This document shows, one piece after another, positions 1-64,000 of a DNA stretch of 64,000 nt (position 1 is the stretch's first letter; each line of letters starts with the position of its first letter). The DNA comes from Guillardia theta CCMP2712 (lineage: Eukaryota; Protista; Cryptophyta), in the NCBI RefSeq assembly GCF_000315625.1, contig NW_005434669.1, forward strand, positions 283,238 through 347,237. Reading direction: 5' to 3'. Below the pieces are notes generated by a model that was not told where the DNA came from, did not search any database, and saw only the letters and a list, made by a program, of their open reading frames with translations. The translations under genes were made by a program, and so were the position numbers.

Positions 1-2
1 TG

Positions 3-185
3 TCTTCGGACCCCTTCTTCAACAAGCTCATGCTCGACCGCCTTGCTGCGGAGGAGAGCCTTTCCTTCATGCTCCCCTCCTCGGATCCCAACCTTCCCAG
101 GAACTATCATTCCCTCGACATCACCGACAAAGTCCCTTCCTTCCGCATGAGGAAGTCAAAGTTGAGCGACGCCGCGTCTGTGTGA
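3..185 (+). CDS. 3' end of an unidentified protein-coding gene (truncated by window edge)
   Basis: Open frame SSDPFFNKLMLDRLAAEES...KLSDAASV ending in TGA at 183-185, with GC3-rich codons and an AT-richer tract after it. Confidence 0.5.
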   Translation, partial: SSDPFFNKLMLDRLAAEESLSFMLPSSDPNLPRNYHSLDITDKVPSFRMRKSKLSDAASV

Positions 186-399
186 GAGCCAACGACCTTT
201 CTTCTCGACGTTGAGATTTTTGACTTGAGATGTTCTCAACGTTGGATATATTCTTTCAGAACCATGAGTTTTGCTCTATCAACCACCATTTTTGCGATTG
301 GAGCTTATCAATAAATTCTGCTTGTCTTCGAGGCATGCACGAACCTTGTTTGAATTATGTTTTATCATATATTGTTCGTTTGCTTTACATCGATCATCT

Positions 400-1983
400 T
401 CACTGGCAGAGGCCAAGTCGCCGAAACTCATCATCTACAAACTTCTTCACATCAGTCGCGCACTTGTAGAAGACCTGTGTCCACAAGTCAACAAGAAAGA
501 ATGCACGTCGTTCGATCTCACCGATTCTTTTGGGTTGTAAGTTTTGCAGTTATCGCACATCAAGTTGATATCTGCCATGAACATTTCCTTTGTCTCTGTT
601 TCGCCGCTTGTAAGCTCCACAAGACATCTCACGATTCACAAATCTTTGAAACTCACTGTAGAATCCCTTGTCAAGTCGAACCCTCATCGCAGACAAGTCA
701 ATGGGATCTTTGATGACATCGTGATAGTCAGGAACGTCTTCTGCTCTGACCGGCTCAAGAAAGGGCCAGGCTTGATCGTACTGACGTTGTATGTGTCACA
801 GCCCACAGCAAACGAACCGGTTGCACTTCACCTTCGTAGTGTTTGCAAGGATTTCATTCAGAGTTTGCTTCAGCAGTTCAGCGTTGGATTCTCTTTCCTG
901 GACCAAAAGCGTCACAAACAGGAGGGATAAGGAGTAGAGCCAGACAGTCATCAATCCCCGGCCCTGTAGGTGAGATGCAGCGGAAAAACCTGATAAAACT
1001 CAGTCAAATGTCTTTTCAGCGCGGGACCTGATTGCTGAGCGTTGAAACAGGACATTTCATCGGTAAACTTTCAACTCCACATCATCACACCCCTCATGCA
1101 ACAACATGCTGCAAGCCATGTTACCCACCTCCCTCAAGAACGCCCGGAATGCTCTCTAGTTCAATGCTCTGCCAAGGATTTTCAGTCAGAAGCGTGCTCA
1201 GGTATGAGATCTGATGAGAGCCAGGAAGTCTTACATCCTTCCCTTCTTTGAAACAGTTGAGTCCCGGATAAACAATGTCATGCCTGGTCAACTGAGATAT
1301 CTTGTCCTCTACCGCCTTGCGCTGCCGTTTCACCATGGAAGGGATCTCAAGATAATCTATGTGCGGGTTGATGTAACACTCCATGAGCGTTCCGCCCTCA
1401 TAATCTTTGATGTTTGGCGCCCATCTATCTCTATGCATGCTGATCTGCATGTGAAAGCCCTGCTTCTTGAAGTAGCCAATGGCATAGTTATCGGCATATG
1501 TTACAAAGTGGTCCAGGTTGTCCCTTGTCTTACAGTAGTGTTTCGTTTGGTTCATCAATCTCGTGCCATACCCCCTGACTTGCTGTTCTGTGCTCACCGC
1601 ACAAAATGCAATCTCTCCCAACTTCTGCTCGTAGTAAGGACGGTAGCAGATCCCCCCAATGGCCTTCTGGACTCCGTCAACGGTCTTTATAGCACAGATA
1701 GACTTGTGGTTTTTGTCGAAGACGAGACGAACGATGTACTCCTTGGGCATCTTAGGGAGCTGCGTCCCAAAGATTTCCTTCAGCTCGCACAGAAATCGAA
1801 GGCTTGTGGGTCTGCCATCGTTCCACACACACTTGAAATGCAAAATCCCTGCTTCCTCCTCCTGCTTTGCTGTGAAGTCTCTGGATTTGATCTCTGCCTC
1901 TTCCGCCGTCGCTGTACCTGCTACTGCTCCTGCTCCTGCTCCTGCTCCTGCAACCCCTGATGCTGCTACCATTCCTACTGTAG

Positions 1984-2057
<74 letters not shown>

Positions 2058-2086
2058 TCAGTCCTCCCTCGCTTGTTGTCGGACAT
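400..2086 (-). CDS. GCN5: Histone acetyltransferase GCN5/PCAF (GNAT domain + C-terminal bromodomain), multi-exon
   Basis: Motifs QLPKMPKEYIVRLVFD, EIAFCAV, QQVRGYGTRLMN, TYADNYAIGYFKKQGF, IKDYEGGTLMEC. Downstream exons give bromodomain AWPFLEPVRAEDVPDYHDVIKDPI and MFMADINLMCDNCKTYN. Stop after ...RRLGLCQ. Confidence 0.95.
1925..2056 (-). repeat. (GGAGCA)n hexamer repeats encoding Gly-Ala runs in the GCN5 N-terminus
   Basis: gctcct tandem repeats at about 1925-1950 and 1985-2056, translated as GAGAGA. Confidence 0.9.
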
Positions 2087-2509
2087 GGGCGGGCAGGCTA
2101 GAGGAGATCGCTTACCAAACTCTCTTATCTTACCCCTACCATCACCTACCCCCACCCCCTTCATAAAGTTTCTCAGTATCTTCGATACTGAGAAATCACC
2201 CCTACTCACATTTCATAACCCCTCCCCATCAAACTAATTATACCCGTTACGGTCGTTACACATGCCCTTGGCCGGGAACTTCACTGCTGAGTGCGTCCCG
2301 GAGTCCGAGTCCGGGCCGGTTTCCGACCGTTCAAGGGCCGGGACCCGGGCTCCCGGTCCAGGCCAGCTCAGCCTGCAGTGGCGGCTGAGAGCGGCCCCCG
2401 TCATCGCCGGGCATGAGTTTCAGCCTACGGTGGAGAACGATCTCAAAAGGAGAACTTTTACTATGATGATTACTTTTAACGGTGCATTCACCACCATCCG
2501 TTTTTACTT

Positions 2510-5000
2510 TTAACAGCGGCGTGATGATTTACATAATCGGGCCGCCACGGTACTTGGCCTCAGTATTGAGGCTAGCTGGTCAAATTGAACCGCAACCATC
2601 AGGCTTGGCGGCTTGCTGGTCACGAGCCAGAGTTTGCGCTGGAGTTGCTCGTCTGCCCCTCTGACTTGGGTCTCAGCCCTGCCGGAAGCCGTCAGCTCCA
2701 CCACAGCAAGTCACCAGCAGTTGGGCCCACCTGTAAGCTCTTCGATCTGCTTCCAGAACTCTCCGATGGAGTTCAAGGCTCCTGCGAGAAGATGAGGAGG
2801 GAGGAGGGAGAAACGAAGGAGAGCAAGCAAGGAGCCAGTCGAGGAGGGCAAGAACTCTCTTGTTTTGGTCTCCTGCAGATCTCTCTTGAAACTAAGAGAG
2901 GGAAGGAGGTAGATGGGAAGATGGAAGGGCCTGAAGAGAATGTTGTGTACCTTCCAGCGGCTCCGGTTCCTTGGGCGATTCTGCCTCGGCCTCCCCTTGG
3001 GTGTTTGCAACATTTTTGTCTTCGGTATTGCCAGTGACTGGAACAGGATGAGGCAAAAGCGACTCACAACCGTCATCATCAACCTCCTGTATGCTTGTGG
3101 CTCGTCGCTTCTTCGTAATCAGGAAGAGCCTCGCCTGCATATGCTGCACCTCCTGCTTCGCCCCTTGAATATTCTACTGCCCCATCTCCATGGTCAAGTA
3201 CTGAAAGGAAGACGTAAGAATGACGCTCGGTGAAGATCTCTCCGTGGTGATAGGAAGTGCCACGTCAGCAAACTAAGATCATCGCACTAAGGCACAAGGA
3301 CACCAAGGGCGGACAAAGAGAGGGGGAGCCGAGCACTCAGACCTGCAAGTTCAGCACTTACGACTGGGTCTGCTGGGTCCTCTCCTTCCTCCTCCAAGGG
3401 AGCCTCGAAGTCGTCAAATCCCTTCTCCACATCCTTCTGCTTCTTCGTGCTGCTGGCACCCCCTGAGCTGAACGCGCTTCCACTGCAGCAGGAGCAGCAG
3501 AAATACTGCAGCAAGAGTGAAAAGTCCGTGCTAGCAGACGAGGAGCGGTTACCTGGTAGAAGAAGACGATGATACCGGCTGCTGCGTAGGGGATGCCGAT
3601 AGTCAAGAAGAAGTTCTGCAAAATTCGATAAATTTCGTGATTCTGAAACATCAAGGCAAAGGGATGGTACCTTGGCTATGCCACAAACAGAGTCAACGCC
3701 CTGGCAGGCCACGTTGATGTCGCACTGCATAGCAACAAGTTGTTAGTTGAACGATCAATTGTCAGACTCTCAGTGGTTACTGACATTGAGCCCGCTGATC
3801 TTAATATCTGAGGAGGTTGTGCAGACTGAAAACAACACGATCAGAACTGACAGCGGGACAAGAGCTGGGACAGAGCGAACCGGAATTACGAAATTCTTTG
3901 CAAATATCCTCGATGAGAATCCTCGCAATGATCAAGAGAACACCGAAGGCAAGGTAAGGCAGCCAGAGCAAGATGCTGAAGACAGACACACAAACGATGA
4001 GACTTGGCAGCAACTTCAGGCCTGTCAGGAATATCAGCGACCGAGGGAGCAAGATGGAACTATATTCCAGTGAAAATAGGGTATCGAATGGTTGGGTAGA
4101 GAGAATACAGCGGAGAGTGGAGTGGAGAGGAGAAGAGAGGGAAGTCAGAGCAAGGATGGAGGACAATAGCTGAGATGGACCTGCCAAGAGCGCAGGAACG
4201 GCGATAAATACAATCACGATTCCCCCACCAGCACACCCAATAAGGAGCACTACCATCTTGACAGATTCCTCCACATCGGCAGCCTTGGGATCTTTCTGGA
4301 TCTCATATTTGCACTGGGAGTACAAGTATCCATGATCTGTGTACTTGGCCTTGTAGATTGGAGTGTTTGAAGACACTACGATGCTCTTGATCTGCGCCTC
4401 CGAGCTGAAGAGAAATGTCAGGAACAAGGTTAATGCGGCAGGAGAACGCTCGTTACCATGCCTTCCACGTAGTCTCGGCAGCAGTCATATAGACAGGGTA
4501 AGGTCCAGAGCACGTTTTCTCTACCTGAGAGACATCCAAGTTGGCAGGCACAATCGGGCTCGCGTTTGAATCAGGACACAGATCCTTGCATGTGGCAGTC
4601 CTGCAGGTCGCGTTCACCTTCATATGTTGTCAAGCTAGAAGCGAAGGAAAACGGTCTCCCCTACCACGACGTCGTCGCAGTACGGCAACACATAACTGGC
4701 CTTGGCATCTGAGCAGCTGTACATGAATTCAACACTTTTGTAGCAAGCAGTGTTCATCGTTCGTGTCCAGATCTTGGAATGGTAGATACCATATCCGATC
4801 AGCACGCCGCCTGCTCCCATCAGCAGGATGCTAAAGACAACGGCAGAGATCCTGCAGCATGGGCTGTCCTGCGATCTCTTACTTGCTTGGGGAGCAAGGA
4901 CCTCGCTGGGCTCGAGCACTTGCGCCTCGGGCATGGTGGACAGTTCTACTTGCACGTCCTGGGGCGTCTCTTCTCCTTCCTGACGTTGCTCTGTGTCCAT
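2510..5000 (-). CDS. Uncharacterised multi-exon 4-TM membrane protein with Cys-rich loops and a long C-terminal tail (ends approximate)
   Basis: Spliced reading gives four hydrophobic segments: ISAVVFSILLMGAGGVLIGYGIY, MVVLLIGCAGGGIVIVFIAVPALL, LIVCVSVFSILLWLPYLAFGVLLII and FFLTIGIPYAAAGIIVFF, followed by CCSCC. Extra upstream exons to about 5420 are possible. Confidence 0.6.
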
Positions 5001-6294
5001 TCTTACTCACCCAAAGAACCTACAACGTGCAAGTCACAAAGATCAGCACTGATCACATTCACGTCTCCCGTATCCTCTTCTTCTCAGTGGGTACAGACAG
5101 GATTGGTACCCTCTGTATGCCTCGTCGGGACACTGGCCACATACAGGATACTGCCGCTGGTGTCCTTCCTCTTCATGACACTCATCTTTCCTCGAGCTCT
5201 GAGCCTCTCAAAGAAACCTCATTTGCTAGCCCTCCCAATGCCATCTCCATTACTTTGAGAAAACAACCCACCAATGCTTTTTCACAACGCCGCACCCTGA
5301 CATCGCAGCAACACTATCTCTTGCCCACTCCCCATCATCCCTGCATCTTCTCTCCTGTCGCAGCCTGTCATACTCAGACTCTTCATCGTTTCTAAGACGC
5401 CTGCCCCCTCCCATTCCCTTCGCTTCAAAGAGGCTCGTCGACATCCTCGGCTCCGAGTTTGCATGTCTCGCTACCACCCCCGCTCTGATGCATGCACTTT
5501 GTGGCTGGACCCCTAGTTAGTCAATTATGAACGCAAAGACCCCACCCATGCTACTAGATCACCCGTACAACTACCATCAATAATATAGAATTAGTACGGG
5601 TACTTTGATCACCTACCCGTACGTACGCTTTCGGTTCGGAAGTGTACCCTATGTTTGCAGGCCTATTGGACCCCTACCCCCTGTACTAGTGAATATCTGC
5701 CCCTTCGTAATACTAATAAATTGTGTACAAAAAATGTCATCCACCACCACCGGTCATACCTCCCACCCCTTGAACAATGACCACACCCACGCTCTTACCA
5801 CCATTCACCCCTGATTTTGTAGACATCTGTGCACCATTAAGTGACAGGTACCCCTGGCACTGCAACACTGAATAGGGTAGGCATGCAGTGGGTAGTTGAC
5901 AAGGGACCGTTGCATGCACAGGCTTTCGGGAGTCACTGCTTACATCACTGAAGCTGCTAGTCGGGCCGCCGCCGCCGCCGGGCGCCGGGCGGGCGGGCCC
6001 CGCGGCAGGATACTTGAAGGTTGGTTGTTGGTGTCTTTTCTCTTCAAGGCTCGCCCGGCCGTCTGGCCTGTGCGACAGCCTGAGTGTCAGGGTCAAGCCT
6101 CCTCGACTCTCCTGATCGGATTGTCCTCGTAGTGATCTTTGACTTTGAGTAAAAAAGTGTGTACTGCCTTCAAACTTTGAGTAAAAGAGTGTGTACTGAT
6201 TTTAACTTAACTTGGAGTTAAAGGGTATGAGTGGGGCTGAGGGTAAACTGGAGGAGTTTTTTTTAACTTAACTTTGAGTAAAGAGGGAAGGGTC

Positions 6295-8123
6295 ATGGCA
6301 GGCGAGCCAGCGGGGGGGGGCGGCGGCGGCGGCGGAGCAGGAGGAGGAGGAGAAGGCAGAGGGGATGGGATGACAGGGAGGAATGGTGGAGAGCGGGACC
6401 CTCTGCTCCAACATGGGAGGGAAGCCTCGGCTAGCAAAGAGGAGGAGTCCTTCACCTACGACGTGTTCCTGCTGTGTATTATCACAGCGCTCCTTTTCGC
6501 CGACCAGAACTTAATGGCGCCGAATCTGACTCAGATAGCGAGAGATTTTGGATTCTCAGATGAAGAAAGGGACACGAAACTTGGAGGAGAGATTGCCCTG
6601 GGGTTCTTCGTGCTCGGGGGTCCCGTAGCGCTGGCCATTGGCTACCTTGCTGATATGATGCCGAGGAAGATGCTGTTCGTGACTGTCGTGTTTCTGGGCG
6701 AGATTCCGTAAGTTCTTGTTTGAACTCTATCTACTTGCACGTGTGGCACATTCATCAGCTCAGCAAGAAGCTTGTCTACTTTCCTTGTCTTCCTGACATT
6801 TCTACAGGTGTTTGCTCACGATCTTCGTGACGGAGTACTGGCAGCTGTTCATCCTCCGAGCGATGACAGGCATCGCGATAGGAGGTGCCCCTCCTCTCAT
6901 CTTTAGCCTCCTCGGCGACATGTACGGCATTAAGAGCAGAACTCATCTGTCAGCATCGATCATGGCAGTAGCGGCAGTCGGAGTTTCTTTGGGCCAGCTT
7001 GTTAGTGGGCTTGTGGGCCCGACGTACGGCTGGAGGACGCCGTTCCTGATCATCGCTGTCCCTGCTATCCTGCTGAACTTTCTCTTCTGGTTCACATTTG
7101 TTGAGCCGAGGAGAGGGTACGCAGACCTGAAGCAGATGGGCCCTTCCAGCGAGATCACCGAGTACGAGGAGAGGATCTCATGGGGCAAGGCGATCGGGAT
7201 CTTTACGGTCCCTACCAACATCATCATCTTCTTACAGGGAATCCCAGGCTGTTTGCCGTGGGCAGTGACCATCACGTTTCTCAACGACTACCTGGCACAG
7301 GAGAAGAAGATGACTGTCGAGCACAGCACTATCGTCGTGACCTGCTACAACCTTGGGATCCTTGGAGGGGTCATCTTCGGCGGGGTCGTTGGCCAGCTCA
7401 TCTACAACATCAAGACTTCCTTCATCGCCATCCTGATGGGAGTGACCACTTTCCTAGGGATCTTTCCTCTCCTCTGGCTCATCTATCTTCCTGTACCCAC
7501 ACCACCATTGCTGGAGATCATTGCCGTCGCTCTTATTGGCGGCCTGTTCACTGGCGTGACAGGTGTTTCACATTCTCAGTCGGTGCCCCGGTAGTGACTA
7601 GACTTGTACAGGGCCTTGCATACGAGCTGTGCTGCTGAATGTGAACATGCCGGAGACGCGAGGGTCAGCTCAGGCGCTCCTCACGCTGACAGACGACCTT
7701 GGGAAAGGGTTGGGCCCTCTCTTCATGGCGGTGAGGAAGCGAGGTGTGAAGGACTTGAGGCGTCGTTGATGGGCGTGCAGTTGTTGATCATCGGGCTTCA
7801 CGGCAGGCTGGTGGCCATGTCCATCGCTGTGTTCTTTGGGTTCGGTCCCCTTGCTGTTGGGATCTATGTTGCTGATAGAGTTTCGTTTACCAACAGATGG
7901 CTGCTGTGCAGTATCTTGCTCTGCACCCTCTTCTTCACCATCGAGGCAGACCAGGTGAAATGAAAACCTCCTGGCGAAAGGTACTGATTGCTCCTGCGAT
8001 GCACACAGGCTAATGCCCTCCATCGGCTCGAGGTGTCTTTTCTCTGCTATTCCTCTAATGCTTTTCTGACTCTTGTTTCCGATGCAGTCCGGCAAGGGCG
8101 CACGGAAGCTTTGTTTGCCATGA
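6295..8123 (+). CDS. Major facilitator superfamily transporter (spinster-like), multi-exon
   Basis: LLFADQNLMAPNL, GYLADMMPRK (motif A), LFILRAMTGIAIGG, YGWRTPF and many TM helices. GT-AG introns, e.g. 6708-6807. Confidence 0.9.
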
Positions 8124-8314
8124 TCTTGAAGTTATATCTAGACACAGATATTATACTTGCCCCGATGACGTTCTTCTTCCGTGCCCAGCACTTACAAGAT
8201 GGTTCCACAATGTTAGTTTGACAATTTCTATGAACTCTATGAACTCAGTACTCTTTTTCAATCATCATCTCTTATCATTCAAGTAATTGGGTTTTGCACG
8301 AATGCAAAGCTTGT

Positions 8315-10546
8315 TCACTTCAAGCGAAGTCTTCTGACCCCGAGACGCGCGACATTGAAGCTGAAAGCGACATCCGGAGGGATTGAGTCGGAGCCGGTCT
8401 GAAATCGTTGTACGAATAGTACGTGGGTTTCAGGTAGGACGCGCTTGAGGAGCTGTAATACAAGCTTGAGCTCGAGCTCTGTCAAAATGTCACTGGAATC
8501 ACAACGCTCTGACTCGCTGACCGTGACTTCCGGGAGTTTGGGAGGTGAAACTTGGAACGCGTGGATGTGCGCAGGATCCAAGGCCATGCTGGAGAAGAAG
8601 GAAGAATGAACCATGTCAAGAGATGGGATGATGTCGTTGAGCTGCTGGATCTGAATCTCCTGAGCCTGAAAGAGCATGAGAACAATCATCTCCACACATG
8701 CCGTCGACCTTGATTGCTTCCTTGATCGCCACGTGACCCTGATGCAGCCGTTGCCTCAAGAACACATGATGATCGGACTCCATGTCTGTACTCTCTTGCA
8801 CCAGGGACGATAGCTTGTCATTGGCATCTCTCAGCCTGTGCTCGATCTCCATCACCGCGTTCCTCTCATCTTGGAACTCCTGTCATAAGGAAGAGTAAGC
8901 CGGGAGTGTTTCAGTGTCGCAACGTTGCCTTTTCCAGTTGTCTTTTCTTGTTGTCCAGAGCATTGAGCTCTACCACACTTCTTTGATGCAGATCATCGAA
9001 GATGGCACTTCTTTCAACATCTTGCTTTTGAAGCCTCTCATTTTCTCGCTGCGCTGAACATCAAAAGCTTTGAATCCATGAAGTCGTTTGCTACCTTCAT
9101 GCGATTGTAGTGTTCAATGATCTCGTCCCTAGTGCTCTCAGCCTCCCTTGATCGTTCTCTGCTCCGTTCCAACATCGTTTCAAACCTCGCCATATCCTCT
9201 CGTCTGGCATTCAGTTCTGCTTCCAGGTTTGCAGTTCGTGCATCATGTTGAAAATTCTCCAGCTGCAAACGAGAGTCAGCACATTGTCGCACATCAAGAA
9301 CCATTCATGCAACCTTTGAGGAAAGCATCTCGATCTCCTGTCGAAGGTAGGATATCTCTCTCTCGTACTTGGAGAAGTCAACTTGAACCCTCTTCTTCGG
9401 CGGGGGACTGCAACATCGCAAGGAGTCAGTTGCAGAACTCAACACCAACCATACGACACCTGTGTGGATTTCCACGGAGCAACTCGACCTCGTAGATGTA
9501 ATCAGACTCTACCTGTCTGTCCCCTTCATAAGCTCCTTTTCTGCGGAAACCAAGGAGAACTTTGGTTCCAGGTTGGCCTGAATTATCCAGTCAGACTGAG
9601 CAAGGGCTGCCATTGAAGGAGCAACCCAGAACTCTCTCTCGAACGTCTTCGAGAGGTGTCTCAAAGTCAACCATGAAGTCATCGACCCGAAGGAGCTGTG
9701 ACAGGCATTCACAACTCCCATTCGAGCAAGCAAGCATGCATGCGCTCTACCTCATCATAGATTGCAATCCGTCCATCCAGCGCTGATGAGCTGTGGGAAG
9801 GCAACGGATCAACCGAGCATCGCACGACAGCTTCCTCACCTGTTGGGCAGCAGGTTTGCGACATAGATCCAACCACTGGATTCTTGTTGAAAGAAGATCC
9901 CTGATTACATCGGCAACCGCATTTAAGGACACAAGACAAGAACATGAAGTAATGATCACCTACGCCCGACCGCTTCTGACCAGTTCTGGCATCCACTACG
10001 TTGAGATCTTTGTCCAGAGGCTCACCCACAGTTTGCAATCGAGCATACTGATTGGTAGTAACAGTCAGTTAGTGAAACCGTCCCACCCAACGTCCCTCCT
10101 GTGCAGTACATTCACTCCACCTGTCCATCATGCGTGATCGTAATCGGTCCTGACGCGTTCCCCAAAGGAGACTTGGACCTCCTGAGGGCCGGAGATAGAC
10201 TTCTCTGTAGGATCTAGTCAGAGAATCCCCCCTCCCTCCCTCCCTCCCTCCCTCCCTCCCTTACCACACGAGGAGATTGTGATCTCTCTTTCTTCCTGCC
10301 CGGCGAGGGTGCTGAGGCTCTGCCAGGCCTTGCAGGAGATGGGGATACGGGCCTATGGCTGAAAGGGACGGTGACAGTGGTAGGAAACAGCACAGGACTC
10401 GAGTGCTGGGGCGGGAGAACAGGAGGAGGAAGCACGGCTCCCTCGAAGGGGACCATCTGAGGGGAGAGACGGTAGCCGGAGGGCGACAGGTGCGCGGAGT
10501 CGACGGGAAGCATGTAAGGAGGCGAAGCCATACCGCGGCTGAACAA
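8315..10546 (-). CDS. Pro-rich N-terminus + PDZ domain + coiled-coil protein (ends approximate)
   Basis: Joining short exons over 9970-9480 gives SGVGIFFQQESSGWIYVANLLPNSSSALDGRIAIYDELLRVDDFMVDFETPLEDVRERVLGQPGTKVLLGFRR, a PDZ pattern. E/R/L-rich heptad exons follow. Confidence 0.75.
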
Positions 10547-11519
10547 GTCAGGCCAATCCCCTAGTGTCCCTATTTCGAAGGGGTGGGGTAGTGAAAGTTT
10601 GAGTCATCCTCCCAGGAGGGACGCCGGGTGGGATTTATGAGACCACGGGTCCATTGCCCTATCCAAATAGGGGTGATCATTTTCAAGGGCCGCGGCCAGT
10701 ACCGGTACCCGGAGGGGTGGGGTAGTCATTCCGGGAAGGGAGCCGGCAGGATCGAAAGCAGGTGGTCTCTTGAAACTGCCGCCAGGCCAGCAGGATGAGA
10801 AGGGTGGGGTACTTCAGCAGTCAGATGGAGGGGTGAAGATTGACTTCAGACCGGACTGATCGGATTTTCAATGACTCGGGCGGCGCCGGGCCGACACAAC
10901 GGAACGTAACTGAATTGTAACGGTGAATGGACGACGAAGAGACACGGCGAGGTGACAGGCATCATGGCTAAGAACATGCACCAGAGGTAAGAGATGCGAT
11001 GGAGGAGAGGAAGCGATGGAAGCGGAGGGGGAGGAGGCGGAAGAGGGAGCAGAGAGAGGAGAGGAGGAGAGGGAGCAGAGGGAGGAGGGGGAGGACGAGA
11101 CGGGACGGGACAGGACGGTAGGAAATGTACAAGGAGGGGGAGGAGGTGAATAAGTCAAGAGCAGAAGCAAGAGTGTAGTATGAATCAGTGAGGGAAGAGG
11201 GGAAGTCGAACGGGTTGGGATATGAATCAAAGAAATTCCTATGGTCCATTGCATCGCAACCTTGTATGATGTAGGGGAAGCAGTTGATGTATTCCTATTT
11301 GCACTCGGGGGTGTTTATTTGTCACTAGAGACATCAGAATAGTGGGCGCAGATTGAGATGGAAAACAATGAATTGGAAGATTAAAAGTTAGAGTATTGGA
11401 CATGATGCGATAGACATGATGAGATAGGCACACGATGTTGAAGATCGAGTTGTTTCGCGTGATGGGAGATGTTCCATTGCAAGATGGGCTCCAAAGAGCT
11501 GCTATGATCAGCAATTGAT

Positions 11520-12634
11520 ATGTCAACCATACTTATTCGTCGTGACAGACTTGCCGGGCCTGCATTGATTGTCGCCCTTGGCCTTTGCGTGGTGGTTGGG
11601 ATCTTGGTCACCTTTGGACCTACTGCGGCTCCTTCGGAGCTCCTTTCCCAAGCGCGTCACAACCACAAGATGCACAGGATGCACAAGAACGGACTTGGTC
11701 TCAAGCACAATGACTTGGCTTTGTTGGAGGACGCCATGCACCAGCAGGCGAAGGAAAAGCATCGCGCTTGCATCAAGGAGTGCGAGGATTCTGCTTGCAG
11801 GCACAAGTGCCACACTGCTCTCTCCCTCCACGCCGCCTCTGCGCACCACAACGTGACGGTTGTTGAGGTCGTGCCTGATGACTGACATGCCGCAACAGCA
11901 CAAGTCTGCCAGCCTCCACTTGAAGAAGGCAGACCTCAAGCTCCTCCAGGATGCGCAGCAGGCCAGGCACGAGGATGAAGTGAAGCACTGCGAGAAGTGC
12001 ATCACCAGCGAGTGCAAGGCCAGCTGCAAGCAGACTCTCCGCAGCCTCAAGGCCCAACCCCATGCTGCCAAGCATCAGGTCAATCTGGGACTCAAGGCTG
12101 ACGACATGGCGCTGTTGAAGGTCCGGCTTGCGAATCCTGACGGGATGTACTCACTGTTGCATTAGGATGCGCAGAAGAGGCAGGCCAAGGAAGAAGCCAA
12201 GCACATGTACATGCAGGTGCGATCTTACAAAGTTTTGGAGATGAATTGGATGCTCCTGATCTGCTTGGAATTCACATGAGGTGGCAGAACTCCGACCGCA
12301 AGGCGCTCAAGTCCAAGAGAAGCTCATTGAACGCTATCGACGAGGTCAACCATCAGGTAACTCTACTGCTCGAGTGATGAGTCCTGAATGCTCAAAGCCT
12401 GGGGATGATGGCAACGGCGATTGGGCGCCGGGCATGAGAAGCTCTGCCATGCAGGTGAGGGACTATAGAAAACAACTTTTGCGTCGTGGTGAAGTGTCTG
12501 TCGCAGCAACTCAAGCAGGAGCAGAGGGATGCAGCCAAGGTTAATGCATTTTCCCGCTCGTCTCGACGCTGACTTGATGCCAGACTGCCAAGTTTGCCTA
12601 TGACACGGACAACGACGACTCTTGGTCCAACTAA
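11520..12634 (+). CDS. N-terminally anchored protein with Cx3Cx4Cx3C-like hairpins and three helical repeats
   Basis: TM ALIVALGLCVVVGILVTF; HRACIKECEDSACRHKCH; HCEKCITSECKASCKQ; repeated LxLKxxD(L/M)xLLxDA. Short introns; ends ...DTDNDDSWSN*. Confidence 0.7.
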
Positions 12635-12829
12635 ACAGCCGTTGAGAGACGAGAGAAAGTCTGGGTAGAGTCATTCGAAACTAAGAATGTCATGTGGAAC
12701 TAGCAGATCTTTTCGATTTCATCATCTTATTTCACTGCATGCTTGCAACGCCTCCCTCTACGTCTTCCCGATGTAGTCAGGCTCTCATAAAGTTGAAGAG
12801 ACGGCGATGACCATCAACCATGATGCCAT

Positions 12830-14956
12830 TCATCCTGCAATGAAAGCTGTGTGCAAGTAGCCGCATGCCACAGACTTGACGCTGCTGAGAGATTCAACGA
12901 TGGTTGGCTCGACCTAAAGCAGGAATTCAATGAACATGGTCACGGTATAAATGAGAGGTTCTACCAGCCAGGAGGACGTGGTTGGATGTCCCAAAACGTG
13001 GTTGGTCCCGACGAACGCAAAGCCCTCCATCATAACCTTGTTCCTGCCCCAAGTATAGACCTTGCCTTCTTCGGTGATTGCTGCGGAGTAGCTGTTCCCA
13101 GCAAAAACTTGCTGTTTAGAAGCAGCATGAGCAAGCGAGTGCGAAGGGAGGAGGAAGACCTTCACACGGTGGGAGGGATCAGCTGGTGCAGAGAGCAGAT
13201 TCAAACGGTGAGGCGTGTGGTAGCTGAATCCAGCAGCACCCCAAACATAGACAACTGCGTCTTCTGTGACAGCGACACAATGCTGATGACCGAGGTGAAT
13301 AAAAGCAGAAGGAGAGAATGTTTCAACTCTACAACCTGATGTCCGCATCCAATGTGCAGCACTGAAGAGCCTTTGAAGCATTCATCTCTATCCAAGCTTG
13401 TAGGGCTGCACTCAACAGGAATCAATGTGAGGAAACGAAAAAGGAGAGATTGCGCATACGAAGATTCTTGAGCAAAGACGCTCATTCCCTCTAATCCCAA
13501 CTCACCAACCTGAACATGTAAGCATCATTGACTTCCTCCTGAACCATTGGAACAAAACCTTATTCTTTCCCCAAGTGTACAAGGTTCCATCCAACCCAAT
13601 AGCTGCTGTGAAATTTTCGCCGCATTCTATCCATTTCATCTTCTGCTAATAAAAGTCTTATGTCTTGCACAGTCTGAGCTGCCATGGTCTCACTGGAGAT
13701 TCAGAGATCGGCTCCGGTTGCAAGAAATCTGTGTTGTTGCCGTGTCCGAGCCTGCCTTGCTCACCCTAATGGCATGTCACAGTAAGCCTTACGAAAGTGC
13801 AGCAAAGTCGCATACATGACCCCAGGTGAACATGGTTCCATCTTGACTGAGCGCTACACTGTGCTTAGCTCCACAGGAAATGTTGGTGATTTTTTCGCCG
13901 TTCAAACGCTGCACTCTTGTCATCCACCCTTACGACTGCCTGCCTCTTATCTTTTACTTCGATTCGTTTCGGCACTGGCAGGGAAGCTTTGTCTCCATGG
14001 CCCAGTGCACCAACTCCCGCACCGGGGGTACCTGATCCACCCCATCCCCAGGAGTAGACCTGTACAACGTGTCAGGCCAAGTTGCACTCACTTATTGAGA
14101 TTCCACCCACCTCGCCGATGTCAGAGAGGGCAAGGACGTGATATTGTCCTGTATGATTGTCAATTGTTAAAGTCAACAAAATCTTTAGCGATCACCTGCA
14201 GCAATCTTGACGATCTTGATCCCATCGAGCCCATGCACAATGGTTGGTTCTGAGAACGCCGCGGAAACACAATGATTTCAGAGGCCGGGAGCAGATTAAT
14301 GAGACTCGTCGATCCTACCATATGAAGACGACCCAGCATTAGGATTACCGAGTTCTCCATTCTTGTTGTCGCCCATTGAGTAGACTTTTCCTGGATGTAT
14401 CAAGTCATTGCTGGCCGAGTTTGTTGCAGTGCCAGGTTGCACCCGATTCTGTGACGAACACTGTGAACTTCTTGCCGCAGGAGACATCAATCACAGGTTC
14501 TGGTATCGGGATTTCTGTTGGTTGCTTAACATTGTGTCAAAATGACATACTTATGAGTGGCTCTTTTCATGTACTCACCTTGGCCTTGACCACGTCCTTT
14601 CCCAGTCCCAACGCACCGGAATTGGACCAGCCAGACACAAACAGCTTCCCGGCTTTGTTCTGCATGCTAGAAAACTGACGGATTCCAGCTGCTGATATAC
14701 CACCACGCACAAAGTGCGGGGTAGGAAGACGACGTTGCATACATGAGGCGCGTGCCGCCTTCACCCTGCAAACCACAAATGGGATTTGCACATTCGTAGC
14801 GTTGGAATGCTGGAGGATGAAGGAGTTTGGTACGGAGGGGGGGTGTCCATGAGAGACCGAGCTGTAGTTGCACGTGTTGTTGTGATGGGTAGGAGGAGAG
14901 GGAGCGGCGCATATCGCCATCTTCCTTCGCCCGAACGCTCGCCATGCCAGCTGCAT
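12830..14956 (-). CDS. RCC1-repeat beta-propeller protein with possible mitochondrial presequence
   Basis: GKLFVSGWSNSGALGLG, GKVYSMGDNKNGELG, GHQHCVAVTEDAVVYVWG, AGNSYSAAITEEGKVYTWG, VKSVACGYLHTAFIAG*. N-terminus MQRRLPTPHFVRGGISAAGIRQFSS. Start is 14740 or 14956. Confidence 0.85.
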
Positions 14957-15298
14957 TGTCGAGGGTCGCAATATACGACCGACACCTTCATCACCCTCAT
15001 ACCCAGTGAACTCGCCGAGTCGGACTGACCGTCTGACGGCCCGGGAGCACTGACGGAGCACTGACGGAGTCCGATCGCTGAGACGGCCGGCCGGGCCCGC
15101 CAGGTCCCGGCGCGCCGTCAGTGACGCGAAGCTTTTACTCAAATTTAAGCTAAAAATTAACCGTACTCAAAAAATAGCTTTTACACAAAATTGACGGAAG
15201 TAACGGCGGGCTAAATGAAACTTTGAAGCTTCGCCTTACGGGCCGGCCCGGCCGGCCCGGCGGCGGCCGCGTGTCGCAGTAGTACCTACTTAAAACAT

Positions 15299-15387
15299 TG
15301 AGTGTACTAGTTTTAACTTAACTTTGAATGTACTAGTTTTAACTTAACTTTGAATGTACTAGTTTTAACTTAACTTTGAGTGTACTA
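15299..15387 (+). repeat. 26-bp tandem repeat TGTACTAGTTTTAACTTAACTTTGAA, 3 copies plus a partial
   Basis: tgtact recurs at 15303, 15329, 15355 and 15381. Confidence 0.95.
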
Positions 15388-15593
15388 AGGACAATGAGGC
15401 AGGTCGTACGCCGGTCGGAACTGGCCTTTTACTCAACTCGCAATATTTGATATTAAAATGTAGGCGCATGAAGCTGACAGGAGATGAAGTTCATATGACA
15501 TGTTTTCAATTCAGATCTCACAAACGCGATGCAACCCTTTGGTTAGTAGGGTTTATTAATCAACATGCACTGCAAGCAGTCAACCGATACTAC

Positions 15594-16118
15594 CTAGATG
15601 CTCACATTGTTCTTAAGAAAATACTTCTGCGCATGAGATCTGACTTGCAACTCTGTTCTTGTCCCGACCATGCAGGCGATTGCCTGTGCTATTCCTGGGC
15701 CAAGCCCGACAAACACTCTTCCATCCGCTCCTCGGGATAGCCCGGCATAAGGACAGTAAAGGTTCAGACCCTCCAAGAAACGCTCATGCTCGTCCTTGCT
15801 CCAACGCTTCTGCGTAGTCCCCTGAATCTTGGGTTGACGCTTTTTGCCGACCTTGCTTGGCTTGTTCGCAAATTTCTTCTCAGGCATTGACACGACAGAA
15901 CTAACTTCATCGCTGTCATCGCTTCCTCGCTCTGAAGCCGGATGCGAGGCATCCTTTTCGTTCAGCTGTTCACCTTCACACCAGAGAAGGTGATCAAGCC
16001 CGCATTCTTGCTCGCACGAGAAGTAATGGTCCACGAGAGCTTTTGCTATTTGTGCGTCCTCGAAGGCAGGGTGAACGTCATGGGGAAAGAGAGAAGCGAT
16101 GGCATCATCGACGAGCAT
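15594..16118 (-). CDS. Single-repeat Myb-like transcription factor, SHAQKYF class
   Basis: RWSKDEHERFLEGL...IACMVGTRTELQVRSHAQKYF in a 174-aa single ORF. Confidence 0.92.
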   Translation of the reverse strand: MLVDDAIASLFPHDVHPAFEDAQIAKALVDHYFSCEQECGLDHLLWCEGEQLNEKDASHPASERGSDDSDEVSSVVSMPEKKFANKPSKVGKKRQPKIQGTTQKRWSKDEHERFLEGLNLYCPYAGLSRGADGRVFVGLGPGIAQAIACMVGTRTELQVRSHAQKYFLKNNVSI

Positions 16119-16892
16119 TTGCGCTGGTCACAAGAGCAGGATCTATTGACGACGAAAGGTATGACGTGCTGAGAAACTGCAGCAGGAGAAGATGAACAGG
16201 TGGGAGGAGTGGGAGGAGTAGGAGGAGCAGGAGGAGCGGGAGGAACCGGAGAACGAGGAGAAGACTGCAGAGGTGAGGAGGGGAGGGAGGTGTCGGTAAT
16301 AAATAGGGGAAACCGGGGAACAACGGAACTCAAGCGATGCGAAGAGATGCACCGCCAAAATCAGTATGTTTGGCGAACTTTTCTTAGCCGTATCCGATGC
16401 GAAGAAGTATGTTTTCAATACTAGTCAGTCATCAAATCACGTTACCATGCCGTTTTCTGCCGAGGCCGATGCGAAAAAGACTATTTTCACTACTAGTCAA
16501 TCATCAATCACGCCGCCAGATTTACACCATGGCATGATGTCAATAGCTCCGAAACTCCGGCCGAGTCATCTTGCTAGTAAAGCCATCGGCAGACCTATTG
16601 ATTTCAAGTGTTGATACACTTATTTGAAAGTTAAGTTAAAATTAGTATGAGGATAATCAGATACTACCAAAAATATCAAAGCTGCTGAAAGATGGACCTC
16701 GTGATATGAAAGTGACCAGATCCGTTGATTTTTTTTAGGAGCCTTACGTCCAGTCTGCCTCAGAAGAAGTACCTATTGGGATTCAAGGGCAGCAAAATTC
16801 GCTTAGCAAAGCCATATCATGGGGCGGGCCTGCGATCAGTTGGGGGCGCATGCTGGCTGCCCGCGAATAGAACCCTCTGAAGTGTGGTGCGC

Positions 16893-18391
16893 ATGGCGAG
16901 CAGGGACGTCATGAACCTCATGCTCATGCTCACTGCCGGCTTGCCCTCCATCATCTCCGTCTACCTTGTCCCGCACTCACTGTGCTCTCCTGCTCCTGCT
17001 GAGGGCTGGCTGAAGGACGCATGCGAGCTGGCCTTGGGGAGCCCGATCGTCTTCGTCAACGTCCTCTTCTTCGTCAACGTCTCAGTTGGCTTCTGGATCA
17101 TCGGGCTGGTGCAAGGGAATTTCTGGCTGATCGACCCTTACTGGACCTTCATACCTCCCCTCATTGGCCACTTCTACCTCAGCCATCCCCTCGCGGTCCA
17201 TCCTTCCACTGCTAGGGGGATGGTGGCCATGGCGCTTGTTTGGATATGGAGCATCCGGCTCACTCACAACTATGTGAAATCATTTTCCTCTCCTTGTTTA
17301 GAAAGTGACGCCCCGCCCCAGTTCCGAAGAGAAGGATGGAGGTGTGGGGCGAGGGAAGACTGGCGATATACCAAGATGGCTAAGGAGCATCCTTCAGCAT
17401 GGTGGGCTGTGCCATGCAGATGTAGCAACAGCACCTGACATGTTCTTTCAGGTGGATCTTAAGCTTCTTTGCCGTGGGTCTGGCTCAGCAGCCGATGCTA
17501 GTTGGTAGCGCAGGCATGTCAGCTTCCTTGGCATGACACGGGAGTTTGTAGGAATTTCGCTCCCTCTTTACTCCACTGCGTTCTCAAACAAGGTGTAGCA
17601 CAGCGGTTTGAGCGATGATGGGCTGCTGACCACTCCGTTCTTTCTGTGTTGAATCGCCTCCTCCATCCCTGGACCTTGAAGCAATGGAATCTGATAGATT
17701 CTATCGCCACCATGTTGTGTTTGAAAGGGATTCTGATTGCATTCGTTGCCGACAATCAGTTGTACAGGTCTACATGTCGGAGATTATTTCTTCTGTCCCC
17801 TCAAATGATTTGATAGATATATGAAATCCAACGAAGATCGAGAAGCGAAGGGACAGAAGAAGGTTGTGAGAGAAGAGGAGAGGCGAGGAGAGGAGAGGAG
17901 ACTAACGGGAGGAGAGAGGAGGAGAGGAGACAAGGTTGATCTTTGCTGATCCTGGTGAGCAGCAGGAGCTGCTTGATGCGGGGTTGTGGGGTTTGAGTCG
18001 ACATCCCAACTACTTCGGAGAGATCATGTGGTGGACGTCTTTTGCTCTGTTCTCAGTCAAGTGAGCATCAAGACTTACTATCCTCTCTCGATGAGCTGAC
18101 ATTGCCTCGTTTCTTCTGCTCTCGTTTCCCTCCCTTTGCCTCCCAGTGTTGGTGAGTGGCAAATGGTCGGAGGAACGGTTTTCAACACGTTGGTTCTTGT
18201 CTATGTGTCGATGATGACGGAAGAAAGAATGCTGAAAGGTCTTTTTGGCATGCTGTTGATGAATGCGAAGTAGGGTGATGTGCATTGCAGGATGGACTGA
18301 AGAGAGGGCAAAGCGATACCGAAGGTACATCTCAGAGACGCCATGCATAATTCCCAACATCTTCAAACTTTGGTCGAAGCCCAAGAAGTGA
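16893..18391 (+). CDS. DUF1295 / steroid 5-alpha-reductase-like membrane protein, multi-exon
   Basis: WLIDPYW, VWIWSIRLTHNY|FRRE, REDWRY, FVADNQL, GLWGLSRHPNYFGEIMWW. Confidence 0.88.
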
Positions 18392-18515
18392 TGTTTCCTG
18401 TCTCTTCGTGTACATGGTGTATTGATGATGTGACAAATATGTCGAGTGTGTCTTTTCTGTGAAAGTTATCCAATCCAAACTTGCATCGCGCGTGAGTTTC
18501 TCGTTTCGTCGTTCA

Positions 18516-19901
18516 TTACTTTGAATCACGAAGAAATTCACGAACTTGAGCGACAAAGAACTTCTCTGCCGAAGCACTCTCGGGATCCTCCTGCTCGAAA
18601 ATCACATGTAGGTTGTAAGCGAGCGAGCGAGCGAGCGAGCGAGCGAGAAAGAGAGTGAGTGAGTGAGTGAGTGAGTGAGAGTGAGGGAGAGGGAGGGAGG
18701 GAGGGAGAGGGAGAGAGAGAGGGAGGGAGAGGGAGAGAGATGGAGAGGATGGGCAAAGATCGTTGAGAGAGAGGGCATCTCACAGGCAGCGGCGAGAGAG
18801 CATGGTTAGCGTTGGGGACGACGAGAGGGACGACCCTGCAGTCTCTCATTATCACATAGGAGACGACAATAAAGAACAAGCACCTTGCCTTCCCCCCCTC
18901 TCCTCTCATCGCCCTGGCGATTCTCTCCACGAGCTCCTGCCGCCGATCATTCACTATGAGAGCCCAGCAACGACATGGCTGACCTGCTTGTTCACCGTAG
19001 AAGGAACGTACTCATCCTTAGAAGAGTATGCTATCATGACGTCGGTGGTGCTGTAGAACCCCCCGAACCTCCTCGCGAGCTCGTCCTCGCTGAGATCCGA
19101 GGAGAAGTAGTCGTCCTTTCCTCCCACATCGTTGAGATCCAAGAACCTCTGTGCTGTGACTGGAGCCCAGCACGCGGATCGGGGCAGGAACTCGTCTCCT
19201 CCACCTGACTGCCTGGCAAGCTGCCTCGCCGCCTGTAAGTTCTCCTGCTGCTTCGCCAGAGCGTCCGCGTCCTCAAGCTCGCGGTCGCTGACACCGGCCT
19301 GGAGGATGATGTGCGAGATGTTGTGCTGTGGGAGGTTCTCCCTGCTGCGCATGTAGTGGCAGGCGATCTGACAGCCGGTGGAGTGACCGCAGATCGCAAA
19401 CTTCTTCCCCTCCCTCTCCCTTGCAAGGAAATCGAGCAGGGCAGACAAGTCCTCGACGTCTCTCTCCAGCGAGCCGAACCCCCACATGTTGTACGATGAT
19501 CGCAGGATAGGCTGCACCATGGACCATCCCTCTTCGCTCGCTGCCTGCCCGAGCGACGGGACGTACCAGCATGGTAGCAAGCCGTCGGAGAGCCCTCCTA
19601 TCATGATGAGCTTCTTCTCTGCATCGCCGGGCCCACTCTCGAAGGCCTGCAGCTGAGGAGCGTACTGGAACAGCGATCCCCTCATGCCGTCCTGCCGGGG
19701 GTCGCGGGCCGACATCACCGTCCTTGTCCTGGAATGCAGAAAATGAGACGAGCGCTGCAAGACTTGAGACGCAAATCTCGACAACCCCGCCAGGCTGCGC
19801 GCCATGAAAGCTTCACAGGGAGGAACAGGGAGGGCGAGGAGGAGGAGGATCAGGAGGAGGAGAGGGGCGTCGGCAGGGATTATGCCTGGTTTGCCTAGCA
19901 T
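18516..19901 (-). CDS. DUF1749 (UPF0613/SidJ-like) alpha/beta hydrolase with bipartite plastid-type presequence
   Basis: IGGLSDG, GFGSLERDVEDL, nucleophile elbow GHSTGCQ, ILQAGVSDRE, DDYFSSDL, DEYVP, NANHAL. Signal peptide ends CEA-F. Confidence 0.9.
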
Positions 19902-20354
19902 CGATGCATCAACGGCTGGGGAAACGACCGTGTCAATTCAGAGGTCCTATCCCTCCTCCTCCCCTCTCCCTTCCTCCTCCCCCTCTCCCTTCCTCCTCTC
20001 TCTCTCTCGCTCCCCTCTGCCCGCTACCTCCCCCCTGCTTCTCTCCCCTCTGCCCCCCTCCCTTCCCCAGCCTCCATATCCCAATCCGACCCTGACCAAC
20101 CCTACTGAACAATTGCCAGATCGTCAAAAATCTCCTCCCTACCTCCCGCTTCCCTCCTCCCCGCTCCCTCACTTACTTCCGCTATCTCCCCGCTGACCAC
20201 CAGCCTGCCAGTCCTCTCTCCTCTCCCTCCATCTTCTCCTCTCTCACAACTTCCGCCCCCTCCACTCTGCAGCAGGGAGGGAGGAGACAGGAGCACGAGC
20301 TGGGCGAGAGGAGGAGAATGGGAGTGGATGTCGGGGAGGGTCTGAGAGAGAACT

Positions 20355-20384
20355 ATGTCAAGCTCTCATGATGCACAGCCACAA

Positions 20385-20417
<33 letters not shown>

Positions 20418-23400
20418 TCCTTCCTCCATGTAGCCCGGACCTCCTCCGTCTCTGCTCGCTTCCTCCTAGCGATCCCCTCCGACTCTGAGACATGCCTAGT
20501 CCTGGTGCAGGTGCAGGTGAAACATGCTAGAGGCCTCGGGCACAGGATCATCCTCTACGTGGACGGGAAGGAAGAGGATGTGCAGGGCAGCGACTTGATC
20601 GCGAGCTCCCTTCTCATGCTCCGCGTCCCCTCGACCTCCCGGAGCAGGTCAGAGCTCCTCCTCGTTGTCATGAGCAGGGACGAGTACGTCGCCATGGCGT
20701 CAGCGTCACTGGCAGCAGCATGCAGACTGTTGGACCCAGCAGACGGAACTGACTTGCCTCCCATCCTCCTTGTGCACACAAAGGGCTCCAAGGGCGCGAC
20801 CCTCAACTGCCAGCAAGTCAGCGAAATGGCGGGCAGCTCGAAGTTGACAATGTTGGTGTCGTCGCAAGCAGGTCAGGAGTGCATGTCTTGCCCGACCGTC
20901 TTCGGTCCTTTGCAGTGTGTTCACTTGTCGTATGCTCTGTTCGAGGTGCTCCTTCATCGCGCAGCCCTGGTCATCACGGACTCGGAGTGGGCAGTCAGGA
21001 AGGCACAGGAGAGGAGCGTTGCTGTGAGATGGTTGTCGGCAGACCCTGAGAGAAGCTCGGTTGAGCTGTCAGGGAGGGAGGAGAGCAGTGTAAGGGAGGG
21101 GAGCAGTGTAGGGGAGGAGAGCAGTGTAGGGGAGGAGAGGAGCTTAGGGGAGGGGAGGAGCGTAGGGGAGGGGAGGAGCGTAGGGGAGGGGAGGAGCGTA
21201 GGGGAGGGGAGGAGCGTACAGGAGCAAGCACGCTCCTTCACTATCGGAGTCATCCTGACAGTTTACAAGAGGAACAACCTGGAAGAGCAGTTTCAGTCGG
21301 TGTTTCGGCAGACCCTGAGGCCAGCTGAAGTCCACGTCTTCCAGAACGAAGACCATGTCGATGTGGACAGTGTAGTACACAGGGCACAGTCTGCTCGGCC
21401 AGACATCAACATCAGGCTGACCAAGTTGTCCATGAACACCAAGTTTCATGGCAGGTTTCACCTTGCAGGGCAGCTCTCTACTCACTTCGTCTCCGTCTGG
21501 GACGACGACATCGTTCCCGGTCGTGACTGGCTCAGAAGCTGCGTCGAGTACTCGCTCGATCACGGGCTGGCATTGGTGGGATGCAACAGCAGGAATATCG
21601 TACGTATCCTTCACAACCATGAATGGCACGCCAAGCAAGAGGAGGCAGAGCGGGGAGGTGCAGGGCCCGTCGACTTCGTGGGTCAGTGCTGGACTCTCTG
21701 GCGAGAACACCTACGGCACTTCCTGCATGCCCGGCCCTTCACATGGACGACAGGGGAGGACATTCAGTTGTCCTTTTCCTTGCAGAGGGCAGGCATCGAG
21801 TCACACCAGGGCCCCATCGAGGGGGAGGCGATTCCCGACGAGCGGAGGGGAGCGTACGCGGTAGATCAGTTCGCCTCTCACCTCGACAGGAAGGCGCAGG
21901 ATGTGCGGCAGCTGCTATTCTGTCGGCTGCTGAGAGCAGGGTTTCATGCGAGGAAGTGCGAGAACTGCGATGAGGAGACCATAGCGGCGTGCGTGACACA
22001 TTTTCAGACGATCATCCAAGTCGAGCAGTCTGTGACAACGACGCCACTGGAGTCAGACAGTGAAGAAGGGAGCAGAGAGAGGGGGAGGAGGAGGAGGAGG
22101 AGGAGGAGGAGGAGGAGGAGAGCGGTCTTCATGTTTGCAACCAGGATGGAACTGATCAAACTTTCGGCACTCGTCACCGTCTCGAAGGCTCGTCGAAGTT
22201 TCCGCACCGTGCTGGTCTTTGCTGGACAAGATCCCAGCGCTCTGACTGACGTGGAAGACTTCGATCTCACTGTAGATCATTCCCTCTTCGTTCCCCAGCA
22301 GAACTCCTCCTCTCCCACACTGGCACAGGTGGTGGAGGGAGTCGAGAGGCTGGTCGGCCTTACAGCCAGCGACGTCTTGCTCCTTGCTCCATCGCGACTG
22401 GGGTCAGCAGCAGCGGCGATCCTTGGAGTCAACAGCAGGTGTACGATCGTGCATGTCAACGCTGCGATGACCGGATGGGACGAGAAGCTCCTGCGACTTG
22501 AACGCGCTGCCACGTCATCATCTTGGTACTTTGCTACGTCCGACGAGGAGCACGAGTTGCTTGTTGGAGCAGGTGCTGCTCCTACTCGGGTTGTTACGGC
22601 AGGAAGTACGATCCTCGACGCGATCCGAAGGTCAGTCCCGTCGGTGCGACGGTCGAAGTTCTCCATGGCAAGTGTGTTCAAGGGCAAGAAAGTAGTTTTG
22701 TTGCACATTCAACGTCACGCGCGGGCCGTTGGACCCGCACTGTCGCAGCTTGAGTGTGAGGATTGTTTCTTCGTGTTGATGAAGGAAGCAGGTTATGATG
22801 AGGAACAGGAGGAGACGATCTCAAGGATGTGCGAAGCTCCCGACACAACACTGTATCTCAACCACAAACCATTCTCTGATATCTTGTCGATATCCAGGAG
22901 AAGCCATGTCATCATCGTTGACAACGAGGAATATGTTGAGGTGTACAGCCTGCTGGGAAGGCAAACGATTCTGTTGAGCGAGGCACATGAAAGCAATCCC
23001 AGTCGCCAAGGAAGTGTGCTGGTCAGGCCGTCCAACACAACTGCCCTCTTGCTTGCCGTCAGGGCTGCACTGGAGAACAATTCGAAAGGTGATGTGTTGG
23101 ATCGACTGGTTCCAGCAAGGCAGGGAGCTGCGATTGAGGTGATTTATCAGACGATCGTAAGACAGGTCCCTCCATCACGGTCAGTTCATCGTCATCAGTT
23201 GGAGCCGACAGGATCCTATCACCTCGATCCACCCCTCTACTCTCATCCCTTCTCCGCTCTGAGCACGGCAGCTGGTTTGCTGCTTGATTTCCTCTCCAAG
23301 GAGAACGTGGAGACCCTGGTGGACTATGAGTGCCGGATGGATTCATCGCAGAGGCAGAGATCGGTCAAAACACCTTGTGTCGGTCATCGGATTCTCCAGC

Positions 23401-24635
23401 AACAAGGAGAGAAGCAAAGAGTGGAGTTTCGTTTCTGGCCCAGCCGCAGTGAAGACCTTGATACTGTACAGAACTCACTTGTCTTCTTGCCGAGTGTGGG
23501 CGAGAGTCGCCAAAATCTGCAGGATCTTGGTCTGAGGAGACTGCTCAACTCAACGAAAGGACGCCTCCTCTTGCTCACTTGCTCCCCATCAGTGCTTGAT
23601 AGCAACGGGGCAGTCGATGGATCGCGATTGTTGGAGCAGCTGCCTCAGGAGTTTGTTCACGCTGGCAGCCACGAGCTCGACGACCATCTTCATCGCTGCT
23701 CTCTGTTCGAGCTCCAACGGCAGAAGGCCCTTGAGGGGAGAAGAGAGTTCTGCTGGAGGTTCGGTGACGACCTGTCCTTCAGCAGCAGCCTGATCGCCAT
23801 GTTGCATGCATTCTGGTTGTCCGTGAACGCGGGAAGGACCCTTGTGATGCCTTCAAGTGCCAACCACAAGGAGTTCAGCTCCCGCTTGCAGGACTTGTTC
23901 AGTCTTGACTCGTCCTCGATCGAGGTCCTGTCAGACCATGCCTTCCAGCAAGTCTGCGGCGATCCCGAGATCTTGACTGTGCTGGACTTGCTGGCTGATC
24001 TGGGGGGCAGAGCTGTCACAGTCGATCCTGCCGACGCGCTTGACACGCGCGAGCCGCCGGTGGCAGCCATGACAAGGCTGTACCGCAGCCTGAAGTTCTC
24101 AGCGCGGGCCCTGCTGGAGGCTGAGGTTTTCATTGCCCAGCAGCTCGGCAGTCCCTTCATAGCTGTCCACATGACCAAACGGACGACAGACGAGTGTGTG
24201 GAAGAAGCAGGGGGGTGGAAGGAGCCAACCCAGCCCTCGTCATCTGCGCGTGCGGCCACTTGTGCGCACTCGTTGCCCGCCTCCATCAGGAAAGCTGAGC
24301 AACAGCTGGGCAGGGAGGGTGCGGAGATTTTCGTCAGCACCGGCGACGAGCACGAGGCTCTGGGGTCACTGGGGGCGTACAGGGAGAGGATGAAGTTCTA
24401 CGACTCCGTCTGCGAAGGCTTCGAGTGCGTGCTGGCCGACATGCTCGTCTGTGCCAAGTCCGACGTCTTCATCGCAAACCGGCTCAGCCCCTTTGCGCTA
24501 AACGTCGCGAGATGGAGAGGAACGAGCGATGGGCCGAGAGCCGTTCGCTTCTCCGACGACGACGGCATCCTCGTTCCCCTCTGGGAAGGATACCCAGACC
24601 CAACTCCCCATGAGGACGAGGCAGCACAGGTCTGA
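20355..24635 (+). CDS. Secretory-pathway multi-domain glycosyltransferase: GT2-like + degenerate UDP-GlcNAc 2-epimerase-like + possible degenerate methyltransferase + O-fucosyltransferase-like
   Basis: 1426-aa uninterrupted ORF with a poly-Leu signal. GVILTVYKR...VWDDDIVPG...GED (GT-A). MFATRMELIKLSAL resembles GTRPEAIKMAP. PFIAVHM...IFVST...DMLVCAKSDVFIANRLSPF resembles POFUT/GT-B. Confidence 0.8.
21080..21221 (+). repeat. 18-bp minisatellite (SVGE(E/G)(S/R) repeats), possibly an in-frame intron
   Basis: About 8 copies of gtaggggagg(g/a)gag(g/c)ag(c/t). GTAAGG at 21090 and TACAG ending 21221 bound 132 nt. Confidence 0.85.
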
Positions 24636-26285
24636 TCGCAGAATTATTAACTCACTGTGTCTGTAAGACATAGGACTCTCGTTGTCTTTTCCTATTAAGC
24701 TTTAACGTGACTACTATCGCGCTCTTACTTGCAATCGTCTTACTACCACGCCATGATGATAAGTTACTGCCATGCACCTTGACATCTCACCGTGCCATAT
24801 GAGTTGAGCTTTTTAGTTCGGCTGGAGTCCGGGGCCGCCTTGAAGTCACGTCGACGGTCACTACCGCGCTTCTAGTCACTGAGTCGGGCGTCCCCTCGGC
24901 GAGGGCCTGAGCCTGACCGTACCGGGCCCCGCCCGGCCGGGACTCAGGATCCCGTTGTCCGACCCGGGGCCCGCCAGCGGCAGTGAGCCGGACTAAGCCG
25001 CCGCCGGGCCGGGCCGGGCCGGCGACGCGTGCCACTGTGGCGGGCCTCTGACTGGGGCGTGACTCCCACGGTCCGACGGGTGACGGTCCGTACATTGAAG
25101 CAGCGAGGAGACGCCGCTGACTCAGAAAGGTGAAGAGGAGGAGCGACTCAGGTCAGCTGGCTGTCTGGGCGTTGCCCCTTGGAAGGCAATCTAATTCCGC
25201 GCCTGCCAGTTGCCCCCTGGAATACCCCCCTTTCAACGATAACCCCCTCACACTCCGTTTGGACGGGGGGTTGTGGATGGGAGTTCTATTCTCGGGGAGC
25301 GCGGGGGGATGAGGTCAGCACAGGATACTTAAAAAGTGACTACGGCAAGGGGGGTACTCAGTACCCCACCCACAAAAGGCCTTTCTACACACACTGTGAA
25401 CCCCTACCCCTTTTAGACGGATGACTTGTCTAGAAAGGAACGGGTCATTCCGGTATCTCCATCTTTCAGACCCCTCCTCATCGACACCCCACCCCCCAGA
25501 GATCGAATGGTCGCATCCACGTGTGTGGTGTGTTTAACTCGAACAAGGACATCGACTGACTACCCTACCCACTATCATAAGGCACCCCTTATCTTCAGCA
25601 TAAAATACCCACCCTTTTGTAAATCAATTGACCACCCCCTTCCTTCAGACAAGCAAAAGATCCTTCAGGTCACCGTCACGTTTTACAATTGTTTTATAAA
25701 CCTTTTTTGGGATCCGACCATTGGCGAAGGCAAATTGAAGCGGGGTGGGTAGTATGAAGTACGGGTACTAAAACGGGGAATAAAAGGGGTGTTGGGGGTA
25801 AAGTTGATTAATGCAAGGTAGGTGGGGTAGACGGTTTGTCGATATGTACGATTCGTGTACTGGCTGACCAAGAGACAGTGGGTGGGGTTATGAAGGGAAT
25901 TGAGGGGGTATAATTTGGAGTCTGGAAGGGGTAGGGGTAATTCAGAAAGAGGGGTGATCTGGGGAAGGGTCATGGAGGGGCAGATACGATGTAAGTGGAA
26001 GACCAGTAGAGAGCAGGACGAAGCTGAAGATGAAGGAGGAAAGGAACAGGTGAGCCGATGATATGTTATGTTATGTTATGGTATGTCATGTTATGGTATG
26101 TTGATGTTGATGATAATGATATGATGTGATGATATGACGACAATGACTACAACGATAATGATGTGATGACGATGATATGGTGGTGATGATGAAAGCGGTG
26201 GTGGTAGTGGTGATGTTGATAAGAAGGAGAAGGCAGAAGGGGAAGGAAGAGGGAGGAGAGGAGAGATAATCTTGAAACGACAACC

Positions 26286-27293
26286 ATGGGGTTTGGTGCA
26301 TTTGAGGAATTTTTCGATACCATGTCACCATAATGTCTGTAAATAATGCGCTGACTGTCTTTGTTCAGGTTGATATCTGGTTCAATTGTCGTGTTTACGG
26401 GAATCTGCATTCTCGTCGTACTGGCATTGGTTGTGAATGACGGAAAAGAGGGGGAAACGGAACTATTTGCCAAACTACAAAGAATCCATGAAGTGCAGAA
26501 GACAAAACCTGAAGACATTGTATCATTACATTCAACCTGTATGCTTGCATGCAGATCAAACGAGTGCAAAGAAAAATGCAGACAGATGACAAAAAACGCG
26601 CTGCAGGTTCGAAGCTCTCACCTGATGTGCCTCCTGGAATGCAGTACACAAGGGCAATGCAAGAAAGGATGCGCAACCAAGACTAAAGCTCACATCACAT
26701 GCCTCAAGCAGTGCGACGACGATACCTGCCGCCGCTCTTGCTCCACCGCCGCCATGCGAGCATCTCCCGCTACCTCCATGCTCGCCGACGCTGACCAGCT
26801 CCACCTTACCTGCCTCAGCCAGTGCGCAGACGGAGCATGCAGGAGCCACTGCAACCAGCAGAAGCAGCAGCACCTCTCATGCCTCAAGCAGTGCGACGAC
26901 GATACCTGCCGCCGCTCTTGCTCCACCGCCGCCATGCGAGCATCTCCCGCTACCTCCATGCTCGCCGACGCTGACCAGCTCCACCTTACCTGCCTCAGCC
27001 AGTGCGCAGACGGAGCATGCAGGAGCCACTGCAACCAGCAGAAGCAGCAGCACCTCTCATGCCTCAAGCAGTGCGACGACGATACCTGCCGCCGCTCTTG
27101 CTCCACCGCCGCCATGCGAGCATCTCCCGCTACCTCCATGCTCGCCGACGCTGACCAGCTCCACCTTACCTGCCTCAGCCAGTGCGCAGACGGAGCATGC
27201 AGGAGCCACTGCAACCAGCAGAAGCAGCAGCACCTCTCATGCCTCAAGCAGTGCAATTTTGAAAGAAATTGCTCTTTTCGTTGCTCAGTCTGA
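26286..27293 (+). CDS. Type II anchored/secreted protein built of His-x2-Cx3Cx4Cx3C repeats
   Basis: TM IVVFTGICILVVLALVV, then about 9 four-Cys units (HLTCLSQCADGACRSHC, HLSCLKQCDDDTCRRSC). Start assumes a 45-nt intron at 26324-26368. Confidence 0.75.
26700..27254 (+). repeat. Perfect 180-bp coding tandem repeat x3
   Basis: Sequence starting at 26701, 26881 and 27061 is identical; a partial fourth copy starts at 27241. Confidence 0.97.
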
Positions 27294-27404
27294 AGTGTTT
27301 CAGTTTTGATTGTTTTGCTTCATTTTGATATGGTTGTCTGTATTTTACTCCTTTCTTAGAATGCATTCATTTCAATTGCAAATTTTGCCTCGTCTTGTCT
27401 GTGG

Positions 27405-30169
27405 TCAGTCTGCAATGGAATAGAACAGGTTGAGAAAGCTCTCGTAGCACTTGCCCAGGAGTTTCTCAAACTTTGCTTCATCCTCCATGTAGTCGTCGTG
27501 AGCATCATTCCTGGAGGGGACGACTACATAGAACACTAGCTCCTGTCAGCTTCTTCCCCCACAGACAGAATGTCTCCTCACCCTTGTGGCATTTCTGCTT
27601 GCTGTAGAGAGGCGAGCTGGCATGCAGCTTGACTGCGTACGCGTCGCCCAGCACGCCATGTCCGTGTCCGGCATACTGGGATGACGTGGCCTTTCCTAGG
27701 TAACCCGGGGAGTTGAGGGGACCGCTGGCATCGAAGACAACTCCAGCTCGACCTGCCATGTGCGTTATGCTGGGGGATGCACGAAGGTAGGGGGAGGGAG
27801 GAGGGAGGAGGGAGGAGGGAGGAGGGAGGAGGGAGGAGGGGGAGGGAGGAGGGAGGAGGGAGGAGGGGGAGGAGGAGGGAGGAGGGATGAGTTAGAGGGT
27901 AGGTTGAATATATGATCATCTCCAGATGATGGAGATGATCATAAAGAGGGCTAGACTGAGGTGATGGAAGAGGAAGGGGGATCGGGAGGGAGAGACTCGC
28001 ACTTTACCTCTTGATGGACGTTTGCCTCGCACGAAGAGCTTGTCGGTTTCAACAGCAAGTGACTTGCAGGAAGCGTCGTGCTGACCGAGAGAGACGATGG
28101 CCTGGGGATCTGAGGAGACGATGACGATGAATCTTTCGTCGGAGATGATGCCTGAGGAGCAGGTGAGAAAAGAAGTCAAGGAGAAGAGTTGGAAAGGCGC
28201 CGAGGCAGTGGAGACGAATGAGAAAGTGCACGAGGGAAGGAGGGAGGGGTAGAGGAAAGGAGGAAGGAACGGAGCGGGGGATGGAGGGAGGGAGGGAGAA
28301 GAATGGAGGGAGGAACAATCGCGTTACACTCTTGCTGAAGTGCATCGATCAGGTTCTTGTCGTGGTCGCAGACGAGGTAGAGCTTGATCTTCTTGTCTCC
28401 TGCATGACTCTCGAGGAACCTCTTGATGGACTGCATCGCAACTCTGCCCGACGGCATCAGCAAGTCAGCAGAGGGGCATGGTGAGCGATCCGAGACGAGC
28501 AGCGACTGGAAGGAGGGGTAGTCACCTTGCGGCGAGGAGGGGTTCGCATTTCAGCAGAGGGCAGCAGCATAGGAGGGGGAAGGCAATCGATCTGCAAGAG
28601 GCCGCGCTGGTGTCAGAGAGAGATGCAAGGTCGTAGATGATGTTGAGGGGGAAGGTCTTCTTCTCAATCTTCTCCTCTTTGTCTTCGAGGCCGGCTCTGA
28701 TGTCACTGGATGTTGAACTAGGTTGTGCGTGCTCTCCTGAGGACGAGAGATCCTGGCTGCTCCTGTCTGCTTTTCCCTTTCCTCTCACATCTTGCTCATC
28801 CTCTTTCTCGACAGGACGGTCGGGCCTGGTCGATTGCTCGTGGGAGATCGAGGTTGCTGTCCCTGTGTCGACCTTGCCGTGAGAGAATTTTCTTTCATCG
28901 CCTTGGCTCACATCGATTTTTCTGGAGCTTACAGACTCTCTCGAGCTCACGCACGCATCAATCTTGATCTTCTTTGCTGGTGTTTCTTCGTCTTTCTGAA
29001 CATGATCATTGACTTGGCAGATGCTTCTCTTCGCACTGGTGACTTCCTTCGAGTTCACATGGGTCACCTTCGCTAGAGACTCCGTGTGATCGTTGCGCTC
29101 CTCCACGTTGATGTCATGGGACCTTGCCGCGTCATGAGCTTCCTCTTGCTTCTCCTCTTTCTTGGATTCTTGTGATGGCCTCTCCGTCGCACTGACAGCA
29201 TGCAAGTCAACGAACACGTCTCCAACTCACGGTACTTCACCTCCTCGCTGTCGCTTCCTCCTCCTCCCTCCCTGCATCTCTCTCAACCTTCCGTGCACTT
29301 GGGGCAGCTGCGTTTGTGCTCGCCGGGGGAACGATGCCATGTTTGATCAGCGCTTCATGGTTGGCTGGGTGGCTGAACTCCTGGAAGTGCGTGGGGTTGT
29401 TTCTGTAGCAGCTCGACCCAAATCTGGTCGAGGAAACGATAATCGTCAAGGGGAGAAGAGGAGTTGGGAGGAGAGAGGAGAGGGGTGGGTGGGGAGGAGA
29501 GGAAGGGAGAAACGGAATAGGAGGAATGAGAAGTTACGCGGAAAGAGAGGAAGTGCAGATTTCAGACTTACTGGCATCTGGGCTTGTCCTTGGGCAGGTA
29601 CTCTTCACTAGGAGAGCTTGCGGGAGCATGTGCTGCTCTTGGATGCGAAGAAGGGTGGCTCTCCTGCAAGAAGTGATTCGGATTCATCCGCTTGCAGTCA
29701 AGCCCGTATTTGCACTTGATCAGCCCCGAAGGAATCCACGTAATGCTCCCTCCTGCGTCTGCCCCTGCCCCTCCTGCCCCTCCTGCCCCTCCTGCCCCGG
29801 CACCTGCACCTGTCCTTGTGCTTACTCCTCCTTGATCCTGCGATCCACTCGCCGAGGAGCCTGCAGCGGCCTTCGCCTTGAAATGTGCGTGGAGTGGAGG
29901 GTGAGAGCAGGAGTCGAAGTGCGAAGGATTGTTCCGAACGCACTTGAGTCCGTACTCGCAGGGCGGGGCACCCTGTGGGATCCATTTGGCTGTTGCTGAA
30001 GGGCTCAGGTCCTCATGGTCGGACTCGGACAGCGAGTCTTCTGACTCCTCCTCCGAGTCCTCCACGACGAAATCGTCTTCGCTGTCGTCCTATCTCCCAT
30101 CCGTCAGTTACTTGCCATGTCACCGCAAATCAGGAAGACCTGGGCGGGTCGACGAGATTTCCGTGGCAT
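27405..30169 (-). CDS. Protein with three PBZ (PAR-binding zinc finger) motifs and a C-terminal circularly permuted macrodomain-like region
   Basis: CEYGLKCVRNNPSHFDSCSHP, CKYGLDCKRMNPNHFLQESHP, CQ|FGSSCYRNNPTHFQEFSHP. C-terminal SIAFPLL...IKLYLV...VFDASGP...AYAVKLHASSPLY...VFYVVVP...LLGKCYESFLNLF. Confidence 0.8.
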
Positions 30170-30813
30170 CCTGAAGCAAGATGACCATTCAGATAGACTT
30201 TACAATCGCGTTTGTGTGGTGAATGCAGTCTGAATTTGTTCTCAACACCCTCCACCTACGCTTCTAACAGCTATCGTGTCTTACCTGCCTTGACTGGACT
30301 TGAGAACTGATCCGATCTCAACAAACTCACTCCTGCTCTCCTCTGTTTCTCTACTCCACTCTTCCATCACCGGTCTCTCACCATCCTCAACATGCTAGCC
30401 CACGCACATCCCGGCATTCTATCCGTGCCGCATCCTTCACCGCATTTCTTCAGTGCATTCAGAGTGCATTCTTCAGGCATTCTTCCCTGCATTCTTCCCT
30501 GCATTCTTACCAGATTCGTCCTACCACGGCTCTGGTCTGCCAGATTTCGCGGTTTCAACCTGAATTTGAATTGGCGTGAATGTCCTGAGGGACAGACGGC
30601 ACATGGGAATGGGAGGAAGAGGGAGGAGAAGGAGGAAGGAGAACGAGGGAGGAAAAGGAGGAAGGAGAACGAGGGAGGAGAGAAGGTCAGAAGGAGGGAG
30701 GGAGGGAATTAGAAGGAATGGGGGATGGAAACATGGCGGGTAGTTCGAACCCCTGCGTGGGCCGGGCAGTGAGTTTTTTTAAGATTTGGTTTGCTAACAA
30801 CTGTGTCTTCAGT

Positions 30814-31742
30814 ATGTCGACCACTTCTCTGCATCCTGCTTGTCAAAGCATTCACAGCCATTTCGAGTCTTGCAGTGAAGATATCGCGATGATAACGAGG
30901 ATCCTCGAAGAAGACTTCCAGCGAGAAGGCTCCTACTCCAAGGCGAGTAATTGTTTTCCCCTGCCGTTCCCCTGACACCTTCCCCACAGAACCCTGTGAA
31001 AATTCTCGAGCGCCTGCGTGCCTTGAAGGAGGACCTCCCTAAGGTCCAGGATGAATGGAAGCGCGTCATGCTCGCCAGGCAGAAGCTGCTCGATTCAGCC
31101 AAGCAACAGCAGGGCATGAATCGAGCTCTGAAACAGATGTGCGAGACAGCAGATGTCCCGATTGCCTGCACCGACGCGCAAGATATTTTCTCGAGCTTCT
31201 CCTCGAAGCTAAATGATTGGAGCAAAGACAACATGAAGAGATATGAGAGCATGCGCAACGACCTCGCACTGATCGCCTCCGAAGACCTCGACATGGAAGT
31301 TCTTACCACCATGAGCACTCACCTTGCAGTGGAGGAAATTCCGGCTGACGATGGACTCGGAGGAAAGGGAGGAGGAGGAGGAGGAGGAGGAGATCAGGAG
31401 AACGAGAACCCGAACGCAACGCCGTGCGACGAGGCTCCAGCGGGGGAGGTCAAGAAGCAGAAGCCTACCCATTACATCACAGAGGAAGAGTTCCTGAGCG
31501 TTTCCAACGTTGTCCGGGGAAGGTGCAAGCTAGACGAGTGCAACACACTGCTGGATGTCATCCTAGCTCATTGCCGCAAGACCAAGAGCTCGCATCCGAT
31601 CTCGACCGTTGAGCTTGTCAAGATCGGTGCGAGAGTGACTGGACAGACAGGGGGCAGTCGACTTGCTACCCTCCGAAGCTTGAAGAGGATCGAGATCAGC
31701 AAGGAAGGAGTGCAGCTCAGCTCCAAGTGGTTCCCCCGATAA
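30814..31742 (+). CDS. SKA2: Spindle and kinetochore-associated protein 2 (long form with C-terminal winged-helix-like domain)
   Basis: FESCSEDIAMITRILEEDF...NPVKILERLRALKEDL matches the SKA2 coiled coil. C-terminal ITEEEFLSVSNVVRGRCKLDECN...LATLRSLKRI. Confidence 0.8.
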
Positions 31743-34520
31743 ACATGTCATGGATCCTCGTCCGAGGGCTCGGCTGTGCTCACAGTGTTTCTCACCCCGG
31801 CAGCCTGGCAGGCTCTCTCATCCGACTGAGTGCTAAAATACTTGTGGCGGCGGTTGAACCGTGAACGGCAACTGATCGCGGCACTTACTACTTTGTTGGT
31901 AATTTGTGATTGATAAGCGAGTACAACTTGCTCGACTCGATGAACTGAAACTCCCGGGACGGCCCTGTCACTGGCACTGCCATGATCGGGGGTCGCCCGG
32001 CCCGCCTCGCCGGCGGGCCGGGCCCGGGGACTGAGCCCGGCGCTGCCGGCACGACGGTACGGTATCGCCGGTGACGGGTCCGCCCGCGGCGGCAGCGGCG
32101 GCCCCGCCGGCACCACGGCGTCAGGCGTGCCGTGACACTGTGCACTTACTCGGACTCAGGCAGTGACTCAGCAGTGCTGGAGTAATCGCCGACACTGTGA
32201 CGCCCCCGTGATGAATGCTCCCCGCCGAACTTCGGAAACTTTCGGGTTGATTATGCGCTCCCTCTCAGATTTTCTCACTTTCACTCTGGCCTCCCTCTTC
32301 AGTTCTGTCCTCTTCCTCCTCCTCCTCCTCCTCTACCTCCTCCTCCTGGGCGTGGCGGCGCCACGCCCACTGGCAGGCCCAGCCCGCACCCGGTGACCCG
32401 CCGGGGGCCGGGCCCGCGCTGACTCCCGAGCCCGCGGTCGCGCCGGCTCATCGCTCCCGGAGTCCGGCTGCACTGCGGCGGCGGGCGGCCATGGGGGCCC
32501 GCGCCCGGCCCGCCGGCCGGGCCGCCGCGGCCCCTCCCGGGTCCAAGCCTTGAAGGCTCCGTGGCCACTGCCAGGCTGAAGGCGGCGGCGGCCCGGCGTT
32601 ATCTTTTCTAATCTAGTATCTTTACTAAGTTATACCGTACTCCCCTTGGTCGTTTATAGGTAGCTCATGCAAGTCTTCCCCTACCCGATCTCTTGACCCT
32701 ACCTCACCCCTGTCTTCCCCCAATCTTACCCCACCCCCTCTTTCCTATACCATATACCGGTCAATGTTTCTAGCCCAACAACCCTCTCACACGTGCGGGA
32801 CCCCCCACCCCAAACTATGGCTCGGTACCCCTCCAAAAATTCAGTACCCCTGTTCCTCAGAGAAATAACCCCCAACAAAAGCGTTATCACCCCCTTCCCT
32901 TTATCCACTACCCCTGCTCCAAACACATGCGAGTAGCTCAACTCAAAATCCGCTGGAGGGCAGGGTCGCATCCTGAGCATATGACCAGATCTACAAAATG
33001 GTTGTGGCTGCACGTCCCCTCACCCTCCACCCTAAAGTCAGGCCTCGTTGTACCCCTCCAATATTTGCTCCAATGACAAATCATGACCCCCACCCACATT
33101 TGGTCATTTCCTGTTAACCCAACCCCCACTGGTCATTTGATTGACTACCCCTACTCCCCAACATTACTTCTCTTGACCCCACAAATGACCAGATCGTTTT
33201 CAATATGGTCAACATCGTTACTACCCCCACCCCACTAAATCCTCTTCTACCATCCCCTACCCCATTGAAAACGATGGAAATGCCAATTAACAATAGTTCA
33301 TGCTGCCGAACCCTGTTCCATGAGCACCCCTGATACTTGAACCCCTACCCCCCTGGTGATGTACCCCACCACTCCCCTACAACATCTTCTTGGTACCCCC
33401 CGCCATCTGCTCTGACGGGTTCATTCGATGGAGATTCATTGTGTGAGAAAAACAAAAAATGGTAGGGTGGGTACTGAATGTCGGGAGGGGGTAAGGGGGC
33501 CCTAAGGGTGGGGGAATATCCATTAGTAGTCTCGTGATGAGAGAGAAGGGGAAGATGAATTCCGTTGCAATTGCGCTATCAAGGGTAAAAGGGGTAGAAG
33601 ATAGCCTTTTTACATTATTATCTCACCTATATTATTGCGCATCTTTACCCCCCAGCCTCCTTGATCCACAAGATCCATCAAGAGCGCTGAGAGATGCGGG
33701 GGAGTAGTGGTGCAGGGGGAATAGAAAGTCGCAGGGCGGTAGTGGGTACTAAAGATGCTCTCTTAGAGGGTGGGGGTGGTTTGCAGTGAATCATGTCCCC
33801 ATGAAATTCAGATCTCACCCTACCCCCAAATGCACAAGTAGTGAGTGTGTACCCCTGATGGAAATGCTCACAACAACGGGTAGGGTGATCACCCCCACCT
33901 GAACTGGACATCAGTAACATCCACGGGAGATCAAGGGGGTCCAATTGATTAACCACCCCACCCCCTGTGGTCTCTTATTCCTACCACCCCCTTGCTCGGT
34001 AGAATGATCATGATAAGGGAACGGATCTGCATTTCATGCTCCAGGTGGGTACTTGAGGGTAATTGAAGGGGTAGGGGTACTTCATGTACCCCCTGTAATC
34101 AAGATGTCATCTTCCCCTACATAGCCACACATCCCCCAACTTCAGAATGACCACCCCGACCCCCTGACCCACCGACTCTCACCCCTCCCTAGTCACAGAG
34201 GTAGTATACAACCCTCCTGCATCACTATATTGTACATCACTTAGGGGTAGGGGTGAGTTATCTTTTGTGTTTTTAGCACCCTTTTCACTTGCCCTCCTCT
34301 CGCTCCTCCTTGCACTTTGCTTCTCCTCCCTGCGAGCTTTCTTTTCCTCCTTTCCTCTCCCTTCTGAGATCCACAGCACCGAGAGTTCTCCCCTCGATTG
34401 CAAACTCGCTCTCCTCTCTTCTCCTCCTCCTTTTCTTCTTTCATTTCTTGTCTTGTCATCTGTTGCGGGGATTCTCTCATAAAATAGGGTAGGCTTTTCG
34501 AAACTTCCGCACAAGCGATC

Positions 34521-36359
34521 ATGCCGCTCTCCGAAGAGCAGATTCAGACAAACTGTGACGTACCGGGGTATGCAGATCCACTGAAACTGCAAAGTCCAGT
34601 ATCAGTGCTGCTCTACCTGCTTGGTATCAGCTGGTTGGTGGTCGGAATTCGTTTTCTTAGTGAACGATACTTTGCGAAATCGATTGAAGCCATGATTCGA
34701 ACCTATCACATTCCACAGGGAATTGCAGGAGCAACTCTCATGGCAGCAGGGACGTCTGCACCTGAATTGATCTCATCTCTTATTGGGGTATTCGTGGCCA
34801 AGAAAGTCGACACGGGAGCGGGCACTGTGATTGGCAGTGTTATTTTCAACCAGCTTGTTATCATTGGTGGGATTATCACGGTTTCACCTGGTCGGGTGAG
34901 AGCTGATGATTCTTCAACTCACTGTTTGTAACCAGTTCCGTGCAGCGAGTGGTTGTAAACGGACTCGACATGGTTCGTGACATGGTCTACTATGCCATCA
35001 GCATCGCACTTTTCTGCGCTTTCTTTAACGATGGGAAGGTGAGCATCTCAGAGCCTTGTGTTTAAGCCTGATGGATCGCACAGGTTACCTTAGGAGAAGC
35101 CTGGGGCTTCACAGTAGCCTACATCGCATACGTGGCCATCTGTGGCAACTGGACCATGATCGATGTCTGGATCAAGAAGCGATTCGGCAAGGATTCAACT
35201 CCCATCCCGACAGTGGAGATGAAGGAGGAGGACAAGTACAAGTCAAACACGGCCATGGACTCCTTCTACCCACAGAGTGCCTCGGAATCTGAAAGCGCCA
35301 TGTCCTTCCACTTGGACATGCCTCAGCCTGTCCTCCATCACGCCGCTGTCAGTGGCAAGGCCTTCGGAGCTGAACCTGCTGGCGAGCCTGAGGAGGGCTT
35401 GGCGGTACCTCACATCCAGGGAGCCCCGGTTCCCTTCGGCCACCATGTTCAAGTGCCTCACATTGGGAACTCGCTCACTGCCCAGTACGTCCCCCCTGCC
35501 CACCTTCCGCCGAACCATGCTGCTCTGACCGGGGTTCAGCTCAGCTCCAGACGCCCGCAGGCAGTAGAGAGCTTCTTGTCTGTGGCATCGACCGATGGCG
35601 GCGTCAGTGGCACTGCCCACGAGGAGAGAAATCTCATCAACCGTCGTGAGCTCCACACCAAGTCATGGAATGACGCTGCGTACACCCCCGACGAGCACGA
35701 GGAGCCGATCAGCCCATGGGAGGAGTACGAGATTGTGATGGCTAGCGATTCGCTGATCAGAAAGATCTACTTCTTCATCGAGGTTCCATGGATCGCAGCC
35801 GTCTATCCCATCAACTCTTGGTTCTTCTACAACCACTGGCATGTGACCAACTTCTTCCTGTGCCTGGGCTGGTTCACCCTAGTCTGCATGTTCTTGATGT
35901 TCTGGCTACAGAAGGCAGGCTGCGTGATTGGAATCTCTGCTGGAGTGATGGGAGTGCTGTTCGGAGCTGCAGGAACGTCCCTGCCTGATTGCTTGTGCTC
36001 GTTGTACATGGCCAAGAAGGGTCAGGGTACCATGTCGTTCACCAACGTCTGGGGCTCCAACGTGTTCGACATTCTTTTTGCTCTGGGTATCCCATGGATG
36101 CTCTCGGTGAGACAACTGAAAGTCGACATCTCTTGCCTGTGCTGACTTGTTGCAGATGCACGTGTATGGGGGTACGATCCAGGTGGAGAACTCACAAGGA
36201 TTGTCAATCTGGATGAGCGTTGTTTTCATCCTCTTCTGCGTTCAAGCTTTGATCTCCAAGTTTCACTTCAACATGTGGCATGGGAGTGGGTATCTTGCTA
36301 TTTATGGTCTCTTTATCATCTACAACTTCGTGAACGACAAATACAAATTCGCCAATTAA
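34521..36359 (+). CDS. K+-dependent Na+/Ca2+ exchanger (NCKX/SLC24-like, CaCA superfamily), multi-exon
   Basis: Alpha-1 repeat AGATLMAAGTSAPEL...GTVIGSVIFN; alpha-2 repeat AAGTSLPD...GSNVFDILFALGIPW. Confidence 0.92.
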
Positions 36360-36399
36360 GTTAAACTTAGATAAATTTTTCGTTTCTTCTCCATTTGTT

Positions 36400-39211
36400 G
36401 CCAGTTCAACTTCCGACTTTCCTCCTTTTGGCCTCCAACCCTGATAACTTCTGTCACTTTTCGAACTCCTCCCCCTCCCCCTCACCGTTGGATGGAGCTG
36501 TCGATGGTCGCTTGCTGGTGTCAGACTCTGTTCTGGGATCAGCAATCGCTCCTCGTCCTCGACTGTCTCACCTGCGGCCACATGTCGAGTCGCCTTGCCG
36601 AGCTCACACTGACTGATGAGCGACGAGAAGCGCAGTGTACACAAGCTCTCGTGAGTCTGCCAGCAGGCATCAGCAACCCCCTCCTCCTCCCCTGTCCTCC
36701 TCCTCCTCGCTTCATTCCTACCGAAGTTTCAGACGGGGAGAGAGCGAAGATGACGAGGGCCTGCAGCAAGTCAACAAGAGGAGGCGATGCTCGAGCCATG
36801 AGACCTTTCCGTCCCCGCTGAAGCAAGGCTGAAGTAGGAAGGTGAGCTTGGAGTTGCTGCGCACATCCCTTCAGTCCCTCCTCCTTCTCCCCCTCCTCCT
36901 CGTACCGGAAGGGGACATGACTCTTCTTCTGGGAGATGGAGGTGAACACGTCTCCTGCACATCAGGTGAGCGTGTCGATCCCTCCGTTCTCATCCCCGTC
37001 ACCGAGAGCGCTCAGCGACTTGTTGATGGATTGGGTCTCTTTCAGTCTGTCTCCTGCTCCCCAGTCATCTCCCCTCCTGCTCCTCCTGCTCCTCTCATAC
37101 CAGTTGCATTCGACTTTGCTAACCGCTCGCTGCCCGCAAGGTCGACCAGGTTGAGACTGAAGGATGGCGGGAGGTCAGAGGAGAGAGAGGAGGAGCGAAG
37201 TCAGCAAGACTCACCTGCCATGCAGGACCTGCCGAGGTCCATCCGGGATCTCCTTGGTTGCCTGAATGCGGATCTACGCCCAGGTGTGAGAAAATAGACG
37301 ATGAAGAGGAGAGGGAGAGGAGAGGAGAGGAGAGGAGAGGAGAGGAGAGGGAGAGGTGAGGGAGAGGGAGAGGGAGAGGGAGAGGAGAGGAGACACGAGA
37401 GAAAGGGATGTGGGAAGGAATTGAGACCTGGAAGACGGTGTGACTGCGAGAGGATCGCTCGTTCATGTCAGTTCCCTTCACAGTGCGATGTTTCTCCGAG
37501 GTTGTCATCAGCTGCAGTGACAATCAGCAAGTGGAAGAGAGGGAGGGAGAGGAGGAGAGGGAGGCAGATACAACAAGGGCTAGAGTCATGGTCACAGAAC
37601 GATCATGGGGAGGAGAAGTGGAGGAGGAGAGGACAGCAAACCTTGTGAATGTCCTCCCTGGTGCAGACAAGAACGGACATGAGATCAGTCACAGACATGA
37701 GCCCATTTTCTCCCTGTCTGATTGTGTAGCTCTTTCCCTGTAGACAAGTCTCATCTCCCTGCCCCTGCCCCTGCCCCTGCCCCTGTCGCCCTCGGCCTCA
37801 CCTCCAAGTCCTTGGGGTCGCAGAGCAGATCGCGAATGCTCTCGTTGTAGATCTCCAGGCAGGAAGCATGCAGCGTGTACTCCCACCTGAGGTCTTGTAA
37901 GGGAAGGAGAGAAGTGAGGGAGGAGGAGAGGGGAAGGGAGGGGGAAGGGAGGGGAGGGGGGCAGGCCCACCCGTTGTCCTTCATGGCCTCAATGGTAGCG
38001 AGGATCTGACGGTCGCGTTAGGACCTCCTGGTCCTCCTCTTCTCAACCTGCTCGATGGATCTCGGGATGATGCCCTGGTGGTCTCCTCCTCCGCCGATCA
38101 TCGTGTGCGTCTTTCCTGCTCCGGTCTGGCAGAGGGGTCAGGGGATGTAGCCCTCTCCTCCTCCTCCTCCTCCTCCTCCTCTCACCTGTCCATAGGCTAG
38201 CAAGCTCACGTTGTAGCCATCCAGCGCACTTTGAACGAAATTCTTGACCTGATAGGGAATCAGTGAGTGAAGGAGGGAGTGAATGAGAGGAGTGAGGGAA
38301 GGAGGGAGGGAGACAGAGCGAAAGAGGAAAGGCAGAGAGTGGAGCACCAGCAAGGATGCAAGGAGGAAGGAGGAGTTGCAAGGAGAGGGCAAGGACCGGA
38401 CCTCTTCGAACACGTCGGTCTGAGTTGAGTTCTGCCCGAAGCAGCGATCGAACTTGAAGTCGTTGTTGGACCCTCCGTACGGGAGAATCACCTGCTCACT
38501 CTCTTTTCATCTGTAGTTTTCTCTCCTTCTCCTCCTCCCCTCGCTTCCCTCCTCTCCCTTCCCTCCTCTGTCTCACGCTTGCCCCCATCCCTTCTCGCTC
38601 CTACCGTGCCAAGGTTCTCGTCCAGTGACATCGGGCATGTTCCTTCCTGTTCGCAGATGAGAAGCAGATGGGAATGGTGGGAGGCTAGGAGAGAAGGAAA
38701 CGAAGAAAAAAATGATTGGGAGGAGGAGGAGGAGGAGGAGGNNNNNNNNNNNNNNNNNNNNNNNNNNNNNNNNNNNNNNNNNNNNNNNNNNNNNNNNNNN
38801 NNNNNNNNNNNNNNNNNNNNNNNNNNNNNNNNNNNNNNNNNGAAAGGGGAGGAGGATGGAGAGGGAGGATGTAGTTGTGTCAGGGGGATACCGAATGTTT
38901 CCCTTGAGCTCCTGGATCTCATTATGCAGCTTCCTCTTCTCATTTTCAGCTTTGAGGAATTTCCTGCGAAGGAGTGAGAGGGAGGGAGCAAGGGAGGGAG
39001 CAAGGGAGGGAGCAAGGGAGGGAGCAAGGGAGGGAGGGGAGAGCGGAGGGGAGGAGAGGTGAGAGGAAGGATACATGTTGAGCTCTGCAAAGTCCTTGCG
39101 CAACTTTTCCACGAGGGATCGCTGACGTAAATAGTTTTAGGAGAAGAAATTGTCGAAATCAAGCACAAGTGAGCAATCGTGAGCAAGGTGGATGATGATG
39201 ACGATGATGAC

Positions 39212-39280
<69 letters not shown>

Positions 39281-41029
39281 AAGGAGGAGGAGGAGGAGGA
39301 GGAGGAGGAGGAGGAGGAGGAGGAGGAGGAGGAGGAGGAGGATAACCTCAGCAAGCAGATCAGCTTCTGTCGCGTTCTTGGCCTGTTGCAGCCCCATGCT
39401 TTCAACCTGAAAATGAAGCAGGATGAGGAGGAGGCACAGACGGAGATAAAGGCATGCGTGTGAAGGGTGGGGAGCAAGGGAGGGTAGGGGAGGAAGGGGA
39501 GTAGGGAGACAGAGAGGGAGGTTACCTGGAGCTGACAGAGTCGTTCGATCTGTTCCATGTGAGGGAACTGCGACTGGAAGAGGATCAGGCAAGTAGAAGA
39601 GGAGGAACAGGAAGGATCACTACCTGCTGCTTGAAGACTGAGTACTCTGCCTGCGTCACGGCAAGCTTCTCTGAGATCTGGGCCTTCTCATCCACAACCT
39701 CCTGCAAGGAGCGATGAAGAGACAGCGAAGGAGGACAAGAGGAGCAGGTGAGGGGAGGAAGCGGGGGTGAGAACAAGCTAGAGGGAAACAAGTTGAATGG
39801 GAATGGCGAGGAAGGAAAGGGGGAGGGGAGGTAGGCAGGGGGAGGAAAAAATTGTGCGGAGGAAGAGGAGGAACCTTGAGTTGTGTGCGAATCAATTCGA
39901 TCTCATTGAGTTTCTCCTTCATGTTGTCGGAAATTTGCTGGAGCTTGAGGAGCATCAGAGATGAGTCAGGTGGGAGGGAAGGACAGATGGAGGGAGGGAG
40001 GGAGGGAGGGAGGGAGGGAGGGAGGGAGGGAGGGAGGGAGGAGGGAGGGAGGGAGGAGGGAGGGAGGGAGGAGGGAGGGAGGGAGGAGGGAGGGAGGGNN
40101 NNNNNNNNNNNNNNNNNNNNNNNNNNNNNNNNNNNNNNNNNNNNNNNNNNNNNNNNNNNNNNNNNNNNNNNNNNNNNNNNNNNNNNNNNNNNNNNNNNNN
40201 NNNNNNNNNNNNNNNNNNNNNNNNNNNNNNNNNNNNNNNNNNNNNNNNNNNNNNNNNNNNNNNNNNNNNNNNNNNNNNNNNNNNNNNNNNNNNNNNNNNN
40301 NNNNNNNNNNNNNNNNNNNNTGCTGATTCTCTTGCTTGATCTGACGACAAAGATGATAAGATGCTGAAGGAGAGGAGGAGCGACGGGGAAGAGGGAGGTG
40401 GGAGAGGAGGAGGAAGAGGGAGGGAGAAGAGGAGGAGGAAGAGGGAGGTGGGAGAGGAGGAGGAAGAGGGAGGGAGAAGAGGAGGAGGAAGAGGGAGGTG
40501 GGAGAGGAGGAGGAAGGAGGGAGAAGAGGAGGAGAGACCGAGGTGTTGGGAGCAAAGGATGGAAAGGATGGGAGGAAACATTTCACCTTGTTCAGCTGCG
40601 CTAGAGATTCCTCTGCTTCAGCCCGGAGCTGCATGCTCGTGTCAGAAAGCGAGAGGAGAAGGGGAAGGAGCAGGGAGGTGGCGCAGAAAGAGGGGTAGAA
40701 GGGAGGAGCACGGAGAACGGAGGAGGAGAAGAGAGGAACTTACACTCTTAATCTCTTCCGTCAAGTTCTCCTTGTCTTTCTCTAACTTCTTCATCCTCTC
40801 TGTCTGCAGACAAGACTTCAGCTCCCTCTCCTTTCCTCCCCCTCTTTCATACTCCTCGCCTTAACCCCCCCCACCCCCTCCTGATGCTCCTCTTCCTCCC
40901 CTTCCCCCTCCTCTCCCTCCGTCACCTGAAGCTCCTGTCCGGTAAGCATGCTCCTGATAGTGTCTGCCTGCTGCTGCTCCTTGAGGTCCAGACGATTCTG
41001 TGCGGAAGATCAGCAGAAAGAGGGGAAGC

Positions 41030-41063
<34 letters not shown>

Positions 41064-43385
41064 GGAGGAGGAGGAGGAGGAGAAGGAGGAGGAGGAGGAG
41101 AGGGGGGGCAGGAAGCAAGACCTGCATCTCTTCGATTCTCTTGCAGGAAGCTTCTCGCTCCTGCTCGAGCTTGTCGATCTGCCAACTTCTTTAACTCTCC
41201 TGCTCTCCTGCTCCTGCTTCTGCTTCACCTGACTTTGACGGCTCGCAACTTCTTCTTCCAGCCGTTCAATCTGTAATTCCTCATCACCATCTCGTCCTCC
41301 TCCCCTTCCTCTCCCCCTCCTCGACGTCGTGGCCTACCTGCGTCTTGCTCGTCTTTGACATCTCCTCCATCACTGCCCAGCTCGAGTCAGAACTTCCCTT
41401 CCACTTTCTTCTTCCTCACCTGCGAACTTCGTCTTGAGGTCCTGATATTGCTCGGAGATCGCCATGTACTAAGGGATCACGGTTCATACAGACATTCTCC
41501 TCTCCCTCCTCCTGCTCGGCTCCTCCCCCCCTACACGTGCCCCCTTACTTTGCTCTTGTTCTCCGTGTTCGAAACCATCTCCTGCACATCAAAAGATGAG
41601 ACATCACAAAAATCTTCTCATCTCTTCCCATTCCTCCATACCCATTCCTCCCTCCCGCCCTCCTCTCCTCCCTCCCTTCCCTTCGGACCAATCTGCTTCT
41701 CGTCTCCTACCTCCCCTCCCTCACCTGGCCTAGTTGCGCTCGCAGCTCTGAGATGTCCTTGTCGAACGAGTTCTTCCACATGCCGTGAGGATGGCAAGAG
41801 GAGGAGGCAACTTCACCTGCTGCTGCTCCATCGACTTGCTGAGCTGCTTGTTCTGCTCCTTCACATCCTCTAGCTCCTGCAAGGGAGAGGTCAAGGGTAG
41901 AGGAGGCGGTAACAGAGGAGGAACAAGAGGAAACAGGAGGTAGAGGAGGAGGAGGAGGAGGGATTTGCTGGTGGGGACTGAGGTTAAGAAAAGTTGGTGC
42001 AAGAACCTGAACACGCTGCTTCAACTCTGTCTGCATCTGCTGCGATGAAGATTTCTCTACGGAAAATTCCTCTTGAATCCTCTGGAGTTATGGAGACGAG
42101 GAGAAACGAGAGTTAGGAGGCCACGCCAATGGAGGAAGAAAGGAGGGGAGGAGGACGAGGAGGGAGAATAGGGAGGACGAAGAGGACGAGGAAGGGGGTG
42201 GGGTGGGGGTTTCTTGTCACCTTGATCTCTTCTCTCAGCTGCTCATTGTCAGATGTGCTGATTGCATACTTTTCTTCCAGCTCGCGATATTCCTTCTGCT
42301 CCACATGATGAGCAGGCGAACGAGCCCAACCTCAATGATGAGGAAGGAAGAGAAGTAGGAGCCAACCCAGCAGCCTGTCTCTCAGGACAGGAGCAAGTTT
42401 GCATAGAGAGCAGCGATCGCTTACTGAGGCATCTCACCTGAAGCTTCTCAATCTGAACCTTGTTAGCGGAGATCTCCTGGAATCCTCAAATAAGCGCAAG
42501 GGAAACAGGCAACGAACATGCAAGAGAGACGTTGGAGAGGGAATTGATCTGGTCTTGCAAGCTGCTGCTCGCGCTCTTGGCACTCTCCCTGTTCTCCTCC
42601 AAGTGGTCGTGAAGCTCGACAGCCTTGTCGACAATCCTCTCTCTCTGCGTAAGCAGCTCTTGCAGGGCTGTTCGCACCATTTCAGACATGCGCGGAGCTG
42701 ACGGGCCAAGGGAACAAACCTTCTCTGAGCTTGCCGATCAAGGACTTCTGATCATCGAGATGTTTCTTCTGATCCCGCAGTGTCGATCCCTTGGCAGAGA
42801 TCTTGGTGTTGAGGATCTCGGAGAAGTTTAAGCTGCTTCTCTTGAGCTCTCTTGCCAGGGGATGCATGTTTTCATCGTCCCTCTGCTCATTCACTGCCTT
42901 CTCATACATCTCTGCCAGTTTCTTGTCAAACTGCTCTTGGTTGAGCTCTGCAATGAAAGTAAACCACTCATGATCATGATCGTGATCATCATCTCCATCG
43001 TGATCATCATCTCCATCATCATCATTGACACCACCATATCATCCTCGTCGTCGTAATCATCATGCACCCTCTCTTATCTCATCATCCAGAAGTGCTTCTG
43101 CGACAACACACCATTCGACTTGCTCTTCAAGATGGCAGCTGCTGTGCGAGGGCGACGCATTCTCGATGACTTCAATGCCTTCAAAACGCGGTGAGCGTGA
43201 GGAATTCGGTACAAGATGAGAGTTTTTACATCTTCTGGAACTTGATTCTCTTTATCGTCGGAGCTTTGTTTTGGACGGATGGACATTCGAGAACTGACAA
43301 CGGGATCGTCAATAATGCGACGGGCAATACATGTCATGACAGAACCTTGTTCCTCGGAGATTATTGAAGAACGCGGCGTTGGCAT
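36400..43385 (-). CDS. Kinesin-14 (C-terminal motor, KIFC1/KAR3-like) with long coiled-coil stalk; many microsatellite-filled introns; 3' end approximate
   Basis: Neck KRKLHNEIQELKGNIR; FKFDRCF; VQSALDGYNVSLLAYGQ|TGAGKTHTM (P-loop); MNERSSRSH (switch I); LNLVDLAGSER (switch II); HVPFR; ESLCTLRF. Confidence 0.93.
38742..38841. other. Assembly gap (100 N) inside the kinesin gene
   Basis: Run of n between GGA repeats. Confidence 1.
39190..39341 (+). repeat. Compound microsatellite (GAT)n(GAG)n in a kinesin intron
   Basis: Seen directly; a shorter copy of the same compound repeat lies at about 41030-41100. Confidence 0.95.
40099..40320. other. Assembly gap inside a GGGA-repeat intron
   Basis: Run of n. 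Confidence 1.
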
Positions 43386-43549
43386 TTGCGTTCATCGCCA
43401 ATAGAGCTCACACGATGGCGAAGTAAGTTCTGTAGCATGGAATTCGTCAGAGGCTGGTTCATTTCACTTCTTTTCCTATCAGGTTGTGCGATCAGTATGA
43501 AATGCGCATTTCATACTGATCCTCCAAACATGACTTTCCTCCATCGTCT

Positions 43550-43770
43550 CTGCTCTGGCTCTGCTCTGCTCTCTTATCCTCTCTTCTCCTCCGCTATCAC
43601 CTGCTCTGCTCTGCTCTGCTCTGCTCTGGCTCTGCCCTGCCCTGCCCTGCCCTGCCCTGCCCTGCCCTGCCCTGCCCTCCCTCTCTCCTCTCTCCTCTCT
43701 CCTCTCTCCTCTCTCCTCTCTCCTCTCTCCTCTCTCCTCTCTCCTCTCTCCTCTCTCCTCTCTCCTCACT
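43550..43770 (+). repeat. Compound CTCTG / CCCTG / CTCTCCT microsatellites between the divergent kinesin and ankyrin genes
   Basis: Seen directly. Confidence 0.9.
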
Positions 43771-44071
43771 TCCTATGCTCGTTTCTCTGGCTGCCATGGC
43801 GTGCTAACCCACTGTGATTCGAATTTTCCCTTGGGGGAGAAAATCAAATATTGAAATATGTTTATCATAAAGTTTCAAAATTTAAGTGAAACTTTCAACT
43901 GGCTCGCAAGGTCTGAACTTGATTCATCGCCCTCATTCATACTAGATTCTTTTTGGCCCAACTGTTGGCCCAAGCGCATCATGCAAGGGCAGGCCTAGGT
44001 GTAGATATCAGTGTGGTAGGAGGAGGAGGAGGAGGAGGAGGAGGAGGAGATGGAGATGGACTAACGAGGCC

Positions 44072-44073
<2 letters not shown>

Positions 44074-44167
<94 letters not shown>
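44074..44167 (+). repeat. (TG)n microsatellite
   Basis: Seen directly. Confidence 0.98.
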
Positions 44168-44168
<1 letters not shown>

Positions 44169-44287
44169 TGAGGATGGGTGAAGGTAGAGATCGCCATGTT
44201 GGAAGCTCACGAAGTTGGGAGCGTGCAGGTGAGGGCGTGAAGTCAGAGAGCCTGCTAGCGCCCTGACAGCCGCTGAGAGACACGGCG

Positions 44288-46643
44288 ATGGAGGATGAAG
44301 ATGGAGGCAGAGACGGGAAGAAGGACAGGAAGAAGGAGAAGAAGAAGAAAGACAATGAGAACAAGTCAAAGAAGCGCAAGTGCAAGCGGGAGGTGCCTTC
44401 AGACGATTCATCGCGAGGCAAGGACAAGAGGAGGAGGAGAAGCGAGGAGGAAGCAAGTGGAGGTGACTTGCCTTCAAGTGTGTCCGATCGCCAACTGAAT
44501 GCGATCAAAACTTTCGCACAGCTTCCTCCAGGAAACAGCAGAAGCGAGCTCGCAAGTTCTTGGATGCTGTCGGTGGAGGGTACCTGCTACGAGTCGAAAA
44601 GATGCTGAGCAAGCGGTGAGCGAGGATGAGAGGCAGGAGTTGCCTGAGACCGCCAGCAGGAAAGAGCTCTTGTCCTCCCTGGATGAGAAGACAGGGCAGA
44701 CTCCTTTGCAGCTCTCCTGTGAGCACGGTCACTTCCAGATATCTCTCCTCCTCCTCCGGCGGTGCTGCGACGTGAACGGGCAGGACGCGCAGGGGAACAC
44801 AGCGCTGCATCTTGCTGTGCGGGGGAGGCACTGGGATCTCGTCAGGCTCCTGACCGAGCGAGGAGCGAAGGTCTGCCGGAACCATGACGGGAAGACGGTG
44901 AGGAATCGGGGTACAAGCGAGGGGAGTTGACGATGAGACAGCCTGAGGACTGGGGCATGTCAGATGGCCTCTCATCGCTGGACGAGCATCTGAGGAGGTA
45001 GAGGAGGAGCGAGAGGAAGGAGAGGAGGAGGAGGAGGAGGAGGAGGAGGAGGAACAAACGAAGGGGGAGGGAGGGAGGGAGGGAGGGAGGGAGGGAGGGA
45101 GGGGAGGAAGTGAGTTTGGTGAGCAGGAGGTTCAGTCGATCCTAAAACTCATCTTGCAGGAAACAGGAGAAGGCTGAGGCCCTGAGGTGTCGACGAGATG
45201 ATCTGGGAGAGATTGAGCAGGTGGAAGACGAACTGACATCGTCTTGATGATGACCGAGTGCCGCAGAAGAACCTAAAAGACATGTGATGCAAGGCTTCAA
45301 GAGATGTCGGCTATAGGTGACCGTTGTGATGTTCAGGGAAGCGGAGAGGGCATGGCAGCAGAAGCTGCAGGACGAGTAGGTTGGAAGAGGTGGTTGCCTG
45401 CGCGCTGATGAGGTCTGGAAGACTGCACTTCGAGCATCTTGAGGGCTGGGAAGGAGGAGTGGGTCAGGACACGTTCAGATGTGACGAGTGGGAATGGCTG
45501 GAGGTCAAAATTGATATCAAAGTGGCGATTTGAGCTGACTGTCAGGGCAGGACGAGGCTTCATCGGATGGAGACTGGTCACTTTGCATGTTTCTCAATCT
45601 TTCCATCTTCTCTGCTCTCCAAAGCTTCCTTGACCTGCTCCTTCCATCCAACTATGCTCCTCCTCACCCTTCTGCCCGATCTCTTACGGTCCTGCCTGAC
45701 TCCCCTGCCTGCCAGGTGGGAGCAGCTTGGCAAGGAAATGCATGCTCGACACGCCAAGTGAGGAATTTCACATCCTGTTCGCTCCCCTCACTCGCTTCTT
45801 CGTCAGATATTCTTCCTTCTTCTCTGCCAGCGATCAGGGCCAACAGAAGGCGCACAAGCCTCCGCCCTCGAGCTCAAGCACTCCCTACTCCTCGTCCAAC
45901 TACCGCGACCGGATGGCCTGGGAGCGAGAGCAGGCGAAGGCTGCGCATTCCCTGAGCCAGGACACAACGATGGAGCGGATGAAGCGAATGTCGCAGCATG
46001 CTGAAGACTGGGAGAAGGTAAGCTTCAATTGAGAGCCAGTCCAACCTCACCTGCTGCCCTGCAGTTCCTCCAGCTGGCGAAGACCTGCCAGCAGACCTCC
46101 AGGAGGATCCTGCTGAAAGACGTTCCCTTCCCCCACGTCCCTCCCGGTGTCCCTCGCAACCCTCAGCCTATCCTTGTCCTGACCTAATGCTCAAGGAGGA
46201 GATATCGCACTAGAAGCCCTCATGCTCCCTCCTCATCAGGAGGGCGGTGAGCTGCTCGCTAAAAAGCTGCTTGTCCTGCTTGCTTACCCGGCTGCTGATC
46301 CAGATGCCTCGGTGAGGAAGAAGGCGTCGAGGGAAGCGCTTCTGCGGTTGGTCGGCAGGAAGCGACGATGGAGCACTGAGGTGCGGCAGGTGGCATCCCG
46401 ACAAGTTCGCGCAGAAGTTTGGAAAGCTAATAGAGCCAGCGGAGCACGACGAGGTGAAAGAGAGGCGACGAGGGGAATGGAAGGAAGGTGGGGGTAGAAA
46501 GGAGAGGGAAGGAGGAAGGGGATGAGGAGGATGTAGGAGGAAGGGAGAGCACAGAGGGAGGATGTTGAAGGCGCGCTGATATTTCTTTCAAGATTATCGG
46601 GAAAGTTGTTTCTCTTTCGCAGGCTTTGACGCAACTGTTGTGA
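44288..46643 (+). CDS. NFKBIL1-like ankyrin-repeat protein
   Basis: Lys-rich N-terminus; ankyrin repeats GQTPLQLSC and GNTALHLAV; C-terminal DVPFP...REALLR|WHPDKFAQKFGKLI...IIGKVVSLSQALTQLL*. Confidence 0.8.
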
Positions 46644-46723
46644 GGCAAACAATAAGCTGTAGATGTCACAAGCATCTTGAACCATTCTTTACTAGCGATG
46701 AAAGATTAAAGTCTGCCATGTGC

Positions 46724-49700
46724 CTAGTGCGAGCCAGCAATAGGAAGCTTACGGTCGAAGTTGGATCCCCGAGCAGTGTCAAAGAGCGCTGGGTCCACTC
46801 CGATGGTTCCTTCGAGCTTCTTGAGATACTCGGCCGACTGTACATACGCGAGCTGGGCCTTGACGTGCTCGATCCTCTCGTTGAGCTTCAGCTCATCGCA
46901 GATCTGCTTGCCCTTCCAGTCGTCCTCCTTGCTGTTGGATGGTCCAGCCACGAAGTTCTCGAGATACTGGATGCCCCTCTGCAGTCTCTCGGCTTCACGT
47001 TGCTGGAAGCACTTGATCCTCTCCTGGTACCAAGGCGAGGACAAGATGGACTCTCTGGTGAAGAGCTTTCTGAACTCAGGGCTCTCCAGGGTCATTCCTT
47101 CGTACTCGCCCTTAGCCATGATGTGCAAAAGCGCCTTGAGAGGGGGCACTGCCATGTCGACACCACCGTCAGCCAAGTACATCTCAGCAACGCGCTTGTT
47201 CGTGACAGTGATGGTTCTGATACCATCCGCATAGATTTTCTCATCCTGCAATTCTGGCTTCAACATGTCCTCACTGAAGACAGAGGCTGGATCAGCAAAC
47301 ACACGGCCAAAGAACTGCTGGACAAACGACTTGGTGATACGATAACCCAAGACCGAGGACGGAACCTTCTCACCATTGAGGTTCATGTCAGGGATCTTCT
47401 CAAGATACCCATTCTTGATGAGCCAATTAGCGTCACGCTCCTCTTCCCTCATGCGACTCCAAACCTCTGGAACCAAGAGCGAGATGTCATGGTCAACCTG
47501 CTTCTGGGGACCAATCACTCCAGCAGAGGAAATGAAAACGTGAGTTTCAGTCAAAGCATATGCCAATAATGCAGCATTGAGGTCATGAATCTGGTTGAGC
47601 ATGTTGAAGGGGCCCTTGGTCAAAGCTCCCTCAGATCCAGCTCCTGTGGTGGAAGGCGACTTTCCAGTCATGGACGAAGCGAGCTCCATGAACAACTCTG
47701 GCAACTCATAGTAGTGGATGGGATTGTGAACGGCGAGCGCTGGAATTGAGCCCTCAGGGGGATTATTTCGACGTCCGCAGAGGACAGAGTTCACAGGAGT
47801 ATGGACCGCCTCTCCCATCGGAATTCCTCTGGCCAACCTGGTGGCCACGCTGCAGAGGTGGAATGCGCGCTGATCCGTGATCTCCATAGAATCTTGCAAA
47901 TATCTGGGATTCTTGGTTGGTTTTCCATCCACAATACGAGGATGGGCAGAAGATACAACATACGAGGAAGAGGAATCGAGGAAGGACAGAAGTCTATCCT
48001 GCATGGGCTCTGTGAATTTCTCGAATCCAATGGTTTCATCGACAATCTTCTGTACAGCTGCCTTGTCAAGCGGCTCAAAGTTGGAAATGAAGTTTCCAGG
48101 CTTGGACATATCTAGCTCCGTGATTTTATCATAACCTCTGTGAATGGCTTCATCTGGCCTCTGAAACAAGCGGAATTCGCAGTTCTGTGAAAACTTGTAG
48201 GAGGGCTTCTTCAGCCTGAAGTTCATGCCCTTTAGAGATGAGGAAGGAACGACAACAGATGCGGTGATGTCGTCTTCTGTCTGCAGCTTTTCACATGGAA
48301 AGAAGTCCTGCCTCAAAGTAAACGTCTTCCAGGCAACATTCTCGCTATCATCCTCAACGTGCTTCAAAGGAAGTTCCTTATCATGAACAGAACGGAAGCC
48401 AACACGGATGACTGCAGAAAGTAGTGGATCGCCTTTGTACTTGACCTCGTGGCCAAGCTCGCCATTGACAGCATCTGCATTGAAATGTACTCGCCAATTG
48501 GAACCCCATTCGGCTTTGTAGTTCTGTTTCACAACTTGAAGAAGCTCTCTGAGATACGATGGAATTCCGTTGATGAACTCCAAATGCTCTGCGGTGTAGT
48601 GAGGAGAATATGACAAGAGTTTGATGATGGTTCCAAGAGACACACGAGGGTCCAGAAGGGTCTTGATGGCACTTGGAGCAACACCAATGTGATCAAAAGG
48701 GTGCAATTTTTCATTGCCAGGCTTCATGATAGCAGAGTAGTCCTTGCTGAAAATCGATTGGAGAGCATCGAAGTCCTCAGACACATGATTTGTGAATACA
48801 GGACCATATTTAATCATGTCTTCCAATCTCTTGCTGATCTCTGACTTTCCTCCGCCAGAAACTGTTGCAGGTTTGTGAAGGTTTGCTCCTTCAGCAGTTG
48901 TTCCCCTTAGGTGCCATTTTTCGTAGGGTCCTGATTTTCCACCTCTCTTTCCCTTCACAACGTTTTGAGATCCCTTCTTCACCATCTCAACTTTGTATCC
49001 GCTCGGAAGAACGTAGGTGGTCCTTGGCTTCAAATTGATAGTCTGCTCCTTTCCATTGGAAGTCCATGTGATGCTTTGCTTGATCATGCTGAAAATAGCA
49101 TTCTCTGGAATGTAGTAGATATCGGGGTAATCCTTGTCGATGGCATATCCTTCGGGCTGAACTTCGACAGCATCCTTCAACAGCTTGGTTACGTCTTGGA
49201 AGGTCCTCTTGGTTGCAGTTTCAATCAAATACTTGTGCGTCTCGCCGAGGTACGCTGCATTGCCCCTGTCCGCAACCTGCGAATTGTAAGCGTTTCAATC
49301 TGATTTGTTTTCGACGGATTAAACCTTGCCAAGGCTACCAGCCGCAAATTCTTCTCCGAGATCGAATGAAGGGAATGCAATGCATCCTCCTAAATGATCT
49401 GGTCAGTCAAGCATCGAATGAACAAAGATTCCTGACCAGAGTGTTCTTCTTCCAACTGGCCGTACAAATTCGCAGCGTATCCTAACTGTGTCTTGACTTC
49501 TTTCTTGCAGTAACCGAAGTAGTTGTCGGCAATCAGCGTAACGACAACTCCTCGTGCATCACGAGCAGTCAACTTGAAAGCATTTCCTCCTATGGGATCA
49601 AAGCTCACGAAACATACATGAAAAGTAAGTTTTCATACCATTGTAGAGATCATCCTCTTTCTCCCAGAACATACCATCCTGAATTTGTCGCGGTGTAGCC

Positions 49701-51322
49701 TGTACGAGGTACCACAAAATTAAGAAAAAAGAATTTGAATCTTCGAAGCCAACCTGTGATTTATGCGGGAGATGAACATCTTTGGCTTTCAACTTTGTGA
49801 GATGTGGCACGAGCACAACCAAACCTGTTGTGCCAGTCCAGTGCCTAAATTGGAATCAGAATTCTACAAGATAGACCCAGGAACCAAAGATGGGACATAC
49901 TCAGGATCCAATGCCGCGTCGTTCTCAGCAAGATCAGGGTTGTCTCCATTGCCGAAAATTGACTCCACGAAATCGAGGTTGGCAACCATACTTGCTGGAA
50001 CAATGAAGCGCACCTAGCTCACTCTCAAACAAGAATTTACAGAAAGCAACCATTTACCTCGTGAGATTTCTCTTCAATGAAGCCTTGTACCTCGGGGCAG
50101 GCAAGAGGACGGAGTAGCAATGAGGCAAAGATCTTCGTCTTGTTTGGTTGATTGGCTGTATACGGGACCACCATGAGTTCCTCAGGAGGCCTCAAAGCAC
50201 TTTCTAGAATGGCCTTGAAAGTTTTCTTTGGTACGGCCTACGGTTGCCATCAGCGTCCTGAAGTCTCACTTTGTAACGGCTCACCTTTTTGTCACCCGAA
50301 ATAGGGAGTCCACCCTCGACAACATGGAAAACACCTTTGGTCGTTCGCTTGTCGCTCTTGGGATTGTGAACAACTCCTTGTGCAAGTCTGTATGAAGTGA
50401 TGTACTCGTTCTGGTAGATATCCTCCCCCTTTGGCAATGAGAGAATACGAGTCAAGCCATGGCGATCCAGTTTAAGCTGTCTGACAGGCAGTCTTGGCGA
50501 GCCACCTACGTCAGACAGGAAGTCATCCAGCCAGTCTTGAATACGCTGATCGGCTGGGCACAAGGACCTCCCTTGGTTGATGAGTACGTGCTGCTGCTCT
50601 TGATACGCTTTCAAAATGGGTTCTACAAGCCTCAGGAACCCTTCTTCCTTAGAGGACGATTCAACGGGAGCAGAGCCACAGGCGGCAAGCTTCAAGTTCA
50701 CGTAAGCGGTCATCAACGGATCCTTGGACAAGTCCTACGAGTCGGAGTCAGAAGGGAAGACTTTGTGATTGGAGACTCACATCATCTTGACCAGACTTCA
50801 TGTCGTTAGACACTCCGATTGAATGCATCTTCTTGCTCTTCATGGACTCTGGATCGGCACGCTGAGCATCAGTCTTCTTGGTTGGCGCATCAGAGTTCGC
50901 ATCGATGAAGCCTTGCGACATTACTCTCTGTTGAACGAGAGGAATAATCAGGGAAACGAATGTACTCACACCTCTACTAAATCTTCCTCCCTCCCTCCCA
51001 TACTTTTCTGGCACCACCTTTCTCTCTCCCCTCCTCTCTCTCCTCCTCTCAGGCGAGATCAGAGACGATACATGAACATTCCACCATGCAGAAAGGTGAG
51101 AGGATGGCTCACCGCAATGTTGAACGCGCCCTTGCGCTTCTGCGGAGCAGCAGGATGGCCGTAGGCGGCAACACCTTCGGTGATGTCTCCTCCACGCATA
51201 CGAAGCACATGTGGTTGAGAGAGACGGGAGGGAGTAGTGGATGCAGCAGCATCGAGGGCCATGCCCATCAACGCCACGAGCGCTGCTGCTGCTGCCGGGG
51301 AACAACGGAAGGATCCCTGCAT
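46724..51322 (-). CDS. PPi-dependent phosphoenolpyruvate carboxykinase (PEP carboxytransphosphorylase) with N-terminal signal + transit-like presequence
   Basis: YVNLKLAA, HNPKSDKRTTKGVFHV, IADNYFGYCKKEVKTQ, EEEHSG, HKPATVSGGGKSEISK, FRLFQRPDEAIHRGYDK, TGKSPSTTGAGSEGALTKGPFN, HDISLLVPEVW, GTIGVDP. Terminal exon of about 2.5 kb plus several 5' exons. Confidence 0.92.
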
Positions 51323-52775
51323 TGCGGCGGAAGCGACAAGGCGGAGGCGGACAGTGGTTTTGGGGATGTAGAGATCGACAGGCTCGGGGTGGGGTGGGAT
51401 TCGAGTCTGGGATTCGAGTCTGGGTAGGGTCGTATCACGGATAAGTTAGAGGTGGGGTACTCAAGGCTCTCCCTGGGAAACAATGGGGTGGTGCCATTAT
51501 TACCTATCGTATCTGAGATTGAAGAGCAAACGGGGTAGGGGTTATTCATCTTGAGTGGGTGGGGTGTATCTGAATTTCAGGGCGCAGCTGCGAGCACCGG
51601 TACAAATAGAGGGATGAATAGGGTGAATCAAGGAAGGGTACACCTCTGTATCCAGTTCAAAGGGGTTGTGGGGTTGTGGGTGTCTCAGGGAGAGATCCAA
51701 GACTATAGCTTCTGATATTAGAGCAGTATACGATAATAAAGTGATGTAGACCCTATATCAATTACCCCCTTTTTAGGACAAGTTCCAGGGGGGTGGGGGT
51801 CAACAAGTATTATCAAGTCGACCACGATTTAGTGCGACTGGCTGGCTGTAAAGGAAATTGAACTATCAGATGGGGTAGGGTGGGGTAAACTATGATTTAT
51901 TGAAGGGCATATTTACTCAATCACAATTATTTCCTTTATTCAATTTGAATATTTCAAGGAAAATGTTCAATAAATCGAAATATTATGGCAACGCGTCTGC
52001 AATGACGTGGGGTCCATCAGACGGAGGTGGATCTACCAGGGGGTAGGAATTGAGCAGGACGATGTGTGGGGTGGGGTGTGGGTCATTTTTTCTGGAGGCA
52101 GGGGTGGGTAGAAGGTATAGTCAGCACCAAGGGTCGCATTGTTGGGGTGCAAGAGGATAAATTACCACATAGGGATTCCTGGATCCGGAAAAGCTCAGAG
52201 CGGGAGGGAACAAACAAAGTAAGACGGAGGTAAAACAAAACCATCTGGTCTTATTTTCAAAATCTTATGAGAGAATTTCGCAGAGTTCAGTAGTCCATCT
52301 CAAGTACACCATGTATGATACAACCCTCCTGGAAATATGAAACAACACATCATCCCTACCCCCAGATATTCGCAAGACTCTGGCCACCCCTGTTGTGAGA
52401 GGATAAAAAAATCACCCACGGCTACAACCCCCTTCTGCAGACCTGGTAGTATTTAAAAAGGTTTTAAGTAATTGGTACATAATCGATGGGAAAATAGTAG
52501 TGATTTAAATCACATGAAATAAAATAATCATTTTTAAATTATATAAGTTCATACAATCATGAGTATTATTTATATCATGGGTATTAATTATATAAGAATA
52601 ACTATATGAATTTTAAACATGTTCACAGATAGGGATACGTATCAGTACTGAGGCGCCAACAAACAGTACTATTGAGATTTCTTTAAGTACAGATATGAAA
52701 AGTACGAGCTCCGCCAGTACCAATTTTTATAATTTACTTTTTGTAACTGGAATCCCCTACTACGACCAGTCAGGG

Positions 52776-55095
52776 ATGTCCGCAAGCGCTACAGTCATGG
52801 CGGCCATGGCGCGCGCTTGCCTCCTGCTCGTGCTCGGCATGCAGATGGTGCATGCAGGGTCCATGTGGTCCAAGGTAGAGATGGCTCCTCCTGACCCTAT
52901 CCTCGGGGTGGCTGTGGAATACAACAAGGATCCATCCCCGAAGAAAGTGAACTTGGGGATCGGGGCGTACAGAGACGACAATGGGAAGCCTCTTGTGCTA
53001 AAGTGTGTGAGGGAGGCTGAGAGGAAGATTGCGAATGATGAGAGCATGAACAAGGAGTACTTGCCCATTCAGGTGCATTGGAGATCTGATCCTTGCTTGC
53101 CTGCTGACATCGGATTTCTCTTGCAACCCTGTTTCTACTGTAGGGGCTCGAGAGTTTCCTGTCTCAGACCTCCAAGATCATCTTTGGCGATGAATCGCCT
53201 GCGATCAAGGAACAGAGGGTGGCGGTGGTACAGAGTCTCTCGGGGACAGGTACTCCCTGCGAGCGGGTCGCTGGTCGCCTGATGGATGAATGACAGGCGC
53301 ATTGCGACTGGCTGCTGAGTTCATCGCTCTGTACTATCCTACAGCGACCGCATACATCAGGCATGGCGCATAGATGGAGCCGATGATGATGTGTGACGGC
53401 ATGTTGCAGTGACCCTTCGTGGGGAAACCATCACACCATCTTCAAGAAAGCGGGTCTACAGGTGAGTTGCCCTCGACTTCAGTCACAGAGGTTTGACCCG
53501 AGGGGTTTCAGACAAAGACGTACAAGTATCTGAGCCCAGACATGAGTCTTGACTTTGATGGGATGAAGTCGGACGTGCAAGCTGCACCCAAGGTTTCAAC
53601 TTGCGCGCATGATGTTGGTGTCTGCGTGTTGACATGTCGCTCAAGGGCTCGATCTTCATCTTCCACACCATTGCCCACAACCCGACGGGTGTCGATCTTT
53701 CGCATGATCAGTGGAAGGAAATTGCCAAGGTGCCGATGACTCCATCTGCCTTTCCATCGCCTGACACTTGAACAATAAGGTTTGCCAGGAGAAGGAACAT
53801 ATCATCATCTTCGACACAGCTTATCAGGTACGTCTGGTTGCACACGTGAACGTCTGACGCCCGATTTCGAGTGATTTTTGCTGAATGCTTCTTGTCTTGT
53901 CTCTAGGGCTATGCTACTGGAGATCTCGAGAGCGACGCGTGGGCCGTGAAGTACTTTGCTCATGAGATGAAGATGGAACTCTTCGTGACCCAGTGAGTGC
54001 TGACGTTTTCTGCGACCTCCCTCATCCACGTCGCTCGGGTGAGTTCTTGGGCAGATCATACTCTAAGAACTTCGGACTGTACGGAGAGAGAATCGGTGCC
54101 CTCAACGTTCTTTGCAACGACGCTGAAACGGCCGTCAAGGTACTACCACACCTTGAGCAGCGAACATGGTGTGGTTTGACTCTTCCTTTGAGGCATGACC
54201 TGGTTCAACAGGTCCAGTCACAACTCAAAGGAGTGATTCGACCGATGTATTCCAGTCCGCAGGTCATCTCTATAGCAAACCCTGCCTGCATGACTGATGG
54301 CGGTTGCAGCTCCATGGCGCAAGGCTTGTCTCGACCGTTCTCTCGGATAACAAGGTGAAATGGGAGGAGGTTGCAACTAGATCTACTAGAGTGACACAGT
54401 CAACAGCTCAAGGACCTATGGAAAGTTGAGCTCAAGCAGATGTCGCAGAGAATCACTGAGATGCGATCTGTAATGATCCTCGCTCCCTCCCTCTTCCTTC
54501 TTTCCTCTTCCCTCCCTTGCATCCTTGCTTCCATCCCACCTAGTGCTCTTCCACTCGCTCCCGTCCTCTCTCCTAACATCTCCCCTACATGGTTGCGGGC
54601 TACTGACTATCAATAGGCTCTTGTCCGAGAGTTGACGGCATGCCAATGTCCGTTCCCCAACGAGAAGTTCTCGAGCTGGAACCACATCGTCAAACAGGTG
54701 GGCAGCAGCTGGACATAACGAGTGGATTGGTTGATACTCAAACATCATGCTTATCTCTCCACTTAGATTGGAATGTTCGCCTACACGGGGCTCAGTGCGC
54801 AGCAGTGCGCTGTTCTGACACAAGAGCATCACATCTACTGTACATAACGATCTCTGTTCTTCCACCTCTCATTCTCAACCTCGCAGGTACCAAGAACGGG
54901 CGGTTCTCCATGGCAGGAGTCAACCCAGGTCTGTCCTGAGCATTGCACAGTTGTCCAACTTTGCTGCCTCACTGTCATGGAAACGACCTCTACCATTTAC
55001 TCGCTGTTTTGTTAAAGTTTCTACTGATACATGGATTAGGAAACGTCAAGTACATCGCGGAGAGCATGAAGCATGCCATCGAGTCTTGCAAGTGA
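52776..55095 (+). CDS. Aspartate aminotransferase (class Ia) with N-terminal signal peptide, more than 10 short introns
   Basis: [66 protein letters not shown]-lysine motif [25 protein letters not shown]. Confidence 0.96.
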
Positions 55096-55356
55096 AGTAG
55101 GCGGTGAAGGCAGCATGGAACCTAAAGACCAGCCCATCTAAATTCTCAACACGATTCACAAACTACAAGATTTCCACACCAGCAGTCCTCCAAAATTAAA
55201 GAGAGAATTTACAAAAAAAAAATTCACTTTTCCTTCGGGTTGAAAGAATTTCCTCCCGCCGCAGCTCTAAGATTGATGGAAAAGTTATTCATGTCTTCAT
55301 TCATTCAGTTGAATTGAGTTGAGTTCATTTCACCGCTGTCCAGCAGACTCCGTTCC

Positions 55357-57590
55357 TCATGTCTGCGCATGCAATCAATCCACTAAGATTGCCTCCTCTC
55401 CGCTGTCTCCCCCGCCCTCCCTCCCTCCCTTCCCTCCGTCACCTCCCCTCCCTTGCTCGCACATCTCATCCTCCAGTACCTGACTTGTGATCGTCTGGGA
55501 CTTCTCGCCTCCTGTTGCATCCTGTCCGGCAGCTCCGGGGCCGGCAGTGACATCTGCTGGAGGGGCTTTGGAAGCATCCGAGGGCGCGACAGCAAGTTGA
55601 GTAGCAGCAGCAGCCCCCGACTGGGGGGCTAGAGACTCGCTCGTCTTCGATGGCAGCGCAGCAGCGGTAGCGGCAGCAGGATCTGCTTCCGGCGCGGAGG
55701 CAGGAGGAGGAGGAACTAGCACAGAGGGAGTAGACTTGTCTTGCTGAGCAGCCTCGGACTCCTTGCCCTCTCCCTTGTCAGCCTTCTTTGCTCGCGGTTT
55801 CTTGGCCTTGGCCGGCGTCCCACCAGCCTCCCCGTTGGCTGCCGCATCCCCCTCCTTCTTCGCCCTGGACTTGCGGGGTTTCTTCTCCTTGCCCTTGGAG
55901 GAGGCGTCTTTCTCTGCAGGCGCAGGCTGAGAGGACGAAGCTCCGGCGGGTTTGCTGTCTTGGAGCATCTGCGCCTTTGAGCAGTCAGTGAAGAGGAGGA
56001 GGAGGAGGAGGTGGTGGTGGTGGTTGAGGTGGTGGAGGAGCGAGTTGTTTCGAAAGGAAGAGAGGTAGCGAGGTATAATTGGAGGGATGGGGAGGGGGGG
56101 GGTTACGGATGCATAGGGAAGTTCAGCACAGAAAGGAAGGGGGGAGGAGGACCATGGATTGCTGCTGAGGAAACTGTTGCTGCTGATTTGAGTTCTGGAT
56201 ACCAAGAAATCAATCTTCAGACGAAGATGGGAGATTGAGAGGGGAGAAGACGAGAAGGGAGAGGAGAGGAGAGGAGAGGAGAGGAGAGGAGAGGAGAGGA
56301 GAGGAGAGGAGAGGAGAGGAGATGAGTACCTGTTGCATCTGCGACAGGTGATACTGCAGCTGTTGCGTCTGTTGCCGCTGCTGTGCCAGCAGCTGCTGCT
56401 TCTGCTGCTCATGCTGATGCACGAGCATGACCCGCTGGACAGCCTCGTCAGGGAGAGGAAGTGGACGAGGGAGAGCAAGATAGTGAACAAGAGGAGCGGT
56501 CAAGAGCAACAAGGAGAAAGGAGTGGGGACAGGGATGAGAGTGAGAACGACGACGAGGATCACGAGGAGGAGGAGGACAAAGGGGAGAAGGGGAGGGGGA
56601 AGGTGGAAGGGGGGGTGCACAGAAAAGACTGACCTGGTGTTGGTATTGTTGCATCGCCAATTGTTGGTTCTGCTGCGGCTGCTGCTGGACAAAGTCCTGG
56701 AGACGCTGGAGTTCCAAACTTTGTTGCTGGAAGGAGGAAGTAGAAGAGAGGAATCAGCAAGACAGTGGAGGAAGAGAAGAACAAGATGAGGAGACAGATT
56801 CGAAAGGGGGGAAGAAGACAAGGAAAGAGCAGAGGAGAGAGGAGAGGAGAGAGAAGAGGAGAGAGAAGAGGAGAGAGAAGAGGAGAGAGACGGGAGGAGA
56901 GAGAAAAGGAGAAAGGAGGGGAGAGGGGAGGAGAGGCGATCGAGCAAGTGATGGAAGCAGAACAATACCTCCAGAAGAATTTGCTGCTGCTCGAAGTGAG
57001 CTTGATCCAGCTGTGACATCGCATCCTGAGCCTGAGACAAAAATCATCCACACTGATCCTCTTCCTCCTCCTCCTCCCCAGCCTCCCCAGCCTTCCCAGC
57101 CTCCCCCTCCTCCTCACCTGTTGCTGAGGGGCCGACTGTAGTGTCCCCGACTGGGCTATGGAGGTCGGCTGCTGCTGGAAGCTCTGCTGGCCACTCATCG
57201 TCTGGCTGGAGGGCAGCTGGAGGTTGGAGCCCAGCGGCTGAGACCCGAGCTGAGGCCCAGCAGAGAAGAGCTGCTGCTGGAAGCTCTGCTGGGAGGGGGT
57301 GGGCTGGTTCTGCTGGGAGGGGTTGGGCTGGTTCTGCTGGGGCTGGAACGGGGAAGAGACGACCTGGTTCTGCTGGGGCTGCTGGAGGGAGTTCATGATC
57401 GGAGGGTACGACTGCAGCTGGGGGGACTGCTGGAGCTGCTGCTGGGGTTGAGCGGTGGGAGCAGGTGACATCAGCTGAGGCTGCACGCTGGGCTGCGGGG
57501 CAGCTGTGAAGGAGGTGGACACAGGCTGCTGCATGGCGAGGCTTGACATCTGCAAGAATACGAGTCAGGAAGAGGAGACTTGAAGGTAGG

Positions 57591-57635
<45 letters not shown>

Positions 57636-59014
57636 GGAAAGGCATGGAGCAGGCGATGGGTACCGGAAGCTGGTTGTTGGCGAACGATGATTGCTGTGGA
57701 TAAGACTGGAGTGGAGAAAGTGAGAGGGAGCAGGAGGAGGGGGGTCGGCATCAGGCATACCATCTGGTTCTGCTGCTGCTGCATCGCCTGCATCTGCTGC
57801 TGCAACATCTGAGTCTCTTGGGCTTGCTGGCTCTGGAGCTGTTGCCATGTTAGCACAAGGGGGGGGGAGGAGGGAGGATGCTACCTGCTGCATGTAATGC
57901 TGTTGCTGCTGCGGTGTGTAGCCCTGTTGCTGCATGACTGCTTCAGCTGACATGACATCCACCTTGCGAGTTATTCCTCCACCAATACCATCATCATCTC
58001 AATCATGGCCAGCGTCATGTCCATCAGCTGCAACATCGGCACTGACCTGGCATGCATGTTGAAGTTGCATCTGCTCCTGCATGTGCTTCTGCTGCATCTG
58101 AGAGGAATGGATGAGAACATTGATAAGAGAACGAGGGCTTCTTCATTGATGGATAAGTGGAAGCAAGTAGCAGCAGCCATGGGAAACCACGAGCAAGAGC
58201 AGGATAGCAAATAGCAAGGGGGCAGAGAGCGGGGGAGCAGGGAGCAGGGAGCAAGGCAGGATGCAGGAGCAACGGGACATGAACAAGACAAGACAACTAG
58301 GGCTCATCTCGTGTTACCTGCTGCGCGTACTGCAACATCATCGCCTGTCGTTCACTCTGAAGGGAATCGAACAATCAGCCAGACAGATCAATGAAGAAGA
58401 GAACAGTACGGAGGAAGTGAGGGAGGTGGGAAGGGGGAGGGAGGAGAGGCAGGCAGGCAGGTAGCTCGACTCTCTACGTGACAGCACCTGTGAAGCTCCT
58501 TGCAATGCACTTGACATCTGCGATGGAGGAGTCAGACGCGTGGAAGCGGCAGACCATCTCCGACAATACCGAGAGAGAGTTGTTCGACATCTGGTTGCCC
58601 GGAAGCTGCGTCGCCATTGAGGTCTGCTGTTGAATCTGCTGCTGCAGCATCTACAGGGGAGGAGTTGGAGGGGAGGGGGAAGGTCAGACTAGCCTTTTCA
58701 AGCAAAACAAACATCACAATCATCTGCATGCAGTACTGCTGATGGAGCTGCTGGGAATGATTCTGGTAATCCTGCAATAGCAAGCAACCATGTCAAGGTG
58801 GCCCACGAGGTCTCGTGAAGCTTCACTGTACACCTGTGACGAGCACTGCAAAGTTTGCAAGGAGTGGTCCAGCTTGCGCTGCTCCTGTACATCAAGGATG
58901 TCAGCAGGAGAGACAAGTTGGCGCAACTTTAAACCTGGAAGAACTGCTGCTGCAGATTCTGAATGGCCAGTTCCGCCTGCTGGTTGATGCTCGCGACCGT
59001 CTGGAAGGCAACTT

Positions 59015-59066
<52 letters not shown>

Positions 59067-59672
59067 GATAGAGAGACAGACAGACAGAGGGAGGAGGAGA
59101 AGGGAGAGCAAGATGTAGAGCAAGGGACAGAACAGGAAGAGGAGGGAGAGAAGGTGGGGACACATGAGCAAACGATCAGAGGGATCGACAGGGCCAAGGA
59201 AATGAAAGGGAGAAACAGGGATAGTGATGGAACGATGAGATAAGGAAAGGATCCCGCAAGCGAGCAGCAGGGAGGAGCTGCAGGGGTGGGACGAGACCTG
59301 CTGCTGGGTCTGCATGGATGGCTGCAAGTTGGTCTGCATGGTGGGCATGGGAGTGGACAGCTGCTGCATCGGCGTGGAGAAAGTCGGCTGAGGCGGCAGC
59401 GACGTTTGAGGAGTTTGAGGCGGCAGAGCTGCTGGTGGCTGCGATGTCGCGGGCTCTTCCTCCTTCGCCTGACAGCTGGCGTGAGAACGCGAGAGGGACG
59501 GAGGGGAGGAGAGGACGGAGAGGAGAGGCGAGCGGAGGAGACAGGGGATAAAGAAACAAGTTTGAGGAAGAGAGGGCAGAGGGGAGGGGTAGGGAGGGGA
59601 GGGGAGGGGAGTTCAAGCCGAACGAAGGAGGATGGGAGAAGAATGAAGGGCAAGGTCCGGGGAAGGAGAGAA

Positions 59673-59757
<85 letters not shown>

Positions 59758-61664
59758 AAGGGTCAGGTTTCTGTCACCTTCTTTGACTTTGACTTTTTGC
59801 TCTTTCCTTCTTTCGATTCATCCGACTTGCTTCCACCTACAGTGAACGACGATGAGGCTGGCAAAGGAGCAAGAACGCCCTCCTCACCCTTGGCAGAAGC
59901 ACCCTTGCTCTGTTTCTTGGCCTTCTCCTGCTTCTCCTGCTGCCCACTTCAGTGATTGATGCAAAGATTGGGGTCAGGTCCTTACTTTCCCGTCAGAAGC
60001 TGCATTCTGTGGCTGCGGGGCTGCTGCGTTCTTTGCATCCACTTGCTGAAAGAGAAAATTTGCTCAGAAAACTCATTAACCACCGATGTCGTGCCTCATC
60101 GTCATGTCCATCACTAACATGTTCATCATCCTCTACATTAGAGGCATCTACATCATCAACAACTACACCTAGCAAGCAAACATCCAACATTTACACATCA
60201 ACCCTGCATCATCCATCGTCGTATCAACTGCCACCTCAATTGTCATCGTCACCATCATCTCCATCATCATCATCATCATTATCATTATCATCTCCACCAT
60301 CATCATCTCCATCTCCATCTCTATCATCATCATCTCCACCACCACCACCACCAGTCGACGATTATGTCTGTCTATCACATTCTTGCTCTTCTGCAGTTGC
60401 ATCTCCAGCAGCGCTGTCATCCTCGGGTCTCTTGCATCTTGATTGTTTCCTGGCAGCATCGTCAACATTCCTTTCGCTGCACAGACGCTCCTCCCTCTCA
60501 CCTGAGTTCACTCCCACCACAGGGTTTCCTCCAGCAGTAGCTGGAGCTTGAGGCAGCGCTACTTGCTGCTGCAGATCAGCCGCCTGCATCATGATCAAAC
60601 ATCTTCATCGTGCCGAAAGCACAAGTGACATGGTTGCTGCTGGATTTCTTTCCCGACTCTTGATCTTCATTGTCATCTGACTCTCAATCATTTCGGCAGA
60701 ATCGAATCCTGCCAAGGCATCACCTGTTGCCTTAGTTCTCCTCTTCTTGTTGGAAGGTTTCGACGCTTTTTCTTTATCGCCTGCATTATGGGTCATGAGC
60801 CATGTCAGGGAGACACATCGAGATGTAAAAGGAACGCTCGTTTAGAACCAACAAGCTCAACAAAAGATTCGGCAAATCAGTGCGAATGGAGGTGGCACAA
60901 GGAAAGAGACAAAAGTGGCGAACTATAAACATCAAATGTTTCACCTTTCTCCTCCGTTTGAGTTTTCTTTTTGGATTTCGAACTCTCCGCCGCATCGTTG
61001 GAGGCTTTCTTGTTTTTTTCTGCTTTCTCCGCTCCTTCCTTCTTCTTGCTCTGCTTCGCTGGCGGTTTTGAGCCTCGCGAGTTAGGACTTATCTCTTTCC
61101 CGGGCTTGCCGGATTTTGATTCCTTCTTCTTGGTGTTGTTTGATACTTTTTTCTCCTCCTCTTCCTCTTCCTCTTCCTCTTCCCCCTCCTCCTCCTCCTC
61201 CTCCTCCTCCTCCTCTTCCTCCTCCCCTTCTCCCTCTTCCTCGCTCTCCTCTCCCTCCTCTTCCCCATCCTCCTCGTCCTCGTCCTCTTCTTCCTCTTCT
61301 TCCTGTAACACATGACATTCAGAACGATCGAGCGAGCGCATGGTGTCGCCACCTCATCCTCCGGCGCCTTTCTCTTCTTGGAAGAGCTCGAAGACTTCTT
61401 GTTCTTCCCATCATCCTTGCTGCCAGGGGACCCCTTACTCTTCCCTGCCCTCTTCGGGGCCTGCTTCTTAGGAGGCGTCAGGTCTTTCTTCGACGACGAG
61501 CCTCCTCCCTTGGGGCTCTTGGGAACAGCTTCCTTCTTCCCTCCCCTCGAAGGAGCTCCCTTTGACTTGCCCTTGCTCTGAATGATCGCCTGTGTCTCCA
61601 TGCTCTCCCGCAGTTTCTCCGATGGTTTGTAAGGCGACTTTGCTTTTCTGCGCGGCAATGGCAT
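55357..61664 (-). CDS. Long low-complexity protein: Lys-rich, Glu-rich, then extensive Gln/Met/Pro-rich segments; possibly more than one gene
   Basis: Exons MPLPRRKAKSPYKPSEKLRES..., poly-E, MQQQGYTPQQQQHYMQQ, QQQPVSTSFTAAPQPSVQPQ and KEKKPRKSRAKK, separated by GT-AG introns. No folded domain recognised. Confidence 0.6.
59676..59751 (+). repeat. (GA)n microsatellite in an intron
   Basis: Seen directly. Confidence 0.97.
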
Positions 61665-63229
61665 GGAATCCTGCGGGCCGCAGGGAACTGTCTTGCTGCA
61701 ACTGAAATCAAACTGTCTTGCTGCAACTGAAACCAAACTCCCTCGAGTACAGGAGGCTTGAGAGTCAGGAGGGGGTGAAAACCGCTGGGCAGACCTGCAT
61801 CACTAGTGTCATGTGCTTGCGTCAGGACGAGCGGGCTGGTTCTGCCCGCTGGTCACACGAGCATAGGATCACTCCCCATGCTCAGCCATGAGGCGTCTCT
61901 GGGGTGATTTGATGTGCGGTGAGAAGGAGCTCGAGGCGGGTGGGGGCAGTGGGCTTAGCAACTACAGCGCAGAGGAGAAATGACACAGAGCAAGGAAAAG
62001 GAGGAGGAGGAGGAGGAGATAATGGTAAGGAGGATGTAAGCAAGGATAGGCTATAGGAAGAACGAGCTCGGACAGGAACGCAGAAACCTCTCGCAGCTAT
62101 GTCTATCACATAAACTTGGTCTCCCCCAACTCCTTGCTTCTTCAAGTCTATCAGTCGACAGCTCAACGTCAGACCCCATGATGCTCTCCTTACTTCCGCA
62201 TCTCCTTTGTCTGATTCCTTTCCCTGGTTACTTCACTCCCTCGTCTCAAGCTTCCCCTTTCCCGCCCGTCCTCTCTCCACCCTATTTCTTGCTTTCTTCC
62301 ATCCCCTGTTCCTCCCTCACGTTCTTTCCACTCCCGACCGTCCATCCCTCCACTCCACTCTACTCTGCATCGCTCCTCTCCTCTCTCCTCTCCCTCTTCC
62401 ATCCCATTCCCCATCGTTTCTTGTCTGCTAATTCCGCATCCCCCATGAGACATTCGTTTCGCTCGTCGATCGTCCCTCCTTCCCTTCTCCCATTCTCAAT
62501 TTGATCCCTCCATGGTAAGAGAAGTATCAATTGAGCTCCTAATAGAATCGACCCAGCCCTGGCCCCTACACCTCTGGCTACACTTGCCCCTCAATCCCCA
62601 CTTCCCCCTCCTCTGGCAGAATTTTTAAAATAGTTTTAGTCATGATTTGGGTTGGAACGATGTGCTTTCCATGATGATTTGAATCTTATAATTTATATAA
62701 TCGAAAAATAAAGTTTTCCGATATTTAAATAACTTTTTTGAAAGTTCAAATATCTATATATCCCCCAAAAATGTTTTGAAAAGGCCGTTACGAATCTGGA
62801 CGGCATTCCCTTTGACTACCCCTTGTTTTCAGTACCATTACCCCTGACGCAGACCCCACCCGTGACCTCATAAAACCTGGCGATTGAGGTAAAACTACAT
62901 ATTAAATATATAAATATATATATGTTAAACCCGGACCAGGAGGGGGAAGGCAGGAAAGAGGAGGAGGAGGAGGAGGAGGAGGAGGAGGAGTACAGGGTGA
63001 AGAAGGATATGATGTGAAATGGGTGCAAACAATGAGTGTGATGCGATCATTGTCGACTGAACATGAGCGCAATCATCTCATAACGTCAACCGGCCTTGAT
63101 GGAAAAGTTGTTAAGGTGAAGAAGTCAAAGTAAGTGAACAAGTCTTGGTTGGGATCTCAGAAATGGAACTGTACGATTTTCGATCATTTATACTGCCTGG
63201 TTTTATGGGTATGAAGTGGTCAAGACTTA

Positions 63230-64000
63230 GTTAGTTGAGTTTTACTTCCGCAAAGTAAAAAACGATAACAGCATCGAAAAACTCGTAAGTCAGGGATAGC
63301 CTGAATGCAAGATGATGTCCATCGAGCAGTTGCATGCCACCTTTGAGGTGCATCCCAGAGCCTGATCATCTTCAAAGTCTCCTCATACCATCATTCTTGC
63401 GAAACTCTCCGACATCCAGCGTTCCCCCTCCCATCCCCGCACCCATTCCTCGCAGTCATTTCAGAATGGCGAAAGCATTACGATTCCCTTCCGCATGCCA
63501 ACTGCGCATGAAAAGTCTCCTCTCCTCATCTTTGGGAAAGAGACCAGGATGTTGTCCTCGGATTGGGACATGGCTCTCACTGTCCTGGTACCTTGGCAGC
63601 ACCTGTTGGTGAAGTGATCTTGGGCTGCGGATGAAATCAGTTCCGACTTGTTAGCACACAACAGGGATGAGCGACCGCTGGGTCCTTCTTGAGCTTCTTC
63701 ATCTTCCCTGTTGCGGATCCAAACCACAACGTCATCCAACGGAGGAGCTCGTTAGTCAAGGTCACCTGCTGACTGGGGGTTGCCGTCGTCAGCATCATCG
63801 GTATCCTCCCCCTCAGCCGCGTCCTCCTGCAGGAGCGATCATGCTCACGTTCCAACAGAGGTTCAGATCCTCACCTCCCCATCATCGCTGAAGGACGCTC
63901 CCTTGCCCCCACTCTTGCGCTTTCTCTTCTTCCCCTAGCACGAGGATCAGAGGGCTGCGTCCGTCAGCGCAAAGTCACCTTCATGGCGCTATCCGTGTCC
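63230..64000 (-). CDS. 3' part of an unidentified multi-exon gene (truncated by window edge)
   Basis: Splice-like ctcac/cctg signals and coding-like acidic segments (DDVVVWIRNREDEEAQEG). Frame and stop are uncertain. Confidence 0.35.

What the first reader, a model, noticed from the sequence alone, without database searches (positions are those of the whole stretch)
51188..51322. PPi-PEPCK presequence ends in a ubiquitin C-terminus mimic (LRMRGG)
Seen: MQGSFRCSPAAAAALVALMGMALDAAA|STTPSRLSQPHVLRMRGG|DITEG. This is a signal peptide, a non-Phe residue at the likely cleavage site, a short S/T/R-rich stretch, then LRMRGG (ubiquitin ends HLVLRLRGG; this reads PHVLRMRGG). Known: in red-complex plastids, Phe at +1 marks stromal import and non-aromatic residues mark periplastid residents; SELMA import uses ubiquitin machinery. 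RGG-ending transit peptides have, to my recollection, been noted in such algae. Inference: the transit peptide is removed by a deubiquitinase-like protease, leaving a periplastid PPi-PEPCK, an unusual location for an enzyme known as cytosolic.
Basis: partly seen in the sequence, partly recalled or inferred. Interest (0 to 1): 0.72.

Follow-up and report, generated by a model that had tools for sequence, protein, structure and literature searches.

The report
Ubiquitin-tail motif ends periplastid PPi-PEPCK leader
The only PPi-dependent PEP carboxykinase gene of the alga Guillardia theta starts with a transcribed, conserved targeting leader ending in LRMRGG, and this ubiquitin-tail-like ending proves to be the usual, apparently undescribed end-mark of proteins sent to the periplastid compartment.

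Summary
On the minus strand, 51322-51188 encodes M1-G45: a hydrophobic signal peptide, an 18-residue basic, hydroxyl-rich linker, then LRMRGG.

- **Transcription:** exon 1 is joined to exon 2 in transcript assemblies from three studies.
- **Gene:** it is single copy and encodes a PPi-PEPCK. The NCBI model lacks exons 1 and 2.
- **Conservation:** all 7 cryptophyte orthologues have a signal peptide, 13-18 residues, then R[LMI]RGG.
- **Generality:** a [LMIV]RGG ending also closes the leaders of:
  - 5 of 5 G. theta periplastid proteins tested with GFP in a published set;
  - periplastid Cdc48;
  - three G. theta starch synthases, and 12 of 12 full-length cryptophyte starch synthase homologues;
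  - a starch phosphorylase, a phosphofructokinase, an FBPase paralogue and a thioredoxin.
- **Control:** about 60 cryptophyte plastid leaders that start with an aromatic residue lack it at the leader end.

PPi-PEPCK is therefore very probably periplastid, next to starch and sugar-phosphate enzymes. In periplastid EF-1alpha the motif abuts the canonical mature N-terminus, so it likely marks the cut site.

Cleavage by a deubiquitinase-like protease is plausible but unproven. No ubiquitin fold precedes the motif, and ptDUP is reported absent from cryptophytes. I found no paper describing the motif. This scan had already noted it elsewhere in this genome.

The parts
51323..51344 (-). minimum 5' UTR
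   Evidence: Transcript contigs of X1 and X2 extend to 51344 and 51337. There is no upstream ATG in this stretch.
51242..51322 (-). signal peptide, M1-A27 (n-region MQGSFR, uncharged hydrophobic core, c-region DAAA)
   Evidence: Translation; hydrophobic-core scan; the same architecture in 7 orthologues.
51206..51241 (-). short transit-peptide-like linker S28-V39, rich in Ser/Thr/Pro, basic, with no acidic residue
   Evidence: The linker is 13-18 residues long and variable in orthologues.
51188..51205 (-). LRMRGG, the ubiquitin-tail-like leader end (ubiquitin ends LRLRGG)
   Evidence: pattern hit C5:334426-334442. RxRGG is invariant in orthologues.
51113..51187 (-). rest of exon 1, D46-A70: acidic start, then the conserved island KRxxAFxIA(R)
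   Evidence: G55, R63, A66, F67, I69, A70 invariant.
50928..51112 (-). intron 1 (GT..AG, 185 nt)
   Evidence: Joint 50927|51113 in contigs of three runs, with zero depth inside.
50781..50927 (-). exon 2: cryptophyte-specific N-terminal extension with the conserved island KK[LM]xxIG
50285..50734 (-). exon 3: homology to bacterial PPi-PEPCK begins here (DPLMTAYVNLKLAA)
   Evidence: Alignment with bacterial homologues; joints.
50058..50237 (-). exon 4
   Evidence: Joints; reading frame.
49901..50013 (-). exon 5
   Evidence: Joints; reading frame.
49754..49844 (-). exon 6
   Evidence: Joints; reading frame.
49639..49699 (-). exon 7
   Evidence: Joints; reading frame.
49437..49589 (-). exon 8
   Evidence: Joints; reading frame.
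49325..49389 (-). exon 9 (missing from the NCBI model P0001)
   Evidence: Joints; present in orthologues.
46724..49276 (-). exon 10 with stop: the main catalytic part of PPi-PEPCK
   Evidence: PDB 8e1u E=1.6e-198 and 6k31 E=8e-189; homologues carry PF26300.

Best explanation
Exon 1 of the single-copy Guillardia theta PPi-PEPCK gene encodes a periplastid-type bipartite leader. A signal peptide takes the protein into the ER lumen that surrounds the plastid. A short basic linker with no aromatic first residue carries it across the periplastid membrane but not into the stroma. The linker ends in LRMRGG, one instance of a [LMIV]RGG end-mark (often LR[LM]RGG) shared by periplastid-compartment proteins of cryptophytes. 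The motif most likely marks where the leader is removed inside the periplastid compartment. That would leave an enzyme starting near DITEG, with a roughly 74-residue cryptophyte-specific extension ahead of the bacterial-type PPi-PEPCK body. Shown here: the sequence, its transcription, its conservation, and the link between the motif and periplastid proteins. Inferred: the location of this particular enzyme, cleavage at the motif, and the protease. I favour a cysteine protease that reads a ubiquitin-like tail, but only weakly.
For: - **Peptide and transcripts:** the peptide and its coordinates are confirmed. Nine GT..AG joints, including exon 1 to exon 2, occur in transcript contigs from three studies.
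- **Gene identity:** PPi-PEPCK, single copy in the genome.
- **Conservation:** 7 of 7 cryptophyte orthologues have a signal peptide, 13-18 residues, then R[LMI]RGG.
- **Paralogous leaders:** a leader profile finds two more genes in the same genome. One is a starch phosphorylase (NNLRLRGG) and one a phosphofructokinase (HNVLRMRGG). Their codons differ from those of PEPCK, so the peptide itself is under selection.
- **Starch synthases:** two G. theta genes run in one open frame from signal peptide through LNLRGG or LSLRGG into the GT5 domain. A third, gt_164385, has SLRGG. 12 of 12 cryptophyte-like homologues with an intact N-terminus have [LMIV]RGG at residues 39-60, and none of about 75 non-cryptophyte hits has it in a leader. 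Starch synthesis takes place in the cryptophyte periplastid compartment (PMC4494062).
- **Published periplastid set (ASAFind 2.0, Appendix S3):** EF-1alpha, 14-3-3, RRM1, CyP and Ubc8, all GFP-tested, plus Cdc48, all end their leaders in [LP]RGG-type motifs. In EF-1alpha, LRLRGG abuts the canonical GKEK N-terminus.
- **Published plastid set (Appendix S9, parts 1-3):** about 60 aromatic-type leaders have no such leader end. The non-aromatic FBPase paralogue and thioredoxin have LRLRGG.
- **Genome-wide count:** the LR-Phi-RGG coding pattern occurs 618 times against 389 for the reversed peptide, roughly two-fold after removing Ser and Phe codons by eye.
Against: - No localisation or N-terminal data exist for this protein.
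- The signal peptide and its cleavage site were judged by rule of thumb, not by SignalP or ASAFind.
- The transit-like part is very short (18 residues), though RRM1 and the FBPase paralogue have 16.
- Deubiquitinases normally need the ubiquitin fold, which is absent here.
- ptDUP is reported absent from cryptophytes.
- The GFP tests of G. theta leaders were done in a diatom, not in G. theta.
- Parts 4-5 of Appendix S9 were not read.
Confidence: 0.6

Rival explanations
1. The motif is a cleavage site, but for a protease unrelated to deubiquitinases. An example would be an M16 (MPP/SPP-like) presequence peptidase that reads Arg at position -2 or -3. In that case the likeness to ubiquitin's tail is convergent or coincidental.
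For: Arg at -2 or -3 is the classic determinant of mitochondrial presequence cleavage (established knowledge). The variants RLKGG, LRLKGG and RLYGG occur in starch synthases and nucleotide transporters, so the motif is looser than a strict ubiquitin tail. No ubiquitin fold precedes it.
Against: The extended consensus L-x-Phi-R-G-G, often exactly LRLRGG, matches ubiquitin at up to six positions. That is more than an R-2 or R-3 rule needs. The periplastid compartment must already hold an enzyme that cuts after RGG, because its ubiquitin precursor gt_155024 needs such processing.
Confidence: 0.2
2. The motif is not cut. It acts as a sorting or retention signal, for example a ubiquitin-tail mimic read by SELMA, Cdc48 cofactors or a receptor that keeps the protein in the periplastid compartment.
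For: The motif is tightly linked with periplastid rather than stromal destination. In the PEPCK leader the two Arg of the motif supply most of the positive charge of the 18-residue linker.
Against: The motif always sits at the border between a variable basic leader and an acidic or conserved mature part. In EF-1alpha it directly abuts the ancestral N-terminus. Its distance from the signal peptide varies from 13 to about 60 residues, which is typical of a boundary mark.
Confidence: 0.12
3. The leader sends PPi-PEPCK somewhere else (ER lumen or secretion, or the stroma), or an alternative start at M73 in exon 2 makes a cytosolic enzyme the main form.
For: No experimental localisation exists. Exon 2 has an in-frame ATG. 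One database orthologue (P0011) starts at the equivalent Met.
Against: P0141, in the same 90% cluster as P0011, carries the full leader. The internal Met is Leu or Ser in most orthologues. Only the exon 1-containing form was assembled, and there is no depth in intron 1. ER and secreted G. theta proteins in the published set lack the motif, and stromal leaders start with an aromatic residue and lack it.
Confidence: 0.08

Closest known systems
Bipartite targeting sequences of periplastid-compartment proteins in cryptophytes and diatoms (signal peptide plus transit-like peptide without an aromatic first residue; Gould et al. 2006 as cited in PMC4494062 and PMC12136025)
   Same: There is a signal peptide, a basic hydroxyl-rich acid-free linker, and a non-aromatic residue after the predicted signal cleavage. 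The leader end is the same as in the GFP-tested G. theta periplastid proteins.
   Different: The published rule concerns only the first residue of the transit-like part. The conserved [LMIV]RGG end is not mentioned in the papers I could search.
Ubiquitin and ubiquitin-like precursor tails (LRLRGG) cut by deubiquitinases; LXGG sites of viral papain-like proteases
   Same: LRMRGG matches ubiquitin's last six residues at five positions, and other periplastid leaders match at six.
   Different: No beta-grasp fold lies upstream, only a signal peptide and 12 further residues. The leaving group is a 1,300-residue enzyme. Cleavage has not been shown.
Toxoplasma PUBL, the plastid ubiquitin-like protein with an RGG ahead of its ubiquitin-like domain (PMC5487736)
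   Same: An RGG lies between an apicoplast-directed presequence and the functional domain, in a SELMA-bearing lineage.
   Different: In PUBL the N-terminal RGG is dispensable and seems not to be processed, and the protein itself is a ubiquitin relative. Here the motif sits on unrelated metabolic enzymes.
PPi-PEPCK of Propionibacterium freudenreichii (PDB 8e1u), Actinomyces israelii (6k31) and Entamoeba
   Same: The protein is homologous from exon 3 to the end (E about 1e-198) and belongs to family PF26300.
   Different: The cryptophyte enzyme carries a 119-residue N-terminal addition (a 45-residue leader plus a 74-residue extension) and is predicted to work in the periplastid compartment rather than the cytosol.
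PEPC1 in the periplastid compartment of Thalassiosira pseudonana (listed in the ASAFind 2.0 periplastid set)
   Same: It is an enzyme that interconverts PEP and oxaloacetate, placed between the plastid membrane pairs of a red-derived complex plastid.
   Different: It belongs to a different enzyme family, uses a different energy coupling (no PPi) and occurs in a different lineage.

Membership tests
PPi-dependent PEPCK (PF26300; PDB 8e1u, 6k31) | Full-length sequence homology to characterised PPi-PEPCKs | tested here: met
   Exon 10 matches 8e1u residues 369-1129 at E=1.6e-198. Exon 3 aligns with bacterial N-termini. Homologues are annotated PF26300 or as diphosphate PEPCK.
PPi-dependent PEPCK (PF26300; PDB 8e1u, 6k31) | Use of PPi as phosphoryl donor or acceptor | not testable with these tools
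   This needs an enzyme assay.
Periplastid-type bipartite targeting sequence | N-terminal signal peptide | tested here: met
   A hydrophobic core scores 2.45 on Kyte-Doolittle over 10 residues with no charge, preceded by R6 and followed by the DAAA c-region. The same holds in 7 orthologues. SignalP was not available.
Periplastid-type bipartite targeting sequence | Transit-like region that is basic, hydroxyl-rich and acid-free, with a non-aromatic, non-Leu first residue | tested here: met
   The region reads STTPSRLSQPHVLRMRGG: three Arg, no Asp or Glu, first residue Ser or Ala. The result depends on a predicted, not measured, signal cleavage site.
Periplastid-type bipartite targeting sequence | Experimentally shown periplastid location | not testable with these tools
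   This needs GFP or immunogold work.
[LMIV]RGG-ended periplastid leaders (a class seen in this scan and in published sequence sets) | The motif lies 10-60 residues after the signal peptide, at the switch from a basic leader to an acidic or conserved mature part | tested here: met
   In PEPCK the motif is at residues 40-45 and is followed by DITEG. The layout is the same in EF-1alpha, 14-3-3, RRM1, CyP, Ubc8 and Cdc48 and in starch synthases.
[LMIV]RGG-ended periplastid leaders (a class seen in this scan and in published sequence sets) | Absence from stromal (aromatic-type) leaders | tested here: met
   Of about 60 aromatic-type cryptophyte plastid leaders, none ends this way. One VRGG lies in the conserved mature part of chlorophyll synthase.
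Ubiquitin-like precursors processed by deubiquitinases | C-terminal tail of LRLRGG type | tested here: met
   LRMRGG.
Ubiquitin-like precursors processed by deubiquitinases | Beta-grasp ubiquitin fold upstream of the tail | tested here: not met
   Only 39 residues precede the motif, and 27 of them are the signal peptide. Pfam finds nothing in exon 1.
Ubiquitin-like precursors processed by deubiquitinases | Hydrolysis after GG by a cysteine deubiquitinase | not testable with these tools
   No candidate protease sequence could be fetched. ptDUP is reported absent from cryptophytes.

The most novel reading that the evidence does not exclude
Cryptophytes, and to some degree diatoms, end the leaders of periplastid-resident proteins with a copy of ubiquitin's tail. 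A periplastid deubiquitinase-type protease, part of or alongside the ubiquitin-driven SELMA import machine, would then trim the leader after GG. Leader removal and the ubiquitin system of the remnant cytoplasm would be one mechanism. PPi-PEPCK would be one client, working with periplastid PFK, FBPase and starch enzymes in a PPi-linked carbon shunt beside the plastid.
Probability: 0.3. Interest if true: 0.85.

Novelty: new variant of a known kind. Interest (0 to 1): 0.7.

Why it matters
How periplastid-resident proteins are told apart from stromal ones, and how their leaders are removed, is only partly understood. The single accepted rule concerns the first residue after the signal peptide, and no periplastid leader peptidase is known.

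A conserved leader-end motif would sharpen prediction of periplastid proteomes. It would give a concrete, mutable cleavage or sorting site to test, and it would point to the protease class to look for.

For metabolism, it places a PPi-dependent enzyme that interconverts PEP and oxaloacetate in the remnant cytoplasm, together with PFK, FBPase, starch phosphorylase and starch synthases. PPi-PEPCK was known as a cytosolic enzyme in Entamoeba and bacteria. This suggests the compartment runs more central carbon metabolism than starch storage alone.

Tried and rejected
- **Random genome sample:** 200 kb plus the window held too few real genes, and [LMIV]RGG was not separable from permuted controls.
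- **Family scans:** the local Pfam and NCBIfam scans gave no family for the PEPCK exon. Identity came from PDB and homologue searches instead.
- **Missing supplements:** PMC4494062, with its aminoacyl-tRNA synthetase localisation table, has no supplements on hand.
- **Literature:** searches for the motif found nothing relevant except Toxoplasma PUBL.
- **A form without signal peptide (P0011):** rejected, because cluster mate P0141 carries the leader.
- **Alternative start at M73:** not conserved.
- **ptDUP as the protease:** reported absent from cryptophytes.
- **Second LRMRGG-coding site in the window (54862-54878, minus strand):** it lies in a 39-codon frame with no signal peptide, so it is probably chance.
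- **Complex prediction and structure prediction:** not run, because no candidate protease sequence was on hand and the leader is too short for a meaningful fold.
- **Spliced protein:** the joined model was never sent to a search tool. Exons were searched separately by reference.

Full report
**What is there**

The window is nuclear DNA of Guillardia theta CCMP2712. The best protein hit to the large exon is GUITHDRAFT_84236 at 98% identity, and the window maps to contig C5:283238-347237 of its assembly.

The stated span 51188-51322 is codons 1-45, and LRMRGG is encoded by 51188-51205.

**Gene model and transcription**

Reading the minus strand, I derived ten exons:

| Exon | Coordinates |
|---|---|
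| 1 | 51322-51113 |
| 2 | 50927-50781 |
| 3 | 50734-50285 |
| 4 | 50237-50058 |
| 5 | 50013-49901 |
| 6 | 49844-49754 |
| 7 | 49699-49639 |
| 8 | 49589-49437 |
| 9 | 49389-49325 |
| 10 | 49276-46724 |

- Spliced contigs from three runs of three different studies carry all nine joints at exactly these places. All are GT..AG on the coding strand, and they include exon 1 to exon 2.
- The contigs start 22 and 15 nt upstream of the ATG at 51322, with no earlier ATG, and intron 1 has no depth.
- These runs are kept as contigs, so rare isoforms cannot be excluded.
- The NCBI protein model (P0001, 1177 aa) starts inside exon 3 and skips exon 9, which is why the leader is not in the public annotation.
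- The joined protein was not submitted to any search tool. Exons were searched separately by reference.

**Identity of the enzyme**

- Exon 10 matches the solved PPi-PEPCKs 8e1u and 6k31 at E about 1e-198. Thousands of homologues carry PF26300 or the name diphosphate PEPCK.
- Homology to the bacterial enzymes begins at the start of exon 3. Exons 1 and 2 (119 residues) are therefore a cryptophyte-specific addition.
- The gene is single copy in the assembly.
- After a dozen cryptophyte-type sequences, the nearest relatives are bacterial (48-51% identity, several labelled Verrucomicrobiota). This hints at a bacterial origin, but I did not build a tree.

**Conservation of the leader**

- Five full-length cryptophyte orthologues from transcriptomes, one of them Rhodomonas abbreviata, all show a hydrophobic N-terminus, 13-18 variable residues, then R[LMI]RGG.
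- R41, R43, G44 and G45 are invariant in the alignment while the residues before them are not.
- A sixth lineage seemed to lack the leader (P0011). A member of the same 90% cluster, P0141, reads signal peptide plus SLLRMRGG, so P0011 is only a shorter ORF call.
- After the motif the sequences turn acidic, then share two small islands, KRxxAFxIAR and KK[LM]xxIG[YV]. Their role is unknown.

**Is the motif general, and what does it mark?**

*Leader profile.* A profile of the PEPCK leaders searched against the genome found two further genes.
- One continues into carbohydrate phosphorylase exons (PF00343). Its leader ends NNLRLRGG.
- The other continues into phosphofructokinase exons (PF00365, closest to ATP-dependent types). 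Its leader ends HNVLRMRGG.
- That each leader exon belongs to the downstream exons is inferred from position and strand, not from RNA.
- The codons differ from those of PEPCK, so the peptide, not a copied DNA piece, is conserved.

*Starch synthases.*
- Cryptophytes make starch in the periplastid compartment (stated in PMC4494062), so I looked at the G. theta starch synthases.
- Two genes run in one open frame from signal peptide through TLNLRGG or RLSLRGG into the GT5 domain.
- Among homologues of one of them, all 12 cryptophyte-like proteins with an intact hydrophobic N-terminus have [LMIV]RGG at residues 39-60. Several N-terminally truncated ones start just before it.
- The variants RLKGG and RLYGG occur.
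- None of about 75 non-cryptophyte hits has the motif in a leader.

*Published periplastid set.* The supplements of ASAFind 2.0 (PMC12136025) hold full sequences of a periplastid set and a cryptophyte plastid set.
- The five G. theta proteins localised by GFP in Phaeodactylum all carry the motif at the leader end. EF-1alpha, 14-3-3, RRM1 and CyP have LRLRGG, and Ubc8 has PLRGG.
- Periplastid Cdc48 (MRLRGG) and a third starch synthase (SLRGG) carry it too.
- In EF-1alpha the motif directly precedes GKEKHH..VIGHVDSGKST, the canonical N-terminus of the mature factor. This is the strongest sequence evidence that the motif marks the leader/mature border.

*Published plastid set.* I read parts 1-3 of 5.
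- About 60 leaders that start with Phe, Tyr or Trp have no such end. The one VRGG lies in the conserved mature part of chlorophyll synthase.
- The non-aromatic FBPase paralogue and a thioredoxin have LRLRGG.
- Two nucleotide transporters whose transit part starts with Leu have LR[LM]KGG.

*Other evidence.*
- Some Thalassiosira periplastid proteins also end their leaders this way: TrxH SLRGG, Der1-1 DLRGG and sSec14 QIRGG.
- Genome-wide, the coding pattern for [LF][RS]-Phi-[RS]GG occurs 618 times against 389 for the reversed peptide. Among the first 50 rows of each list, about 80% and 62% encode true Arg, which gives roughly a two-fold excess. This is a rough count made by eye.
- A random 264-kb sample was too small to add anything.

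**Mechanism**

*Shown:* the motif is real, transcribed and conserved. It is linked to periplastid and not stromal leaders, and it sits at the leader/mature border.

*Inferred:*
- PPi-PEPCK is imported into the periplastid compartment.
- The leader is removed at or next to GG.
- The periplastid compartment must contain an activity that cuts after RGG. Its own ubiquitin precursor (gt_155024) has a ubiquitin-like domain ending RVRGG fused to ubiquitin, which ends LRLRGG followed by two extra residues.

That makes a deubiquitinase-type protease a reasonable candidate, but there are three objections:
- Such enzymes usually need the ubiquitin fold, which the leader lacks.
- The SELMA deubiquitinase ptDUP is reported absent from cryptophytes, and the authors suggest an alternative enzyme (PMC12412216).
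- The K and Y variants loosen the match to ubiquitin.

A metallopeptidase reading Arg at -2 or -3, or an uncleaved sorting signal, remain open.

**Comparison with what is known, and novelty**

- Bipartite leaders and the aromatic-residue rule are established.
- A conserved ubiquitin-tail-like leader end is not mentioned in any paper I could search. Neither 'RGG' nor 'glycine' occurs in the main text of ASAFind 2.0. The only paper found that combines RGG with 'periplastid' and 'cryptophyte' concerns Toxoplasma PUBL, where the N-terminal RGG is dispensable. Further searches found nothing.
- Subscription papers (Gould et al. 2006, Curtis et al. 2012) were not searchable, so prior description cannot be excluded.
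- This scan has already flagged the same motif on other pieces of this genome. One earlier follow-up (s1-431663) reached the same general conclusion. I re-derived it here from independent look-ups.
- For PPi-PEPCK itself, no paper in the library links it with cryptophytes.

**Verdict**

The periplastid reading is well supported by indirect evidence, and the deubiquitinase step is unproven.

Noticed in passing
L004 (G000:C5:46384-49455), minus strand, ATG at locus 1680; PFK exons at 202-1003: A phosphofructokinase gene (PF00365, closest to ATP-dependent types) seems to carry a periplastid-type leader ending HNVLRMRGG. That would imply glycolytic steps in the periplastid compartment. The link between leader exon and PFK exons rests on position only.
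   Followed up: partly
L002 (G000:C1:1198484-1201645), minus strand, ATG at locus 1668; phosphorylase exons at 148-1171: An alpha-glucan (starch) phosphorylase gene (PF00343) has a leader ending NNLRLRGG.
   Followed up: partly
window 46724-51322, minus strand, compared with protein P0001: The public model GUITHDRAFT_84236 lacks exons 1 and 2 and exon 9. It also drops 16 residues inside exon 10 that orthologues keep. Transcript joints support the longer model.
   Followed up: yes
window 18957-19901, minus strand: A DUF1749 alpha/beta-hydrolase ORF has a classic aromatic-type plastid leader (signal peptide, then Phe after ..PPCEA) and no RGG end. It serves as a local contrast to the PEPCK leader.
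   Followed up: partly
window 54862-54878, minus strand: A second LRMRGG-coding stretch lies in a 39-codon frame with no signal peptide or known domain. It looks like a chance match.
   Followed up: partly
ASAFind 2.0 Appendix S3 (PMC12136025), Thalassiosira rows: Several diatom periplastid proteins (TrxH, Der1-1, sSec14; weaker in two Cdc48 copies) also end their leaders in xRGG followed by an acidic or Ser-rich stretch. The motif may therefore predate the cryptophyte/diatom split of the import system, or have arisen twice.
   Followed up: partly
ASAFind 2.0 Appendix S9, XP_005823901.1 and KAJ1484853.1: Cryptophyte nucleotide transporter homologues have leaders starting with Leu and ending LRLKGG or LRMKGG, a Lys variant of the motif on membrane proteins.
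   Followed up: no
window 51350-52150: The region upstream of the PEPCK start is full of short G-rich words (GGGGTGGGG, GGGTAGGG and similar) on the plus strand. Their function is unknown.
   Followed up: no
homologue list: Beyond cryptophyte-type sequences, the nearest PPi-PEPCK relatives are bacterial (48-51% identity, several labelled Verrucomicrobiota). This suggests the cryptophyte gene was acquired from bacteria and gained its leader later. No tree was built.
   Followed up: no
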